Below the pieces are notes generated by a model, which saw only the letters and a list, made by a program, of their open reading frames with translations, had not been told where the DNA came from and searched no databases. A stretch of 59,657 bases of DNA, the filler included. It is 9 parts of 9 records of this genome, joined end to end, with 100 filler letters (N's around TTAATTAATTAA, not from the genome) between each part and the next. Parts side by side here need not be neighbours in the genome. Positions count along the whole stretch, not along the records: positions 40,717 to 47,019 come from SRR31156797_78917; 8 more parts are not named here. One strand, given 5' to 3'. The position numbers were made by a program, and so were the translations under genes. Shown one piece after another: positions 1 to 59,657 of the stretch (its first letter is position 1; every line of letters begins with the position of its first letter).

Positions 1-391
1 TGAGAACCGGGCCCTGGTATACATGGGCCATGGTAATGAATTTTATTCCAGTGGAGCGTACGTCGAACTGCAGGCTCGCATGCGCCGGGCCTGGCCGGGA
101 TTGCCCGTCTTTGTGGGCGTGGTGGAAGGCTTTCCCGGTTTGGATGTTGTGCTGGCCGGGCTTGGGCATATAAAGGCCAAAAAAGTTTTGCTCGTTCCCC
201 TGTTATTGGTCGCCGGACATCATGCGGTTGAAGATATGGCTGGGCAAGAGGAAGAATCCTGGAGATCAATAATGGAAATTGAAGGTTATGGTGTAGAAAG
301 CATGGTCAGGGGACTTGGGGAGCTCGATTCCTGGGCTGATATTTACATCCGGCATATCAGGGAGGCAATGGATGACCATGGGATCGTCTGA
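1..391 (+). CDS. cbiK: Sirohydrochlorin cobaltochelatase CbiK, C-terminal part (5'-truncated)
   Basis: Frame open from base 2 (ENRALVYMGHGN); motifs MGHG, GxVEGFP, VPLLLVAGHHAVEDMAG...SW; first gene of a cbi operon. Confidence 0.85.
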   Translation, partial: ENRALVYMGHGNEFYSSGAYVELQARMRRAWPGLPVFVGVVEGFPGLDVVLAGLGHIKAKKVLLVPLLLVAGHHAVEDMAGQEEESWRSIMEIEGYGVESMVRGLGELDSWADIYIRHIREAMDDHGIV

Positions 392-1772
392 CAAGCAGGT
401 GCGGGGTCTTGTCGTAGCCGGGACGCAAAGCGGAACCGGAAAGACCAGCGTTTCGCTCGCCCTGATGGCGGCTCTGAAGCGCAAAGGGCTGATTGTGCAA
501 GCTTTCAAGGTCGGGCCGGATTACATAGATCCGGGGCACCACGCCCGGGTTACGGGCAGGCCTTCCCATAACCTGGACGGCTGGATGCTTTCTCGCGAGG
601 AGAATATCGCCATTTTCAACAGGTATGCGGCCGGGGCCGATATTGTCATTGTTGAAGGGGTCATGGGGCTTTACGACGGTTTCGAAGCTTCCGGAGAAAA
701 GGGATCGACAGCCGAAATAGCCAAGTGGCTGAATCTTCCGGTGTTGCTGTGCGTGGACGCCAGGGCCATGGCCCGCAGCATAGCCGCCGTAGCCGGAGGA
801 TTCGTGCATTTTGACGAGGGATTAGCCTGGGCCGGACTGACGGCAAACCGGGTGGGCAGCCCCAGCCACACTGAAATATTGGCCGAAGCCATGGAAGCTG
901 TTCCGGGTATAAACTTTATAGGCGGGCTTGTAAGGTCGGCCCAGATCAGCATGCCGGAAAGGCATTTGGGGCTGGTGACGGCCGAAGATAATCCCTGGGA
1001 TGAAGAACGCCTGGATTTAATGGCGGACTGGCTGGAAAGCTGTATAAATGTTAACGGATTGATAGGCGGCTTGCCCTATGTGAACATTCAGCCGCACGAC
1101 CTTGAGACGCGGTCGGATGGTGATGAACCGGTTAAAATCGGCGTGGCCCGTGACAAGGCTTTTTGCTTTTATTACCAGGAAAACTTGAGAAGACTGGAAG
1201 AGGCCGGCGCCGAGCTGGTGTTTTTTTCTCCAGTTTGGGACAAGGATTTAACAGACGGCCTTTCCGGTTTGTACATCGGAGGGGGATACCCCGAGCTTTA
1301 CGCCCGGCGGTTGTCTGAAAACAAATCAATGCTCGAAGCGATACACTACTTTGGATTGGCCGGCAAACCCGTGTATGCGGAATGCGGCGGCCTCATGTAT
1401 TTAAGCCGCAGCCTGGAAGATCTGGAAGGACGCGTATGGCCCATGGCCGGCTTGTTGCCGATTACGGTAAAAATGTCGACCCGGTTGAGGTCGCTTGGTT
1501 ATCGGCATGTTGTCACGCTTGAATATACGCCTTTGGGGCCGGCGGGCATTGAAGCCCGCGGTCATGAATTTCATTATTCGGATATTGTTAATGTTGAAGA
1601 AAAAGGTGATATTAAGAGTATGTACCGTGTATCAGGCAGAAGGCTCAGCAAGGACAGGGAATACGGGTATATGGCCGGTAATGTCCTGGCCAGTTATATA
1701 CACCTGCATTTCGGCAGCAATCCCGAATTGGCCCGCGGATTTGTGAATTCGTGCCGCGGCGTGGAAGAATGA
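372..1772 (+). CDS. cbiA: Cobyrinate a,c-diamide synthase
   Basis: SGTGKT P-loop, FKVGPDYIDP, EGVMGLYDG, ERHLGL, glutaminase motifs AECGG and GHEFHYS; ATG 372 after GGAGG (361-365), start approximate. Confidence 0.93.
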   Translation: MTMGSSDKQVRGLVVAGTQSGTGKTSVSLALMAALKRKGLIVQAFKVGPDYIDPGHHARVTGRPSHNLDGWMLSREENIAIFNRYAAGADIVIVEGVMGLYDGFEASGEKGSTAEIAKWLNLPVLLCVDARAMARSIAAVAGGFVHFDEGLAWAGLTANRVGSPSHTEILAEAMEAVPGINFIGGLVRSAQISMPERHLGLVTAEDNPWDEERLDLMADWLESCINVNGLIGGLPYVNIQPHDLETRSDGDEPVKIGVARDKAFCFYYQENLRRLEEAGAELVFFSPVWDKDLTDGLSGLYIGGGYPELYARRLSENKSMLEAIHYFGLAGKPVYAECGGLMYLSRSLEDLEGRVWPMAGLLPITVKMSTRLRSLGYRHVVTLEYTPLGPAGIEARGHEFHYSDIVNVEEKGDIKSMYRVSGRRLSKDREYGYMAGNVLASYIHLHFGSNPELARGFVNSCRGVEE

Positions 1773-2419
1773 GAGATAATATGACCGAATGGAACCTGGC
1801 GCCTGGAGAAATCGAGCGCAGGAGTTTTGAAATAATAGATGAAGAAGCGTCCGAGCATAAATGGCCGGTTGCTGAATGGTCCATAATAAGAAGGATGATT
1901 CACACGAGTGCGGATTTTGAATATGTGGAATCGGCCAGATTCCATCCCGAAGCGGTCGGGATCGGGATGGAAGCTTTAAAAAGGGGAAAAATTATAATTA
2001 CCGACACGCGCATGGCCTTGTCCGGCATATCATCAAAAAAAATCGCCCCATACGGCGTGGAGGTTCAATGCCTGATCGATCATGAATACGTGGTCAAGCA
2101 CGCCTCGGAAACAGGGACGACCAGGGCTGTCGCGGCCGTGGATGCGGCCCTGGAAAAATATGACATCGGCATTTACGTTGTCGGCAATGCGCCGACCGCC
2201 TTGTTCCGGCTCTTGGAAAAAACCGCGGCCGGCGAAAAGGCGCCCGATTTGGTTGTCGGGCTTCCGGTGGGTTTTGTCAATGCCGCCGAATCCAAGGCGG
2301 CATTGCTTGAAAGCCCCCTGACTTACATAACAAATGTCGGCCGCAAGGGAGGTTCCAATATCGCGGCCAGTGTAATAAACGCCCTGGTTGGATTGTGCAG
2401 GGAGAATGAAGGAGATTAA
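1769..2419 (+). CDS. cbiC: Cobalt-precorrin-8 methylmutase (CbiC/CobH)
   Basis: EIERRSFEII, RRMIHTSADF, GNAPTAL, PVGFVNAAESK, GRKGGS; ATGA overlap with the cbiA stop. Confidence 0.93.
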   Translation: MRDNMTEWNLAPGEIERRSFEIIDEEASEHKWPVAEWSIIRRMIHTSADFEYVESARFHPEAVGIGMEALKRGKIIITDTRMALSGISSKKIAPYGVEVQCLIDHEYVVKHASETGTTRAVAAVDAALEKYDIGIYVVGNAPTALFRLLEKTAAGEKAPDLVVGLPVGFVNAAESKAALLESPLTYITNVGRKGGSNIAASVINALVGLCRENEGD

Positions 2420-2657
2420 ATCCAATAACCAGCAGTCGCCGAGGGGCTCGTGCGTTTTGAAAAGCGACCCGGCGGTTGCGGCCGCCGTTTTGATTAATGG
2501 AAGTTTATACCCCTCCCATGACGGCGCCCGGCCTTACAATGCTCTCCGGACCGAATTACACAGCTTCCCCCTATCAATGACGGAAAAGAGCCGGTTAACT
2601 AAAAAAGCTGTATTATTGATACGATGAAGGTGTCGTTTATCAGCAATAGGATCGGAA

Positions 2658-3761
2658 TTGTCGAGAAGAAAACTAAAAACAGGTTTTTCCACCGGAACCG
2701 CGGCCGCAGCCGCGGCCAAGGCCGCCCTGGAAATGCTGTTGACCGGTAAAAAGCCGGAATCGGTTCAAATAAGCCTTCCCCAGGGCGGTCACATTGTCAT
2801 ACCCGTAAGCAATGCGCTTGTTCATGGAAAAGGCGTTGCCGAAGCATCGGTGATAAAAGATGCGGGCGACGATCCCGATGTGACCAACAAGGCGGTCATC
2901 AGCGCCGGAATAAGCATAAACGGCTTAAGCCATGATTCGGAAGAAATAATAATAGAAAGCGGTCCGGGCGTAGGCCGCGTCACCCGCCCCGGTCTGCCCG
3001 TTGCAGTCGGTGAACCGGCCATAAATCCCGTACCCAGGGACATGATCCGAAAAAGTCTGCGCCAGGCCTGGGCCGCTGATTCTCCCGGTAGAGGAGCATT
3101 GAACGTCAGGGTGGTCATATCGGTAAAAGACGGCGAAAAGATGGCCAAGAAAACGCTCAATCCCAGGCTGGGCATTGTAGGCGGCATCTCCATACTCGGT
3201 ACTTCCGGCCTGGTTAAGCCCTTTTCCCATGAAGCATATACTTCCACCATCGAAAGCGCCTTGAACGTGGCCGCGGCCGAAGGGCTGAAAGAAGTGATTT
3301 TGACCACTGGAGGGAAAAGTGAAAAATACGCCGTCAAAATGAGGCCGGAATTACCCGAGACGGCCTTTATTCAAATCGCCGATTATTATGGATACGCCCT
3401 TGGCGAGGTTAAAAAACGACCGATTGAAAGCGTCGGCCTGGTTTCTTTTTTCGGCAAGGCGGTGAAACAGGCCCAGGGTCTGGTGTATACTCATGCTCAC
3501 AAAGCGCCTCTCGACCTGGCCCGCCTTTCGGGCTGGCTCAGGCAAGCCGGAGCAGCCGATGGTCTTTGCCGTGAAGTTGAACAGGCCAACACCGCCCGGC
3601 AGGCGCTGGAGTTAATCAGGCAAACGGATTCACTTGAACTGGTTTCCGTTGTCGGGGAAAGAATGCTTGTGTCTGCCCGTGGATTTATCGGCCCTGAAAA
3701 GAAAATCCGGGTCGATATAATCGATTATGACGGGACATTGTTGTATAAAGGACAAGCCTGA
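2658..3761 (+). CDS. cbiD: Cobalt-precorrin-5B C1-methyltransferase
   Basis: GFSTGTAAAAAAKAA, KDAGDDPDVT, AINPVPR, TLNPRLGIVGGISILGT. Confidence 0.95.
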   Translation: MSRRKLKTGFSTGTAAAAAAKAALEMLLTGKKPESVQISLPQGGHIVIPVSNALVHGKGVAEASVIKDAGDDPDVTNKAVISAGISINGLSHDSEEIIIESGPGVGRVTRPGLPVAVGEPAINPVPRDMIRKSLRQAWAADSPGRGALNVRVVISVKDGEKMAKKTLNPRLGIVGGISILGTSGLVKPFSHEAYTSTIESALNVAAAEGLKEVILTTGGKSEKYAVKMRPELPETAFIQIADYYGYALGEVKKRPIESVGLVSFFGKAVKQAQGLVYTHAHKAPLDLARLSGWLRQAGAADGLCREVEQANTARQALELIRQTDSLELVSVVGERMLVSARGFIGPEKKIRVDIIDYDGTLLYKGQA

Positions 3762-4975
3762 TGAAAAAGATGTTAAAAACGATCCATATTGTCGGCGTTG
3801 GGCTTGGCCTTCAGTACCTTGGACCCGCTTCGCAAAAAATCGTGCAGAATGCCGATGTTTTGGCCGGCGGCGGGCGACTGCTTGATTACTTTGCCGAACA
3901 TACGGGGCGAAAGTTGAAGCTGACCGCGAAAGTTGATGAATGGCTGGAAGAAGTCGCGGAAGCCGCTGTGGATGAAAGGGTGGTGGCGCTTGCCTCCGGC
4001 GATCCGAATTTTTACGGCATTGCCGCCAGGCTGATTGAAAGGGTCGGACAGGAAAACGTTCGCATCCACCCGAATGTAACCGCCGTGCAGGCCGCTTTTG
4101 CGCGTCTTAAGGAATCATGGGCAGGCGTGGCCGTGGTCAGTCTTCACGGGCGCGACCAGGAAGCTCTTTTTTCAGCTATCCGTGAAAACGACCGTGTGGC
4201 GGTATTTACCGATCCGACAAACACCCCGGTCAGGATCGCCGAACTGTTGATGGAAAGAGGCCAGATTGGCTGGCGAATGTGCGTCCTGGAAAATCTTGGC
4301 TCCAATGATTCCAAGGTCAGTTTTTTCCGGTTGCACGAAGCCGCCGGGCGGCGGTTTGACGACCTGAATATTGTTGTTTTATGGCGCAAGGATGAACCCG
4401 CGGTTTTGACACTGGGCACTCCGGATGATGAATTTGTTCATGAGGCGGGATTGATCACCAAGGCCGAAGTCAGAGCCGTTGCCCTGGCGCGACTTTCTTT
4501 ATCCAGGGGAATGGTTTTGTGGGACCTGGGGGCGGGATGCGGATCTGTTGGATTGGAAGCCGGATTGCTCATGCCCGGCGGCCGCATAATCGCTGTGGAA
4601 AAATCTCCGGAGCGGGTCAGGCAGATCGAGGAAAACAGGGTCAAGTTCGGCGCGGCCAACATGGAAATCGTATCCGGAGAACTGCCCGGAGTAATGGAAT
4701 GGCTGCCGGATCCGGATCGTATATTCATTGGCGGCGGCGGTCCGGCGCTGGGTGAAATTATTAAAAAAGGATACGAATGCCTACCTACCGGCGGCGTAAT
4801 GGTTGCTTCCGCCGTTAAACTTGACAGCGTTGAACTGGCCAGGGAAACCATGACCTCCAAAGGCCTGGATGTCGAAATATGCCAGGTCCAGATAAGCAGG
4901 GGCAAGCCGCTCGGCGGCGACCATTATCTCAAGGCCCTGAACCCGGTCTGGCTTGTTCGCGGTGCAAAGACATAG
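3761..4975 (+). CDS. cbiET: Fused precorrin-6Y C5,15-methyltransferase (decarboxylating) CbiE/CbiT
   Basis: CbiE part VLASGDPNFYGI, SLHGR; CbiT part ITKAEVRA, WDLGAGCGSVG, PDRIFIGG. Confidence 0.92.
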   Translation: MKKMLKTIHIVGVGLGLQYLGPASQKIVQNADVLAGGGRLLDYFAEHTGRKLKLTAKVDEWLEEVAEAAVDERVVALASGDPNFYGIAARLIERVGQENVRIHPNVTAVQAAFARLKESWAGVAVVSLHGRDQEALFSAIRENDRVAVFTDPTNTPVRIAELLMERGQIGWRMCVLENLGSNDSKVSFFRLHEAAGRRFDDLNIVVLWRKDEPAVLTLGTPDDEFVHEAGLITKAEVRAVALARLSLSRGMVLWDLGAGCGSVGLEAGLLMPGGRIIAVEKSPERVRQIEENRVKFGAANMEIVSGELPGVMEWLPDPDRIFIGGGGPALGEIIKKGYECLPTGGVMVASAVKLDSVELARETMTSKGLDVEICQVQISRGKPLGGDHYLKALNPVWLVRGAKT

Positions 4976-4991
4976 ATAAAGAGGACTGAAA

Positions 4992-5600
4992 TTGGTTGAA
5001 GCGAATAAACATCCCATACTTTTTGTCGGCGCCGGGCCGGGCGACCCGGAACTGATAACGGTGAAAGGCCGCAAGGCCCTTGAAAAAGCCGATCTTGTCG
5101 TTTACGCCGGATCCCTGGTCAGCCGGGATATGCTGACCTGGACAAGAGACGATGCGGAATGTATTGATTCCGCGGGCCTGAATCTTGATGAAATTGTCGG
5201 CCTCATGGTTGATTCATATGAAAAGGGGCAAAAAGTCGTCAGGCTTCATACCGGCGACCCCAGTCTTTATGGCGCCGTAAGGGAGCAGTTTAAGGCCCTG
5301 GAAGAAAAAGGCGCGCCTTACCAAATGATTCCCGGGGTTACGGCCGCTTTTGCCGCTGCATCCACTTTGGGCCTGGAGTATACATTGCCGGAAGTCTGCC
5401 AGACGCTGATCCTGACCCGCATTGCCGGGCGGACGCCCGTACCTGAAGAAGAGAATCTGGCCGGGTTGGCAAGTCATAAAGCCAGCCTGGCCGTGTATTT
5501 ATCCGCGGGAAAGGCCGCGGAAGTTGCCGAAGCTTTAGGGCCGGCCTATGGGTGGGATTCCCCTTTGGCGGTTGTTTACCGGGCTTCCTGGCCTGATGAA
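4992..5600 (+). CDS. cbiF: Precorrin-4 C11-methyltransferase (CbiF/CobM), 3'-truncated
   Basis: FVGAGPGDPELITVKG, YAGSLV, RLHTGDPSLYGA, YRASWPDE; runs into linker. Confidence 0.93.
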
Positions 5601-5700
5601 NNNNNNNNNNNNNNNNNNNNNNNNNNNNNNNNNNNNNNNNNNNNTTAATTAATTAANNNNNNNNNNNNNNNNNNNNNNNNNNNNNNNNNNNNNNNNNNNN
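5601..5700. other. Artificial contig linker
   Basis: 44 N + TTAATTAATTAA (stops in all six frames) + 44 N; abrupt change in composition and gene content. Confidence 0.98.
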
Positions 5701-6794
5701 TGGACGCCGAATCGGTGGCCTGGCTGGAGCGCTTCCTGCAGGACTACGAAGGTATGGTCATGGTGGTTACCCATGATCGCTACTTCCTTGACAACGTCAC
5801 CGGCTGGATTCTGGAGCTCGACCGCGGCCGCGGCATTCCCTACGAGGGCAACTATTCGTCCTGGCTCGAACAGAAGCAGGTCCGCCTGGCCCAGGAGGAA
5901 CGCCAGGAAAGCGCCCGTCAGCGCACCCTGGCCCACGAACTGGAATGGATCCGGTCATCCCCGCGGGCCCGCCAGACCAAAAGCAGGGCCCGCATCACGG
6001 CCTATGACGACCTGCTGGCCGAGGCCAAGGAACGGCGCATGGACGATGCCCAGATCGTCATTCCGCCGGGGCCGCGCCTGGGCGATCTGGTCATCGAGGC
6101 CAAGGGCCTGAACAAGGCGTTCGGCGACAAGTTTCTGATCGAGAACCTCGATTTCAAGCTGCCGCCGGGCGGCATCGTCGGCATCATCGGGCCGAACGGC
6201 GCCGGCAAGACAACGCTGTTTCGCATGATCACCGGCCAAGAAGAACCCGACGCCGGGGATTTGCGCATCGGCGACACGGTCGTGCTCGGCTATGTCGATC
6301 AATCGCGCGATTCGCTCGATTCGGCAAAAACCGTGTGGGAGGAAATCAGCGACGGCCTCGATGAGATCGAATTGGGCAAGCGGAAAATGCAAAGCCGCGC
6401 CTATGTCGGCCAGTTCAATTTCCGCGGACCTGACCAGCAAAAAAAGGTCGGCCAGCTTTCCGGCGGCGAACGCAACCGGGTGCATCTGGCGAAGATGCTG
6501 AAATCGGGCGTCAACGTGCTGCTGCTCGACGAACCGACCAACGACCTCGACGTCGAAACCCTGCGGGCGCTGGAACAGGGGCTGGCCGAGTTCGCCGGCT
6601 GCGCCGTCATCATCAGCCACGATCGCTGGTTCCTGGATCGCATCGCCACCCATATCCTGGCCTTCGAGGGCGACAGCCATGTCGAATGGTTCGAGGGCAA
6701 TTACGCCGACTACGAGGCCGACCGCAAGCGCCGCCTGGGCGCCGACGCCGATCAGCCGCACCGCATCAAATACAAGGCCCTGACGCGGGGTTAG
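5701..6794 (+). CDS. ettA: ABC-F protein, energy-dependent translational throttle EttA (5'-truncated)
   Basis: [48 protein letters not shown]-terminal PHRIKYK. Confidence 0.93.
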
Positions 6795-7134
6795 CTGGGG
6801 CCTCGGCCGCCGGCTCGGCCGCACCCGGTTCCATCGACGCCGCCAATTCCGTCCGCCGCGACGACTCCGTTCAAACGCAGGATCGGAAGCGCGGTCCCCG
6901 TTTCGTTACCATGCCGGCCCCGTTCCATTGCCATGCCGGCAAGGTGCAATTTCAAAGGGTGTTCGCCCCGGTCATTCGACAAAGACGGATCGATATCTCA
7001 TAGAATGAAACGACGAGAGTCGACAATACGCACTCTGTCAAAATTTGGTCTGGAATTTCGCATGTAAAATACGTAACCTTGTTAAGAACAAAAATAGGGG
7101 TGGTCATAAATCCGATCAACATGGGGAGTATCAA

Positions 7135-8172
7135 ATGATGACAGAAATAAAACGCATTTGGCCCACGGTTTCGGCCGCGAGCGCGGTGCTTGCAAAAACG
7201 ACGTTGGTCCTGACGGCGGCGGTCATGGCGTTCTCGGTTGCCTCCACGACGGTGCAAGCGCAGGACAAGTTCGTTCTGAAGTTCAACCATGTGCTCGGTC
7301 CGAAGGAACCGTACCACAGGGGCTTCATGAACTGGGCGAAGGCGGTTGAAGAAAAAACCAATGGCGGCCTGAAGATCGAGGTCTTCCACAGCGCCCAGTT
7401 GGGTGTCGAAGAAGACATCATCGAACAGATCCGCCAGGGCGCCAACATCGGGCAGAACACCGACTCGGCCCGGATGGGCAACTACGTGCCCGGCATTGCC
7501 ATCATGAACGGTCCGTATTTCGCCGAAACCCTCGACGAAGTGGCGAAACTGCGCGCATCGCCGACGGTCAAGAAATGGCTCGACGAGTTGGCCACCAAAT
7601 ACGGCCTGAAGGTCGTGTCGTTCAACTGGGTTCAGGGATATCGGCACTTCTTCACCAACAAGCCGATCCGGAAACCGGAAGACCTCAAGGGCCTGCGCAT
7701 CCGGACTCCTCCCGCACCGATCTGGCAGGAATCGATCCGGGCGTTGGGCGCCGAGCCGGTCGCCATGGCGTTCACCGACATCTATCCGGGCCTGCAGCAG
7801 AAAGCGGTCGACGGGGCCGAACTGGTCTACAACAACATCCCCGCCAAGCGTCTGTGGGAAGTTCTGGAATACGGAAGCGCGACCGGGCACATCATGCTGA
7901 TCAATTTCCAGGTGATCAGCGCCAAGTTCTTCGACAGCCTTCCGGCCGACTACCAGAGGATCCTGCTTGAGGAATGCGACAAGGCCGGTCAGGCAATCTC
8001 CGAAGAGATTCTCGCGAAAGAAATGGTGGTCAAGGAAGAGCTCAAGAAAAAGGGCATGACCATCGTCGAGGACATCGATCTCGCGGCGTTCCGCGAAGCC
8101 GGCAAGAATGCCTACAAGGTCCTGAACATCATGGATGCGTACAGCGCCGTGAGTAAGGAAATCGGCAAGTAA
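7135..8172 (+). CDS. dctP: TRAP transporter substrate-binding protein (DctP family)
   Basis: Signal peptide, QLGxEEDIIEQIR, GYRHFFTNKPIRKPEDLKGLRIRT, AVDGAE; GGGGAG RBS; upstream of small and large permeases. Confidence 0.92.
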   Translation: MMTEIKRIWPTVSAASAVLAKTTLVLTAAVMAFSVASTTVQAQDKFVLKFNHVLGPKEPYHRGFMNWAKAVEEKTNGGLKIEVFHSAQLGVEEDIIEQIRQGANIGQNTDSARMGNYVPGIAIMNGPYFAETLDEVAKLRASPTVKKWLDELATKYGLKVVSFNWVQGYRHFFTNKPIRKPEDLKGLRIRTPPAPIWQESIRALGAEPVAMAFTDIYPGLQQKAVDGAELVYNNIPAKRLWEVLEYGSATGHIMLINFQVISAKFFDSLPADYQRILLEECDKAGQAISEEILAKEMVVKEELKKKGMTIVEDIDLAAFREAGKNAYKVLNIMDAYSAVSKEIGK

Positions 8173-8199
8173 TAAGGGTATTACAGTCCACTAGCCTGG

Positions 8200-8250
8200 C
8201 GCACAAACCGACCCTCCCGGATATGGGGCCGGTTTGTGCGTCGCCTTTTT
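8200..8250 (+). terminator. Stem-loop after dctP (stabiliser or partial terminator)
   Basis: CGCACAAACCG (8200-8210) pairs with CGGTTTGTGCG (8230-8240); short T run a few bases later. Confidence 0.5.
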
Positions 8251-8566
8251 CGGGAAGGGGCGTCCGGGCCGATCGGAGACCTTCGCCGGCCGGGAAGCCG
8301 GGACCGTCCTGAAAAAGTCGGATGTGAAAAGCCGCCCCTGGTGTGTGTTTTTACCGGGGGAGTCTTGCCGGTTTTCAAAATTTGATTTGGTATCGGGTCG
8401 CATTCGGCCACATTCTTGGCCTCGGCCGGTATCCCGGAACGCTCGAACGAGCTGATTCCGGCCACTTCTCCGGCGGTATCGCTGCTGTCGTATCGGCGCA
8501 GCCTCCGGTGATCGGTACGGTGCCGCCGTTCCGGAACTCAGACACGAAGCAACGAGAGCGTGGAAG

Positions 8567-9043
8567 ATGAAAAAGTTTTACGAGAATATATGCTTTGCCG
8601 AAGTATTGATTGCCCAGTTCTTCATGATCGTGATGGTCGTTTTGATCTTCGCCGCGGGCATTGCCAGGCTCATCGGCCATCCCATCAACTGGTCCATCGA
8701 TATCGCCACCTGCATCTTTGCCTGGGCCTGTTTTCTCAGTGCCGACGTCGCCTGGCGCAAGGGCAAGCTGATGTCGGTCGACGTGATTACGAAGCAATTG
8801 TCGGAAAAGGGACAACGGCTTTTCAGGATGGTGAACTACGCCATCGTCGTGCTTTTCCTGCTTTACATCATTCCCATCGGAACCTGGCTTTCCTGGGTCA
8901 GCCGCGAACGCAGCTTCCAGGGCATTCCCGAGTTCAGCTACTCCTGGGTCACCATGAGCATGCCGGTTTGCGGGGTTTTGCTGCTGATCACAACGATCCT
9001 CAAGATGAGGGCGGAACTGAAACAGGGTCTGATCCAGGCCTAA
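8567..9043 (+). CDS. dctQ: TRAP transporter small permease
   Basis: 158 aa, four hydrophobic segments, PINWSIDIA; between dctP and dctM. Confidence 0.88.
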   Translation: MKKFYENICFAEVLIAQFFMIVMVVLIFAAGIARLIGHPINWSIDIATCIFAWACFLSADVAWRKGKLMSVDVITKQLSEKGQRLFRMVNYAIVVLFLLYIIPIGTWLSWVSRERSFQGIPEFSYSWVTMSMPVCGVLLLITTILKMRAELKQGLIQA

Positions 9044-9095
9044 CGGAACGACCGGCGGCCATCGGCGCGATGGCCGCGATCGAGGAGACCAGAAG

Positions 9096-10382
9096 ATGTT
9101 ATTGGTGTTTGTTTCTTTTGTCGTTCTGCTGCTGATCGGAATGCCGGTCGCTTTTGCGATCGCCATCTCGGGGGCATTGTTCTTTACGCAAACCCCGACC
9201 CTGCCCGCGACCATACCGGTCCAGCTGGCATTGTCCCAGACTCAGAACTTTGCCCTGTTGGCGATTCCGCTGTTCATCATTTCCGGCAATTTCATGAATC
9301 ACGCCGGGATCACCAAAAGGCTGTTGCGCCTGTCGACGGTTCTTACCGGGCATATGCGCGGCGGCCTCGCGCAGGTGTCCGTCGCGATGGCCACGTTCAT
9401 GGGGGGTGTCTCCGGTTCGGCAATCGCCGATGCCGCCATGCAAACCCGGATTCTCGGCAGCGAGATGATCAATAGGGGGTTCTCGAAGGGGTATTCCGCA
9501 AGCGTCCTGTCCTACGGATCCCTGATCACCCCGGTCATACCGCCGGGTATCGGGTTCATTCTCTACGGCACCGTCGGACAGGTTTCGATCGGTCGGCTGT
9601 TTGCCGGCGGCATTCTGCCCGGCTTCCTGATCTGGCTGACGCTGGCGACGACCATATCGTTTACCGCGAAAAGACGGGGCTATGCGGCGGAACGACAGGG
9701 CTGGCCGGAAGCGAAGGAAGTCGGCAGCGCGGTGCTCGGTGGCACCTGGGCGATCCTGTTCCCGATCATCCTGATCGGCGGCTTGCGGTTCGGTGTCTTC
9801 ACGCCGTCGGAAATCGGTTCCTTTGCCGTCATCTATGCGTTTCTTGTCGGCCTGCTCGCCTATCGCGAGCTCAAGGGAAAATCGATCAGGGAGGCGCTCG
9901 AAGGCAGCGTCACCGACGTCGGAGCCGTGATGTTCCTGATCGCCATGTCGGGGATCTTCGGTTACGGCATCGTCTGGGAACGGGTGCCGGAAGCGATTTC
10001 CGCCTCGATGCTGGGCCTTACCAGCAACGCCTACGCGGTCATGATGCTGATCGTCCTGTTCCTGATCGTCGCCGGCCTGTTTATCGACGGGACGGTCCTG
10101 ATCATCATGCTGACCCCGATATTTCTGCCGATCGCCCTGGAACTCGGTTTCGATCCGGTGCATTTCGGGGTCGTCTTCGTCATCGTCATCACCATCGGCA
10201 ACTTCACGCCGCCGGTGGGATCGGCCATGTACGCGGTCTGTTCGATCATCGACTGCTCCGTCAACGAATTCACCCGCGAGGCGATGCCGTTCCTGATCGC
10301 GGTGGTCGCCGTCAGTGCCTTGTTGATCTTCATTCCGGAAATCGTGCTGTTCATTCCGGACCTGATCTTCGGGCCCAGTTGA
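9096..10382 (+). CDS. dctM: TRAP transporter large permease
   Basis: 428 aa, LLAIPLF, GGVSGSAIADAA, IPPGI, FDPVHFG, TPPVG. Confidence 0.93.
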   Translation: MLLVFVSFVVLLLIGMPVAFAIAISGALFFTQTPTLPATIPVQLALSQTQNFALLAIPLFIISGNFMNHAGITKRLLRLSTVLTGHMRGGLAQVSVAMATFMGGVSGSAIADAAMQTRILGSEMINRGFSKGYSASVLSYGSLITPVIPPGIGFILYGTVGQVSIGRLFAGGILPGFLIWLTLATTISFTAKRRGYAAERQGWPEAKEVGSAVLGGTWAILFPIILIGGLRFGVFTPSEIGSFAVIYAFLVGLLAYRELKGKSIREALEGSVTDVGAVMFLIAMSGIFGYGIVWERVPEAISASMLGLTSNAYAVMMLIVLFLIVAGLFIDGTVLIIMLTPIFLPIALELGFDPVHFGVVFVIVITIGNFTPPVGSAMYAVCSIIDCSVNEFTREAMPFLIAVVAVSALLIFIPEIVLFIPDLIFGPS

Positions 10383-10526
10383 CGTAAGGAGGGTCACCAT
10401 GTCGGCAGGGGGGGCGTGCATCCATCGAACCGGTACAGCCCGCTTGTCAAATTCTTTCCTGGCCGGCTTCCAACTGGAGGTCGGGCAGGCTAGAAAATGG
10501 GCCCACAGGAAATCGAGGGAGCCGAC

Positions 10527-11591
10527 ATGACCATGCCAATCTCCGGACCGAACATTATTCCGGAACACTGGCCGAACGCGGCCACGTCGAAAGCGCCGCC
10601 GCGCCTCAACGAGTTGGTCTATTCGGTTCTGCGCGCCCATATCTGCGAGGGGGCATTCGACGACGGACTGGTCCTGCGCGAAAAGGAAGTGGCCGAGGTG
10701 TTCGGTGTCGGACGGGCGCCGGCGCGCATGGCATTGAAAAAGTTGGAAGGCGAATCCCTGGTCCGCAAACGCCAGGGGCATGGTTTTGTCGTGGCGACGG
10801 GCTCACCGGAACCCGAACGCCTTCACCTGCCGCTGCTCGACGCCGGGCTGGTCCTGCCGAAGACGCTCGATGAAAACCTGGCCAAGCGCAACTGGCGCCA
10901 GCATATCTATCCGACGGTCGAGCGGGCCGTCGCTTCCTGCCTTGTTTTCGGAAGATTTCGGATCAACCAGTCGGCATTGGCCGAGCATTTCGGCGTCAGC
11001 CGCACCGTCGCCCACGAAGTCCTGACCGGTCTGGAGCGGGTCGGCTTCGTCCGCCATGGAAGAAACGCCCGCTGGTATGCCGGCCGTCTTACGGTTGAAG
11101 ACCTGAGCGAGAACTACGAACTGCGCTGGCTGCTCGAACCCATCGCGTTGTTGCAGGCGGCGCCCGGTCTTTCCCGGAACCGCCTGGCGGTCGCCCGCGA
11201 CCAGATTTTGAGCGCCCAGGACAAGGCTTTGCCCGATCCCGAGGAACTCAACGACATCGAGATGGCGCTGCACACCGACATCGTGCTCAACTGTACCAAC
11301 CGTCAGATGCGCACCGTGCTGCGTAATTGCCAGCTACCGATCATCGTCACATACGGGACCGTTGCAAGACGTGGCGACACGTCGCCTTACAAATCCGGTA
11401 TTCCCGAAACGCTGGCCGAGCATCTCAACATCATCGACCTGCTGTTGGAGGGCGAAGCCGAAGAAGCGTCGAAAGCCCTGGGGGCGCATATCCGACACGG
11501 CGCTACGATGAGCCTGCCGCATTTCGGAGGGTCCTTGACCCTGGCGCCCGAGAACATCCCGCCCTACCTGATCCGGGAGGACGAGGTTTAG
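10527..11591 (+). CDS. GntR-family regulator with two winged-HTH domains and a C-terminal FCD domain
   Basis: HTH1 LREKEVAEVFGVGRAPARMALKKLEGE; HTH2 INQSALAEHFGVSRTVAHEVLTGLERVG; FCD-like YELRWLLEP...LH...EH...HI; GAGGGAG RBS. Confidence 0.85.
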   Translation: MTMPISGPNIIPEHWPNAATSKAPPRLNELVYSVLRAHICEGAFDDGLVLREKEVAEVFGVGRAPARMALKKLEGESLVRKRQGHGFVVATGSPEPERLHLPLLDAGLVLPKTLDENLAKRNWRQHIYPTVERAVASCLVFGRFRINQSALAEHFGVSRTVAHEVLTGLERVGFVRHGRNARWYAGRLTVEDLSENYELRWLLEPIALLQAAPGLSRNRLAVARDQILSAQDKALPDPEELNDIEMALHTDIVLNCTNRQMRTVLRNCQLPIIVTYGTVARRGDTSPYKSGIPETLAEHLNIIDLLLEGEAEEASKALGAHIRHGATMSLPHFGGSLTLAPENIPPYLIREDEV

Positions 11592-11646
11592 GTCTAGGTC
11601 TAAAGTCTTGATTGTTGCCGGACCATCCGGCGCCTCGACCCGGAAG

Positions 11647-12282
11647 CTATTTCGATTCCTTGAGGGACGCGGTCTTTTTGCGCAGCACGTCCAAAAGGCC
11701 CGTCAACTTACCGCCGTCGCGGCGCACGATCGAGCCGAATTCGGAACGCAGCGTCGTGCTCATGCTGACGCCTTCGACGACAAGATCGACGATCTTGAAA
11801 TCCCCATCGGCGCCGTCGATCCGCCAGTTGACGCGCACCGGCGTCTTGCCGCCGCCGGGCAGAAGAATTTCCGAATAGACGACCGCCGAACCGTCGGCTT
11901 CGATGGTGGTCTTCGGTATCTGCAGCTTTTCACCGGCGTATTCGGCGAAGCGGTCGACGTAGGAGGCGACGATATAGTCCTCGAACAGAACAAGGTATTC
12001 ATCCCGCTCGGCCGGTTCGGCTCGTCGCCAATAGCGGCCGAGAACCCATTTGCCGATTGCTTCGACCGCGAAATGATCGTTGAAGAGAATGCGAAACCGG
12101 CGCACCCGCTCGGGCTTGGATATATTTGGAACGGTTAGGGCCTGAATGGCCTGGTCGGCCAGGGATTCAACAAAACCCTGGGCCTCGTCGGCGGTTCCCG
12201 CATTGGACTCGGCGGGAATACCGACAATCAGAAAAAGGGCCGCGGTCGCGGCTCGCAGGGAATTCGCTGTGCGGACCATCAT
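11647..12282 (-). CDS. mlaC: Phospholipid-binding protein MlaC/Ttg2D
   Basis: Signal peptide, VLGRYWR, FKIVDLVVEGVSM...RSEF; ATGA-coupled to mlaA. Confidence 0.88.
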   Translation of the reverse strand: MMVRTANSLRAATAALFLIVGIPAESNAGTADEAQGFVESLADQAIQALTVPNISKPERVRRFRILFNDHFAVEAIGKWVLGRYWRRAEPAERDEYLVLFEDYIVASYVDRFAEYAGEKLQIPKTTIEADGSAVVYSEILLPGGGKTPVRVNWRIDGADGDFKIVDLVVEGVSMSTTLRSEFGSIVRRDGGKLTGLLDVLRKKTASLKESK

Positions 12283-13121
12283 TTCGATTGCGAGATTTCT
12301 TCCTGTTTGATTAGGCGCGGTCCCGAAGGCGTGCGGCTCAGGCCGGGCGTCGGAACGATTGACGTTCCGGTACCGTTGCTGATCTCATCGATCCGGCGCT
12401 GCCTATACAGGCTGCGGATGGCGGCGTAGAAGTCGAGCGAGGAGCGCTTCATTTCCTCGAGCGCATCGTAATTGCGGGCCCGTTCGTCGACGGCCCGGGC
12501 GCCGCCCCGGGCATAGGTGGCGAACTCGCGGTGCGAGTTCGACGCCCACATATTGAACGGATCGACGAAGAAATCGACGACCAGCCCGATCGCGTCGCGC
12601 GGGTTCGAAGGCCCAAATACCGGCAGCATCACATAGGGGCCTTCGTCGGTGCCCCATGTCGCCAGGGTCTGGCCGAAGTCCTCGTTGTGGTATTCGTATC
12701 CCATGTCGGTGGCCGGGTCGCGAAGGCCCAATATGCCGATGGTCGAATTGATGACGAAACGCATGAAGGTGACGCCGGCGCGCCCTAAATCGCCCTGCAG
12801 AACGTCATTGAGGAAAACCACCGGTGAGCGCAGGTTGTCGAGCGCATTGTGGACACCGGTGCGAACCGGCGGCGGCACCAGATGCCGGTACATGCCGGCG
12901 GCCGGTTTCAGCACCACCGTATCGACCGCCTGGTTGAAGGCGAAGACGGCGCGGTTTGCGGGTTCGGCCGGATCGTTGATTTCCTCGAACTCCCGGACGG
13001 CTTCCGGGTCGGTCGGATCCGGCGCCGTGGCGCAGGCCGACAAAAAGAAAAACGATACGAACAGCACGCCTAAGGCGGGCCATGCGGCGATTCCGCGGCG
13101 AATCGAAACGAGAAAGCTCAC
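12279..13121 (-). CDS. mlaA: MlaA/VacJ family lipoprotein
   Basis: Lipobox LSAC, DPAEPANRAVFAFN, EDFGQTL, GPYVMLPVFGPSNPRD. Confidence 0.92.
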   Translation of the reverse strand: MSFLVSIRRGIAAWPALGVLFVSFFFLSACATAPDPTDPEAVREFEEINDPAEPANRAVFAFNQAVDTVVLKPAAGMYRHLVPPPVRTGVHNALDNLRSPVVFLNDVLQGDLGRAGVTFMRFVINSTIGILGLRDPATDMGYEYHNEDFGQTLATWGTDEGPYVMLPVFGPSNPRDAIGLVVDFFVDPFNMWASNSHREFATYARGGARAVDERARNYDALEEMKRSSLDFYAAIRSLYRQRRIDEISNGTGTSIVPTPGLSRTPSGPRLIKQEEISQSK

Positions 13122-13467
13122 GCGGCTTCCTTCCCTCGTTTTGGCGGGTTACCGGGAATCGACCGGACTTCCCGCGACTTCCAGGCCCCCCGGCCCAGCG
13201 TTGGCCAATCACTAAGACTTGGGGAATACCGAAGTCCTATATACCACATTTGGCAATACCGGCCCAGTCAACGCAACCGGGCGATTCACCGGTTCTGCCA
13301 TTACCCTCTCCGTGTTTGCGTACACTACAGGTATCACAGAGGCCGGGAATTGGCCACTGGCCAGCAAAGCCGGTTGTGTGAGAAATGTAACTTATGTTGC
13401 ATAAATGCAACGGATTTTGATCGGTCTTCGCATCGGTTCGAATTTTCTGGACGCGGCCTATTCAAAA

Positions 13468-13489
13468 CATATAAAGAAATCTTTATATG
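13468..13489. promoter_or_regulatory. Palindromic operator, probable SahR box
   Basis: Perfect inverted repeat CATATAAAG-aaat-CTTTATATG about 28 nt upstream of the ArsR-methyltransferase gene. Confidence 0.8.
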
Positions 13490-13516
13490 ATTTCGTTCTG
13501 AGAGCCGAACCACCGA

Positions 13517-14380
13517 TTGGATGACCGTTCCGTGGCCCTGGACGCACAAAGAATCGATGCCGACGTCTTGCTCGCCGCCCTGAAAGCGGCTGCCGAGGCG
13601 ACGCGCCTGCGCATCCTGGCGCTTTGCGCGCACGGCGATCTTACGGTCAGCGAACTGGTCGAGATCCTCGGCCAGAGCCAACCGCGCGTATCGCGTCATC
13701 TTCGCCTGCTGGTCGATGCCGGCCTGATGGAACGGTTCCGCGAGGGAAGCTGGGTTTTCTATCGCCTGGCACACCAAGGGCCGGTGGCCGGTCTGGCCCG
13801 GCGACTGGTCGATACGCTCGACACCAAGGGCGTGCTTCTGGCCTTGGAATTCGAACGCCTGCAACAGGTCAAGAAGGCCCGGGACGAAACGGCGCAGGCC
13901 TATTTCCGCGCCCACGCCGCCGAATGGGATCGATTGCGCCGCCTGCATGTCGACGATACCGAGGTCGAACGCCTGATGGGCGAGATGCTGCCCGTCGGCG
14001 GGCTCGGTCATCTGCTCGATGTCGGCACCGGTACCGGATGGGTGTTGCAGGTCCTGGCGGCGCGCATCCTACGCGGCGAAGGCGTCGATCTGTCGCGCGA
14101 CATGCTGGCGGTGGCACGGGCCAACCTGGAACGGGCCGAACTTTCCCATTGCGCCGTTCGCCAGGCCGACATGTACGATCTGCCCTTCGGTGCCGACAGC
14201 TTCGATTGCGTGACCATCCACCAGGTTCTGCATTTCGCCGACGATCCGGCCCGCGCCATAACTGAATCGGCCCGGGTTCTGCGTCCGGGTGGGCGTATGC
14301 TGATCGTCGATTTCGCGCCCCACGATCTGGAAAACCTGCGTGACGACCACAAACACCGCCGCCTCGGTTTTGCCGATTCG
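13517..14380 (+). CDS. sahR: ArsR-HTH fused to class I SAM-methyltransferase domain (SahR-like methionine/SAM-cycle regulator), 3'-truncated
   Basis: TRLRILAL...VSELVEILGQSQPRVSRHLRLL; LLDVGTGTG; HQVLHF; LRPGG; HRRLGF; upstream palindrome. Confidence 0.8.
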
Positions 14381-14480
14381 NNNNNNNNNNNNNNNNNNNN
14401 NNNNNNNNNNNNNNNNNNNNNNNNTTAATTAATTAANNNNNNNNNNNNNNNNNNNNNNNNNNNNNNNNNNNNNNNNNNNN
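14381..14480. other. Artificial contig linker
   Basis: N44-TTAATTAATTAA-N44. Confidence 0.98.
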
Positions 14481-14552
14481 GAGCGGGTGAGGGGAATCGA
14501 ACCCCCGTATGCAGCTTGGGAAGCTGCTGTTCTACCATTGAACTACACCCGC
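14481..14552 (-). tRNA. tRNA-Gly (anticodon CCC); terminal CA cut off at the contig edge
   Basis: Reverse complement GCGGGTGTAGTTCAATGGTAGAACAGCAGCTTCCCAAGCTGCATACGGGGGTTCGATTCCCCTCACCCGCTC: acceptor stem GCGGGTG/CACCCGC, D-loop, anticodon arm CAGCT-TCCCA-AGCTG, GTTCGA T-loop. Confidence 0.96.
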
Positions 14553-14744
14553 ATCGGCGGTTCGCGATAGAGCCTGAAAAAAGGTATAAGAGATCGCACG
14601 GAGAGGTGCAAGCCCGGGCACGGAAGCGGCCCGGCCATGACCGGGCTGCACGGATTACACGAAAAGTTTATTTGCCCGCCAATGGCGCGATTCGTAGATA
14701 AGGGGTGAGACGCCCATTTTCGGAAAAAGGAAAGCGCCGGAAAC

Positions 14745-15704
14745 ATGTCAGAAGCAAGTTTGGCCGAACGGCCGCAAATCGATCCACGCAAATTCCGCGA
14801 CCCCGACGTCACCGCCAACGGCGAGGAGCGTGCGGTGGTGGCGCTGACCCGCCTGCGGACGCTGTGGTTCAATACCGGCAGTCTGTGCAATATCACCTGC
14901 GTCAACTGCTACATGGATTCCAGCCCGAAGAACGACCGGCTGGCCTATATCACGCTCGACGACGTCAAACCCTATCTCGACGAGATCGCCGCCGATCGCC
15001 TGCCGGTCGAGGAAATCGCCTTTACCGGCGGCGAGCCGTTCATGAACCCGGACCTGCCCGACATCCTCGAGGAATGCATGGCGCGGGGTTTTCGCACCCT
15101 GGTGCTGACCAACGCCATGAAGCCGCTGTATCACAAGCGGGGCCGCCTGGCGGAATTGCGGGAGCGCTTCGGCGACGCCCTGGTGCTGCGTGTTTCGATG
15201 GATCATTACAGCATCGAAAAGCACGAAGCGGTGCGCGGGGTGAATTCCTGGGCGCCGATGCTGGAAGGCCTGAAATGGCTTGCCGATGAAGGGTTCTCGT
15301 TGGCGGTGGCGGGGCGCACCTGTTGGGACGAAAACGACGCCGAAGCCCGGGCCGGTTATGCCAAGACATTTGCCGAACATCACATCCCGGTCGATGCCGA
15401 CGACCCGGCGACGCTGGTTCTGTTCCCGGAAATGGACGCCGGCCTTGACGTGCCTGAAATCACGGTCAAGTGTTGGGATATCCTGGGGGTGGCGCCGGAA
15501 ACCATGATGTGCGCAACGTCGCGCATGGTGATCAAGCGCAAGGGCGCCGACAAGCCGGCCGTCGTTCCCTGTACGCTATTGCCCTATGACGCCGAATTCG
15601 AACTGGGCGAGGATCTGGCCGCGTCCGGACAGTCGGTCCGGCTGAACCATCCGCACTGCGCGCGATTCTGCGTGCTGGGCGGGGCATCCTGCAGCCCGGA
15701 CTAG
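14745..15704 (+). CDS. Radical SAM protein of unknown function with Cys-rich C-terminus
   Basis: CNITCVNC (CxxxCxxC), FTGGEPF, LTNA; C-terminal HPHCARFCVLGGASCS. Confidence 0.88.
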   Translation: MSEASLAERPQIDPRKFRDPDVTANGEERAVVALTRLRTLWFNTGSLCNITCVNCYMDSSPKNDRLAYITLDDVKPYLDEIAADRLPVEEIAFTGGEPFMNPDLPDILEECMARGFRTLVLTNAMKPLYHKRGRLAELRERFGDALVLRVSMDHYSIEKHEAVRGVNSWAPMLEGLKWLADEGFSLAVAGRTCWDENDAEARAGYAKTFAEHHIPVDADDPATLVLFPEMDAGLDVPEITVKCWDILGVAPETMMCATSRMVIKRKGADKPAVVPCTLLPYDAEFELGEDLAASGQSVRLNHPHCARFCVLGGASCSPD

Positions 15705-15840
15705 GTCCGGGCCTGCCCACAAAACACCTTGGAATCGCCTTTTTCCCGCCACAAGACGGCACCTTACCGCCATAGTCGGTGGCTAGCTTCGGCACCCATC
15801 GGCGGTCGTTATGCCGCCAGCGGGAAAAGGGGTGCCAGTC

Positions 15841-16767
15841 ATGCACAAGTTGATTTTGGGTACGTTCTTGGTTGCCGAGGCGATCGTCGTTGCCGTCTTC
15901 CTCAGCGGTTGCGGCGCCACCTTCGACTATAAGGGGCTGAAGGCCGAAAACTTCGACGGCGACGGCTTCAACCGGGTTCTTGCCAGGGAATACAGGGCGT
16001 TCTCGGTTTTCGAATCCGATGAAATGGCCGACTGGCCGGATGCCGCCCATTTCGGCGAAAAGGCCCTGGCCGCGGCGTCCGGTAGCAAAACGCCGCCGGA
16101 GAGCCTGCTCGACTGGCGCCTGCCGAAGGACAAGGTCGGCGAAATCACCGCCGCCCGGGTTCGCCTGGTCGAGGCCCTCGACAAGGGCGCCGGCGACCGA
16201 TGGCCGGAAAACGCGGCGCGGGCGCAAGCCCGGCTCGACTGCTGGATCGAACAGCAGGAGGAAAACTGGCAGACCGACCATATCGCCCAGTGCCGCGATG
16301 GGTTTATGGCCGCCATTGTCGAAATCGATAAGGCGTTTGCAGTTTCCGAAGCGGCGGCCGATACGGCGGCCATTCCCGCCGTTGCCGACGCCGGCCATTC
16401 ATTGAACCCGGGAATCCTTGAACCGAAGAGCTATCTGATCCTGTTCGATTTCGACAGCGATGAGTTGCCGCCCCATAGCGACGAGGCGTTGGCGGCCATC
16501 ATCGATCGGGCCGGTGCCGGCGAAACGGTACGCATCATCGTCAGCGGCCATGCCGACCGGTCCGGACCCGAACCTTACAATCAGGGGCTTTCCTGGCGCC
16601 GCGCCCAGGCGGTCGGCCAGGCGCTTATGGTGCGCGGCGTCACCGCCGGGCGCATCACGCTCAACGCTCACGGCGAAAAAAGGCCGTTGGTGGCGACACC
16701 GGACGGATTGCGCGAGGCGCGCAACCGGCGGGTCGAGGTTACGGTCGGCCCGGCCTCGGAGCTTTAG
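15841..16767 (+). CDS. OmpA-family lipoprotein (C-terminal peptidoglycan-binding domain)
   Basis: Lipobox LSGC; DCWIEQQEEN...CR; FDFDS, GHADRSG, YNQGLSWRRA, NRRVEV. Confidence 0.88.
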   Translation: MHKLILGTFLVAEAIVVAVFLSGCGATFDYKGLKAENFDGDGFNRVLAREYRAFSVFESDEMADWPDAAHFGEKALAAASGSKTPPESLLDWRLPKDKVGEITAARVRLVEALDKGAGDRWPENAARAQARLDCWIEQQEENWQTDHIAQCRDGFMAAIVEIDKAFAVSEAAADTAAIPAVADAGHSLNPGILEPKSYLILFDFDSDELPPHSDEALAAIIDRAGAGETVRIIVSGHADRSGPEPYNQGLSWRRAQAVGQALMVRGVTAGRITLNAHGEKRPLVATPDGLREARNRRVEVTVGPASEL

Positions 16768-16807
16768 ACGAATTCCTTCCCTTGCCGCAGTCGTTCCTCC
16801 CCTGCGA

Positions 16808-16853
16808 CCTGGGCGAAGGCCGGATAAGTCGATCCGCCTTCGCCCATTTTTTT
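16808..16853 (+). terminator. Intrinsic terminator after the OmpA-like gene; copy 1 of a direct repeat
   Basis: TGGGCGAAGGC/GCCTTCGCCCA stem with inner GGAT/ATCC, followed by a T tract. Confidence 0.8.
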
Positions 16854-16873
16854 GTGCCGCCAATGATCGGGAC

Positions 16874-17770
16874 CTAAGCTGACTCCGGAACGATCAGGCG
16901 GATATATTTTTCGAAATCGGACGCCATCAGCACGTTCAAGGGTATGCGCAGCAGGTCGTTTCGAGCCTCGGGCGCTCCCGCCACCGCATGAATAAACCAG
17001 TTGTTGTTGACGATGGTAAGCGCGCAGACGCTCCGCATCATCAGGTTCGTCGTCGTTGGTGTGCCAAAGCGGGATAGAGTGAGAAACGGGTAACTCTCCA
17101 GCATCTCGTACAAATAATCGGCGTTGAAACGCGGATCGATCCCGTGCACCAGATCGTGTTTCAACAGGTGATAGGAAAGGGGGAAATTGTCGTAAAGCGA
17201 AAACGGTGTTTCCTCGTAGGACTCGTAAACGTGGCGCAGGATCTTGGCATCTCTCGCGGGTTTTAGAACCAGGACACCGGTGTTGATCCAGTCGTCGACA
17301 TCGTCGTTGAGCCCGGCGCGCGCGTACAATTCACCGGCATCGGGATATCGCCCGAGTCCGTAACGTTCCGTTTTTTGCAGCACGGATACCCGATGCATAC
17401 GGTCTTCCCGTGCGGCGCGGGCACGCGGGTTATGTCTATTTTGGCTGCTGTACAGGACCGCACCGATCCCTCGTCCGGCGGTTTCGGTGACAACGCACGG
17501 TGCCGTGCGGTGATTGACGAGAATGTCGCAATCAATCCAGACAACGTCCTCGTACTTGGCTACGTCCGGGTGTTCGAGCACGAGACATTTTTGCCAATGC
17601 AGGCTTTTCCCTCTGGAATCGAAGTTCGGGTCGATCGGCTTGTCTAGGGTGACGATGTCGTAGCCGTATTGCTCGGCATAGGCCGTCCATGTCGGAAGGA
17701 AATGCCGCCAAAGGGCCTGATGTTCGCGTCCGCGAACGAATGTCACGAGTGCTTTTTCTTTTGCGGGCAT
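16874..17770 (-). CDS. Putative GT-A glycosyltransferase (GT34/GT8-like)
   Basis: YAEQYGYD, HWQK, VVWIDCDILVN (DxD), INTGVLVL; ATG at 17770 preferred. Confidence 0.7.
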   Translation of the reverse strand: MPAKEKALVTFVRGREHQALWRHFLPTWTAYAEQYGYDIVTLDKPIDPNFDSRGKSLHWQKCLVLEHPDVAKYEDVVWIDCDILVNHRTAPCVVTETAGRGIGAVLYSSQNRHNPRARAAREDRMHRVSVLQKTERYGLGRYPDAGELYARAGLNDDVDDWINTGVLVLKPARDAKILRHVYESYEETPFSLYDNFPLSYHLLKHDLVHGIDPRFNADYLYEMLESYPFLTLSRFGTPTTTNLMMRSVCALTIVNNNWFIHAVAGAPEARNDLLRIPLNVLMASDFEKYIRLIVPESA

Positions 17771-17920
17771 GCTACACGATCTCAAGCAGTGGCATCGTGA
17801 AGACCTTGGCCTTGGCCAATCGGTTCGGAGCGAAGCCGGATCCTCGATAAAAAAACAATATTCCATTTTTTGAGAATGAGAACAGATTAAACTGGTTTAA
17901 TCGGCCCCACCGGCCGGCGC

Positions 17921-17965
17921 CCTGGGCGAAGGCCGGATTCGAAAATCTGTCCTCGCCCATCTTTT
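17921..17965 (+). repeat. Degenerate copy 2 of the 16808-16853 hairpin element
   Basis: CCTGGGCGAAGGCCGGAT identical at 16808-16825 and 17921-17938; downstream ATCTGTCCTCGCCCATCTTT versus ATCCGCCTTCGCCCATTTTT. Confidence 0.8.
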
Positions 17966-18073
17966 CGAGTAACGGGAGTTTTATGCAGAAGAGTTCGATA
18001 TGCCCTGGAAACAGTCGCGTTCTCTCCCAAATATAGTGCAATCCAGGTGGGTTTCTTGAGCGGGTTTTCCGGC

Positions 18074-18466
18074 ATGTACGAACAGGTTACACGGGGCATC
18101 AAGGTGCGGGTCGAACCGAGGTTTCTGGATGAACATTCCGAACCCGACGAAGGGCGCTTCGTCTGGGCCTATCACATCGAGATAGAAAACCACGGAACCG
18201 AGACCGTTCAGTTGCTGACGCGGTATTGGCGCATCACCGACGCCCGCGGCGGCATTCACGAGGTCCGCGGCGATGGCGTTGTCGGCGAACAACCGGTGCT
18301 CGATCCCGGCCAGAGTTTCGAATACACGTCGGGGACGCCGTTGGCGACGCCGTCCGGTTTCATGGTCGGTACCTATGGCATGGAGACGACATTCGGCGAG
18401 ACCTTCGATATCGGCATCCCGGCCTTTTCGCTGGACAGCCCCTATCATCAGGCGCCGGTCCATTGA
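18074..18466 (+). CDS. apaG: ApaG protein
   Basis: [45 protein letters not shown]. Confidence 0.95.
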
Positions 18467-18603
18467 CCGCATATTAGGGGCGGTGTGGCCGGCCGGAAAA
18501 CCCGGGGCTTGATTGCCGCTGCCGTCCAACTAGATTCGGTAATGAAGATGGCGGCCCGTCACTGGGTCGCCGAACAGGCGAGGGCAACGGTCCTCGCAGC
18601 CGG

Positions 18604-19263
18604 GTGGGAATTGCTTTGAGCACATCGAAACCGCTGAGTTTGATCGATAGCCAAAAAGGCCCGTCGGAAGACAAGCCGACGCGCGAGAAGGCCGAAGAGG
18701 CGATCCGAACGCTGATTCGCTGGGCCGGCGACGACCCAAACCGGGAAGGGCTTTTGGATACGCCGCGGCGTGTCGTCAGCGCCTATGAAGAATGGTTCGG
18801 CGGTTACGGCGTCGATCCGACCGAGTACCTGGAGCGCACCTTCGAGGAAACCGACGGCTACGACGAAATGGTCCTGCTTAAGGACATTCGTTTCGAATCC
18901 CATTGCGAACACCATTTGGCGCCGATCATCGGCAAAGCCCATGTCGCCTATCTGCCGGACCGACGTGTCGTCGGCATCAGCAAGCTGGCGCGCCTTGTCG
19001 AGGCCTATGCCAAGCGCTTGCAAATCCAGGAAAAGATGACGGCGCAGGTTGCCAATACGATCGATGAAATCCTCCAGCCGAAAGGCGTTGCCGTCGTCAT
19101 CGAAGCGGCGCATCAATGCATGACGACCCGCGGTGTTCACAAATCGGGTGTCGTTATGGTGACGAGCCGCATGCTCGGCGAATTCCGCGACAATCCGGCG
19201 ACGCGGCGCGAGTTCCTGGCCATGGTCGGCACACCGTCGTCCGGCGAGGTCGGATTCGGCTAA
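18604..19263 (+). CDS. folE: GTP cyclohydrolase I
   Basis: [45 protein letters not shown]; start uncertain. Confidence 0.95.
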
Positions 19264-19391
19264 AGCGGCGGAGTTTGCGGAAAGTTCGAGGGATGAGCCC
19301 TTGACCTGACGGGCGGGACGCGGTTACGTGTCCGGCGCTCAACACCATCGTGCTTGAGTTTCTTTTGGGGGGAAACCAGGGCCTTGGCCGC

Positions 19392-20840
19392 ATGATCGAT
19401 TTCCGGCCCGTTTTGTTCATTGTCGGCATCCTGCTGTCGACGTTGGCGGTAGCCATGTGCGTGCCGGTATTGGCCGATGTCGCGATCGGCCATCCGGACT
19501 GGCAGGTTTTCGGCACGTCGGCCGGGTTGACCTTGTTCGTCGGCGTCGCCCTGGTCCTGACCAACCGCACGAACGATATCCGCATGTCGGTTCGACAGGC
19601 CTTCGTCATGACGGCGCTGAGTTGGACCGTGTTGACCGTCTTCGCGGCGCTGCCGCTGAAGTTTTCGGAACTGAACCTGAGCTATACCGACGCCTTTTTC
19701 GAAGCCATGTCGGGCGTGACGACGACGGGATCGACGGTCATTGTCGGCCTCGACCACGCGCCGCCGGGTGTTCTTCTGTGGCGGGCCATGCTGCAATGGA
19801 TGGGCGGCATCGGAATCGTCGTCATGGCGATCGCCGTGATGCCGATGCTTCGGGTCGGCGGCATGCAGCTGTTCCGCATGGAATCGTCCGATCGATCGGA
19901 AAAGGCGATGCCACGCGTCGCCCAGATCGCGGGTGCCACCGCCATCATCTACCTCGGTCTGTCGGTAGCCTGGGCGGCCATGTATTGGGCCGCCGGCATG
20001 ACCCCGTTCGAAGCCGTTTCCCATACCATGACGACCATTGCCACCGGCGGTTTTTCGACCTCGGACGGATCGGTCGGCCATTTTGACAGCGCCCTGATCG
20101 ATGCCATTGCGACGGCCGGCATGCTGGTCGGCGGCATGCCCTTCGTGCTCTATCTGCGCATGGCGCAAGGCAGCAAGCTGGCTTTGATCCGCGACTCCCA
20201 GGTGCGGGTTTTCCTGGCCGTGGTGCTTGGGCTGATCCTTGTCGGAACCGGGTTCCTATGGCTTCGGAACGGGTTGGAGCCGTTGCAGGCGCTACGCTAC
20301 GCCTCGTTCAACCTGGTTTCGATCATCACCGGAACTGGCTATGCGACATCGGATTTCTACCGGTGGGGGCCCTTTGCGGTGCCGCTTTTTTTCATGATCA
20401 TGTTCATCGGCGGCTGTGCCGGATCGACCACCTGCGGGATCAAGATCTTCCGGTTCCAGGTTTTGTACGCTTCGGCGAAAACCCAAATCCGGCATCTGTT
20501 TCAGCCGCACGGGGTTTTCATCCCCTATTACAACCGGCGGCCGATTCCGGACGATGTCATCGATTCGGTGCTCAGCTTCTTCTACGTATTCATCCTGTGC
20601 TTCGGCCTGCTGGCGATCGGGCTCGGCATGCTGGGGCTGGATTACCTGACGGCGATTTCGGGCGCCGCCACCGCCATCTGCAACGTCGGCCCGGCCTTGG
20701 GCGACATCATCGGCCCGGCCGGCAATTTCTCGTCCCTGCCGGATGCTGCCAAATGGATGCTGTCGGCCGGTATGCTGTTGGGACGGCTTGAGCTTTTCAC
20801 CGTCATCGTCCTGTTCAGCCGCACCTTCTGGCGCGGTTAA
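19392..20840 (+). CDS. trkH: TrkH-family potassium uptake permease
   Basis: Four pore motifs: SGVTTTG, IATGGFS, ITGTGY, CNVGP; GGCAGST; LLGRLE. Confidence 0.93.
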   Translation: MIDFRPVLFIVGILLSTLAVAMCVPVLADVAIGHPDWQVFGTSAGLTLFVGVALVLTNRTNDIRMSVRQAFVMTALSWTVLTVFAALPLKFSELNLSYTDAFFEAMSGVTTTGSTVIVGLDHAPPGVLLWRAMLQWMGGIGIVVMAIAVMPMLRVGGMQLFRMESSDRSEKAMPRVAQIAGATAIIYLGLSVAWAAMYWAAGMTPFEAVSHTMTTIATGGFSTSDGSVGHFDSALIDAIATAGMLVGGMPFVLYLRMAQGSKLALIRDSQVRVFLAVVLGLILVGTGFLWLRNGLEPLQALRYASFNLVSIITGTGYATSDFYRWGPFAVPLFFMIMFIGGCAGSTTCGIKIFRFQVLYASAKTQIRHLFQPHGVFIPYYNRRPIPDDVIDSVLSFFYVFILCFGLLAIGLGMLGLDYLTAISGAATAICNVGPALGDIIGPAGNFSSLPDAAKWMLSAGMLLGRLELFTVIVLFSRTFWRG

Positions 20841-20934
20841 CTCCTTTTTCGCTCACGGCAGCGGACTCGTCGGTCCGTGCCTGCGCGGGCGCGCCGGACG
20901 GCCGGCGGGCTGTGGTTGCAGCCTTTAAGCGAGC

Positions 20935-21284
20935 CTAAAGGATGCCGTGGCGGGCGAAGACGTCGCGCAACGAATCGCCGCGAGCCAGTTCCTCGCGAAC
21001 GCGGTTCTCGCCCGAGACCTTTTCCAGGGCCAGACGAAGCGATTGCTCGGCCAGGCGTTCGGGAACCACGACGACACCGTCGGCATCGCCGAAGACCAGA
21101 TCGCCGGGGCTGACATCGACACCGCCGCAGGCGATCGGAACATCGACCGCCATCACCTTTCCGCGCCCTTTCGAATCAAGCGGCGCGATGCCGCCGTGGA
21201 AAACCGGAAAGCCCATTTCCCTGACCAGTCGGATGTCGCGGACCAGGCCGTCGGTCACGCAGCCGACGGCACCCCGCGCTTTCG
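20935..21284 (-). CDS. RraA-family / HMG aldolase-like protein (5'-truncated)
   Basis: DGLVRDI, GFPVF, VSPGDLVFGDADGVVVVP. Confidence 0.85.
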
Positions 21285-21384
21285 NNNNNNNNNNNNNNNN
21301 NNNNNNNNNNNNNNNNNNNNNNNNNNNNTTAATTAATTAANNNNNNNNNNNNNNNNNNNNNNNNNNNNNNNNNNNNNNNNNNNN
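21285..21384. other. Artificial contig linker
   Basis: N44-TTAATTAATTAA-N44. Confidence 0.98.
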
Positions 21385-21453
21385 GTTCAACACCCGCGAG
21401 ACGGTGGAGACGGATACCTGGGCTCTTTTCGCTATATCCCGAATGGTTGCCAT
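21385..21453 (-). CDS. LacI-family regulator, N-terminal 23 codons only (absent from the ORF track)
   Basis: Manual translation MATIRDIAKRAQVSVSTVSRVLN, a canonical LacI HTH; AAAGGA upstream. Confidence 0.88.
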
Positions 21454-21489
21454 TGAGTATTCGTTCCTTTCCCGGTTCAAGCTATATTC

Positions 21490-21513
21490 GGTACCGTTAC
21501 CGGTATCGTTACC
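21490..21513. promoter_or_regulatory. Tandem LacI-type operator candidates
   Basis: GGTACCGTTACC + GGTATCGTTACC, two near-palindromes with central CG, 36 nt upstream of the LacI start. Confidence 0.6.
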
Positions 21514-21681
21514 AGAATAGTGCTGATAACAGGAACTGTCAAGTTTTTTTCCCCGAATCTCCGGAGGCAGGTCCCCAGGCAGTCTTTCCTATCCGGACCG
21601 GATAAACCGGTCGTCCTGACTGACGCGCGAAATATATCCCGCCTGCTTCAAAGAAAGCCGGCCGGGAGGAAGAATACCGGC

Positions 21682-22713
21682 TCAGTCGGATGGGCGAACC
21701 CTTTTCACGGAATCGCGAATCACCAATCGGGCAGGAAGCCGAACATGAGCATCGAATTCGGATTCTCCTCGAATCATATTGAACAGAAGTTCGACCGCAA
21801 AGCGCCCTTTCTGATCCACATCCTGGTGCACCGTAGTGATTCGCGGACTGACAAAGCGGGAAAAAACATTATCGTCAAATCCCGTGATGGAGATATCATC
21901 AGGGATTCGAACTCCAATCTGGTGATAATAGGATATGGCTTCGGCAGCATGATAATCGGAGCAGAAGACAAGGGCCGTAGCCGAACAGGAGGACGATGCT
22001 TTCCGCCGCAACAGCGAATAGCGCTCCTCCAGATCCTTGGACAGGACATCGAAACTTAACTCGTCTGCAGAGACCCCCCTTTTTTCAAATGCCTCCTGAA
22101 TGCCCTTGAAACGGACAGGATCGGTTCCTGCGGAATCATAGCTATTCGCTAAATAGGCAATCCTGCGATGCCCCATGGAGAGCAGATAAGATCCCAGGTC
22201 AAATGATCCCTTTGCATCTTCGAGTCCCACAGTGCAGAAGCTCGGCTTATTCTCCTTATAGAAACTGTCGATGAATACAAGGGGAGAGCTGACATTGCTG
22301 ATCAGGGCCGGAATTATTTTATGAGGAACCCATGAAAGTATCAGACCCGAGAGCTTCCAGGTTCTGGACAATCGCAGGACCTCTTGCTCATCGCTGGTGG
22401 TATGCACCATCATGTAATAGCCGTTTCGGCGCAGTTCAGTCTCAATGGATCCGAGCATAGTCGATGAAAAAGGATCTTCCAGAACAGATTCGTTTCGCCG
22501 CGGCTCCATAAACATGATGACACCGACGATGCGAGAACGGTTCTGGCCCAGGATATGGGCTCCCATATTGGGAGCGTAGTCCTGCTCCTTCAGTATCGCC
22601 TCTACTTTATTCCTGGTTTTCTCAGACACACGGGCCGTATTACCGTTAAGTACATTGGACACCGTCGTAGGGCTCACACCGGCCAGCTGAGCAATATTCT
22701 TAATCGTAGCCAC
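21682..22713 (-). CDS. LacI-family transcriptional regulator
   Basis: ATIKNIAQLAGVSPTTVSNVLN, YAPN, GHRRIAY, IPDDISITGFDD, ITTVHQD; GTG start after GGGAG. Confidence 0.93.
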   Translation of the reverse strand: MATIKNIAQLAGVSPTTVSNVLNGNTARVSEKTRNKVEAILKEQDYAPNMGAHILGQNRSRIVGVIMFMEPRRNESVLEDPFSSTMLGSIETELRRNGYYMMVHTTSDEQEVLRLSRTWKLSGLILSWVPHKIIPALISNVSSPLVFIDSFYKENKPSFCTVGLEDAKGSFDLGSYLLSMGHRRIAYLANSYDSAGTDPVRFKGIQEAFEKRGVSADELSFDVLSKDLEERYSLLRRKASSSCSATALVFCSDYHAAEAISYYHQIGVRIPDDISITGFDDNVFSRFVSPRITTVHQDVDQKGRFAVELLFNMIRGESEFDAHVRLPARLVIRDSVKRVRPSD

Positions 22714-22762
22714 GAACGCCAATCTCCCACTGTTTTTCAGAATTGATTCCAGCAACATTATC

Positions 22763-23670
22763 TCATTTTATAGATCCTTCTACCATTCCCTGGATGATAT
22801 ATCTCTGAGCGAAAAGATAAAGAAGGATCACCGGGATGATTGCGATAAGGGTGGATGTGAGAATCAGATCCCACTGCTTCAGATAGGCGCCGGCGAAGGC
22901 CGTAACCGCGATGGGGATGGTCTGCACGATGCCGTTGGAACCGAGAAGAAGCAGAGGCAGAAGATAGTCATTCCAAATCCAAATGCCGTTCAGAATCAGA
23001 ACCGTTACGATGATGGGCTGCAAGAGGGGGAATACGATTCTGAAAAAAAGGCGGTGGGGAGGGCAACCGTCAATCGTAGCCGCCTCTTCCAGCTCCAGCG
23101 GGATGTTCTTGATGAACCCGTGAAAGATGAAGATGGAAAGAGAAGAACCAAAGCCCAGATAGGCAAACACAGTCCCATAGATTGTTCCGAGCAGCCTGAT
23201 ATCCAGGAACTTCCCCAGCACGCGAAACCAGCGTACCAGAGGGTACATCAATACCTGGAAGGGGATAACCATGGCGGCGACAAAAGCCATAAAAATCAGG
23301 GTGGACCACATTTTATGATTCCGGACGAGAATCCAGGCGCCATAGACGAGAATGCGACAATGACCACCAGCGAAAAGAAGGTAATCAGGAAACTGTCAAC
23401 AAAGGCACCGAAATAATTCACTGTGGGATTCGTAAAAATAAGGGAGATATTGACCCACAACTGTCCCCAGGCCGAAGGAGGGGCAATGGCATTGAAGATG
23501 ATTTCCTGCGAAGTCTTGGCCGAGTTGAGCACCACTATTCCAAAGGGAAACATGAAGATCAGAAACAAAACGATTGCAATGATCTCCAGAAGCAGGCTTT
23601 GACTCTTCCTATGACTCCGCACCGATTCTCTTTTTTGATTATGCTCCAGCATAGCTGAAATACCAATCAC
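22763..23670 (-). pseudogene. Carbohydrate ABC permease (MalG-like) split by a 1-nt frameshift near 23337 (pseudogene or sequencing error)
   Basis: ORFs 23296-23670 and 22763-23311 join into one permease (...SSMAAWILVRNHKMWSTL...) if one G is added to ATGGCGCCTGG; EAA motif ELEEAATIDG in the second part. Confidence 0.8.
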
Positions 23671-24554
23671 ATCTCCACCTCCCGTTTCTTACTTGCACTG
23701 ACCTGTAGCAGGGCTATCACGACCAAGGCGACAAACAGAACGACCGCCTGGGCTTGAGCCTCCGCCATCCTATTGGCCGAGGCTGTGCTGAAGATATTCA
23801 TGGCCAGAAGCTGGCTTGCCTTTACAGGGATTTCCATAAACCGGGTAGCCGGTCCTCCGTTGGTAAGGGTGAAGTTCATGTCGAACTGCTTGAAAGACGT
23901 TGTGAGGGTCAGAAACAGAGAGATTGTAAAGGCGTTGGCCATCATCGGCATAAGGATATGGATGATCCGTCTGAAATAACCGGCTCCGTCCACCTTGGCG
24001 GCCTCCATAAGCGATGAGGGAATGCTTTGTATTGCCGTATAGAATATCAGCATGATATATCCGGCGTATTGCCAGGTATTCACCGCAGACATGGCCCAGA
24101 TTACGGTATTCGGATGGCTCAGGAATGAGGATTGCAGGGCTGGAATGGACAGGGACTCTCCGATATCAAGGAATATGTTATTGAAGATGAACTGCCAGAT
24201 GTACCCCAGAACGATTCCCCCGATCAGGTAGGGAATGAAAAAACCTGCCCGATAAAAGTTCCGGAATCGCAGCTTAGCGCTCACCAGAAGAGAAAGGACG
24301 AAACTCACGGCATTGACGAGAATGATATTGATAACTGTAAAGGCCACAGTGATTAAAAAGGAATAGAGAAATCCGGGAGAAGAGAATAAGGTCCTGAAAT
24401 TCTTTAATCCGACAAAGTTGATATCGGGACTGACGCCGTTCCAGTCGGTAAGGGAATAGTACAAGCCGAAAAAGAACGGAATGACGATAACAGTGACATA
24501 GGCGAATACCGTCGGCGTTAGAAACAGGATATTCACCAAACGATTCTGCTTCAT
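23667..24554 (-). CDS. Carbohydrate ABC permease (MalF-like)
   Basis: SLTDWNG, FVGLKNF, LMEAAKVDGA, LTNGGP. Confidence 0.92.
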   Translation of the reverse strand: MKQNRLVNILFLTPTVFAYVTVIVIPFFFGLYYSLTDWNGVSPDINFVGLKNFRTLFSSPGFLYSFLITVAFTVINIILVNAVSFVLSLLVSAKLRFRNFYRAGFFIPYLIGGIVLGYIWQFIFNNIFLDIGESLSIPALQSSFLSHPNTVIWAMSAVNTWQYAGYIMLIFYTAIQSIPSSLMEAAKVDGAGYFRRIIHILMPMMANAFTISLFLTLTTSFKQFDMNFTLTNGGPATRFMEIPVKASQLLAMNIFSTASANRMAEAQAQAVVLFVALVVIALLQVSASKKREVEM

Positions 24555-24696
24555 ATTTCCTCCTGGGAGTGAGCTAAAGCAACAGCTTTGACCGCAAACT
24601 TATGCGATGAAAAAGAAATGGATAACGACTCATTGAAAACAAAGCCCATCGCTTTTTCCCGGCGATGAGCTCGTTTGAACGACCTTTTCCGACTCC

Positions 24697-25971
24697 CTAC
24701 ATATTGGGGAGATTGGCGATCGCGGCCTGCATATCCGCAACGAACTGGTCTATGTTCTCAGGATTCTGTGCAAACAGATCATAGATGGGCCCGAAAACAT
24801 TCTGACCGGCTCCATCGGGAAGCATTCCGAAAAAGACGCCGTAGTTCCCCCCCCGGGCATTGGCCCTCATAAGCTCTTTGCTAAGGGGGCCGGAAGGTTC
24901 GAGGGTAACGGATTTGAAGGCAGGAATCATACCGGCGCCCTCTACCATAAATTCATGGCCCTCAGCGGTGGTTGCAATGGAGTTGAGAAACGCCTTGGCG
25001 GCTTCGGCATTAGGGCTCTGACTGTTGACGACAAACCAACTGGGAGCGAAAAGGTAGAGTCCTTCCTGAGGAGTCTCTGTAAACGCATGGGGAGCATAGC
25101 CGATATTGAAAGACACACCCAGCTGAGCCAGATTGGGATCGACCCAGTTCCCCTGATGAAGGAAAGCGGTCCGCCCCTGAGCAAAAGAACCGACCTGATC
25201 GTCATAGCTTCCGTTCAGGAGGATGTTCTGATCAGCGTATTCGAACAGCAGCTGAAGGTATTTGGCATATTCCCGGAATCGGGATTCGTCCATCTTTCCT
25301 TTCAGCGCATCGTTAATGATACTGGTATCCGTAAAATCAAGATCACCGCCCCAGTAGAGAGCCAGATTGTGCTGAGCGCCTACCCACCACATCCCCCCGG
25401 CAACGGAGGCAGCCATGGCTACGGGTGCCTCTATTCCCAGTTCGCCCTTTCTGGACTCCAGAATTTCAAAGGCTTTTGCGTAGGCGCTGCGGGTTGTCAG
25501 AGAGGCAGGATCGATACCGGCTTTTTCCAGAATATCCGCATTATAGGCCAGTCCGTATCCTTCGATGGCTACGGGAAATCCTTTTACTTTTCCTTCCACG
25601 ACCATCGCCAGGTCCGTATCTTTAACCCAGGCTTCGCCATTCAGATCGGCAATATAATCTTTCCATAGATTGTATCCCCCCAGTCCTTCAATCTGAAAGA
25701 TATCCGGCATCTGATCGGACTGGGCCTTGGCCTTCAAAGCGCCGCCGTAATCTCCCCCTCCTCCCAGAGTCTCAACTTTAACCGTTACACCGGGTGTGGC
25801 CGCCGAATACTCGGCAGCGTAAGCATCCAGAGCGTCCTTGATTTCCACCTTCAGCTGAAACATATTGAGAGAAGTATCCGATCCATCACCACCGGAATCA
25901 TTCGTACCATTGGCGAAACCAGCGGAAACCATTCCCAGAACCAGAGCGCATACCAGAATAAGCCTTTTCAT
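24697..25971 (-). CDS. Carbohydrate ABC substrate-binding protein
   Basis: Spirochaete-style leader (...GFANG), FQLKVEI, PDIF, FPVAIEGYGLAYN, HQGNWVDP; GAAGGAGG RBS. Confidence 0.9.
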   Translation of the reverse strand: MKRLILVCALVLGMVSAGFANGTNDSGGDGSDTSLNMFQLKVEIKDALDAYAAEYSAATPGVTVKVETLGGGGDYGGALKAKAQSDQMPDIFQIEGLGGYNLWKDYIADLNGEAWVKDTDLAMVVEGKVKGFPVAIEGYGLAYNADILEKAGIDPASLTTRSAYAKAFEILESRKGELGIEAPVAMAASVAGGMWWVGAQHNLALYWGGDLDFTDTSIINDALKGKMDESRFREYAKYLQLLFEYADQNILLNGSYDDQVGSFAQGRTAFLHQGNWVDPNLAQLGVSFNIGYAPHAFTETPQEGLYLFAPSWFVVNSQSPNAEAAKAFLNSIATTAEGHEFMVEGAGMIPAFKSVTLEPSGPLSKELMRANARGGNYGVFFGMLPDGAGQNVFGPIYDLFAQNPENIDQFVADMQAAIANLPNM

Positions 25972-26017
25972 AATTAATCCTCCTTCAGATTCTTCTTATT
26001 TACTAGAAAAACAACGA

Positions 26018-26039
26018 CTAGGTGTTGCGCAACACCTAG
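26018..26039. promoter_or_regulatory. Perfect 22-bp palindrome, probable LacI-family operator
   Basis: CTAGGTGTTGCGCAACACCTAG with central CG, 46 nt upstream of the SBP start. Confidence 0.8.
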
Positions 26040-26043
26040 ATAG

Positions 26044-26071
26044 AGGATAACACATGTTATCGGCTTGTCAA
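26044..26071 (-). promoter_or_regulatory. Sigma70-type promoter for the sugar ABC operon
   Basis: Minus strand TTGACA-N16-TATCCT with TG extended -10, immediately upstream of the palindrome. Confidence 0.6.
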
Positions 26072-26496
26072 GAATAAAAAAAAGAACATGAAATCACATT
26101 TGACCAGGATCATTTGAAGGGGGCGGGGCGATAAAAGCCGAAGACCTTTTCATGTGATATCGACCAAAATATTGCAAGATTAGGGAAACGGCTATGAATC
26201 ACCGGGGCTCTCCGGCATTCTCAATCTTATCCTGATTTGGCTTCGCCGATCTTAACACATGGATCAAGCCGGAGAATGACCAGCCGATTCCCAGCAGGAT
26301 TCGCCCTTACGATTGGGATGCAAGAGGAATCAGGCATCCTCTCAAGTCTCTCCCAGCGCGATTTGCACAGATAACCATTGCAAAACTGAAACAGTTTTTC
26401 AATAATAGAAACAACACAGAAATGCTTTACGGAACGAATCCTTCCGGACAGGTATGACACGAGGCCTTAACAGGCCCTCTCAAAAGGAGAAAGAGC

Positions 26497-26631
26497 ATGA
26501 TTATCGACCATATGGGAAACGCAAAGTGGTATGAGGGCCTCCACCCCCGCTTCAGGGCGGCCTTCGACTTCATCAGGAACAACGACCTGCAAACCATGGA
26601 GGCGGGACGCTATGAAATTGACGGAGACAAT
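26497..26631 (+). CDS. YhcH/YjgK/YiaL family protein (3'-truncated)
   Basis: MIIDHM...LHPRFRAAFDFI...GRYEIDGD; AAGGAG RBS. Confidence 0.8.
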
Positions 26632-26731
26632 NNNNNNNNNNNNNNNNNNNNNNNNNNNNNNNNNNNNNNNNNNNNTTAATTAATTAANNNNNNNNNNNNN
26701 NNNNNNNNNNNNNNNNNNNNNNNNNNNNNNN
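26632..26731. other. Artificial contig linker
   Basis: N44-TTAATTAATTAA-N44. Confidence 0.98.
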
Positions 26732-27513
26732 CGGTAGAATGGGATGATTTCCTTGATACCTGTCGTATCTTGAAAGAGAGGGGAATTATCCCCATCGCTG
26801 CCGGAAATAACAGGCCAATGACCACCGAGTTTTTAAGACGGAGTCTTATCTCGGCCTTCTTTACTGATCAGGAAATCGCTGACTTTTATAAACAGGGACG
26901 TGGTGTCGGTTCTCCCCGCTTCAGACAGATAATGGAGTTTTGCAGAACCCTGAGTGATAAGGGCTTTTTTCATGAAGAGGGTTTGATGCGGCCCTATTTC
27001 AATTTTGCGTCTCAAACCTTCAGTTCAGGAGAGGCTGCCATGATTCCCGGTTTGATTTCTGACATCTCTCACTGGAAGACCTTTTCTGATGCCCTGGGCC
27101 CCGAGGTCGTCGGTTATTTTCCAAATCTCAAACATCCGGAAATGGCTCGTCCCGGAGTCCAGCTGCTTCAGGATGCAGGTGTTCTTGTGTGCATCAATAA
27201 AGACTCGGAACGTAAGGATGACGCCTTCCTGTATCTACAGCATCTTTTCGGTAATAAAGCAGGAAAAATATGGATGGAGGATCTGGGAATGCTTCTGCCC
27301 CTGGAGGAGATCGAACTCCCTCTTGAGGCGTATCCTGTTCTCAGAGAGATAAAAGAGGCCTTAGGAACGACAGGGGCCGATCCGGAGCTGTATGTACCTT
27401 CGGTGTATACATCGGATGTCCAGTATCGCCTGGATGATCTTCTTATCAATACACGTGAAATCAGCGTAGATGAATACCTTATAAAAATATTCAATGAGCT
27501 GAGATTGTACTGA
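26732..27513 (+). CDS. Sugar-binding (SBP_bac) domain protein, C-terminal part (5'-truncated)
   Basis: WDDFLDTCRILKERGIIPIAAG, FSSGEAAM; shares SDIxHWKxFxDAxG with the next gene. Confidence 0.75.
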
Positions 27514-27653
27514 GGTTTTCACAAGATTTGACAGGAATCGCATGATTTGAGATATACGAATGACAGCTTTTAACAGTGCTTCTGTGTATTGAAACTAGGC
27601 AGCTTTCAAAAGAGCCCTTCACAATAATTTAACAATTTTTCTGGAGGACTCTT

Positions 27654-28949
27654 ATGATCAAAAAAGGTTTGTTACTGATTCTTGTTTCTTTAGTCTGTTC
27701 ATTTTCGGCTATGGCCACGGGGCAGAATGATGGAACTACAGATTCCGCTGACGATTCTGTCTCTTTAACTGTATGGGACTTTAAATACAGCGAAGAGGTC
27801 GTGGGCTCGGCGTTGAAGGATATGGATTCTCTTTATCTTTCCTCTCATCCCGAAGTGAAACTCACTCATGTGGCCCAGCCCCATGACAACTACTATGAGA
27901 TATTGGCTGCGGCTATCGGCTCCGGCAAAGGGCCCGATGTCATTATGGCCCACACGGATCAGAGGATCTGGAACATGGAAGAGTACCTGCTGGATCTCGA
28001 TCCTTATATTGGAAGCTGGAAAAATGACATCTCCGAATCGGCTTGGGCCGCCTGTTCGGCAGATGGAAGCAGCGAGAGCCGGATTAAAATAGTTCCTCTG
28101 ACCGCTCAGGGGATTGGGATTTACTATAACAAGAGCAATCTTGAGAAGGCCGGAATTGATACATCAGCGGCTCTTGGAGAGTGGGATGTTTTTCTGGAGG
28201 CCTGTGAGCAGCTGAAATCTGCCGGGATTCCTCCTATTGTAATGGGTAACAGCGGTCAGCCCTTTGGTATAGATTTCGCCTACAGAGTTCTCCTTTCCAA
28301 CTTCTATGGAAAAGCGCTAACTGGATTCCAGGATGGCTCGGCCAATTTTACAGATGAAGCCTTTATCGAGGCTACCAGGATGATAAAAAACCTTTTTACC
28401 AGGGGTTATGTAAATATTGAAAATGCTACGATTCCCTATTTTATGGATGGTATTGAGCTGTTTAAATCCGGCGAGGGCGGTTTCTTTGTAGGCCTGACTT
28501 CTGATATTGCACATTGGAAGGATTTTGGAGATGCCTTTGGTTATGGCAATCTGGGCTATATTCCCAGCATTAACACTCCAAAGGCTTCTTACAGTGATAG
28601 ACAGAGCTCCCAGGGGGCGGGGATAGGATTCGCTGTGTTGGCTAACTCAAAGAATCCCGAAGTTGCTGTCGATTACCTATATGAACTGGTACATGGGGAA
28701 TCCGCCAGCCTTTTTTTAAACAGAACCGGAGCTATAGTTCCCAATAAGACTATACCTATTGAAAATGAATCTCTGGCGGAGATCGTCAACTATATGGGAG
28801 CCAACGCGGTTCCAGACTTCTACAACATGCTGGATGCCGGTTTCGGTGCCGAGTTCTATAACTACCTTCAGCTCTTTTTTATTGCTGATGAAATCAGTCT
28901 GAATAAATATATTGAAAGCCTCCAAAAGGCGTACGAAATGAATCTCTAA
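27654..28949 (+). CDS. Carbohydrate ABC substrate-binding protein
   Basis: Leader ...SAMATGQND, GKGPDV, GIYYNKSNLEKAGI; GGAGG RBS. Confidence 0.9.
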   Translation: MIKKGLLLILVSLVCSFSAMATGQNDGTTDSADDSVSLTVWDFKYSEEVVGSALKDMDSLYLSSHPEVKLTHVAQPHDNYYEILAAAIGSGKGPDVIMAHTDQRIWNMEEYLLDLDPYIGSWKNDISESAWAACSADGSSESRIKIVPLTAQGIGIYYNKSNLEKAGIDTSAALGEWDVFLEACEQLKSAGIPPIVMGNSGQPFGIDFAYRVLLSNFYGKALTGFQDGSANFTDEAFIEATRMIKNLFTRGYVNIENATIPYFMDGIELFKSGEGGFFVGLTSDIAHWKDFGDAFGYGNLGYIPSINTPKASYSDRQSSQGAGIGFAVLANSKNPEVAVDYLYELVHGESASLFLNRTGAIVPNKTIPIENESLAEIVNYMGANAVPDFYNMLDAGFGAEFYNYLQLFFIADEISLNKYIESLQKAYEMNL

Positions 28950-29028
28950 TTTCTGTATCAACCGGAACAGAGCCTTAAGCCAGGGGTCGCCTCAGACCCG
29001 GTTTAAGGCTTCTTCCTAAGGATCTAAA

Positions 29029-29925
29029 ATGTATAAAAAACGATTAATGAAACAACAGGAAGAGAGGGATGCTTTCATTTTACTTGCCCCTCTTCTCATC
29101 CTGATGCTGACCTTTACGGTCTATCCTGTACTCGCCAACTTTTACTATAGCCTGACTAAATGGAAGGGCTTTGGTCAGGCCGAGTGGGTGGGCGTACGGA
29201 ACTATATCCGCATGTTTCAGGATGATAAATTCTGGCACTCCCTTAAAAACCTGGGAATTCTTATTCTTTACATTCCCCTGGGTGTCTTTATCCCCCTGTT
29301 GGTGGCTTCTATCCTCAGAGACGGGATGAAGGGTTGGACCTTTTTCCGTTCCGTAATCTATCTGCCCACAATTCTTGGGTATGTCATACTGGGAACCCTT
29401 TTCAGTATTATATTAAGTCAAACGGGACCACTGATCGAGTTTTTGACTTTTCTCGGCATTGATGACGCCAATGCACTGAACCTTCTGGGGAAATCAGGAT
29501 CGGCAATTCATACGGTGGCTGTAATCTTTGTCGTCTTTTCTAAGATGGGTTTCGGTTGTATCTACTTTCTGGCTGCTATGAGCAGTATTGATACGGGAAT
29601 GTATGATGCCGCCGGTATCGATGGAGCAAACTGGTGGCAGCGATTCCTACATATCACCATCCCCAGCATTTCCTTCTCTCTACAGTTCTTTCTGGTCCTT
29701 TCGTTTATCGAGGTCTTCGCCAGAATGTACAGTTTTATCTATACCCTGACCTATGGCGGTCCCGGATTTGCCACCTATACCCTTGAGTTTGGAATCTACC
29801 GCCAAGGATTTCAGGCTTTTAAAATGGGCTATGCCTCCTCATGGGCGGTGGTTCTGTTTTTCTTCTGTGCTGTGATAGCAGCTTTCCAGATTCAAGTTCT
29901 GAAGAAAGGAGGCCAGCTCAAATGA
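29029..29925 (+). CDS. Carbohydrate ABC permease (MalF-like)
   Basis: SLTKWKG, VGVRNY, YDAAGIDGANWWQRF, LTYGGP. Confidence 0.92.
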   Translation: MYKKRLMKQQEERDAFILLAPLLILMLTFTVYPVLANFYYSLTKWKGFGQAEWVGVRNYIRMFQDDKFWHSLKNLGILILYIPLGVFIPLLVASILRDGMKGWTFFRSVIYLPTILGYVILGTLFSIILSQTGPLIEFLTFLGIDDANALNLLGKSGSAIHTVAVIFVVFSKMGFGCIYFLAAMSSIDTGMYDAAGIDGANWWQRFLHITIPSISFSLQFFLVLSFIEVFARMYSFIYTLTYGGPGFATYTLEFGIYRQGFQAFKMGYASSWAVVLFFFCAVIAAFQIQVLKKGGQLK

Positions 29926-30761
29926 TAGGGAAGGTGAAAACAAATAGGGTCTTCAAGATTCTGACTTATAGTTTTCTTTTGGTCATTGCATTTCTCAGTC
30001 TTTATCCCATCTACTTTTCTCTGATGTCTAGTTTGAAAACTGTGCAGGACTACACATTGAGCAAAACCTCATTTCCCGAAGTCTGGGTTCTGGAGAACTA
30101 TGCCTACGTGTTCAGAAATCTGAATTTTATGAGCTATATCTTTAACTCCATTCTGCTTGTTTTTCTGGGTATGTTGATCTATCTCTTTGTCTGTAACGCC
30201 GCAGGATTTGCATTGGGGATGCTGAGGTTCAGATTTAAGATGTCATTTTTTAGTTTTATACTTTTCTTTCAGATCTTTCCGCAAATGGTTATTGCGGCTC
30301 AGGTATACCGTATCTGTTCAAAGATAGGTCTTATGGACTCACATCTGGGGCTCATCCTTGTCTGGGTCGCCTATTTCGCTCCCTTCGGAACTTATATGAT
30401 GTCTACTTACTATGCTGTAATGCCGCGGTCTCTTGTCGAATCTGCCAGAATTGACGGCGCAGGTGTCTTCGGGCAGTTATTCAAAATCATGATGCCCATG
30501 GCTGCTCCCATGATTGGAACCGTCAGCATTGTGGGAACTCTGGGAATGTGGACGGAGCTTCCCTTTTCTTTACTTCTGATACAGAGTCCGGATAAAAGGC
30601 CGCTTTCCTTGGGGATCGCCGTCATGAAGGGAGAGCATGGTATTCCCATTCCTATCCTCTCGGCAGCCATACTTGTTTCGGCTGCAATACCATTGATCCT
30701 GTATTTCTTCTTTCAAAGGAATATCCACATGGAATCTACAGCAGGTGCTGTGAAAGGTTAG
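29922..30761 (+). CDS. Carbohydrate ABC permease (MalG-like)
   Basis: LENY, LVESARIDGA, C-terminal GAVKG; ATGA overlap with the previous permease. Confidence 0.92.
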   Translation: MIGKVKTNRVFKILTYSFLLVIAFLSLYPIYFSLMSSLKTVQDYTLSKTSFPEVWVLENYAYVFRNLNFMSYIFNSILLVFLGMLIYLFVCNAAGFALGMLRFRFKMSFFSFILFFQIFPQMVIAAQVYRICSKIGLMDSHLGLILVWVAYFAPFGTYMMSTYYAVMPRSLVESARIDGAGVFGQLFKIMMPMAAPMIGTVSIVGTLGMWTELPFSLLLIQSPDKRPLSLGIAVMKGEHGIPIPILSAAILVSAAIPLILYFFFQRNIHMESTAGAVKG

Positions 30762-30816
30762 GATTTGCTCAGCAGGAAGCCCGTATAGGGTTGTGATTTT
30801 CAAACGCGAGGTTTAT

Positions 30817-31896
30817 ATGATTTTAAAATGGAAAGAAAACTGGCAGGAGTCCAGAGAACATTATATCAGATGGTGGCGGCAGGAGGGCTTCGTGATAAGC
30901 CACTGGGGAAGCGGTCTGCCTATGGATAAGAGCCTTTACGACTTGCCGGAGTTACCGGCCCCTTCATCTCCGGTTCAGAGGCATACCGATCCCGCCTGGC
31001 TGATCCCGGCCGAAGAGTACCGATTATCATGCAACTGGCAGGGCGCTGATTTTCTGCCCATAGCTTTCCCCGATTATGGAACTGTAACAATGGCAACCTT
31101 TCTGGGGACGGAGCCTCAGTTTGAAGATGAATATATCCTCTATCATCCCAGCGGGCTGTCTCCCGAGAATGACTCGATCCTGACTTTGGATCCGGATAAT
31201 CAGCAATATCAGTCCATCCTCGAACTCAGCAGAGGCCTTAAAAGGAAAGGATATAACAGATATGCTGTCGGCTTCCCCGCCTTTATGCCCGGCCTGGATG
31301 TGCTGGCAGAACTCAGGGGAACACAGGATTTGTTGATGGATCTCATCCTTAATCCTGATTGGGTGAAGAGGAAACTGGCTGAAATCAACAACAGTTACTT
31401 TAAGTGTTACGACCAGTTTTATGAGGAGCTTAAGGGAGAAGATGGAAGCAGTGTTACGGCCTACTTTATGCTATGGGGACCCGGAAGGGTTTCAATGGCG
31501 CAATGCGACTTCTGCGCTATGATCAGTCCGGAGATGTTTAACGAATTCGAAGTTCCTTTTCTCAGAGAGCATTGCGACAGAATGGATCATACCATGTTCC
31601 ATCTAGACGGACCGGATGCCATGAATAAGCTGGATATCCTACTGGAAATAGAAAGCCTGGACGCCGTTCAATGGACCCCGGGGCCCAAACTACCTCAGGG
31701 CGGCGATCCTTCCTGGTATGATATGTACCGTAGAATAAAAGACGCAGGCAAGTCTGTTCAGGCTCCCTGGGTAAAACCTGAAGAAGTCCTCCCTCTCATG
31801 GATACCGTCGGTCCCGAAGGCCTTTATATAATGGTGGATTTTAAAACTATTGATCAGGTGGAAGCCGTCCTGAAACAGACGGAACAATTCAGATAG
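30817..31896 (+). CDS. URO-D/MtaA-like TIM-barrel protein of unknown function
   Basis: ELRGTQDLLMDLILNPDWV, QCDFCAMISPEMFNEFEVP, FHLDG, AVQWTPG. Confidence 0.7.
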   Translation: MILKWKENWQESREHYIRWWRQEGFVISHWGSGLPMDKSLYDLPELPAPSSPVQRHTDPAWLIPAEEYRLSCNWQGADFLPIAFPDYGTVTMATFLGTEPQFEDEYILYHPSGLSPENDSILTLDPDNQQYQSILELSRGLKRKGYNRYAVGFPAFMPGLDVLAELRGTQDLLMDLILNPDWVKRKLAEINNSYFKCYDQFYEELKGEDGSSVTAYFMLWGPGRVSMAQCDFCAMISPEMFNEFEVPFLREHCDRMDHTMFHLDGPDAMNKLDILLEIESLDAVQWTPGPKLPQGGDPSWYDMYRRIKDAGKSVQAPWVKPEEVLPLMDTVGPEGLYIMVDFKTIDQVEAVLKQTEQFR

Positions 31897-31925
31897 ACAT
31901 TGAACGAGGAAGTATTAAAGAACAT

Positions 31926-34181
31926 ATGAAACAACAAAATGATTTTATGACCGATATGGCGGATTTTGACCTCCATCCAGAGGCAATCATCTGGCGGGCT
32001 GGATCGCCTCTTTCGATTACTGAGGAAGAGGGGGTTATCAGGCTTGATCTCCCTTACTCCCCCTTTTCTCTTCAGGGGAGTCTTAGACCTGCTCCGAATC
32101 TTGAGCGCTCTATCCGAGTTCTGTACATCAGGGCCTGGGGAGATGAAATTTTACAGCTCTATACAAGCCACGAAGACAGTCCTATGCTGGAGATAGATAA
32201 AAAGCTGGAGCTTCAAAAGCTTCTGGTAGAGGAGGATGAGTCGGGTTGGACGATCTTCGACGGTACGGGTTTGAAGCGTGGCCGTTTTGAGAAACGACGC
32301 AGCACGCCCGAGGGGTGGAGCGATCAGATCAGGCCGGCTTTTGATACTCTTCGCGGAGATCTATATCCAGACAGTTCCGGTAGTCTCTCTTTCAGCGGGG
32401 AAGATCAGTTTTTTCCTGAAAAGGTCGAATCTCTGCCCCTTGCGTTTATCAGCTACGGGGAGAGTGGCCTGGATAAGAGTGCCTGCCTTTTCTCCTTTCA
32501 AGCCAGGGCTGATGAGCACTTCGCGGGGACGGGAGAGCGCTTCGCGCCTCAGGATCTGAGGGGAAAAACCATGGTCCTTGAAAATACCGATGGACTGGGT
32601 GTGAACAGCCGTCGGGCCTATAAGAATGTTCCCTTCTATCTGTCCAATCGGGGAGTGGGGGTTTTCATCCACAGCAGCAGTCATATGCGCTTGTCCCTTG
32701 CAGATATATCAACGCGGGCTGCTCAGGGACGGATCGAAGAAGGGGAACTGGATCTTTTTCTTATGGGGGGAAAGACTCCCGAAGGCGTACTCAGAAACTA
32801 CCGTAGACTCACTGGGTTTCCCCCCAGCTTGCCTGTATGGAGTTACGGGACCTGGATGAGTAGGATGACCTACTTCTCTGCGGATGAAATCACAAGCGTT
32901 TGTGAAAGGCTCAGGGAAGAAGAATACCCTTGTGATCTGATACACATCGACACGGGATGGTTTGAGACTGACTGGGTTTGCGAATGGTCATTCAGTAGGG
33001 AGCGTTTTCCCGATCCCCGGGGATTTATGAATGACCTGAAGGATAAGGGTTTTCGTGTTTCTTTATGGCAGACTCCGAATATTGGTGAGGGGAACAAGCT
33101 TCTGGAGGAAGCCAAGGAGAAACGGTATCTGGCACCTTCTCGAGGCCAGGGCGTCACGACTTCTTCCGACTTTTCAAACCAGGATTTCGGGGGGCAGATC
33201 GATTTTACCAATCCAGAGGCTGTGGACTGGTATAAATCCATGATCCGAGCCCTACTGGATGATGGCGCGGCAGTTATAAAAACGGATTTCGGTGAGAAAA
33301 TACAATGGGATGCGGACTATTTGAATCTGAGTTCAGAAAAGCTTCACAATCTTTATGGTCTCCTCTATCAAAAGGCTGCTTTTGAAGAAACAAAAGACGC
33401 TACAGGGGAGGGCATAATCTGGGCTAGAGCCGGCTGGGCCGGATGCCAGCGTTATCCTTTGCACTGGGGAGGAGATGCCGCAGCCAGCTGGGACGGGATG
33501 GCCGCATCTCTCCGGGGAGGGCTTCATCTCGGACTATCAGGTTTCGGATATTGGAGTCATGATGTTCCGGGATTCCATGGTATTCCTGAGTTTATGAACA
33601 CGAGCCCTTCCAATGATTTGTATATGCGCTGGACCCAGTTTGCTGTATTCTCTTCTCATATTCGTTATCATGGCTGTTCACCCCGGGAGCCCTGGCATTT
33701 TCCTGAAATTGCTCCTCATATTCGTAAATGGCTGAGGTTGAGATACTATCTGATTCCTTATTTTATGCAGCAGGCGGAGAGGTTGAAATCAACGGGCTAT
33801 CCCCTGTTAAGAGCCATGATCTTTCACTCTCCCCAGGATCCCGTTTGCTGGCATTTGGATGATCAGTATCTCTGCGGCGATGATTTTCTGGTCTGTCCCG
33901 TGATGAACAGTGAGAATGAGAGGAAGCTTTATCTACCAGAAGGGGAATGGGTGGACTTTTGGACAGGAGAGGAATATCCCGGTCCTCAATGGATCTCCAA
34001 AAAGGAGATTCCCCTCGATCAAATGCCGTTGTTCTGTAGAAAGGGCGCTTCTATTCCCGTATATCCCGAGCCTGTCCTTACAACGGATGACATGGACTTA
34101 AACAAGACAGGTCATCTTATGATCGGAGGGAACTTCGAAGGGTGGCTCAGGCATAAGGACTCCAAAGTCCTGGGATGGTAG
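31926..34181 (+). CDS. GH31 glycoside hydrolase (alpha-xylosidase YicI-like)
   Basis: YKNVPFY, HIDTGW, IKTDFGE (nucleophile Asp), HWGGD (acid/base Asp), WSHDVPGF, REPW. Confidence 0.92.
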   Translation: MKQQNDFMTDMADFDLHPEAIIWRAGSPLSITEEEGVIRLDLPYSPFSLQGSLRPAPNLERSIRVLYIRAWGDEILQLYTSHEDSPMLEIDKKLELQKLLVEEDESGWTIFDGTGLKRGRFEKRRSTPEGWSDQIRPAFDTLRGDLYPDSSGSLSFSGEDQFFPEKVESLPLAFISYGESGLDKSACLFSFQARADEHFAGTGERFAPQDLRGKTMVLENTDGLGVNSRRAYKNVPFYLSNRGVGVFIHSSSHMRLSLADISTRAAQGRIEEGELDLFLMGGKTPEGVLRNYRRLTGFPPSLPVWSYGTWMSRMTYFSADEITSVCERLREEEYPCDLIHIDTGWFETDWVCEWSFSRERFPDPRGFMNDLKDKGFRVSLWQTPNIGEGNKLLEEAKEKRYLAPSRGQGVTTSSDFSNQDFGGQIDFTNPEAVDWYKSMIRALLDDGAAVIKTDFGEKIQWDADYLNLSSEKLHNLYGLLYQKAAFEETKDATGEGIIWARAGWAGCQRYPLHWGGDAAASWDGMAASLRGGLHLGLSGFGYWSHDVPGFHGIPEFMNTSPSNDLYMRWTQFAVFSSHIRYHGCSPREPWHFPEIAPHIRKWLRLRYYLIPYFMQQAERLKSTGYPLLRAMIFHSPQDPVCWHLDDQYLCGDDFLVCPVMNSENERKLYLPEGEWVDFWTGEEYPGPQWISKKEIPLDQMPLFCRKGASIPVYPEPVLTTDDMDLNKTGHLMIGGNFEGWLRHKDSKVLGW

Positions 34182-34663
34182 GATTGCTGTTGAGTTCGTG
34201 GGATTCATAATAAACGGGTTTGATCGAAAGGGCTTTCTTTATGAAGATATCAATATGGAATAACAGGAGGTCAGAAATATTCCCGTTTGTGACAAACCGG
34301 AAATCAGGAAACTGGGCGCGGCGAGCAATATTGCTATTCATAGCAATGGGGAGTTTGAGAATTGTCACTATACAGGGCTGGGTGAGCTGACTTCGGTTCG
34401 GACATAGATACATAACAGGATACTGGAAAGAGCAAGTCTCGTTTCAGTATCCTGATAAACCAGAAGCAAACGCTTCAGGGAGTCGGATCAATAGTTTACG
34501 GAATCAATAATATAAGGGGCTGGAGCCTGCCATGAATAGATTCGCCATCGATTAGGACGGGCGATTTCTAAGTTAGAAATGAGCATTACACAGAAACGTT
34601 TACAGGCTCAAACAGTACAGATAAATGGGTTATAAACTACTTTGTTATCCGTTACAATCAATT

Positions 34664-35038
34664 TCATGATTCCTTTGTCTGAAATACAGAAGCTTTTTGA
34701 GAGATTTCCAATACCTTGGAATAATTATCTTTACTGATGATTTCAATTCTAGCTAAGCTTTCTCCCATTTCATCGATTGTCTTTTCGATTGAGTTTACAG
34801 AATCGGCAGTGGCGGCTCCGGAAGTTTTCTGATTCCCTACGATATCAGAAATCACTTCTTTCAGGTTCATGATCTCTGCCGTTATCTTTCTTACCTGATC
34901 TGAAACTTCCTTTATTGTACCAAGACTGTTCAAAATCTGACGGCTTCCTTCATTCAGCTCATTGGTGGAATCACCTATCTGAGAAAAGACCTGAGAAACA
35001 CTCTGTATGTTCAATCTTACATCATGAAAGCCTGAATC
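34664..35038 (-). CDS. Probable methyl-accepting chemotaxis protein, C-terminal helix (5'-truncated)
   Basis: Heptad pattern ELNEGSRQIL...ISQKASVFQT typical of spirochaete MCP C-termini. Confidence 0.6.
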   Translation of the reverse strand, partial: DSGFHDVRLNIQSVSQVFSQIGDSTNELNEGSRQILNSLGTIKEVSDQVRKITAEIMNLKEVISDIVGNQKTSGAATADSVNSIEKTIDEMGESLARIEIISKDNYSKVLEISQKASVFQTKES

Positions 35039-35138
35039 NNNNNNNNNNNNNNNNNNNNNNNNNNNNNNNNNNNNNNNNNNNNTTAATTAATTAANNNNNN
35101 NNNNNNNNNNNNNNNNNNNNNNNNNNNNNNNNNNNNNN
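35039..35138. other. Artificial contig linker
   Basis: N44-TTAATTAATTAA-N44. Confidence 0.98.
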
Positions 35139-35429
35139 AAAAATGCGCTTCTCCTTCAATATATTTCCCTGCTGAAAACCGAGAGCGTGGATCTGGTGTT
35201 TTCCGATAACGCGGTGGGAAAGATCGCGGAGATCGCCGAAGAGGTGAATCTGAGAACGGAGAATATCGGTGCCCGGCGTTTGCATACCCTCATGGAGCGC
35301 CTTCTTGAAGATATCCTCTTCGATGCTCCGGATGTGGAGGAAAAGAGACTGACCGTTGATGCGGAGTATGTGGCCGACAAACTGAAGGCGATCAAAGATG
35401 ATGAGGATTTGAGCCGGTATATACTTTAA
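35139..35429 (+). CDS. hslU: HslU ATPase subunit, C-terminus (5'-truncated)
   Basis: [19 protein letters not shown]-terminal DLSRYIL. Confidence 0.95.
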
Positions 35430-35455
35430 ACAACAAACAACGAACCCGTGAAAAA

Positions 35456-36340
35456 ATGACCCCATCCAATACCTCCGTCGCCGATATTCTCATTGAGGCG
35501 CTGCCCTATATCCGTAAATTTTCCGGAAAGACCGTGGTTGTCAAGTACGGCGGGCACGCCATGGTGGACGAGCAGCTTAAAATTGATTTTGCACGGGACA
35601 TCACCCTGCTGAAGTTTATCGGGATCGACCCTGTCGTGGTGCATGGCGGCGGACCGCAGATCAACCAGGTGCTGGATCAGATGGGAATCCGGCCCCAATT
35701 TGTCCGCGGCATGCGATTAACCGACGGTCCGACCATGGATGTGGTGGAAATGGTTTTGGGGGGCAAGGTCAATAAAGAGATCGTTGCGCAGGTCAACCGG
35801 CAGGGAGGAAAGGCTGTCGGCCTCAGCGGTAAGGACGGCGGCCTGATCGAGGCCAATAAAATGCGCATTGTACACCAGGCAGATGCGGACAGTCCTCCGG
35901 AAATCATCGATCCCGGCATGGTGGGCGAGGTGACGAAGGTCAATCCTGAGATCATTCATACCCTCTCCCAAAAGGGTTTTATTCCGATTATCGCCCCTGT
36001 GGGGAGCGGAGACAAAGGGGAAACTTACAACATCAATGCGGACCTTGTGGCCAGCCACATTGCCACGGCACTTTCGGCTTGCCGCCTATTTTTGCTGACC
36101 GACGTGGACGGAGTCCTGGACGCAAAAGAGGGTTTGATCTCTTCCATCGACGCGGACACCATCCGTCGAATGATTTCCGATGGGAGCATCACCGGCGGTA
36201 TGATTCCGAAGATCGAATATGCGCTTAATGCAATAAAAGGCGGCGTGGAGAAGGTCCCCATCATCAATGGCAAGCGCCGCCATGCGATTCTGCTGGAGTT
36301 GTTTACGGACAAAGGCATCGGGACGGAAGTAACCGAATAG
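35456..36340 (+). CDS. argB: Acetylglutamate kinase
   Basis: EALPYI, VVKYGG, VVHGGGPQI, NINAD, GGMIPK, LLELFTDKGIGT. Confidence 0.96.
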   Translation: MTPSNTSVADILIEALPYIRKFSGKTVVVKYGGHAMVDEQLKIDFARDITLLKFIGIDPVVVHGGGPQINQVLDQMGIRPQFVRGMRLTDGPTMDVVEMVLGGKVNKEIVAQVNRQGGKAVGLSGKDGGLIEANKMRIVHQADADSPPEIIDPGMVGEVTKVNPEIIHTLSQKGFIPIIAPVGSGDKGETYNINADLVASHIATALSACRLFLLTDVDGVLDAKEGLISSIDADTIRRMISDGSITGGMIPKIEYALNAIKGGVEKVPIINGKRRHAILLELFTDKGIGTEVTE

Positions 36341-36387
36341 GCATCCACAAATCTGAAACACCAACCCAAATTTTTTTTACGGAGAAG

Positions 36388-37575
36388 ATGATGTCTGATA
36401 CCCTAATGCAAGCGGCAGACAAAGTGATTGCCGCAACCTATAAACGGTTTCCCATCGTTCTGGAACGGGGGGATGGATGTTCGGTGTGGGACACCGAGGG
36501 AAAACGCTATACGGATTTTATCGCTGGAATCGCCGTCTGCAGTTTGGGGCACGCCCACCCGCGCATCGCAGATGCGGTGGCCGATCAGGCAAAACGATTG
36601 GTGCACGTATCGAACCTGTACTACACCATTCCCCAAACCGATCTGGCAACCCTGCTAATCGAAAAAAGCTTCGCCGATCGGGTCTTTTTCTGCAACTCCG
36701 GTGCGGAGGCCAATGAGGCGGCGATTAAGCTGGCACGTAAATTTTTCAGTGATCAGGGAGACTCCGAGCGATTTCACATTGTGACCATGGAACAGTCCTT
36801 CCACGGGCGGACCATGGCCGCTCTATCCGCGACCGGTCAGGATAAAATCAAAAAAGGGTTCGATCCGGTTCTCGATGGTTTTTCCTTTGTGCCTTTCAAC
36901 GATTTCGATGCTTTAAAGGGTGCCGTGGACAACAGGACCTGTGCCGTTATGCTGGAGCCCATTCAAGGAGAGGGGGGAATCCGTTGTCCGGATCCCGATT
37001 ATTTGAAGCAGGTTCGGGAACTGTGTAGTGAGCGGGGAGCATTGATGATCCTTGATGAAATTCAGACGGGCATGGGGCGTACCGGAAAACTGTTTGCCCA
37101 TGAGCATGAAGGGGTTGTCCCCGATATCATGACGCTGGCCAAAGCGCTCGCCAACGGGCTTCCCATCGGTGCCATGCTCGCCACCGAAAAAGTTGCATCC
37201 GCTTTCGGATTCGGTGCCCATGCAACGACCTTCGGTGGTACGCCACTGGTGACGGCCGCCGCTCTGGAAACATTGAAAATCATGGATGAAGAAAGGATTC
37301 CCGAACGCGCCATGGAAGTCGGTGCCTATTTCAAGGATGCGTTGGAACAGCTGAAGAAAAAGCATCCATGCATCGTTGAGGTTAAGGGAAGAGGACTCCT
37401 TTTGGGGCTTCAATTGGATCAAGCAGCCGATGGGTTGGTACCGGTACTGATGGAAAAAGGATTTTTGATCAATTGCGTACAAGGCGACACCCTGCGTTTC
37501 GCACCGCCGTTGATTGTCGAGAAAACTGAAATTGATGCGCTTGTAAACTGTTTGGATGAAATTCTGATAGGATAA
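36388..37575 (+). CDS. argD: Acetylornithine aminotransferase
   Basis: [43 protein letters not shown]; inside arg operon. Confidence 0.92.
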
Positions 37576-37702
37576 CATCACAATAGAATTCGAGAGATTG
37601 CTTTTGGCAGGGCCAGAGGGAGGAAGCCGCGTTGGTATCGCGCGGCACCCGATAACGAAGTCAAAAAACAGTATCTTGAATTCTAAATTAGGAGAAAACA
37701 TC

Positions 37703-38911
37703 GTGGGTGACAAGATCAACAAAGTAGTTTTGGCCTATTCGGGCGGTTTGGACACATCGGTGATATTGCGGTGGCTTATTGAGACCTATGACTGTGAAGT
37801 GGTCACCTTTTCGGCGGATATCGGCCAGGTCGACTCGCTGGAAAATGTAGAGGCCAACGCCATGAAAACCGGGGCGGTTAAAGCCTATGTGGACGATTTG
37901 AAAGAGACCTTCGTCAAAGATTACGTCTTCCCCGCTTTTCGCGCAAACGTAATCTACGAAGGGCAATACCTGTTGGGTACCTCCATTGCCCGGCCTCTCA
38001 TTTCCAAACGGCAGATGGAAATCGCGGCCATGGAAGGCGCCGATGCGGTCAGCCACGGCGCCACCGGAAAAGGAAACGACCAGGTCCGATTTGAACTGGG
38101 CTACTATGCCATCGATCCGGATATCAAAATCATCGCTCCCTGGCGTGAATGGGATCTGAATTCGCGGACCGCCCTGATGGCTTTTGCCGAACAACACGGC
38201 ATTGAGGTGCCCACCACCCACTCCAAACCTTACAGCACCGATGGCAACCTGCTTCATATCAGCTACGAGGGAGGTATTCTAGAAGATCCCTGGGCGGGGC
38301 CGCCGGATGATATTTTTACCTTGACCGTTTCACCCCAAAAGGCACCGGACACTCCAGAAGTTATTGAGATTACGTTCGATAAAGGAGATCCGGTAGCCAT
38401 CGACGGTAAGGCGCTGTCACCGGCGAATATGCTCGGGGAGCTCAATCGGTTGGGCGGTAAACATGGGATCGGTCGCATCGATATCGTGGAAAACCGGTTT
38501 GTGGGAATGAAATCCCGTGGAGTTTATGAAACACCGGGAGGAACGATTCTGCGTTTGGCCCACATCGCCATGGAGTCCATCACCATGGACCGTGAAGTGA
38601 TGCATTTAAGGGATTCCCAGATTCCACGGTATGCCCAGCTTGTCTATAACGGATTCTGGTTTTCTCCGGAGATGGAGGTGCTGCAGGGAATGATCGACAG
38701 TACCCAGAATAATGTTTCCGGTGTTGTCCGGCTGGAGCTGTACAAGGGGAATTGCACGATCCGGGGCCGCAAATCGGATCATTCTCTTTACAGCGAAGCG
38801 CATGCTACCTTTGAAGACGACGATGTGTACAGTCAGGCTGACGCAGAAGGATTTATTCGGCTCAACGCCCTTCGGCTGCGCATTAGAAAACTCATGGAAC
38901 GGAAAGGGTAA
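37703..38911 (+). CDS. argG: Argininosuccinate synthase
   Basis: [46 protein letters not shown] start after AGGAG. Confidence 0.96.
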
Positions 38912-38919
38912 GGACCAAG

Positions 38920-40305
38920 ATGGCTGAAAAACCCTGGGACGGGCGATTTTCTGAAAAAACGGATAAGAGTGTGGAGGCGTTCACCTCTTCCATCGCCTAC
39001 GATCAAAGGCTGTATCCCTACGATATTGAAGGCAGTGTCGCTCATTGCAAAATGCTGGCGAAAGTCGGTGTCATTACCGACGAGGAGGCCGCTCAACTGG
39101 TGGAAGGGCTGGGGATCGTAAAAGGGGAACTGGATCGGGGCGAATTCATCTTCGATGACAGCCTCGAGGACATCCACATGCACATCGAAGCCAGGCTCTT
39201 GCAAGTGGCGGGGAAGGTGGCGCAAAAGCTCCACACGGCCCGCAGTCGGAACGACCAGGTGGCATTGGACGTTCGAATGTACCTGCGCAATGAAACCCGT
39301 CAGGTTATCGAATTTATAGAGCGATTGAGAACGGTTTTGGTGGACATTGCCGACAATCATCCGGATGTGGTTATGCCTGGGTATACCCACACCCAACGTG
39401 CCCAACCCGTCCTTTTTGCTCATCACATGATGGCCTATTACGAGATGTTCAACAGGGATCAGGATCGATTTTCGGACTGTCTGGACAGGATCGACGTCAT
39501 GCCTTTGGGGGCAGCGGCTCTGGCCGGCACAACCTACCCCATAGAACGGGAGTTTACGGCGAAATTGCTGGGCTTTTCCCGTGTAAGTTCAAACAGCATG
39601 GATACCGTAGCGGATCGGGATTTCGCCATGGAATTTCTCTCGGCGGCCAGTATCTGCATGGTACACCTGTCCCGGTTGTCCGAGGAGCTGGTGCTCTGGT
39701 CCACTTCGGAATTTGGTTTTATCACCCTGTCCGATGCCTTTGCCACGGGCAGCAGCATCATGCCTCAGAAGAAAAATCCCGATGTTCCTGAAATCGTGCG
39801 CGGCAAGACCGGGAGGGTTTTCGGGTCGCTGATTACCCTGCTCACATTGATGAAAAGCCTTCCGATGGCCTACAATCGCGATATGCAGGAGGACAAGGAA
39901 CCGTTGTTCGACGCTGTGGATACGCTAAAGGCATGCCTTTCCATCAATGTACAGATGATTCCCCGGATCACCGTAAACGGAAAAACCATGCGTCGGGCCG
40001 CGTCCGTTGGTTTTCTCAATGCGACGGATATGGCCGACTATTTGGTGGGGAAGGGGATGCCGTTTCGAAAGGCCCATGCCTGTGTGGGCAATGCTGTGGC
40101 CCACGCACTCAATCAGGAGAAGGAACTCGACCAATTGCGTCTGGATGAACTCAGATCTTTCTCTTCGTTGATCGAGGAGGATATTTTTGAGCACCTTACC
40201 GTCGCAAGCATGGTCGATCGTAGAAAGAGCACAGGGGGAACCGCCAGGGACAATGTGAGCCAGGCGATTACCGAGGCGAGAAAAGCATTGTCCGGCAAGC
40301 CGTAA
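38920..40305 (+). CDS. argH: Argininosuccinate lyase
   Basis: WDGRF, HTARSRNDQ, GSSIMPQKKNPD, YNRDMQEDKE. Confidence 0.96.
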   Translation: MAEKPWDGRFSEKTDKSVEAFTSSIAYDQRLYPYDIEGSVAHCKMLAKVGVITDEEAAQLVEGLGIVKGELDRGEFIFDDSLEDIHMHIEARLLQVAGKVAQKLHTARSRNDQVALDVRMYLRNETRQVIEFIERLRTVLVDIADNHPDVVMPGYTHTQRAQPVLFAHHMMAYYEMFNRDQDRFSDCLDRIDVMPLGAAALAGTTYPIEREFTAKLLGFSRVSSNSMDTVADRDFAMEFLSAASICMVHLSRLSEELVLWSTSEFGFITLSDAFATGSSIMPQKKNPDVPEIVRGKTGRVFGSLITLLTLMKSLPMAYNRDMQEDKEPLFDAVDTLKACLSINVQMIPRITVNGKTMRRAASVGFLNATDMADYLVGKGMPFRKAHACVGNAVAHALNQEKELDQLRLDELRSFSSLIEEDIFEHLTVASMVDRRKSTGGTARDNVSQAITEARKALSGKP

Positions 40306-40322
40306 AGGAGGACTGCCTTCTG

Positions 40323-40616
40323 GTGATTGTGCACAATCAAATCGTGGCAACCGGCATTTTGCTGGTCGGGCTGGCCCTTTTCGGATGTGGGGTCAAAGGG
40401 CCGCCGATGCCTCCCAGGCAGCCCGCGATACCTGCCGTGCAGAACCTTGCCCATGAGATTTCAGATGGGGTGGCAATCCTCAGCTGGACGGTGGCGGGAC
40501 CATTGTCAACGTTGGATGCGAAGGATGCAGCATTCCTCCTTTATCGCTCCCGAACTCCGATTGGTTCGGATTCTTGCGAAGATTGTCCGAGATTATTTGA
40601 GAAGGCGATGGCGATT
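40323..40616 (+). CDS. Lipoprotein with LptM/YifL-like N-terminal motif (3'-truncated)
   Basis: Lipobox LFGCGVKGPPMPP, CEDCP motif; directly after argH. Confidence 0.6.
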
Positions 40617-40716
40617 NNNNNNNNNNNNNNNNNNNNNNNNNNNNNNNNNNNNNNNNNNNNTTAATTAATTAANNNNNNNNNNNNNNNNNNNNNNNNNNNN
40701 NNNNNNNNNNNNNNNN
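40617..40716. other. Artificial contig linker
   Basis: N44-TTAATTAATTAA-N44. Confidence 0.98.
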
Positions 40717-40840
40717 AAAGTTAGGGAAAGGTCTGTTGTCTCGGCCGCCAAACTGCGGTAAGCTGCACCTACGTAGCAACGGGACAAGGTTCCAGGTGCA
40801 TCATGCAAGCAGGGATGAAATGGCTAAGGGAGAATGGATT

Positions 40841-41416
40841 ATGAAGGCCAGATTGGCGGTTTTGCTGTTGTGCACGGTCGGCGTCGGTGTGGGTTGTGCG
40901 ACGAGGCCTCAGTCAATCGCGTCACAGAATTACCTCTCGGCCCAGGTAGAGGAAACGATCGCGCTGTTCAAGATCAGAGATCCGGGCATCCAGGCATTCT
41001 TCGATGGGTCCTATGGCTGCGCCGTGCTGCCCAGAATTACGAAGGGTGCCCTGGTCGTCGGCGGGGCCCACGGCAAGGGCGAGGTCTTCAGCGGCGGCGT
41101 GAAGGTCGGTTACTGTAGCATGACCCAGGCCAGTATCGGCTTTTCCTTCGGGGGCGAGTATTTCCGCGAGATCGTCTTCTTCCGCGACAGGGTCGACTTG
41201 GACCGCTTCCGGATGGGCGACTTCACCTTCTCCGGGCAGGCAACCGCCGTGGCGCTAACAGCCGGTGCGGCAGCCAAGAGCGACTATGAGTATGGCATGG
41301 CGGTATTCATCATGCCCGATTCAGGCCTGATGGTCGATGCCTCCATCGCGGGCCAGAAGTTCAACTACGATCCGGCTTTCACGATGCGCGAAGAGCCACC
41401 GACCATATTGCCCTAG
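40841..41416 (+). CDS. YSC84/SYLF-like lipoprotein
   Basis: Lipobox VGC, KGALVVGGAHGKG, QASIGFSFGG, GLMVDASIAGQKF. Confidence 0.8.
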   Translation: MKARLAVLLLCTVGVGVGCATRPQSIASQNYLSAQVEETIALFKIRDPGIQAFFDGSYGCAVLPRITKGALVVGGAHGKGEVFSGGVKVGYCSMTQASIGFSFGGEYFREIVFFRDRVDLDRFRMGDFTFSGQATAVALTAGAAAKSDYEYGMAVFIMPDSGLMVDASIAGQKFNYDPAFTMREEPPTILP

Positions 41417-41447
41417 CGGACGACGCCGGAAAGAACCGTTTGCTGGT

Positions 41448-41915
41448 ATGTTGAGATCGGCCAAGACACGAAGCCAGTGCACCTGCGACCGAAGAACCTC
41501 CCTCCTCGGCCTCGCAGGCTTGGCGATTGTCGGTTTGCTGGCTGGATGCACCGCGCCATCACCTCAGGTCCGTGAGAGACCAACGGTCGTCATCACCGTG
41601 CGCAACAATTCGGGCGTCGATCTGCGCACGGTTTCGCTGCGCGGTTTGGCCCGGGCGGACGGTCAGGCTGACTCGTTCGGAACGATTTCACCAGTACCGC
41701 GCGGGACCTCACAGATACTCGGAAGACGCTCGGCGGCGTTTCCTCTGCCCAGCATTGTCGAGATCGCTTGGACTGATGAGCGCGATCGGAGTTACACCCG
41801 CAAGATCGCGCTGGAGCGGCTCCTGCAAAAGGTTGCTGACACGAGTCGAAAGGCACTGGTCCTCGAGATCCGTCCCGATGGGGAGTTGGTGGCCTACGAG
41901 CAGGACCGCGTTTGA
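41448..41915 (+). CDS. Hypothetical lipoprotein
   Basis: Hydrophobic stretch ending LLAGC followed by a beta-rich domain; start uncertain. Confidence 0.55.
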   Translation: MLRSAKTRSQCTCDRRTSLLGLAGLAIVGLLAGCTAPSPQVRERPTVVITVRNNSGVDLRTVSLRGLARADGQADSFGTISPVPRGTSQILGRRSAAFPLPSIVEIAWTDERDRSYTRKIALERLLQKVADTSRKALVLEIRPDGELVAYEQDRV

Positions 41916-41926
41916 CGGATGACTCG

Positions 41927-42268
41927 TTACGAACGGGCCACATCCACCCAGAACTGACCGACGGCTTTGTAGAACGTCAGGACGGACAGGATCGCACAGT
42001 GGCGATGCTCCGGCGGCAATTGGGGCAATTCATCGAGTACGTACTTCGCATTGATCGATAGCGCTTCGGGCAGCGTCTTGCCCTCGACGTATTGCGCTAC
42101 CGTCCGGCCACAGAGCTTGGTGAACTCGCAGCCATCGGTGTAGTAGCGGACCTTGCGGATCGCATCTTCCTCGATCACCAGGTAGAACTCCACGGTATCC
42201 CCGCACGGGCCGGTGTGCCAAGCCCCAGCGGAGGGATCCGTCATACGTCCATAGTACTCATCTGCCAC
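41927..42268 (-). CDS. IscU/NifU-N-like Fe-S scaffold family protein
   Basis: GPCGDT, DGC, HCA: the three U-type Cys motifs. Confidence 0.85.
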   Translation of the reverse strand: MADEYYGRMTDPSAGAWHTGPCGDTVEFYLVIEEDAIRKVRYYTDGCEFTKLCGRTVAQYVEGKTLPEALSINAKYVLDELPQLPPEHRHCAILSVLTFYKAVGQFWVDVARS

Positions 42269-42519
42269 GATTCAATCCTCGCTGTCTGAATTCGCCAGAA
42301 CGCGGGTCCATGCGCTGCCCAAACCAGTCGAAATGATTGCTGTCCGGCGCATTCTACGGCCTCATCCTGACATTCGCAATGCCGTCTTTGAATTGCACTG
42401 TCCAGCAGACAGCGCTTGGCTGTGAGCAATCGATGGCATATACTGGCAGCTCAGAGAGGCCGCTTGATGAGAGGCATCTTCCTGCAGGCAAGCATGGGGC
42501 GAAAGTGAGGACCGATACA

Positions 42520-43410
42520 ATGGCGCAGAATCAGCCCATGGCATTCAACGGACGTGCTTTCATTTCTACCCTGATGGGAGTCTCTTTCATCGGGATGTGC
42601 ATCACCGGGATCATTCTCTTCGTCGTGCCGCCGGGGCGCATCGCCAACTGGACCGGTTGGACGATCTTCGGCCTGACCAAACATCAGTGGCAAGGACTGC
42701 ACGTTTGGCTGAGTCTGGTGTTCATGGTCGCCGCGTGTGTCCATACGATCTTCAATTGGCACTGCCTGCTGAGCTATTTCAAGAGCAACGTCAAGAAGAC
42801 ACTGGCTCTGCGCTGGGAGTGGGTCTTGTCGCTCGTCGTCTGCGGTGGCGTCCTGCTGGGGACGCTGGCCAACGTCGCCCCATTTTCCAGTCTGATGGCC
42901 TGGAACGAAACGATCAAACACAGTTGGGACGACGGCCCGCAACGCGCGCCGATCCCGCACGCGGAACTCCTGACGCTGACGGAACTGACTGAGCATGTTG
43001 ACGGCATGACAACCGAGATGATTCTCGCCAACCTCCGCGCTCACGGGATCACCGTCGATTCGCCCGAGCAAATCGTTGGTGACCTGGCCGCCGCACACAA
43101 CCTCACGCCGGACCAGTTGTACCGGATCGCGATCGGCCAGACGCAAGGCGGGCGCGGTCACGGAGGCGGCGCTGGACAAGGAGCCGGCCGAGGTATGGGA
43201 GCAGGGCAGCACGGCGGAGGCGGGAGTGGCGGGCGCGGCTTGGGGCGTATGACACTGGCGCAATACTGCGACCAAGCCGGCATCGAAACCAAGACCGCCC
43301 TCAACAAACTCCGCCAAGCGGGACTAACGGCAACCGAAACCATGACCCTCCGTGATATCGCCGACTCCGGAAACCTCCACCCATCAGCCGTCGGCGATCT
43401 GCTCAAATGA
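42520..43410 (+). CDS. DUF4405-like membrane protein with Gly-rich linker
   Basis: TM segments with His (WQGLHVW, VHTIFNW), PPGRIANW, GGRGHGGGAGQGAGRG linker, duplicated small helical domains. Confidence 0.7.
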   Translation: MAQNQPMAFNGRAFISTLMGVSFIGMCITGIILFVVPPGRIANWTGWTIFGLTKHQWQGLHVWLSLVFMVAACVHTIFNWHCLLSYFKSNVKKTLALRWEWVLSLVVCGGVLLGTLANVAPFSSLMAWNETIKHSWDDGPQRAPIPHAELLTLTELTEHVDGMTTEMILANLRAHGITVDSPEQIVGDLAAAHNLTPDQLYRIAIGQTQGGRGHGGGAGQGAGRGMGAGQHGGGGSGGRGLGRMTLAQYCDQAGIETKTALNKLRQAGLTATETMTLRDIADSGNLHPSAVGDLLK

Positions 43411-43552
43411 GCGTGATGCCCTTCTTCTTACGAAGATCGAGACGATGGAAGGCACTTTCGTCGCCGAGGCCAGCTATGTGCCTGAAGGTTCGTTCTGACG
43501 CCTGGAAGGCGAAAAAGAACACTCTAATGAAGTTGTCAAAGAGCGATAGGGA

Positions 43553-44002
43553 TCATGCCGGAGACACACGTGGGCGCAGCTCGGCGCTGGCGGCGCGCTC
43601 TTTCATGATCCACGCATAGGCTTCGGGGTCTCCATCGCGGGCGTGCGGGTCGAACTTGATCTGCTGTTTCATCAGGGCCATCCGCCTTCGGCGCGGGAAG
43701 ATCGTACGGACGATCTGCCAAAACTGCCTGGATGTGACAACATTCAAAACACGTTCCGACTTGGGTGCCTTCTGCATGGCTGCTCTCCGCAGTTCGCGGG
43801 CGAGGGCCTGCACCTTGCCAATTCTGGGTCGGGCCGGGTCGTCGCGGATGTGGTGCCGACGGACCGCCTCGGTCAAGGTCGTGACATCATAGCGATTGAG
43901 CGCCTCGAACCAGTCGCCCAGGACGCAGCGGTTGACCTCCCACATGGGCCAGCGGGTTTGAACCTGTTCGCGAAACCACTCCAGGAATTCACGCTTGTTC
44001 AT
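43553..44002 (-). CDS. Hypothetical protein, possible phage helicase loader/inhibitor (G39P-like)
   Basis: ATG 44002 (MNKREFLEWF) overlaps upstream gene by 14 nt, GGAGGAG upstream; pattern WFEALNRYD...AV...P.I; position after replication initiator. Confidence 0.45.
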   Translation of the reverse strand: MNKREFLEWFREQVQTRWPMWEVNRCVLGDWFEALNRYDVTTLTEAVRRHHIRDDPARPRIGKVQALARELRRAAMQKAPKSERVLNVVTSRQFWQIVRTIFPRRRRMALMKQQIKFDPHARDGDPEAYAWIMKERAASAELRPRVSPA

Positions 44003-44555
44003 CGGATAGGAACTCCTCCTGGGCCTGGGCCAGCGCCGCCGCAGCCCGGTCGCGGTCCATCTCGGCAAACGTCTTGGAGAAACGCGAAGCAAAACGAGCC
44101 AGGGGGCCCTTTCCCTTCTTCTCGTTCTTCTCTTCTTGTCTATCGTGTTGCGCTTCCGTCATCTGGGCCGTCTCGGCCGCGTGGCGCCCGTAGTGAGCGG
44201 GATTCTGGTAACGCTCGTATTGACAGATGGTTATGATCAACCCGCGCGTAGTCCGTCGCGTCTCGATCATGTTTCGCCGGCGGTATCGCTCAAGTGCACG
44301 CCAGACGGCCGCCTTGCTCGGCGTACGCAACGAGCGGCCCGCGCGATGAGATAGCGCCCGCCGCATTTCGGGAATCGTCGCGAGGAGTTGCCCTCGTCGC
44401 AGCCGGCCGTGCGCGGTGTCGCCATCCTTGTGATTGGCCCGACAGTTCAGCCAGGTCCAGAGAACACGGTCCAGCAGCGGCGCCTCGTCGAGCACATCGA
44501 GAAAGTCTCTCGGATACAGGATGTAGCCACCCGGAATGTGAAGATTGGCTTTCAT
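43989..44555 (-). CDS. Phage-type replication initiator-like protein (wHTH)
   Basis: GGYILYPR...W.WL..RANHKD...RGQ...MI......G.IITICQY..YQ pattern of phage replication proteins; basic KNEKKGK patch. Confidence 0.6.
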   Translation of the reverse strand: MKANLHIPGGYILYPRDFLDVLDEAPLLDRVLWTWLNCRANHKDGDTAHGRLRRGQLLATIPEMRRALSHRAGRSLRTPSKAAVWRALERYRRRNMIETRRTTRGLIITICQYERYQNPAHYGRHAAETAQMTEAQHDRQEEKNEKKGKGPLARFASRFSKTFAEMDRDRAAAALAQAQEEFLSDEQA

Positions 44556-45187
44556 GCGCTCATCTCGTGATCTGTTTGCGTGACATAGCGCGTCGCGATG
44601 TCGGTCAGTGCGGCTGCCCGCCTGGCGGCTCGGGTCTTGGTCGTCGACTCCATGGCAGCCTGATTCACCGCTTCCTCGATCATCTCCTGCTGCGCCGCGC
44701 TCACGAAGAAGACGAGGGGGATCGCAAAAGCTCTCGCCTTCTGTTGTCGCACCCGTGCCAACGGCGCACGGCCGGTGAGGCGCTCCAACTGGCCCTTCGT
44801 TTGGGGTAAGAGTTTCGCCAGTTCCCGGGCGGGATGTTTGGTTGTGAGCCGGCGCAGGATCGCCAGCTTGCGATCGAGGATGTCACGCCCTGAGAGACGG
44901 TTGAGCGTGGCCAGCAGAATGTCGGTCTGCTCATCGCTCACATTCCAAACCACCGCTTGTGCCGTCGTATGGTTGAGCTTCTTGAGCGCGGCGCAACGGT
45001 GATGCCCATTGATGATCTGAAAGCAGCCTTGTCTGTGCGGATGTCGGCGCACCACCAGCGGCTCGTAGCATTCCGTTCGCTTAATGTGGCGCATCAGCTT
45101 GCCGAAGTTCGCCCGGCTCATTCGGTTGGGATTCTCCGGATGCGGAATCAGTTTCTCAAGCGAGATGTGTCGAATCTTCGACTTCAT
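44552..45187 (-). CDS. ParB/Srx N-terminal domain protein
   Basis: LIPHPENPN, EPLVVR, FQIINGHHR, LNRLSG; no obvious ParB HTH. Confidence 0.85.
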   Translation of the reverse strand: MKSKIRHISLEKLIPHPENPNRMSRANFGKLMRHIKRTECYEPLVVRRHPHRQGCFQIINGHHRCAALKKLNHTTAQAVVWNVSDEQTDILLATLNRLSGRDILDRKLAILRRLTTKHPARELAKLLPQTKGQLERLTGRAPLARVRQQKARAFAIPLVFFVSAAQQEMIEEAVNQAAMESTTKTRAARRAAALTDIATRYVTQTDHEMSA

Positions 45188-45930
45188 GGGATCGTCACCT
45201 CCAATTCAGGGTGGAACCAGATGTAGTAAGCCGGGCGCTGGGTCAGCTTGTTGAGGATGTAGCGTGTTCGTTCCAGGCCTGCGGGCATGGCACGTCGCGT
45301 GCCGTGGCTCTTAAGGAACTGCTCGATGCGTGTCTCCAGAAAGTCAACGGCGGGCCAGCCCAGCGCGTCGAGGTGCTTCTGCACAGCGTCAGAATCGATG
45401 AGTTGATCGGCCTCAATGCCGACGGTGCTGAAGGCCTCGACGAGTTGAACGTGGGCAACCGGCGTGCGGGGTGCGAAGGCCTGCATCCCGGCTCGCTCCA
45501 GAAACGGATTGACCTGAGGCATCACGCCCAGCGCCTCGATGATGGGGACCTCCATCCGAGGCATGGTCTCGCGCACCAGGCGGGTGGCCAGGCCGATCCC
45601 TCGAAAGCGAGGCTCGATGATGAGCCTCGCGATACATCGGATGTTCCGATTGATCAATGCCAATTGCGTCTGCTTGTCCAACTCGGCGAAGGCGCCGTCG
45701 GTTGCGACCGTACGCAGCTCGACGCGCGGATTGGGCGCGCAGTAGACAATCACGCCGGCCGGCCCCGCGCCCAGCATCCCACGCGGCGTCTTGGGCTTGA
45801 GCGCAAAGACCGCCTTGATCGCAACGGGCTTCTCCTCACGATAATGATACGGCGCGAGCACTTTGTAGTCGGCCAGATCGCCTTGGCTAATCTCAAGCTT
45901 TCTGTGCAGCGAGCACGTGGACATGGTCAT
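45184..45930 (-). CDS. GNAT-fold acyltransferase (COG2401/Mom-like)
   Basis: YHYR, IARLIIEPRFRGIGLA (acyl-CoA motif A), EALGVMPQVNPFLERAGM. Confidence 0.75.
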   Translation of the reverse strand: MTMSTCSLHRKLEISQGDLADYKVLAPYHYREEKPVAIKAVFALKPKTPRGMLGAGPAGVIVYCAPNPRVELRTVATDGAFAELDKQTQLALINRNIRCIARLIIEPRFRGIGLATRLVRETMPRMEVPIIEALGVMPQVNPFLERAGMQAFAPRTPVAHVQLVEAFSTVGIEADQLIDSDAVQKHLDALGWPAVDFLETRIEQFLKSHGTRRAMPAGLERTRYILNKLTQRPAYYIWFHPELEVTIP

Positions 45931-46571
45931 CTCCTGTTCTTGTAGATCACGTCGGCCGGGCCGGAGAAATCTTTGACCACGAGAACATCGGGGGCCAGGT
46001 CGACCAGGATGTCATCGCGGCTGGAGGCCAGGACGAATGTTGTGCCGGTCCGCTTGGCGAACTTGTGAATGTTGAAGGCCACCGTCGCAGCGGTGATGCG
46101 ATCCAGCTCCGAACAGAATTCATCGGCGAAAATGAATTCCTTCCCGGTCGCGAGCGCCTGGGCCAGGCGAAAGCGATACTTTTGTCCTTCGCTGAGACGG
46201 CTCGGCCGGTTCAGGACGGCAAAGACCTCACTGAGACCAACGACGCTCAATGTCTTCAAGGACGTTACGATGTCGGTCTCGAAGCAATCGATCACCATTC
46301 GACTCGTCGGCAGCGCGATGCTGGCCAGATTCACCCGTTGCGACGTCGGCACCGCGGCCTCCAACTCACGAAGCAAGACGCTCTTGCCTGAGCCGGAAGG
46401 CCCGGTGAGGTAGACGATGTTACCGGGGTTGATCTCGAGGCGGCACCGGTGTGTGGGGACCCGGTCAGCCAACCGGTCCGTCGTCAGGCCAAACATCCGG
46501 CACACCTGCACACCCTTGTCACTGAGTGGCCCTTGCCAAGGAAAGCGTTTCGATACGCTGTAAGTTGTCAT
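45927..46571 (-). CDS. Stand-alone ABC-type ATPase (COG2401 ATPase-like)
   Basis: Walker A GPSGSGKS, signature LSEGQKYR, Walker B FIFADEF, LDRITA; no permease adjacent. Confidence 0.85.
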   Translation of the reverse strand: MTTYSVSKRFPWQGPLSDKGVQVCRMFGLTTDRLADRVPTHRCRLEINPGNIVYLTGPSGSGKSVLLRELEAAVPTSQRVNLASIALPTSRMVIDCFETDIVTSLKTLSVVGLSEVFAVLNRPSRLSEGQKYRFRLAQALATGKEFIFADEFCSELDRITAATVAFNIHKFAKRTGTTFVLASSRDDILVDLAPDVLVVKDFSGPADVIYKNRR

Positions 46572-47019
46572 GAGTAGCTCACCTCATCATCTTTCCGCCC
46601 ACATGACGGGGTCGCGGCAGCGACAAGCTTCCTGGCTTTCAAGACCGTCGTCCGCACGCGGTAGTAGCTCGTGTTGCGGTTGCGGCCGATCCGGGCGAAC
46701 GACAGCCCGCGCAGGAAATGATCTCTAAGGATGGCCAGTTCGGGCCCACTGAACGCGGATCTATTCTCCAGACACACCGAGTAGGTCTCGTCGATGAGTC
46801 GCCGGACGATCTTCCGGATGCGCCGGATCACCGTGCTCGGGTTGGCCCCGATCAGCCGGGCGATCTGGCGGTAGCTGTGCCCATCCTCGAGATAGAGCGT
46901 CATGAGCAGCCGGTCTTCGCCGGCCAGCAGCGGGGCCCTCAGTCTCAGCATCTCCGCATAGCCCTGCCGGGTCGGATCTTCTTCCGCCAATGGTGCCGTG
47001 GAATACGCTCGCTTCGCAT
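46568..47019 (-). CDS. Sigma-70 region 4-like double-HTH DNA-binding protein (possibly 5'-truncated)
   Basis: DRLLMTLYLEDGHSYRQIARLIGANPSTVIRRI and ILRDHFLRGLSFARIGRNRNTSYYRVR; frame open to contig edge. Confidence 0.7.
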
Positions 47020-47119
47020 NNNNNNNNNNNNNNNNNNNNNNNNNNNNNNNNNNNNNNNNNNNNTTAATTAATTAANNNNNNNNNNNNNNNNNNNNNNNNN
47101 NNNNNNNNNNNNNNNNNNN
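47020..47119. other. Artificial contig linker
   Basis: N44-TTAATTAATTAA-N44. Confidence 0.98.
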
Positions 47120-47704
47120 TCCTCCGGTTCCCATGCTGAAGGCCGTATCGTCGGTAAGCAGATGGTCCGTTGGGTTGTCGATCACAAGGACTTCAAGCCC
47201 TCCATCAAAGAATCTGCTGCTGATCTCGCTAAAGAGCTCTACCAGCCCTGGTACACATACGAAGAGAACAAGGCCGGTTCCACCGATCCTGTTGTCAACC
47301 CTGCTTACATCACTCCCCACAACTTCATGATGCGCCTCATTAAGTGCACCGATGAATACGGTGGTGGTGTTGCTACTCTGTACATGACCTCCAAGGCTCT
47401 GCTGAACACCGGTTTCTGGTTGATCGGCATGATGGAAGAAGATTCCAAGAAGCTCGCAGCTCGTGATCTCCACGAACTGATGCGCTGCTGGGAACAGTTC
47501 CACCGCCTCTGGACCGTCCGTCTGCACATGCAGCACATCGAGTTCCGTGAAGAATCCCGTTACCCGGGCTTCTACTACCGCGGCGACTTCATGGGTCTGG
47601 ACGATTCCAAGTGGAAGTGCTTCTGTAACTCCAAGTACGATCCCGCCACTGGCGTGACTACTATCTTCAAGAAGCCTTACGTCAAGATCATCCCCGACGC
47701 CTAA
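47120..47704 (+). CDS. aprA: Adenylylsulfate reductase alpha subunit, C-terminus (5'-truncated)
   Basis: SSGSHAEGRI, DEYGGG, LHELMRCWE, FREESRYPGFYYR, WKCFCNSKY; upstream of qmoABC. Confidence 0.95.
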   Translation, partial: SSGSHAEGRIVGKQMVRWVVDHKDFKPSIKESAADLAKELYQPWYTYEENKAGSTDPVVNPAYITPHNFMMRLIKCTDEYGGGVATLYMTSKALLNTGFWLIGMMEEDSKKLAARDLHELMRCWEQFHRLWTVRLHMQHIEFREESRYPGFYYRGDFMGLDDSKWKCFCNSKYDPATGVTTIFKKPYVKIIPDA

Positions 47705-47725
47705 GCATTAGGTAATGATCACCCC

Positions 47726-47757
47726 GTGTCCGCGGGCCCCGGCCCGCGGACACTTTT
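47726..47757 (+). terminator. Intrinsic terminator/attenuator after aprA
   Basis: 12-bp stem GTGTCCGCGGGC-cccg-GCCCGCGGACAC followed by TTTT. Confidence 0.75.
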
Positions 47758-47772
47758 AAATGTCCGGGGCTG

Positions 47773-47828
47773 AAAATGGTCTGAATCCGGGCCGGGAACG
47801 GTCTCCCGGTCCGGGTTTAGGCCATTTT
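47773..47828 (+). promoter_or_regulatory. 25-bp RNA hairpin in the qmoA leader
   Basis: 47773-47797 pairs with 47804-47828 at all 25 positions, four of them G-U. Confidence 0.65.
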
Positions 47829-47868
47829 GTTGGCTGAGCCTCAACTTTATTCGGGAGGAATTAAGAGA

Positions 47869-49104
47869 ATGTCGAATAATAGTATTCTCGTTGTAGGCGG
47901 GGGGTTCGCAGGAATCACCGCCGCCCTCGAAGCTGCCGAAGTCGGCTACGAGGTGTACATCGTTGAAACTAATCCCTACATTGGTGGCAGGGTTGCACAG
48001 CTGAATCAGTATTTCCCCAAGCTGTGTCCTCCGTCCTGTGGTCTGGAGATTCAGTTTCAGCGGATTAAGAACAACCCAAATGTAAAGGTCATTACCATGG
48101 CCGATGTGACATCCGTTTCCGGCACTGCCGGCAACTATGATGTCAAAATCACGCAGCGTCCCCGCTTCGTGAACGAAAAATGTACTGCCTGCGGCGAGTG
48201 TGAGAAGGCAACTTCCACTCAGGTCGAGTCCGAATTTGATTTTGGTACCGGTACTCGCGGTCTGGCATACAAGACTCATCCCTTCATGTTCCCCATGCGC
48301 TACGTTGTGGATGCCGAGAATGCATCCGAGTCCGAGCTGGAAGCCATTAAAGCATCCTGTCCGTACGACGCAGTAGCTCTGGACGACGCTGCCAAGGAAA
48401 TTGATTTGGCTGTCGGCGCTATCGTTGTTGCGACTGGTTGGAAGCCTTACGATGTTTCCAAGCTGACCAACCTCGGCGGTGGTACCTTGAAGAATGTGGT
48501 CACCAACATGCAGTTCGAGCGTCTGTGTGCGCCCAACGGCCCAACTTCTGGCAAGATACAGCGTCCTTCTGACGGTGCAGAGCCCAAGAAGATCGCTTTT
48601 GTCCAGTGTGCCGGTTCTCGCGACCAGAATCACCTGAACTACTGTTCCTACATTTGCTGCATGGCTTCACTCAAGCATGTTCGCTATGTCCGTGAACGTT
48701 CTGACGCCAGCGCAACGATCTACTACATTGATCTGCGTACGCCTGGTCGTTACGACAAGTTCAAGTCCATTACCGAGGCCGATGAAAAACTCAGCTTGGT
48801 CAAGGGCAAGGTCGCTGACATTGTTGAAGACGCCCAAGGCAACCCAGTCGTCACTGTTGAAAATGCACTCACTGGTATTAAAACCGAAGAGACATTCGAC
48901 ATGGTCGTTCTGGCTACCGGCATGGAGCCCAGTTGTGCTGGTCTCAAGGCCCCGGCCGGAAGGATTGATGTTGACGGTTTCGTCATCGACGGCGAAGGAA
49001 TTATTGCCGCCGGTTGTGCCAAGCAGCCCTTTGACGTCATGAAGTCCGCCCAGTCCGGCACCGCTGCCGCGATGAAAGCGATTCAAACCGTGGTAGGGAG
49101 GTAA
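47869..49104 (+). CDS. qmoA: Quinone-modifying oxidoreductase subunit A (HdrA-like)
   Basis: VVGGGFAG, YFPKLCPPSCG, CTACGEC, CAGSRD...YCSYICC; GGGAGG RBS; after aprA. Confidence 0.95.
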   Translation: MSNNSILVVGGGFAGITAALEAAEVGYEVYIVETNPYIGGRVAQLNQYFPKLCPPSCGLEIQFQRIKNNPNVKVITMADVTSVSGTAGNYDVKITQRPRFVNEKCTACGECEKATSTQVESEFDFGTGTRGLAYKTHPFMFPMRYVVDAENASESELEAIKASCPYDAVALDDAAKEIDLAVGAIVVATGWKPYDVSKLTNLGGGTLKNVVTNMQFERLCAPNGPTSGKIQRPSDGAEPKKIAFVQCAGSRDQNHLNYCSYICCMASLKHVRYVRERSDASATIYYIDLRTPGRYDKFKSITEADEKLSLVKGKVADIVEDAQGNPVVTVENALTGIKTEETFDMVVLATGMEPSCAGLKAPAGRIDVDGFVIDGEGIIAAGCAKQPFDVMKSAQSGTAAAMKAIQTVVGR

Positions 49105-49107
49105 CCA

Positions 49108-51378
49108 ATGGCTGAAAAGCTTGGAGTATATATCTGTGGAGGTTGTGACATCGGGGCAAATCTCGATGTCGACGCCCTGGCCGAGTTCGCTGGAAACGGC
49201 AAACACTCCTCCAACGTTGCCGTGGCCAAGTCTAATCCGGTTCTTTGTAGCCCGGAAGGCAAGGCCATGATTGAGGCCGATATCGCCGAGAACGATTTGG
49301 ACGGCGTGGTTTGCTGCGCCTGTTCCTCCCGCGCCAAGTGGGATGTTTTCAAGTTTGGCGAAAAAGTTCAGGTAGAACGAGTCTCTCTGCGTGAGCAGTG
49401 CGTCTGGTCCTATCAGGAAGACCCTCAGTTCCCTGGTCAGATGGAAGTCATCGCCAAGGACTACACCAATATGGGAATCATCAAGCTGATCAACAGCCGG
49501 ATTCCCGAACCGGAACTGCCGGATCCTTACAAGACCATTATGGTCGTGGGTGGCGGTTACACCGGTTTGAACGCGGCGCTTAATGCCGCCAGCGTAGGTT
49601 ACTCCGTAATCCTCGTTGAACAGGATGATAAGCTTGGTGGCAAGGCTGCCACCATGTACAAATCCTATCCGCTGGGTGCACCTTTTGGTGACCGTGCGGA
49701 AAAGATTGATGTTGCAGGTGTGATCAACCAGGTCGAGTCCAACGACAAGATTCAGGTTATCACCGGCGCTACTGTTGAAGCTCTGGCTGGTGCTCCGGCC
49801 CAGTATAAGGCCACAGTCGGTGGTACAGAATATGAAGTCGGTGCAGTCGTCATGGCTACCGGTTTTGTTCCCGGCAAGACAGAATTCCTGGCTCCCTTAG
49901 GTTACGGTTCCATCAAGAACGTCGTGACTTCTGCCGAGTTCGAGGCCATGGCTGCTAACGGCGGTATCAAGACCGCAGACGGTCGGACTCCTTCCTCCGT
50001 CGCTTTCATCGTTGACACTTCCCTCCTCATGGAAGGCGTCACCTACGATCCTTGCGGCGAAGCATGTGAAGAAGAACTTCCCTGCGACGAAAGCAGCACT
50101 GAAGATGATGAGTGTGAGACCTTCCATTACCCGGATAAGGAATCCGCTAAACATCTGGCATACAGTTCCGAGTTGACTTCCCTGGTCGCTTTGAAACATG
50201 CCAATTACGTGCGTGAACTTGCTCCCAATGCCACAGCCTACGTGATTTATGATCACATGATGGTTCCGGGCATTAACGAAAAATACTATCAGGCCGCTCA
50301 GGATGACGCGGGTATTATGTTGACCAAGGGCACCGTCACCGGTGTTTCCGAGGCCGGCAGTTCCGTGGTCGTCAAGGCCAAGGATACCCTGTTGGGTGCA
50401 AACATCGAACTGGCCGCCGACATGGTTGTGGTTCCCACCGCCATCGTCCCGACCACCGCTGCCAACCCGACAATGAACTTCGTCTATCGTCAGGGTCCGG
50501 CTTTCCCGGACCTCGAATTGTTCGACGGGTTTGCTGATTCCAACTATATCTGCTTCCCCTACGAGACCCGCCGTACAGGCGTTTACGCCGCTGGTTGCGT
50601 GCGTCAGCCCATGGGCCTTGGTCTCGCCGCAGAGGATGCAGCCGGTGCCGCCCTCAAGGCTATCCAGTGCATCGAGTCCGCCAACCGTGGTATGTCTGTA
50701 CATCCCCGTTCCGGTGACTTGAGTTTCCCCGAGTTCAACTTCATGCGTTGTACTCAGTGTAAACGTTGCACCGAGGAATGCCCGTTTGGTGCTTTGGATG
50801 ATGACGAGAAGGGTACGCCGCTTCCGAATCCCACCCGTTGCCGCCGTTGCGGTACGTGCATGGGTGCCTGTCCGGAACGTGTTATCTCCTTCTCCAACTA
50901 CGGCATCACTCAGATTGGTCAGGCCATCAAGGAAGTCAAAGTTCCCGATACTCTGGAAGAAGGCGGTCCCCGCATTATCGTCCTGGCGTGTGAGAACGAT
51001 GCTACCCCGGCTCTGGACATGGCTGCCATGCGCGGTAAGAGTTGGAGCCCATACGTGCGCTTCATCCCCGTGCGCTGCCTTGGTTCTGTCAATGCCATCT
51101 GGGTCGCTGACGCAATGTCCAAGGGCGTTGACGGCGTGATGATGCTTGGCTGTAAGTACGGCGACGACTACCAGTGCCACTTCGTCAAGGGTTCCGAACT
51201 GTGTAACCGCCGTAAGGAAAACATCGCTGAGTCCCTGGGACGTCTCGGTGTCGAGCCTGAACGCGTTGAACAGTACGAGGTCTCCATCGACATGTACGAT
51301 CAGGTCCCGGCCATGATCGATGAGTTCGTTGAGAACATCACCACCAACTTTGGCCCCAACCCGTTCAAGGGTTACTAG
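49108..51378 (+). CDS. qmoB: Quinone-modifying oxidoreductase subunit B (HdrA/MvhD-like)
   Basis: FAD motif, ferredoxin CTQCKRCTEECP/CRRCGTCMGACP, MvhD-like ACEND, VRCLGS, GCKYGDDYQCHF; GPNPFKG end. Confidence 0.95.
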   Translation: MAEKLGVYICGGCDIGANLDVDALAEFAGNGKHSSNVAVAKSNPVLCSPEGKAMIEADIAENDLDGVVCCACSSRAKWDVFKFGEKVQVERVSLREQCVWSYQEDPQFPGQMEVIAKDYTNMGIIKLINSRIPEPELPDPYKTIMVVGGGYTGLNAALNAASVGYSVILVEQDDKLGGKAATMYKSYPLGAPFGDRAEKIDVAGVINQVESNDKIQVITGATVEALAGAPAQYKATVGGTEYEVGAVVMATGFVPGKTEFLAPLGYGSIKNVVTSAEFEAMAANGGIKTADGRTPSSVAFIVDTSLLMEGVTYDPCGEACEEELPCDESSTEDDECETFHYPDKESAKHLAYSSELTSLVALKHANYVRELAPNATAYVIYDHMMVPGINEKYYQAAQDDAGIMLTKGTVTGVSEAGSSVVVKAKDTLLGANIELAADMVVVPTAIVPTTAANPTMNFVYRQGPAFPDLELFDGFADSNYICFPYETRRTGVYAAGCVRQPMGLGLAAEDAAGAALKAIQCIESANRGMSVHPRSGDLSFPEFNFMRCTQCKRCTEECPFGALDDDEKGTPLPNPTRCRRCGTCMGACPERVISFSNYGITQIGQAIKEVKVPDTLEEGGPRIIVLACENDATPALDMAAMRGKSWSPYVRFIPVRCLGSVNAIWVADAMSKGVDGVMMLGCKYGDDYQCHFVKGSELCNRRKENIAESLGRLGVEPERVEQYEVSIDMYDQVPAMIDEFVENITTNFGPNPFKGY

Positions 51379-51388
51379 GAGGTACGGC

Positions 51389-52660
51389 ATGTCTAATACC
51401 GTCAAGGTACAACCGGACCTTAAGTTCGTAGAAGAGTTGCAGGCCGTAGGCGGCGACTCCCTGAAAAAATGCTACCAGTGCGCCACCTGCTCGGTGGTCT
51501 GCCCTCTGTCCCCGGCTGACAACCCGTATCCCCGTAAGGAGATGGTCTGGGCTCAGTGGGGTCTCAAGGATCGCCTGGTTAACGATATTGATATCTGGTT
51601 GTGTCATAACTGCGGCACCTGTTCTACATTGTGCCCCCGTGGTGCCAAGCCGGGCGACCTGTTGGCTGCCCTGCGTAACATGGCCTATCGCAATCTGGCT
51701 CCGCTGCCGATTATCGGCAAGCTGATGTCCAACTCCAGCGGCATGCTGCCCCTGGCTGCGGTTCCGGCTCTGTTCTACGGCATTATTTGGTTCATCATGG
51801 CTGGCAAGGTTGGTTCCTTCCTGCCTACATTCAATTGGGATGCAGCCACTCATAGCTGGGTTCCTGCCGCTGATGGTCAGATCGTCTTCGGTGGTCTGTT
51901 CCCCGGTGATTATGTTATTGACCCTGTTTTCATGTTGGTTTTCGCCTTCATGATCTGGGGATTTTATGCCGGTGTGCGCAATATGCTCAAGGCCTTCAAA
52001 GAGCAGCCCAAGACATTCATCGTTGGTCGTAAAGATGAGCCGAGCTTCATCGCTTGTCTGATCGATACCGCCAAGTATGAAATCCTGCAGCACACTCAGT
52101 TCCTCGATTGTAATGATGATGACGCTGACGAGTTGGATATCAAGCGCGCTTCCGGCCACCGCTGGTTGATGTTCTCTTTTATCGCTCTGATGATCGTTAC
52201 CGGTACTGTCGCTGCAGGTCACTGGGGCGGCTGGACACTGCGTTTCCTTGGCATCACTGGCCTGGGCGACATCGTGTCTGCTATCGGTCATACACCCATG
52301 CCGTTCTATCATCCTGTCAAGCTGTTGGCCTTGGTCGGCGCTGGTCTGGGTGTTTACGGCCTCATGGCTTTGACCAAACGTCGCGTGAATCTGGACCAAA
52401 CCAAGCAGTCTTCCAGCTGGTATGACTGGTACCTGATCACTTTGATCTGGACCATATTCCTGACTGGTATCGCTGCCATGGTCTTCCGTGTACTCGGCGT
52501 GGCTGTACTGGCTTACCCGATCTATTACGTGCATCTGATCGGTGTGTTCATGCTGCTCGCATACCTGCCGTGGTCCAAGTTGGGTCACCTCGTATACCGT
52601 ACAGTGGCATTGTCCTACGCCAAGCAGATTGGCCGCATCCCCATGGGCGCCGACAAATAG
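51389..52660 (+). CDS. qmoC: Quinone-modifying oxidoreductase subunit C (HdrC/HdrE-like membrane subunit)
   Basis: CYQCATCSVVCP, CHNCGTCSTLCP, TM helices with His, PWSKLGH. Confidence 0.95.
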   Translation: MSNTVKVQPDLKFVEELQAVGGDSLKKCYQCATCSVVCPLSPADNPYPRKEMVWAQWGLKDRLVNDIDIWLCHNCGTCSTLCPRGAKPGDLLAALRNMAYRNLAPLPIIGKLMSNSSGMLPLAAVPALFYGIIWFIMAGKVGSFLPTFNWDAATHSWVPAADGQIVFGGLFPGDYVIDPVFMLVFAFMIWGFYAGVRNMLKAFKEQPKTFIVGRKDEPSFIACLIDTAKYEILQHTQFLDCNDDDADELDIKRASGHRWLMFSFIALMIVTGTVAAGHWGGWTLRFLGITGLGDIVSAIGHTPMPFYHPVKLLALVGAGLGVYGLMALTKRRVNLDQTKQSSSWYDWYLITLIWTIFLTGIAAMVFRVLGVAVLAYPIYYVHLIGVFMLLAYLPWSKLGHLVYRTVALSYAKQIGRIPMGADK

Positions 52661-52710
52661 TCGCCTGGGTGAACATAAAAACGAAGCTTACTTAGTTAAG
52701 GAGGCATCAA

Positions 52711-53367
52711 ATGGCTGAAGCTAAGGTATTCCCAATGAACGCTTTTGTGTCTGTGCTCCGCGGTGACACCGCAGACCAGACTCAGCTCGATATGCTGGCT
52801 TACATCACCCAGGCTGAAACCGTGGACGCAGACGTCGCCCCTGTGGCGCAGGCTCTGTCCAAGGCCTGGATTTATGAACAAGAACCCGGTCTGACTTCTT
52901 ACGCCGAAGGCGACATCGCCAAGCTCGGTAATCAGGTCAAGATCGAAGCCCTGCCCGAAGGCGAGGCTGTCCGCGCTAAGGCTGTCTTGGACATCCTGGC
53001 CGGTTTGAAAGAAGAGAACGCTGCCCTTCAGGCTGAAGTTGAAAAACTGAATGCTGAAAAGGCCGAGCTGGCTGCACAGATCAGCCCCTTGGAAGCCAAG
53101 GTCAAGACCATCGACGCTCAGAATGCTGCTGGTGAACAGAAAGTCACCGTTGCTTCTGGCAAGCTCGACGAGATGACCAAGAAGCTCAATGACCTGATGG
53201 CGGAAGTCGACAAGGTCAAGAGCCAGGGCGTTGTGGTTGCCGGTGTTGCCGGTGACGGCGCTGCTGCTGACGCTGGTGACACTCAGTCCACTGGCCCCGA
53301 AGTTGGCGGCGAACCCGAAGCCGACTTTGGCCTCGGTGGCGACGCATTCGGCGGCGATAGCTGGTAG
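52711..53367 (+). CDS. Conserved hypothetical coiled-coil protein following qmoC (DVU0851-like)
   Basis: AAGGAGG RBS, codon usage like qmo, long heptad region, acidic Gly-rich tail ending DFGLGGDAFGGDSW; assignment mainly by position. Confidence 0.7.
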   Translation: MAEAKVFPMNAFVSVLRGDTADQTQLDMLAYITQAETVDADVAPVAQALSKAWIYEQEPGLTSYAEGDIAKLGNQVKIEALPEGEAVRAKAVLDILAGLKEENAALQAEVEKLNAEKAELAAQISPLEAKVKTIDAQNAAGEQKVTVASGKLDEMTKKLNDLMAEVDKVKSQGVVVAGVAGDGAAADAGDTQSTGPEVGGEPEADFGLGGDAFGGDSW

Positions 53368-53389
53368 ACCCGGATTACCGCTCAAAAAC

Positions 53390-53424
53390 AAGACCCCGCG
53401 CTGTATGGCGCGGGGTCTTTTTTT
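53390..53424 (+). terminator. Intrinsic terminator of the apr-qmo operon
   Basis: AAGACCCCGCGC-tgtatg-GCGCGGGGTCTT followed by TTTTT. Confidence 0.9.
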
Positions 53425-53497
53425 GCGCGTTATCCGGGCTACACACGGCTTGCGATAGCGGCGCATTTGCACATTTTTCGGCCTTGCCGAGTCCTCA

Positions 53498-53597
53498 NNN
53501 NNNNNNNNNNNNNNNNNNNNNNNNNNNNNNNNNNNNNNNNNTTAATTAATTAANNNNNNNNNNNNNNNNNNNNNNNNNNNNNNNNNNNNNNNNNNNN
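53498..53597. other. Artificial contig linker
   Basis: N44-TTAATTAATTAA-N44. Confidence 0.98.
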
Positions 53598-54734
53598 GTG
53601 GTGATGAGTGCCGGTTTTTTTCGTATCCGTCAGAAAATACTCGAACGGAGTAACTTTTTACTCAAAGATCGGATTCGCCGGCAGACCAAGGAACTGAGGC
53701 GAAGCGAGGAACGGCTCGAACTTGCGCTCAAGGGCGGCGATCTGGGGCTGTGGGACTGGAATGTTCAGACCGGGCAAATTACGTTCAACGATCGTTGGGC
53801 GGAGATGCTGGGATATACGTTTGATGAAATTAAGCCGTACATGGAATCGTGGCTGGACTTTGTTCATCCGGAGGATAAGCCCCATGTTCAAAACAAAATG
53901 GCCGCCCACCTGGAAGGCCGCATTGCCGGTTTTGAAGCCGAATATAGAATTTTGTCCAAAAGCGGGGAATGGATATGGATATCTTCCTGCGGCAAGGTCA
54001 TGGACTGTGACAAAAACGGCAAGCCGTTGCGGGCAACCGGGACCCATCTCGATATAACCAGGCGCAAGCGGTCCGAGGAGGCGATTCAGGCAGAAAAAGA
54101 TAAGAAATACAGGACGCTTTTTGATTCATCCGTTGACGCCATTTCGATCCTTGATGTGGACACCGGTACATTCATAGATTGTAATACCGCTGCGTTAAAA
54201 CTTCATGGGAAAGAAAAAACCGAGGATTTTATCGGGTTGTCGCCAGCCCGGATGTCTCCGGAACTTCAACCCAATGGGCGATCGTCCCAGGAGTTGGCAG
54301 AAGAGTATATTCGGACGGCATTCAGGGACGGGGCCATCCATTTTGAATGGATACATCTTGATCGCAACGGGAAGCAGTTTCCTGTTTTCGTATCCCTCAG
54401 CCCCATGGTTCTGGGCCGAAAAAAAATGCTGATCGCCATTTCAAGGGATATCACCGACCGTAAGAAAACAGAGGAAGAGCGGGAAAAATTGATCAACGAA
54501 CTTCAGCAGGCCCTTGAGGACGTTAAAACCTTGAGCGGTCTGCTTCCCATCTGCTCCAAGTGTAAGAAAATCCGTGACGACAAAGGGTATTGGAACAATC
54601 TGGAAGGATATATCGAGCGCCATTCAGAGGTCCTGTTCAGCCATGGGTTGTGTTCAGAGTGTTCCGATGAGCTCTATGGCAATGAAGAGTGGTATCTCAA
54701 AGTGAAAAGGAAACGGTTGGAAAACGATTCATGA
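53598..54734 (+). CDS. PAS-PAS sensor protein with C-terminal Cys/His motif (5'-truncated)
   Basis: GLWDWNV...VHPED...DIT; second PAS LSP..QPNG; tail LLPICSKCKKIRDDKGYW...FSHGLCSEC. Confidence 0.85.
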   Translation: MVMSAGFFRIRQKILERSNFLLKDRIRRQTKELRRSEERLELALKGGDLGLWDWNVQTGQITFNDRWAEMLGYTFDEIKPYMESWLDFVHPEDKPHVQNKMAAHLEGRIAGFEAEYRILSKSGEWIWISSCGKVMDCDKNGKPLRATGTHLDITRRKRSEEAIQAEKDKKYRTLFDSSVDAISILDVDTGTFIDCNTAALKLHGKEKTEDFIGLSPARMSPELQPNGRSSQELAEEYIRTAFRDGAIHFEWIHLDRNGKQFPVFVSLSPMVLGRKKMLIAISRDITDRKKTEEEREKLINELQQALEDVKTLSGLLPICSKCKKIRDDKGYWNNLEGYIERHSEVLFSHGLCSECSDELYGNEEWYLKVKRKRLENDS

Positions 54735-54868
54735 CGGTGGCCGGGTGCCTGTTTGTAAAGACTGGGGGGCGGTTACGAATGATCTTCCGGGACAACCGGC
54801 CAGTTTATTCGAAAAGCGGCTCCCCCCAGGGATGAGGTGTCGATCCGGACCGTTCCTTGCTGTAACAA

Positions 54869-55561
54869 TTATTGGAGCGCCAGGGTCACCGCTCTTTTGG
54901 CATGGATTTCCGTCGTATCGAACAGGGGGATATTCGTGTGTTGCTGCCGGACCAGCATGGCGATTTCCGTGCATCCCTCGATAATGCCTTCCGCCCCCTG
55001 TTCCTGCATTTGAGCCATGATTTCCAGGTATTCACGCCGTGACGCGTCTTTTACGATGCCAAGGCAGAGTTCTTCAAAGATGATCCGGTGGACACGCTGC
55101 CGGTCTTTTGGGGACGGTACGATCACATCCAGGCCATGGCGATCCGTTAACCGGCCCTTATAGAACTCCTGCTCCATGGTGAAATTGGTGCCCAGTAAAC
55201 CGACCGTTTTCATGTTGTTCTGCTTCACATGTTCCGCAGTTGCGTCCGCAAGGTGCAGCAGGGGAATGGAAATACGCTTTTCAATTTGCGGGGCGACCTT
55301 GTGCATGGTGTTTGTGCAGATCAAAAGGAAATCCGCGCCCGCGGCCTCCACCTGGCGGGCTGCTTTGGCCAGTACCTCCCCGGCCCGGTCCCATTGGCCG
55401 GCCTGCTGGAGGGCTTCAATTTCATGGAAATCCACACTCACCATGGCGATCCGTGCCGAATGGAGCGCCCCCAGCCGTTTTTTCGTCTCTTCATTGATCC
55501 ATCGATAATACAATGCGGTGCTTTCCCAGCTCATACCGCCCAAGAGTCCAATCACTTTCAT
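54869..55561 (-). CDS. Aspartate/glutamate racemase family protein (YgeA-like)
   Basis: MKVIGLLGGMSWEST, ICTNTMH, GCTEI, PLFDTT; AAGGAG RBS. Confidence 0.92.
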   Translation of the reverse strand: MKVIGLLGGMSWESTALYYRWINEETKKRLGALHSARIAMVSVDFHEIEALQQAGQWDRAGEVLAKAARQVEAAGADFLLICTNTMHKVAPQIEKRISIPLLHLADATAEHVKQNNMKTVGLLGTNFTMEQEFYKGRLTDRHGLDVIVPSPKDRQRVHRIIFEELCLGIVKDASRREYLEIMAQMQEQGAEGIIEGCTEIAMLVRQQHTNIPLFDTTEIHAKRAVTLALQ

Positions 55562-55717
55562 TCCGTGTTCTCCTTGATTACATGCTGTCCGATCCATTGT
55601 ACGGCAGGCATGCATGGCTATGATTCTTCGTATATTAACAGACTGTTAAATTTGATTGCGGTTCGCGTTCCGGTGATTGCTTGTATTGCATTTTGAAAAT
55701 TGTTATGCAATGTTTTT

Positions 55718-55754
55718 ATTGTTACCATAACAATTTTGTTGTTACCATAACAAT
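55718..55754. promoter_or_regulatory. Two tandem palindromic operators (TTGT-N7-ACAA), 20-bp period
   Basis: ATTGTTACCATAACAAT (55718-55734) and GTTGTTACCATAACAAT (55738-55754) upstream of the MocR gene. Confidence 0.8.
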
Positions 55755-55779
55755 TTTTCAGGGAAGGACGGAAATACCC

Positions 55780-57162
55780 ATGTGGAAACCGGATCTGAGC
55801 AATTACAACGGGCCGAAATATATTGCCCTGGCGGATGCGCTTTGTGAAGATATCAGAAACAACAGGCTGAAACCCGGAGAAAAATTACCCCCCCAGCGGG
55901 AGTTGGCCTATGGGCTGGGGATAAACCTGGGAACCGTGACCAAGGCATATGTGCTTGCGTCGGAACGGGGACTGGTGCGGGGGGAGATCGGAAGAGGCAC
56001 CTTTGTACGGAAAGAACCGCCCTCGTCAAAGACTCCCTGGCCCCGTGAGACTAAACGGCCCGGCCGTATTGATATGCGGTCCGACTTTCCCTGTTCCCTT
56101 GCCGAAGATCCCGTGTTCAGTGAAACTTTCGGTAAACTGGGGAAGAGTCCGGTGCTGGGGCAGCTGCTTCAGTACCAGCCGGGATCGGCCCGGCCGGATC
56201 ATCTGGAAGCCGCCAGCGTCTGGGTAAGCCGGTTCGGGATCACCACCCCTGCTGAGAATATTGTCATCACCAATGGTGCGCTCCATGGGGGCTTTTTATC
56301 TCTCATGGTGCTCACCAGCCCCGGGGATCTGTTGCTGACGGATACATTGACCTCACCCGCAATTCGCAGCATTGCCGCCATGCTTCACCTGCGGCTGAAA
56401 CCCGTGGCCATGGATGAACACGGCATGATCCCTGACGAACTGGAAGAGACCCTGAAACAGAACCGATGCAGGGCCCTTTACATGGTTCCCAATTTTCAGA
56501 ATCCCACGACGTCGGTCATGCCCCTTGAGCGGCGGATGGCCATTGCTGAGATCGCTGAAAAATATAAATTGTACATCCTGGAAGATGATGTGTTCGGCTG
56601 CCTTATGCAAAAGCAGATCCGCCCGGTGTCCTCCATGATTCCCGATCTGTCGTTTTACATTACCAGTTTTTCCAAGGGGATTGCACCGGGCCTGCGGGTG
56701 GGATATGTCATTCCGCCTGAACGCTTTCATCAACGGGTGCTCACCGGGCTCAGGGTGACTTCATGGATGGCCTCTCCAATGATGGTGGAGGTGGTTTCGG
56801 GATGGATCAGGGATGGAAATGCCCATCGCCTGGTGTCACTCCAGGCCGAAAAAATTGCACAGCGGGTCTCCATCCTCAGGAAGTACCTGGACGGGGTAAC
56901 CGTGGGATGCCATCCCCATTGCCCCCATGTGTGGCTGAAATTACCCGTATCCATTCGGGAGAGTGAGGCTGTCATGGTTTTAAGCAGGGAGGGGATCGAT
57001 GTAACCCCCGGTGAATATTTTTCTGTCGGAAGCGGCATGATGCCCAGGGGGCTCCGGTTGTGCCTTGGGCAGATCGAGGCGTTCAGTGATTTGGAATATG
57101 CCTGCGGAATGATACATAAGTATTTTTTTGAATCGTCAGGGACGCCAGGCTTTCACCTGTAA
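55780..57162 (+). CDS. MocR/GabR-family regulator (GntR HTH + PLP aminotransferase-like domain)
   Basis: MWKPDL...PKYIALAD, LPPQRELA...GTVTKAY, GRGTFV, NFQNPT, ILEDD, SFSKGIAPGLRVG. Confidence 0.93.
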   Translation: MWKPDLSNYNGPKYIALADALCEDIRNNRLKPGEKLPPQRELAYGLGINLGTVTKAYVLASERGLVRGEIGRGTFVRKEPPSSKTPWPRETKRPGRIDMRSDFPCSLAEDPVFSETFGKLGKSPVLGQLLQYQPGSARPDHLEAASVWVSRFGITTPAENIVITNGALHGGFLSLMVLTSPGDLLLTDTLTSPAIRSIAAMLHLRLKPVAMDEHGMIPDELEETLKQNRCRALYMVPNFQNPTTSVMPLERRMAIAEIAEKYKLYILEDDVFGCLMQKQIRPVSSMIPDLSFYITSFSKGIAPGLRVGYVIPPERFHQRVLTGLRVTSWMASPMMVEVVSGWIRDGNAHRLVSLQAEKIAQRVSILRKYLDGVTVGCHPHCPHVWLKLPVSIRESEAVMVLSREGIDVTPGEYFSVGSGMMPRGLRLCLGQIEAFSDLEYACGMIHKYFFESSGTPGFHL

Positions 57163-57417
57163 GAGAGTTCATAGTGGTTTTTTCCTCAGGTTTTAAAGCT
57201 GTTAACAAAAAAGTGCGGAATTAAGTGATTGTAAACAGTAAACTTTTTTGGTACTGTGCGCACTTTATGTTTGATGCTTGTACCGGGGGGGATTTATCCC
57301 GATATGAGTTGCTGATTGATAATGCAGGGAATCACCTCTTCTAAAGATGGATTACACGAAATTATCTTGACTCAATCTGAAATTCCCCCAACTAACATAC
57401 CATTAAGGGTAATGCGG

Positions 57418-58890
57418 ATGACACAGGAACAGCTATTTGCATCATTTGTACTGGATCAGGATCAGGGGATGGAAATCGCTCTCAAGGCAGAGCAGGTTAC
57501 CGAAGCCACCCCCATCAACGGCGTGATCCGGAGGCTGCCGGGGGGGACTGATTTTCTTGAAGGGTTCATGACCCTGCGGGAGAACGTTATTCCGGTAATC
57601 AACTTGAAAAGACGGTTTGGCCTGACCGAAGACGGCTATGGGGCGGATGCCAAGGTCGCAGTGGTGTCACTCTTCAGTCGCAGTTACGGGCTTTTGTTCG
57701 ATGATATCAAGGAGGTCTTCCGGGCCGAAACCTCTCTTATCTCTCCCATCAGCAAGGCCCTCCAGGCGGATGATCCCATTATTTCCGACCTGATAAAACT
57801 GGAGTCCGGGAAAAGGGTCGTGGAACTGCTGGACCTCAATTATTTATTCCACGACGGGCTGGCGGTCCTTGACGAAAAAATCGCTGAAGTCCGTGGTAAT
57901 TCGGAATCGGCCAGATCTTCCGCGTCTTCCTGCTACGTCGTGTTCCGCTCTTCGGGCCAGGAGTATGGGGTGCCGGTGCAGTGTGCCCAGGAGATCACGT
58001 TCTATACTGAAATCGATGAGATGTTCAAAACCGGTATTGTGGCAGGGGCCCTTGACATCCGGGGAAACACGATTCCGGTGGTCAATGCCCAGGCCCTGCT
58101 CACCGGGGAGAAGGACAGCCCGTGTTTCAGGGGGGAGGATACCCGGGTGCTTGTGCTTACCTCGGAAGAGTGCTCCTTTGGGGTGATCGTGGAAGGGGTC
58201 AGGGATATCCTGACCATCTATGATGACGAGATCCTCCGTTTTCCGGAAGGGAAGGACGAGAATGTCCTGGGCATGTATCAACGGTCCGACGAGCAGAATG
58301 TGATCCTCCTGAACATGCATAATCTTGTCTGTGTTCATATGGACAATTTCAAATCCATTGCCAGGCTCGGTAGCGAGGATGGTTACGAGGAACAGCCGGA
58401 CAGGGTGGTCCGGCCAGGCACCCAGCACCTTATCACTGAAAATTGTTATCTGATCTTCTCCATCGGCAAACATTTTGCCATCGAGCTCAAGGATGTCCAG
58501 GAAATCATTGAAAATGACGGCGTCATGGGAATCCCTGCCACGGACGGCTATTGCTCCGGCGTCATAAACCTGCGGGGGCTGGTGGTGCCGGTCATCGATC
58601 TCAAACAGTTCTACAACTATCCCGGTTCCCGGGAAGACAGGGGCCATAACCTCATCATTTGTTGCAGTCATGGTCAGACAGTGGCCCTGGAAGTGGAGCA
58701 GATCGTGACGATCCATAAACAGGAGCAGTACTACGAGACGCCCTCACTGGCCGCCCAGCTGAGTGACAAAAAAGATACCGCGGACCGATTGATCGATTAT
58801 CTCAATCCCGAGGGGATCAGGGAGCATGTGCTGGTGGTCAACACCCATAACCTGATCCGTAACCATTTACAATCTAACAACAGCAGTTAA
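57418..58890 (+). CDS. cheW: Chemotaxis protein with three CheW domains
   Basis: Three repeats: GFMTLRENVIPVINL, GALDIRGNTIPVVN, GVINLRGLVVPVIDL. Confidence 0.88.
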   Translation: MTQEQLFASFVLDQDQGMEIALKAEQVTEATPINGVIRRLPGGTDFLEGFMTLRENVIPVINLKRRFGLTEDGYGADAKVAVVSLFSRSYGLLFDDIKEVFRAETSLISPISKALQADDPIISDLIKLESGKRVVELLDLNYLFHDGLAVLDEKIAEVRGNSESARSSASSCYVVFRSSGQEYGVPVQCAQEITFYTEIDEMFKTGIVAGALDIRGNTIPVVNAQALLTGEKDSPCFRGEDTRVLVLTSEECSFGVIVEGVRDILTIYDDEILRFPEGKDENVLGMYQRSDEQNVILLNMHNLVCVHMDNFKSIARLGSEDGYEEQPDRVVRPGTQHLITENCYLIFSIGKHFAIELKDVQEIIENDGVMGIPATDGYCSGVINLRGLVVPVIDLKQFYNYPGSREDRGHNLIICCSHGQTVALEVEQIVTIHKQEQYYETPSLAAQLSDKKDTADRLIDYLNPEGIREHVLVVNTHNLIRNHLQSNNSS

Positions 58891-58967
58891 CTGATCTTCA
58901 ATCAAACCGGATATCGATGTATCCATTAACGATTTTTCAATTTTAAAAAAAGGTGTAAATACAAAAA

Positions 58968-59657
58968 ATGGAAACCGTTGAAGCAACCGTAACTGAAGAA
59001 GTGGGATCATCCTGTTTGAACCTGTTGATGGATCCGAGCTTTATCGTTGGTGATGACCGCATCATCACCTGGGCAAATGAGTCATTCGTGAAGACATTCA
59101 ATCTGGACCCGGCCGATGTGATCAATAAAATGACCTGTGAGGAGGCCTGTACGACCCATTTATGCGGCACCAAGGACTGTCCTGTCGCAAAATCTTCCCG
59201 GATCAAAAAACTGGCCGCGGCGGAGGCGGTTCATAAAGACGCTGAAAATAATATTTTTTATTATGCGTCAAAGGCAACCCCCATCAACGGCGATGATAAC
59301 GGTTTTTTTGTTACGATGACGGACATCACCGAACTGAAGAACACCCAGGCCCATCTGCGGCAGATGCAGACAGACCTGGATGTCATTCCAACGCCGATCA
59401 TGGAGATTGACACAAAATTTAATATCACATTCATGAATCCCGCCGGTGCCGGGGTGGCGGGCTTGACCCCGGACGAAGTGATCGGAAAGAAATGCTACGA
59501 CCTTTTTAAAACCCCCCATTGCAAAACCGAAAAATGCGCCTGCGCCCGGGCCATGAAGACCGATTCGGTCGTCAGGGAGCAGACCATTGCCCGGCCTGCG
59601 GACGGCGTCATTATTCCCATCCAGTATACCGGTGCGCCCATCAAGGATGCCAAGGGC
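58968..59657 (+). CDS. Multi-PAS protein, probably a cytoplasmic chemoreceptor N-terminus (3'-truncated; absent from the ORF track)
   Basis: Manual translation, 230 open codons: METVEAT...ITWANESF...CEEACTTHLCGTKDCPV...DIT...PTPIMEID...MNPAG...KCYDLFKTPHCKTEKCAC; follows cheW. Confidence 0.8.
   Translation, partial: METVEATVTEEVGSSCLNLLMDPSFIVGDDRIITWANESFVKTFNLDPADVINKMTCEEACTTHLCGTKDCPVAKSSRIKKLAAAEAVHKDAENNIFYYASKATPINGDDNGFFVTMTDITELKNTQAHLRQMQTDLDVIPTPIMEIDTKFNITFMNPAGAGVAGLTPDEVIGKKCYDLFKTPHCKTEKCACARAMKTDSVVREQTIARPADGVIIPIQYTGAPIKDAKG

Follow-up and report, generated by a model that had tools for sequence, protein, structure and literature searches.

Gene Organization of the Locus

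The window, i.e., the whole stretch of DNA analysed (59,657 nucleotides), consists of contigs chained by N44-TTAATTAATTAA-N44 linkers, which are filler between the parts, and the usable context of the locus is therefore limited to positions 40717-47019 (6.3 kb). Five minus-strand genes that overlap by ATGA and a sixth ORF located after them are found in this contig, whose end at position 47019 truncates the upstream end of the operon. The features, in the direction of the cassette, are as follows:

46568..46990, minus strand: HTH protein, sigma-70 region 4-like, 140 aa (Pfam HTH_38, Sigma70_r4_2)
45927..46571, minus strand: soluble ABC-type ATPase, a minimal nucleotide-binding domain, 214 aa (ABC_tran, phrog_293)
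45184..45930, minus strand: GNAT-fold acyltransferase, 248 aa (AF2 model, structure searches, phrog_886)
44552..45187, minus strand: ParB-N protein, 211 aa (Pfam ParB_N, phrog_498, phrog_723, AF2/Foldseek)
43989..44555, minus strand: DnaD-like (replication-initiator-like) winged-helix protein, 188 aa (phrog_2514, phrog_7498)
43553..44002, minus strand: final ORF of the cassette, 149 aa (conserved in loci L058 and L061; weak phrog_6055 match)
42337-43410, strand opposite to the cassette: DUF4405 membrane protein (Pfam), 140 nt past the cassette

The first-pass annotation described three ATGA-coupled ORFs, those of the ATPase, the GNAT and the ParB-N protein. All three are real and have the coordinates and strand listed above, and the overlaps are four in number rather than two (HTH/ABC, ABC/GNAT, GNAT/ParB and ParB/DnaD-like). 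The motifs that the same annotation listed are likewise present: GPSGSGKS, LSEGQ and FADEF (at residues 57, 126 and 148) in the ATPase, HY (29-30) and RLIIEPRFRGIGLA (102-115) in the GNAT, and GHHR in the ParB-N protein. A scan of the contig revealed one promoter-like site (0.8 expected) and eight terminator-like sites (2.9 expected), none of them informatively placed, and no Rfam matches. The sequencing runs listed as containing this DNA include no RNA run and consist of the probable source sample and one that contains 5%.

The product of the first gene of the operon matches Pfam HTH_38 (E 3.8e-7) and Sigma70_r4_2 (E 6e-7), with a weak match to Phage_antitermQ (20.4 bits) that is under the cut-off of that model. 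Of 21 loci, 11 have a homologue of it located 5′ of the ABC gene, as do L058, L060 and L061. The fifth protein has no Pfam or NCBIfam matches and is recognised by phrog_2514 (E 2.2e-16) and phrog_7498 (E 1.3e-10), both of which are labelled “DnaD-like helicase loader”; among the loci surveyed, its gene is restricted to the close clade of the window (L005, L058 and L061), where dN/dS is 0.17-0.25. The start of the last gene was set at an internal Met of a 179-aa ORF, which yields a protein of 149 aa; its counterparts in L058 and L061 are 72-75% identical, begin with the same MNKR... start and evolve with dN/dS of 0.11-0.25, and the only profile match is a weak one to phrog_6055 (E 5e-4). A small ORF located after the ParB gene in terminase-type cassettes was considered as a possible DnaD-like protein and rejected, there being no similarity and a profile probability of 0.2%; a Pfam search with this ORF returned nothing significant.

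The ABC ATPase and the GNAT as Halves of One Enzyme

The ATPase is recognised by Pfam ABC_tran (E 2.5e-12, 48 bits at a cut-off of 25) and by phrog_293 (E 3.1e-28). In an alignment of 19 sequences the Walker A motif, the LSxGQ signature and the D-E pair of Walker B are invariant or almost so, with G57, S59, G60, G62, K63, L126, S127, G129, D150 and E151 present throughout. The H-loop is an exception, since its His, retained in 10 of the 19 sequences, is replaced by Arg185 in five (the window, L005, L058, L061 and L040). ATP turnover may therefore be poor in the window’s clade, and the substitution suggests that ATP is there more of a switch than a fuel.

The two genes had been interpreted as a split ABC-ATPase/GNAT module of what we take to be the COG2401 architecture, and the fused relatives bear out the split. 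Of 21 planctomycete loci, 6 encode an ABC-GNAT fusion, and ABC_tran is found at the N-terminus of 11 of 12 long representatives. The ABC gene matches the N-terminal half of the fused representatives and the GNAT their C-terminal half (E 1e-23 to 1e-26); phage records label homologues [quoted passage not shown]. Judged by these alignments, the two proteins correspond to the halves of a single enzyme, which many relatives have in fused form. Complex prediction of the ABC ATPase and GNAT with the ParB-type protein as partner, which was run without alignments, scored 0.19 relative to a mark of 0.34 and gives no verdict. P0135 (467 aa), a candidate GNAT-ParB fusion, was rejected, as it has no similarity to ParB; P0128 has none to the ABC protein.

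The view that the ATPase lacks a permease also held; in the annotated loci, the module has no recognisable permease or membrane partner next to it. In L042, a haem ABC importer is located at a distance of 3 kb on the opposite strand and has its own ATPase, and the DUF4405 protein next to the window’s cassette is, by Pfam, not an ABC permease.

The GNAT Fold and Its Conserved Residues

Pfam GNAT models match the third protein under their thresholds (Acetyltransf_10, 14.9 vs. 23.6 bits; Acetyltransf_1, 13.9 vs. 20.7 bits); some of its homologues, which number 715, do clear them, and phrog_886 matches with an E-value of 1.2e-13. The AF2 model (pLDDT 95.4) retrieved 163 chains with Z >= 8 in a wide VIA search, the best 50 of which (Z 9.9-11.9) are GNAT-type, and a second look gave 688 of 998 chains at Z >= 8. 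The GNAT fold is thus confirmed at the level of the predicted structure. In the ESM Atlas, the clusters of this protein are either unnamed or named only as GNAT and are most frequent in Planctomycetota.

As can be seen from an alignment of 29 sequences, the acyl-CoA motif [R/Q]xRGxGxA is retained, with [R/Q]108, R110, G111 and G113 in all 29 and A115 in 27; R73, R102 and E132 are also conserved in 29/29, and H29/Y30 is present in 26, the remaining three having gaps at this place. The Tyr of helix 4 that is the usual general acid is Phe or Leu in this family. An insertion of ~80 residues separates strands 6 and 7 in the model, with four helices (158-230) between strands 150-152 and 234-239.

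A likeness to the phage Mu Mom protein had been proposed, and it is borne out in part. Mom (8bv8) is tied among the top VIA matches (Z 11.9 over 148 aligned residues; also Z 11.3 over 151), in a score range (all Z 10-12) that does not separate it from GNATs acting on proteins or small molecules, and a phage Mom is found at BFVD rank 6. The passages of PMC13219725 on Mom function name residues H58, Y59, R111, S124, D149 and R151 and an essential HTH-like insertion (~175-209) late in the fold, and the paper states that prediction of substrate and co-substrate from structural neighbours was not possible. H29/Y30, R102 and the insertion of the window’s GNAT are putative positional counterparts of H58/Y59, R111 and the insertion of Mom, the equivalence of the insertions being one of sequence order only. 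On the other hand, Pfam Mom (PF25680), carried by all 120 Mom homologues listed, is absent from the matches of the GNAT at E <= 0.1, and the acyl-CoA motif is retained, unlike in Mom. Comparison of the family with a Mom profile by hhalign was not significant (probability 0.7%, E 0.082), the global mode produced no alignment, and a single Mom sequence gave a probability of 0.3%; the non-significant alignment places R102 on R111, R73 on R95 and F109 on S124 of Mom. The lowest Foldseek E-values belong to TmcA (2zpa, 4.7e-5) and NAT10 (9j3c, 1.4e-4), for which TMq is just 0.36-0.37 and neither of which is in the VIA top 50.

The ParB-Type Protein

Pfam ParB_N recognises the fourth protein with an E-value of 1.7e-7 (31.7 bits at a cut-off of 26.3), and phrog_498 (E 1.8e-14) and phrog_723 (E 1.3e-13) match it as well. 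The best match of its N-domain is the ParB domain of phage ParB-methyltransferase families (phrog_498, PADLOC MTase_II). Across 28 sequences N21, G61, R64, N96 and G100 are invariant, the GxxR motif at 61-64 reading GHHR in the window.

The earlier statement that this protein lacks an obvious ParB HTH is doubtful. Its AF2 model (pLDDT 84.6) retrieved Noc (7nfu_B, E 2.9e-8) and Caulobacter ParB (6t1f_D, rmsd 4.1 over 140 columns) in Foldseek, and it aligns to Noc, ParB and KorB over 138-198 columns, which extends past an N-domain of ~90 residues. Residues ~120-139 look, on reading the sequence, like a ParB HTH, and the protein probably has a ParB-type HTH followed by a helical C-terminus. No ParA gene is present on the contig, and no parS-like inverted repeats common to the window, L005, L058 and L061 were found. 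ParB homologues number 1715, and ParB is a regular companion of the module, being present in 18 of 28 loci in addition to the window; in L005, the ParB gene has an in-frame stop.

Genomic Context and Selection

The context survey is small, since an IMG/VR alignment scan gave two loci, and scans with a single protein gave one locus in genome contigs and six in metagenome contigs. In all four phage loci examined, the module is located directly 5′ of TerS/TerL, and the same arrangement is found in IMG/VR contig L057 and prophage L049. TerL adjoins the module in 12 of 28 other loci, 11 of the 28 have a LexA/CI-like repressor next to it, and many Planctomycetota have the module beside both a LexA/CI-like repressor and a terminase gene. 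Some cassettes are flanked by housekeeping genes, with a terminase-like nuclease only. In the window’s Phycisphaerae-like lineage, the cassette is chromosomal, has no terminase within the available sequence and carries the DnaD-like gene after ParB. The coupling to replication genes claimed at first thus applies to the window’s close clade, with the DnaD-like gene so called by its PHROG name alone, while elsewhere the genes concerned are those of terminase.

The synteny of the window’s cassette is conserved over dS of 0.55-1.35, and comparison with orthologues gave dN/dS of 0.06-0.25 for all cassette genes, which indicates purifying selection. Given this selection and the 715 GNAT and 1715 ParB homologues, the module is not a chance association. 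We conclude that it is a conserved phage-derived operon that encodes an HTH regulator, an ABC-type ATPase, a GNAT and a ParB-type protein.

Possible Function of the Module

We consider it possible, with a probability of roughly 40%, that the module encodes a DNA-directed, ATP-coupled acyltransferase that is recruited by the ParB-type protein. The latter would use its HTH, together with an N-domain that binds NTP as in Noc, ParB and KorB, to bind the DNA of the element and would bring the ATPase-GNAT enzyme to that DNA. Binding of ATP by dimerising ABC domains would close or position the GNAT domains, which would acylate a base with acyl-CoA as the donor, by analogy with ATPase-coupled acetylation of cytidine by TmcA/NAT10 and acylation of adenine by Mom; a DNA-bound protein would be a less likely acceptor. 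The mark may then protect or label the DNA ahead of packaging or replication.

Since the strongest contextual link is the one to terminase, a role in packaging fits as well as a role in modification. In this rather unlikely alternative, ParB marks a site and the ATPase-GNAT enzyme regulates terminase or replication proteins, with acetylation of TerS, ParB or an initiator as one conceivable means, and no base is modified. The position immediately before TerS/TerL in the phage loci, L057 and L049, the frequency of TerL beside the module, the DnaD-like gene that occupies the place after ParB in the window’s clade and the resemblance of the ParB model to HTH-bearing partition and regulatory ParBs all agree with it. 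Yet the cassette of the window and its orthologues are under purifying selection with no terminase in the available sequence, and packaging systems are not known to involve a GNAT. The module could also act in conflict, as counter-defence in phages or as defence or abortive infection once domesticated, with a GNAT of the AcrVA5 or TacT/AtaT type that acetylates a protein or aminoacyl-tRNA and with the ATPase and ParB as sensor and regulator. The adjacent LexA/CI-like repressor is what one would expect of phage genes of the early or accessory class, the cassettes among housekeeping genes with a terminase-like nuclease only could be domesticated defence, AtaT with acetyl-Met-tRNA is found at Foldseek rank 37 for the GNAT, and the C-terminal part of the ABC protein matches PADLOC mad3 (E 1.6e-14; mad8, 5.5e-5; both partial). 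However, the mad3 match spans a generic ABC region only (residues 121-200), PADLOC gave no system-level match, the mad1-mad8 set of MADS being incomplete, and the GNAT, the DnaD-like protein and the last ORF drew no PADLOC matches at all. No antitoxin-like small partner is conserved, and the conserved synteny of the cassette is unlike the fast turnover of defence islands. We regard this explanation as quite unlikely.

It is most improbable that the locus is an ordinary ABC transporter ATPase next to an unrelated acetyltransferase, or a functionless, decaying prophage remnant, an explanation with which both the fusions and the purifying selection already conflict. The best solved relatives of the ABC profile are indeed nucleotide-binding domains of transporters (OpuCA, E 2.2e-31; ABCB1), PHROG labels both the ABC and the GNAT genes “ABC transporter”, and the stop in the ParB gene of L005 would suit decay. 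Against this, all NCBIfam transporter models are far under their cut-offs (e.g., 66 vs. 295.8 bits), the annotated loci show no recognisable permease adjoining the module, many relatives have the ATPase and GNAT in one fused protein, and the low dN/dS of all genes is accompanied by four intact ATGA couplings.

The ParB-recruited acyltransferase can be extended to a bolder and unlikely picture, that of a DNA hypermodification machine in which a ParB-type clamp loads the ABC-ATPase/GNAT and acyl-CoA and ATP are used to acylate bases of double-stranded DNA. Phages would employ it just before packaging, and Planctomycetota would have domesticated it, one lineage pairing it with a replication-initiator-like gene and others with a “headless” terminase controlled by a LexA/CI-like repressor. 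This last arrangement hints at a damage-inducible system for marking DNA and cutting or transferring it.

Searches of the literature on COG2401, ABC-acetyltransferase fusions and ParB/terminase/GNAT linkage, partly at the level of titles and abstracts, returned no description of the module, and the GNAT passages of PMC10853773 and PMC12839542 concern other systems. The tight cross-phylum linkage of ParB and ABC-GNAT followed by TerS/TerL and the terminase cassettes without structural genes in Planctomycetota both appear to be undescribed in the literature searched. Whatever the substrate, both are directly open to test in phages that can be cultured, among them SSU5 and nickie. Acylation of DNA from acyl-CoA under the control of an ATPase and ParB would, if true, open a new enzymatic path to the hypermodification of DNA, beside Mom with its tRNA donor and TmcA/NAT10 with their RNA acetylation, and would give a function to a widespread, uncharacterised family of fused ABC-acetyltransferases that phage annotation now mislabels “ABC transporter”.

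Comparison with Known Systems

The closest relatives are the fused ABC-GNAT proteins (PHROG 293/886), which are homologous to both halves encoded in the window and have the same neighbours, ParB and then terminase. In the window, the halves are separate overlapping genes, and phage SSU5 also has them split, as SSU5_127 and SSU5_129; the window’s clade further differs from the fused relatives in the H-loop Arg and in the DnaD-like gene that stands where they have terminase. The ParB/Noc/KorB clamps share with the fourth protein the ParB_N domain, and its model matches their N-domain and part of their DNA-binding domain. They have GERR where the window has GHHR, and the partner genes of the window’s ParB are those of the ABC ATPase and the GNAT, with neither ParA nor a parS-like repeat found.

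Mom of phage Mu is a GNAT that acylates adenine N6 in double-stranded DNA via Gly-tRNA(Gly). It has in common with the window’s GNAT the fold, and both are associated with phages. An HY dyad after the first helices, an invariant Arg in strand 4 and, ahead of the final strand, a helical insertion (~35 residues in Mom vs. ~80) are putative further parallels. The two differ in the loop where the window’s family retains the acyl-CoA glycine motif and Mom has S124; in addition, Mom acts as a single enzyme, while the GNAT of the module is paired with ATPase and ParB partners. TmcA and NAT10 (Kre33), GNATs coupled to an ATPase, use acetyl-CoA to acetylate N4 of cytidine in RNA, and their architecture includes DUF1726 and a tRNA-binding domain, which the module does not have. 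Their ATPase is of the helicase type and that of the module is an ABC domain, and the GNAT part alone matches. What they have in common with the module is the principle of coupling a P-loop ATPase to an acyl-CoA GNAT, with a nucleobase as the target proposed for the module.

Organization of the gene cassette

The window consists of nine concatenated contigs rather than one stretch of a genome, as can be seen from the eight linkers, each with TTAATTAATTAA between two runs of 44 N, at positions 5601-5700, 14381-14480, 21285-21384, 26632-26731, 35039-35138, 40617-40716, 47020-47119 and 53498-53597. Gene adjacency across these linkers is meaningless. The cassette is located on piece 40717-47019 (6.3 kb, G+C about 0.60), whose minus strand carries six consecutive ORFs:

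46990..46568, minus strand, HTH protein, 140 aa
46571..45927, minus strand, ABC ATPase, 214 aa
45930..45184, minus strand, GNAT-like protein, 248 aa
45187..44552, minus strand, ParB-N protein, 211 aa
44555..43989, minus strand, DnaD-like protein, 188 aa
44002..43553, minus strand, unassigned ORF, 149 aa counting from the conserved Met

ATGA overlaps are present at all of the first four junctions, from the HTH gene to the DnaD-like gene, and every sequence motif that the first-pass annotation had listed for the ABC, GNAT and ParB genes was found in the window. For the fifth gene, two PHROGs named "DnaD-like helicase loader" were matched (E 2.2e-16 and 1.3e-10); a Pfam search produced zero matches for it. 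The upstream part of the operon is missing because the contig ends there. Downstream of the cassette, the other strand encodes a DUF4405 membrane protein and a NifU-like protein.

The neighbouring contig piece contains, at 47162-52660, genes of sulfate reducers: qmoC (NCBIfam qmoC, E 1.8e-141), two HdrA-like genes (QmoA/B-like) and the 3′ part of aprA. The cassette contig, by contrast, is 83-89% identical and syntenic to loci of Phycisphaerales MAGs, so the bin may be mixed.

The ABC ATPase and its association with the GNAT

Of 401 genomes from the phylum to which the closest genome match belongs, 63 were found to contain the GNAT. For 20 of the 63, the surrounding region of about 19 kb was collected, as was the closest genome locus (L005, from a Phycisphaerales MAG). 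Among the resulting 21 loci, an ABC homologue lies immediately upstream of the GNAT in 17, six of which encode the two as a fusion protein of 459-559 aa; a ParB gene is found downstream in 14 and an HTH gene upstream in 11. A profile-free search of 1.84 billion representatives retrieved 1278 GNAT relatives at E <= 0.001. Among the matches listed, twelve representatives are 453-558 aa long with the GNAT match in the C-terminal half, and 11 of them carry an N-terminal ABC_tran domain. The fusions bear out the earlier proposal of a split ABC-ATPase/acetyltransferase and indicate that the ATPase and the GNAT form a single functional unit.

The ATPase scores above the Pfam ABC_tran threshold (E 2.5e-12), and all NCBIfam transporter models fall far under their cut-offs. 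It had been described as permease-less, with the suggestion that its homologues be checked for permease neighbours. As far as neighbours are annotated, no permease gene was recognized beside the module in 28 loci and the window, which favours a role other than transport. An alignment of 19 ABC sequences shows full or nearly full conservation of Walker A, of the LSxGQ signature and of the Asp-Glu pair in Walker B. The Q-loop position holds Asp or Glu, and the H-loop His is present in ten sequences, with Arg in the window protein and four relatives. Since replacement of the H-loop His in ABC ATPases usually slows hydrolysis, the window ATPase may act as an ATP-binding switch.

Conservation and fold of the GNAT

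The window GNAT matches Pfam GNAT models below threshold only and has zero matches in NCBIfam and PADLOC; its PHROG match is phrog_886 (E 1.2e-13), named "ABC transporter ATP-binding subunit". When 56 diverse homologues that share 27-55% identity with the window protein are aligned, residues H29, Y30, R73, N94, R102 and E132 are invariant. In a second, independent set (the window and 28 loci, n = 29), R73, R102, R110, G111, G113, E132 and G148 are kept in all sequences, and H29 and Y30 in 26, the remaining three being truncations. The stretch [R/Q]108-x-R110-G111-x-G113-x-A115 is the canonical motif that binds the pyrophosphate of acyl-CoA, and an acyl-CoA donor is therefore likely.

AlphaFold gave a high-confidence model (pLDDT 95.4, pTM 0.88) in which the strands follow the GNAT order. 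Strands 3 and 4 are separated by an additional helical segment, and a second addition, of about 80 residues with four helices (158-230), separates strand 6 (150-152) from strand 7 (234-239). Each structure library returned GNATs. A wide VIA search retrieved 163 chains with Z of at least 8, the top rows being tied at Z 10-12; in a second VIA look, phage Mu Mom (8bv8) ranked second (Z 11.9, rmsd 3.7, 148 residues aligned), in a tie that includes NAA60 and glyphosate acetyltransferase. The lowest Foldseek E-values belonged to the RNA cytidine acetyltransferases TmcA (4.7e-5) and NAT10 (1.4e-4), with low TM-scores, and Mom appeared at rank 9; in a viral structure library, a phage Mom was at rank 6. 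The fold is therefore certainly that of a GNAT, but the substrate cannot be read from it.

The ParB-N protein

The ParB protein passes Pfam ParB_N, and its best PHROG is phrog_498 (a "DNA methyltransferase" family), matched via the N-terminal ParB part. An alignment of 28 sequences keeps N21, G61, R64, N96, L98 and G100. The model (pLDDT 84.6, pTM 0.60) is closest in Foldseek to Noc, chromosomal ParB and KorB, which are HTH-carrying DNA clamps. These alignments span 138-198 columns (Caulobacter ParB 6t1f_D: rmsd 4.1, 140 columns); sulfiredoxin and serine-kinase-type ParB folds align to the first ~85-95 residues only. Residues around 120-139 read like a ParB-type HTH. The earlier view that this protein lacks an obvious ParB HTH is thus probably wrong, and DNA binding is its most likely role. 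Neither a ParA gene on the cassette contig nor a parS-like palindrome shared by the window, L005, L058 and L061 was found.

Homologous loci in Planctomycetota

Genes were called and clustered in 28 loci and the window. A ParB neighbour is present in 18 of the 28 loci and the window, and a divergent HTH_3 + Peptidase_S24 (LexA/CI-like) repressor in 11. A large terminase of one family occurs in ten loci, and terminases of other families in two more (L049, L057). Six loci have a small ORF between ParB and the large terminase gene (TerL), one of which matches a small terminase PHROG. L049 alone runs on into genes for a portal (phrog_145, E 1.7e-66) and a capsid protein, which gives it the look of a complete prophage. 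Eight loci (L042, L043, L044, L047, L050, L051, L052 and L054) share the order repressor, then, divergently, HTH-ABC-GNAT-ParB-small ORF-TerL, as "headless" cassettes that lie at about 7-12.5 kb in the respective locus; no portal or capsid genes were found within about 8 kb of them. Their flanks consist of housekeeping genes, which encode haem uptake, RNase R, phosphoglycerate mutase, methylmalonyl-CoA mutase and glycogen debranching enzyme, and flanking families are common to L044, L047, L051 and L054. The ATPase and nuclease motifs of the cassette TerL are intact in 9/9 sequences.

The GNATs closest to that of the window are those of L058 and L061 (85% identity), L005 (84%), L059 (83%) and L060 (68%). 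All six cassette genes are also present in L058 and L061; L005 has the same genes up to the point where an assembly gap interrupts the DnaD-like one, L059, a fragment of 2 kb, carries the ABC, GNAT and ParB genes only, and L060 has an ABC-GNAT fusion and lacks the DnaD-like gene. A BD-FAE esterase is encoded upstream in L005, L058, L060 and L061, a nitroreductase also in L005, L058 and L061, and the DUF4405 gene lies downstream in both L061 and the window. From this common neighbourhood, the cassette is concluded to be vertically inherited in the window's lineage. Pairwise dS of 0.55-1.35 and dN/dS of 0.06-0.25 for all five genes tested indicate that they are under purifying selection. In the window, L005, L058 and L061, a terminase of the cassette family was not detectable; in L060, one lies 2 kb downstream, past two inserted genes. 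The coupling to replication genes proposed earlier thus stands for the DnaD-like gene of the window, L005, L058 and L061, and elsewhere the linkage is to terminase.

In L005, the ParB orthologue (10744-11379) has an in-frame stop: it is split into two ORFs that a tblastn alignment reads in a single frame, which could reflect a pseudogene or an assembly error. In three further loci (L036, L037 and L039), the GNAT, at about 9-10 kb, is 40-42% identical to the window's and has no recognizable ABC or ParB neighbour; their flanking families also occur in L060 and L061, and in L037 and L039 the GNAT is preceded by an unassigned ORF (141-191 aa).

Phage loci

By tblastn, 27 of 50,697 phage records were found to encode the GNAT (22-28% identity), including those of SSU5-like phage-plasmids and Pseudomonas nickie-like, Rhizobium RHEph10-like and Stenotrophomonas ANB28-like phages. 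The four loci examined contain a divergent helicase gene followed by ParB, ParB, ABC ATPase, small ORF(s), a GNAT-like gene (about 280-295 aa) and a small ORF, with one or two small ORFs between the ABC and GNAT-like genes and zero in ANB28. In nickie and RHEph10, the module is followed by a "DNA binding domain" gene, large terminase and portal. In ANB28, the downstream genes are annotated as hypothetical, and the terminase is deduced solely from the order and size of the genes; in SSU5, the module is at the end of the linear record, which starts with a DNA-binding gene and terminase. The IMG/VR contig L057 carries ParB, ABC, GNAT, a 194-aa ORF and a Terminase_6N gene. In another IMG/VR contig (L056, 1-8812), a GNAT homologue at the contig start precedes tail tube and tape-measure genes, a position different from the terminase-proximal one.

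Two module genes in phages, NC_042091 gp158 and NC_034248 gp083, are named "DNA methyltransferase" but are only 220-230 aa long and bear ParB-like notes; the name probably derives from the ParB part of PHROG 498. "ABC transporter ATP-binding subunit" is likewise a label on the phage GNAT-like gene.

Possible functions of the module

The module is conserved and phage-derived, and it is linked to terminase or, in the window's clade, to a replication-type gene. We infer, with a probability of about 0.4, that the ATPase-GNAT and its ParB-type partner target DNA: the GNAT would transfer an acyl group from acyl-CoA to DNA under ATP control. A role in regulating packaging or replication, possibly via protein acetylation, would fit the terminase and DnaD-like neighbours as well; we hold it to be less likely. 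That the module serves in conflict is unlikely; its GNAT is without a PADLOC match. Transport or decay is very improbable: the lack of recognized permeases speaks against the former and the low dN/dS values against the latter, though the interrupted ParB gene of L005 would fit decay. The probability left over belongs to roles outside those considered.

Comparison with known systems

According to the Mom structure report (PMC13219725), Mom modifies adenine N6 in dsDNA with glycine taken from Gly-tRNA(Gly), and its site is lined by H58, Y59, R111, S124, D149, R151 and Y159. Of these, R111, S124 and R151 are essential, as is an HTH-like insertion at about 175-209, for which DNA binding is proposed; there, too, the substrate is described as not readable from the fold. 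The window GNAT family has possible counterparts: an HY dyad right behind the first helix, an Arg that is invariant in strand 4 and, judged by sequence order, a helical insertion late in the fold. However, Pfam PF25680, present on 120/120 listed Mom homologues, does not match the window GNAT; hhalign of the 56-sequence GNAT profile against a 28-sequence Mom profile gave a probability of 0.7% (E 0.08); and the glycine-rich CoA loop kept by the window family is absent from Mom. The short, low-probability alignment is topologically sensible (window/Mom R102/R111, R73/R95 and E132/Q145) and pairs F109 with the essential S124. Membership in the Mom family was therefore rejected; of the Mom-like GNAT proposed earlier, the tied second rank in VIA and these possible counterparts remain, and the protein may work like Mom or TmcA though it is not a Mom.

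The fused ABC-acetyltransferase architecture is already known, solely as an uncharacterized annotation class. The module is not described in the literature searched; it would be an ATPase-assisted GNAT acting on nucleic acid, a kind already known.
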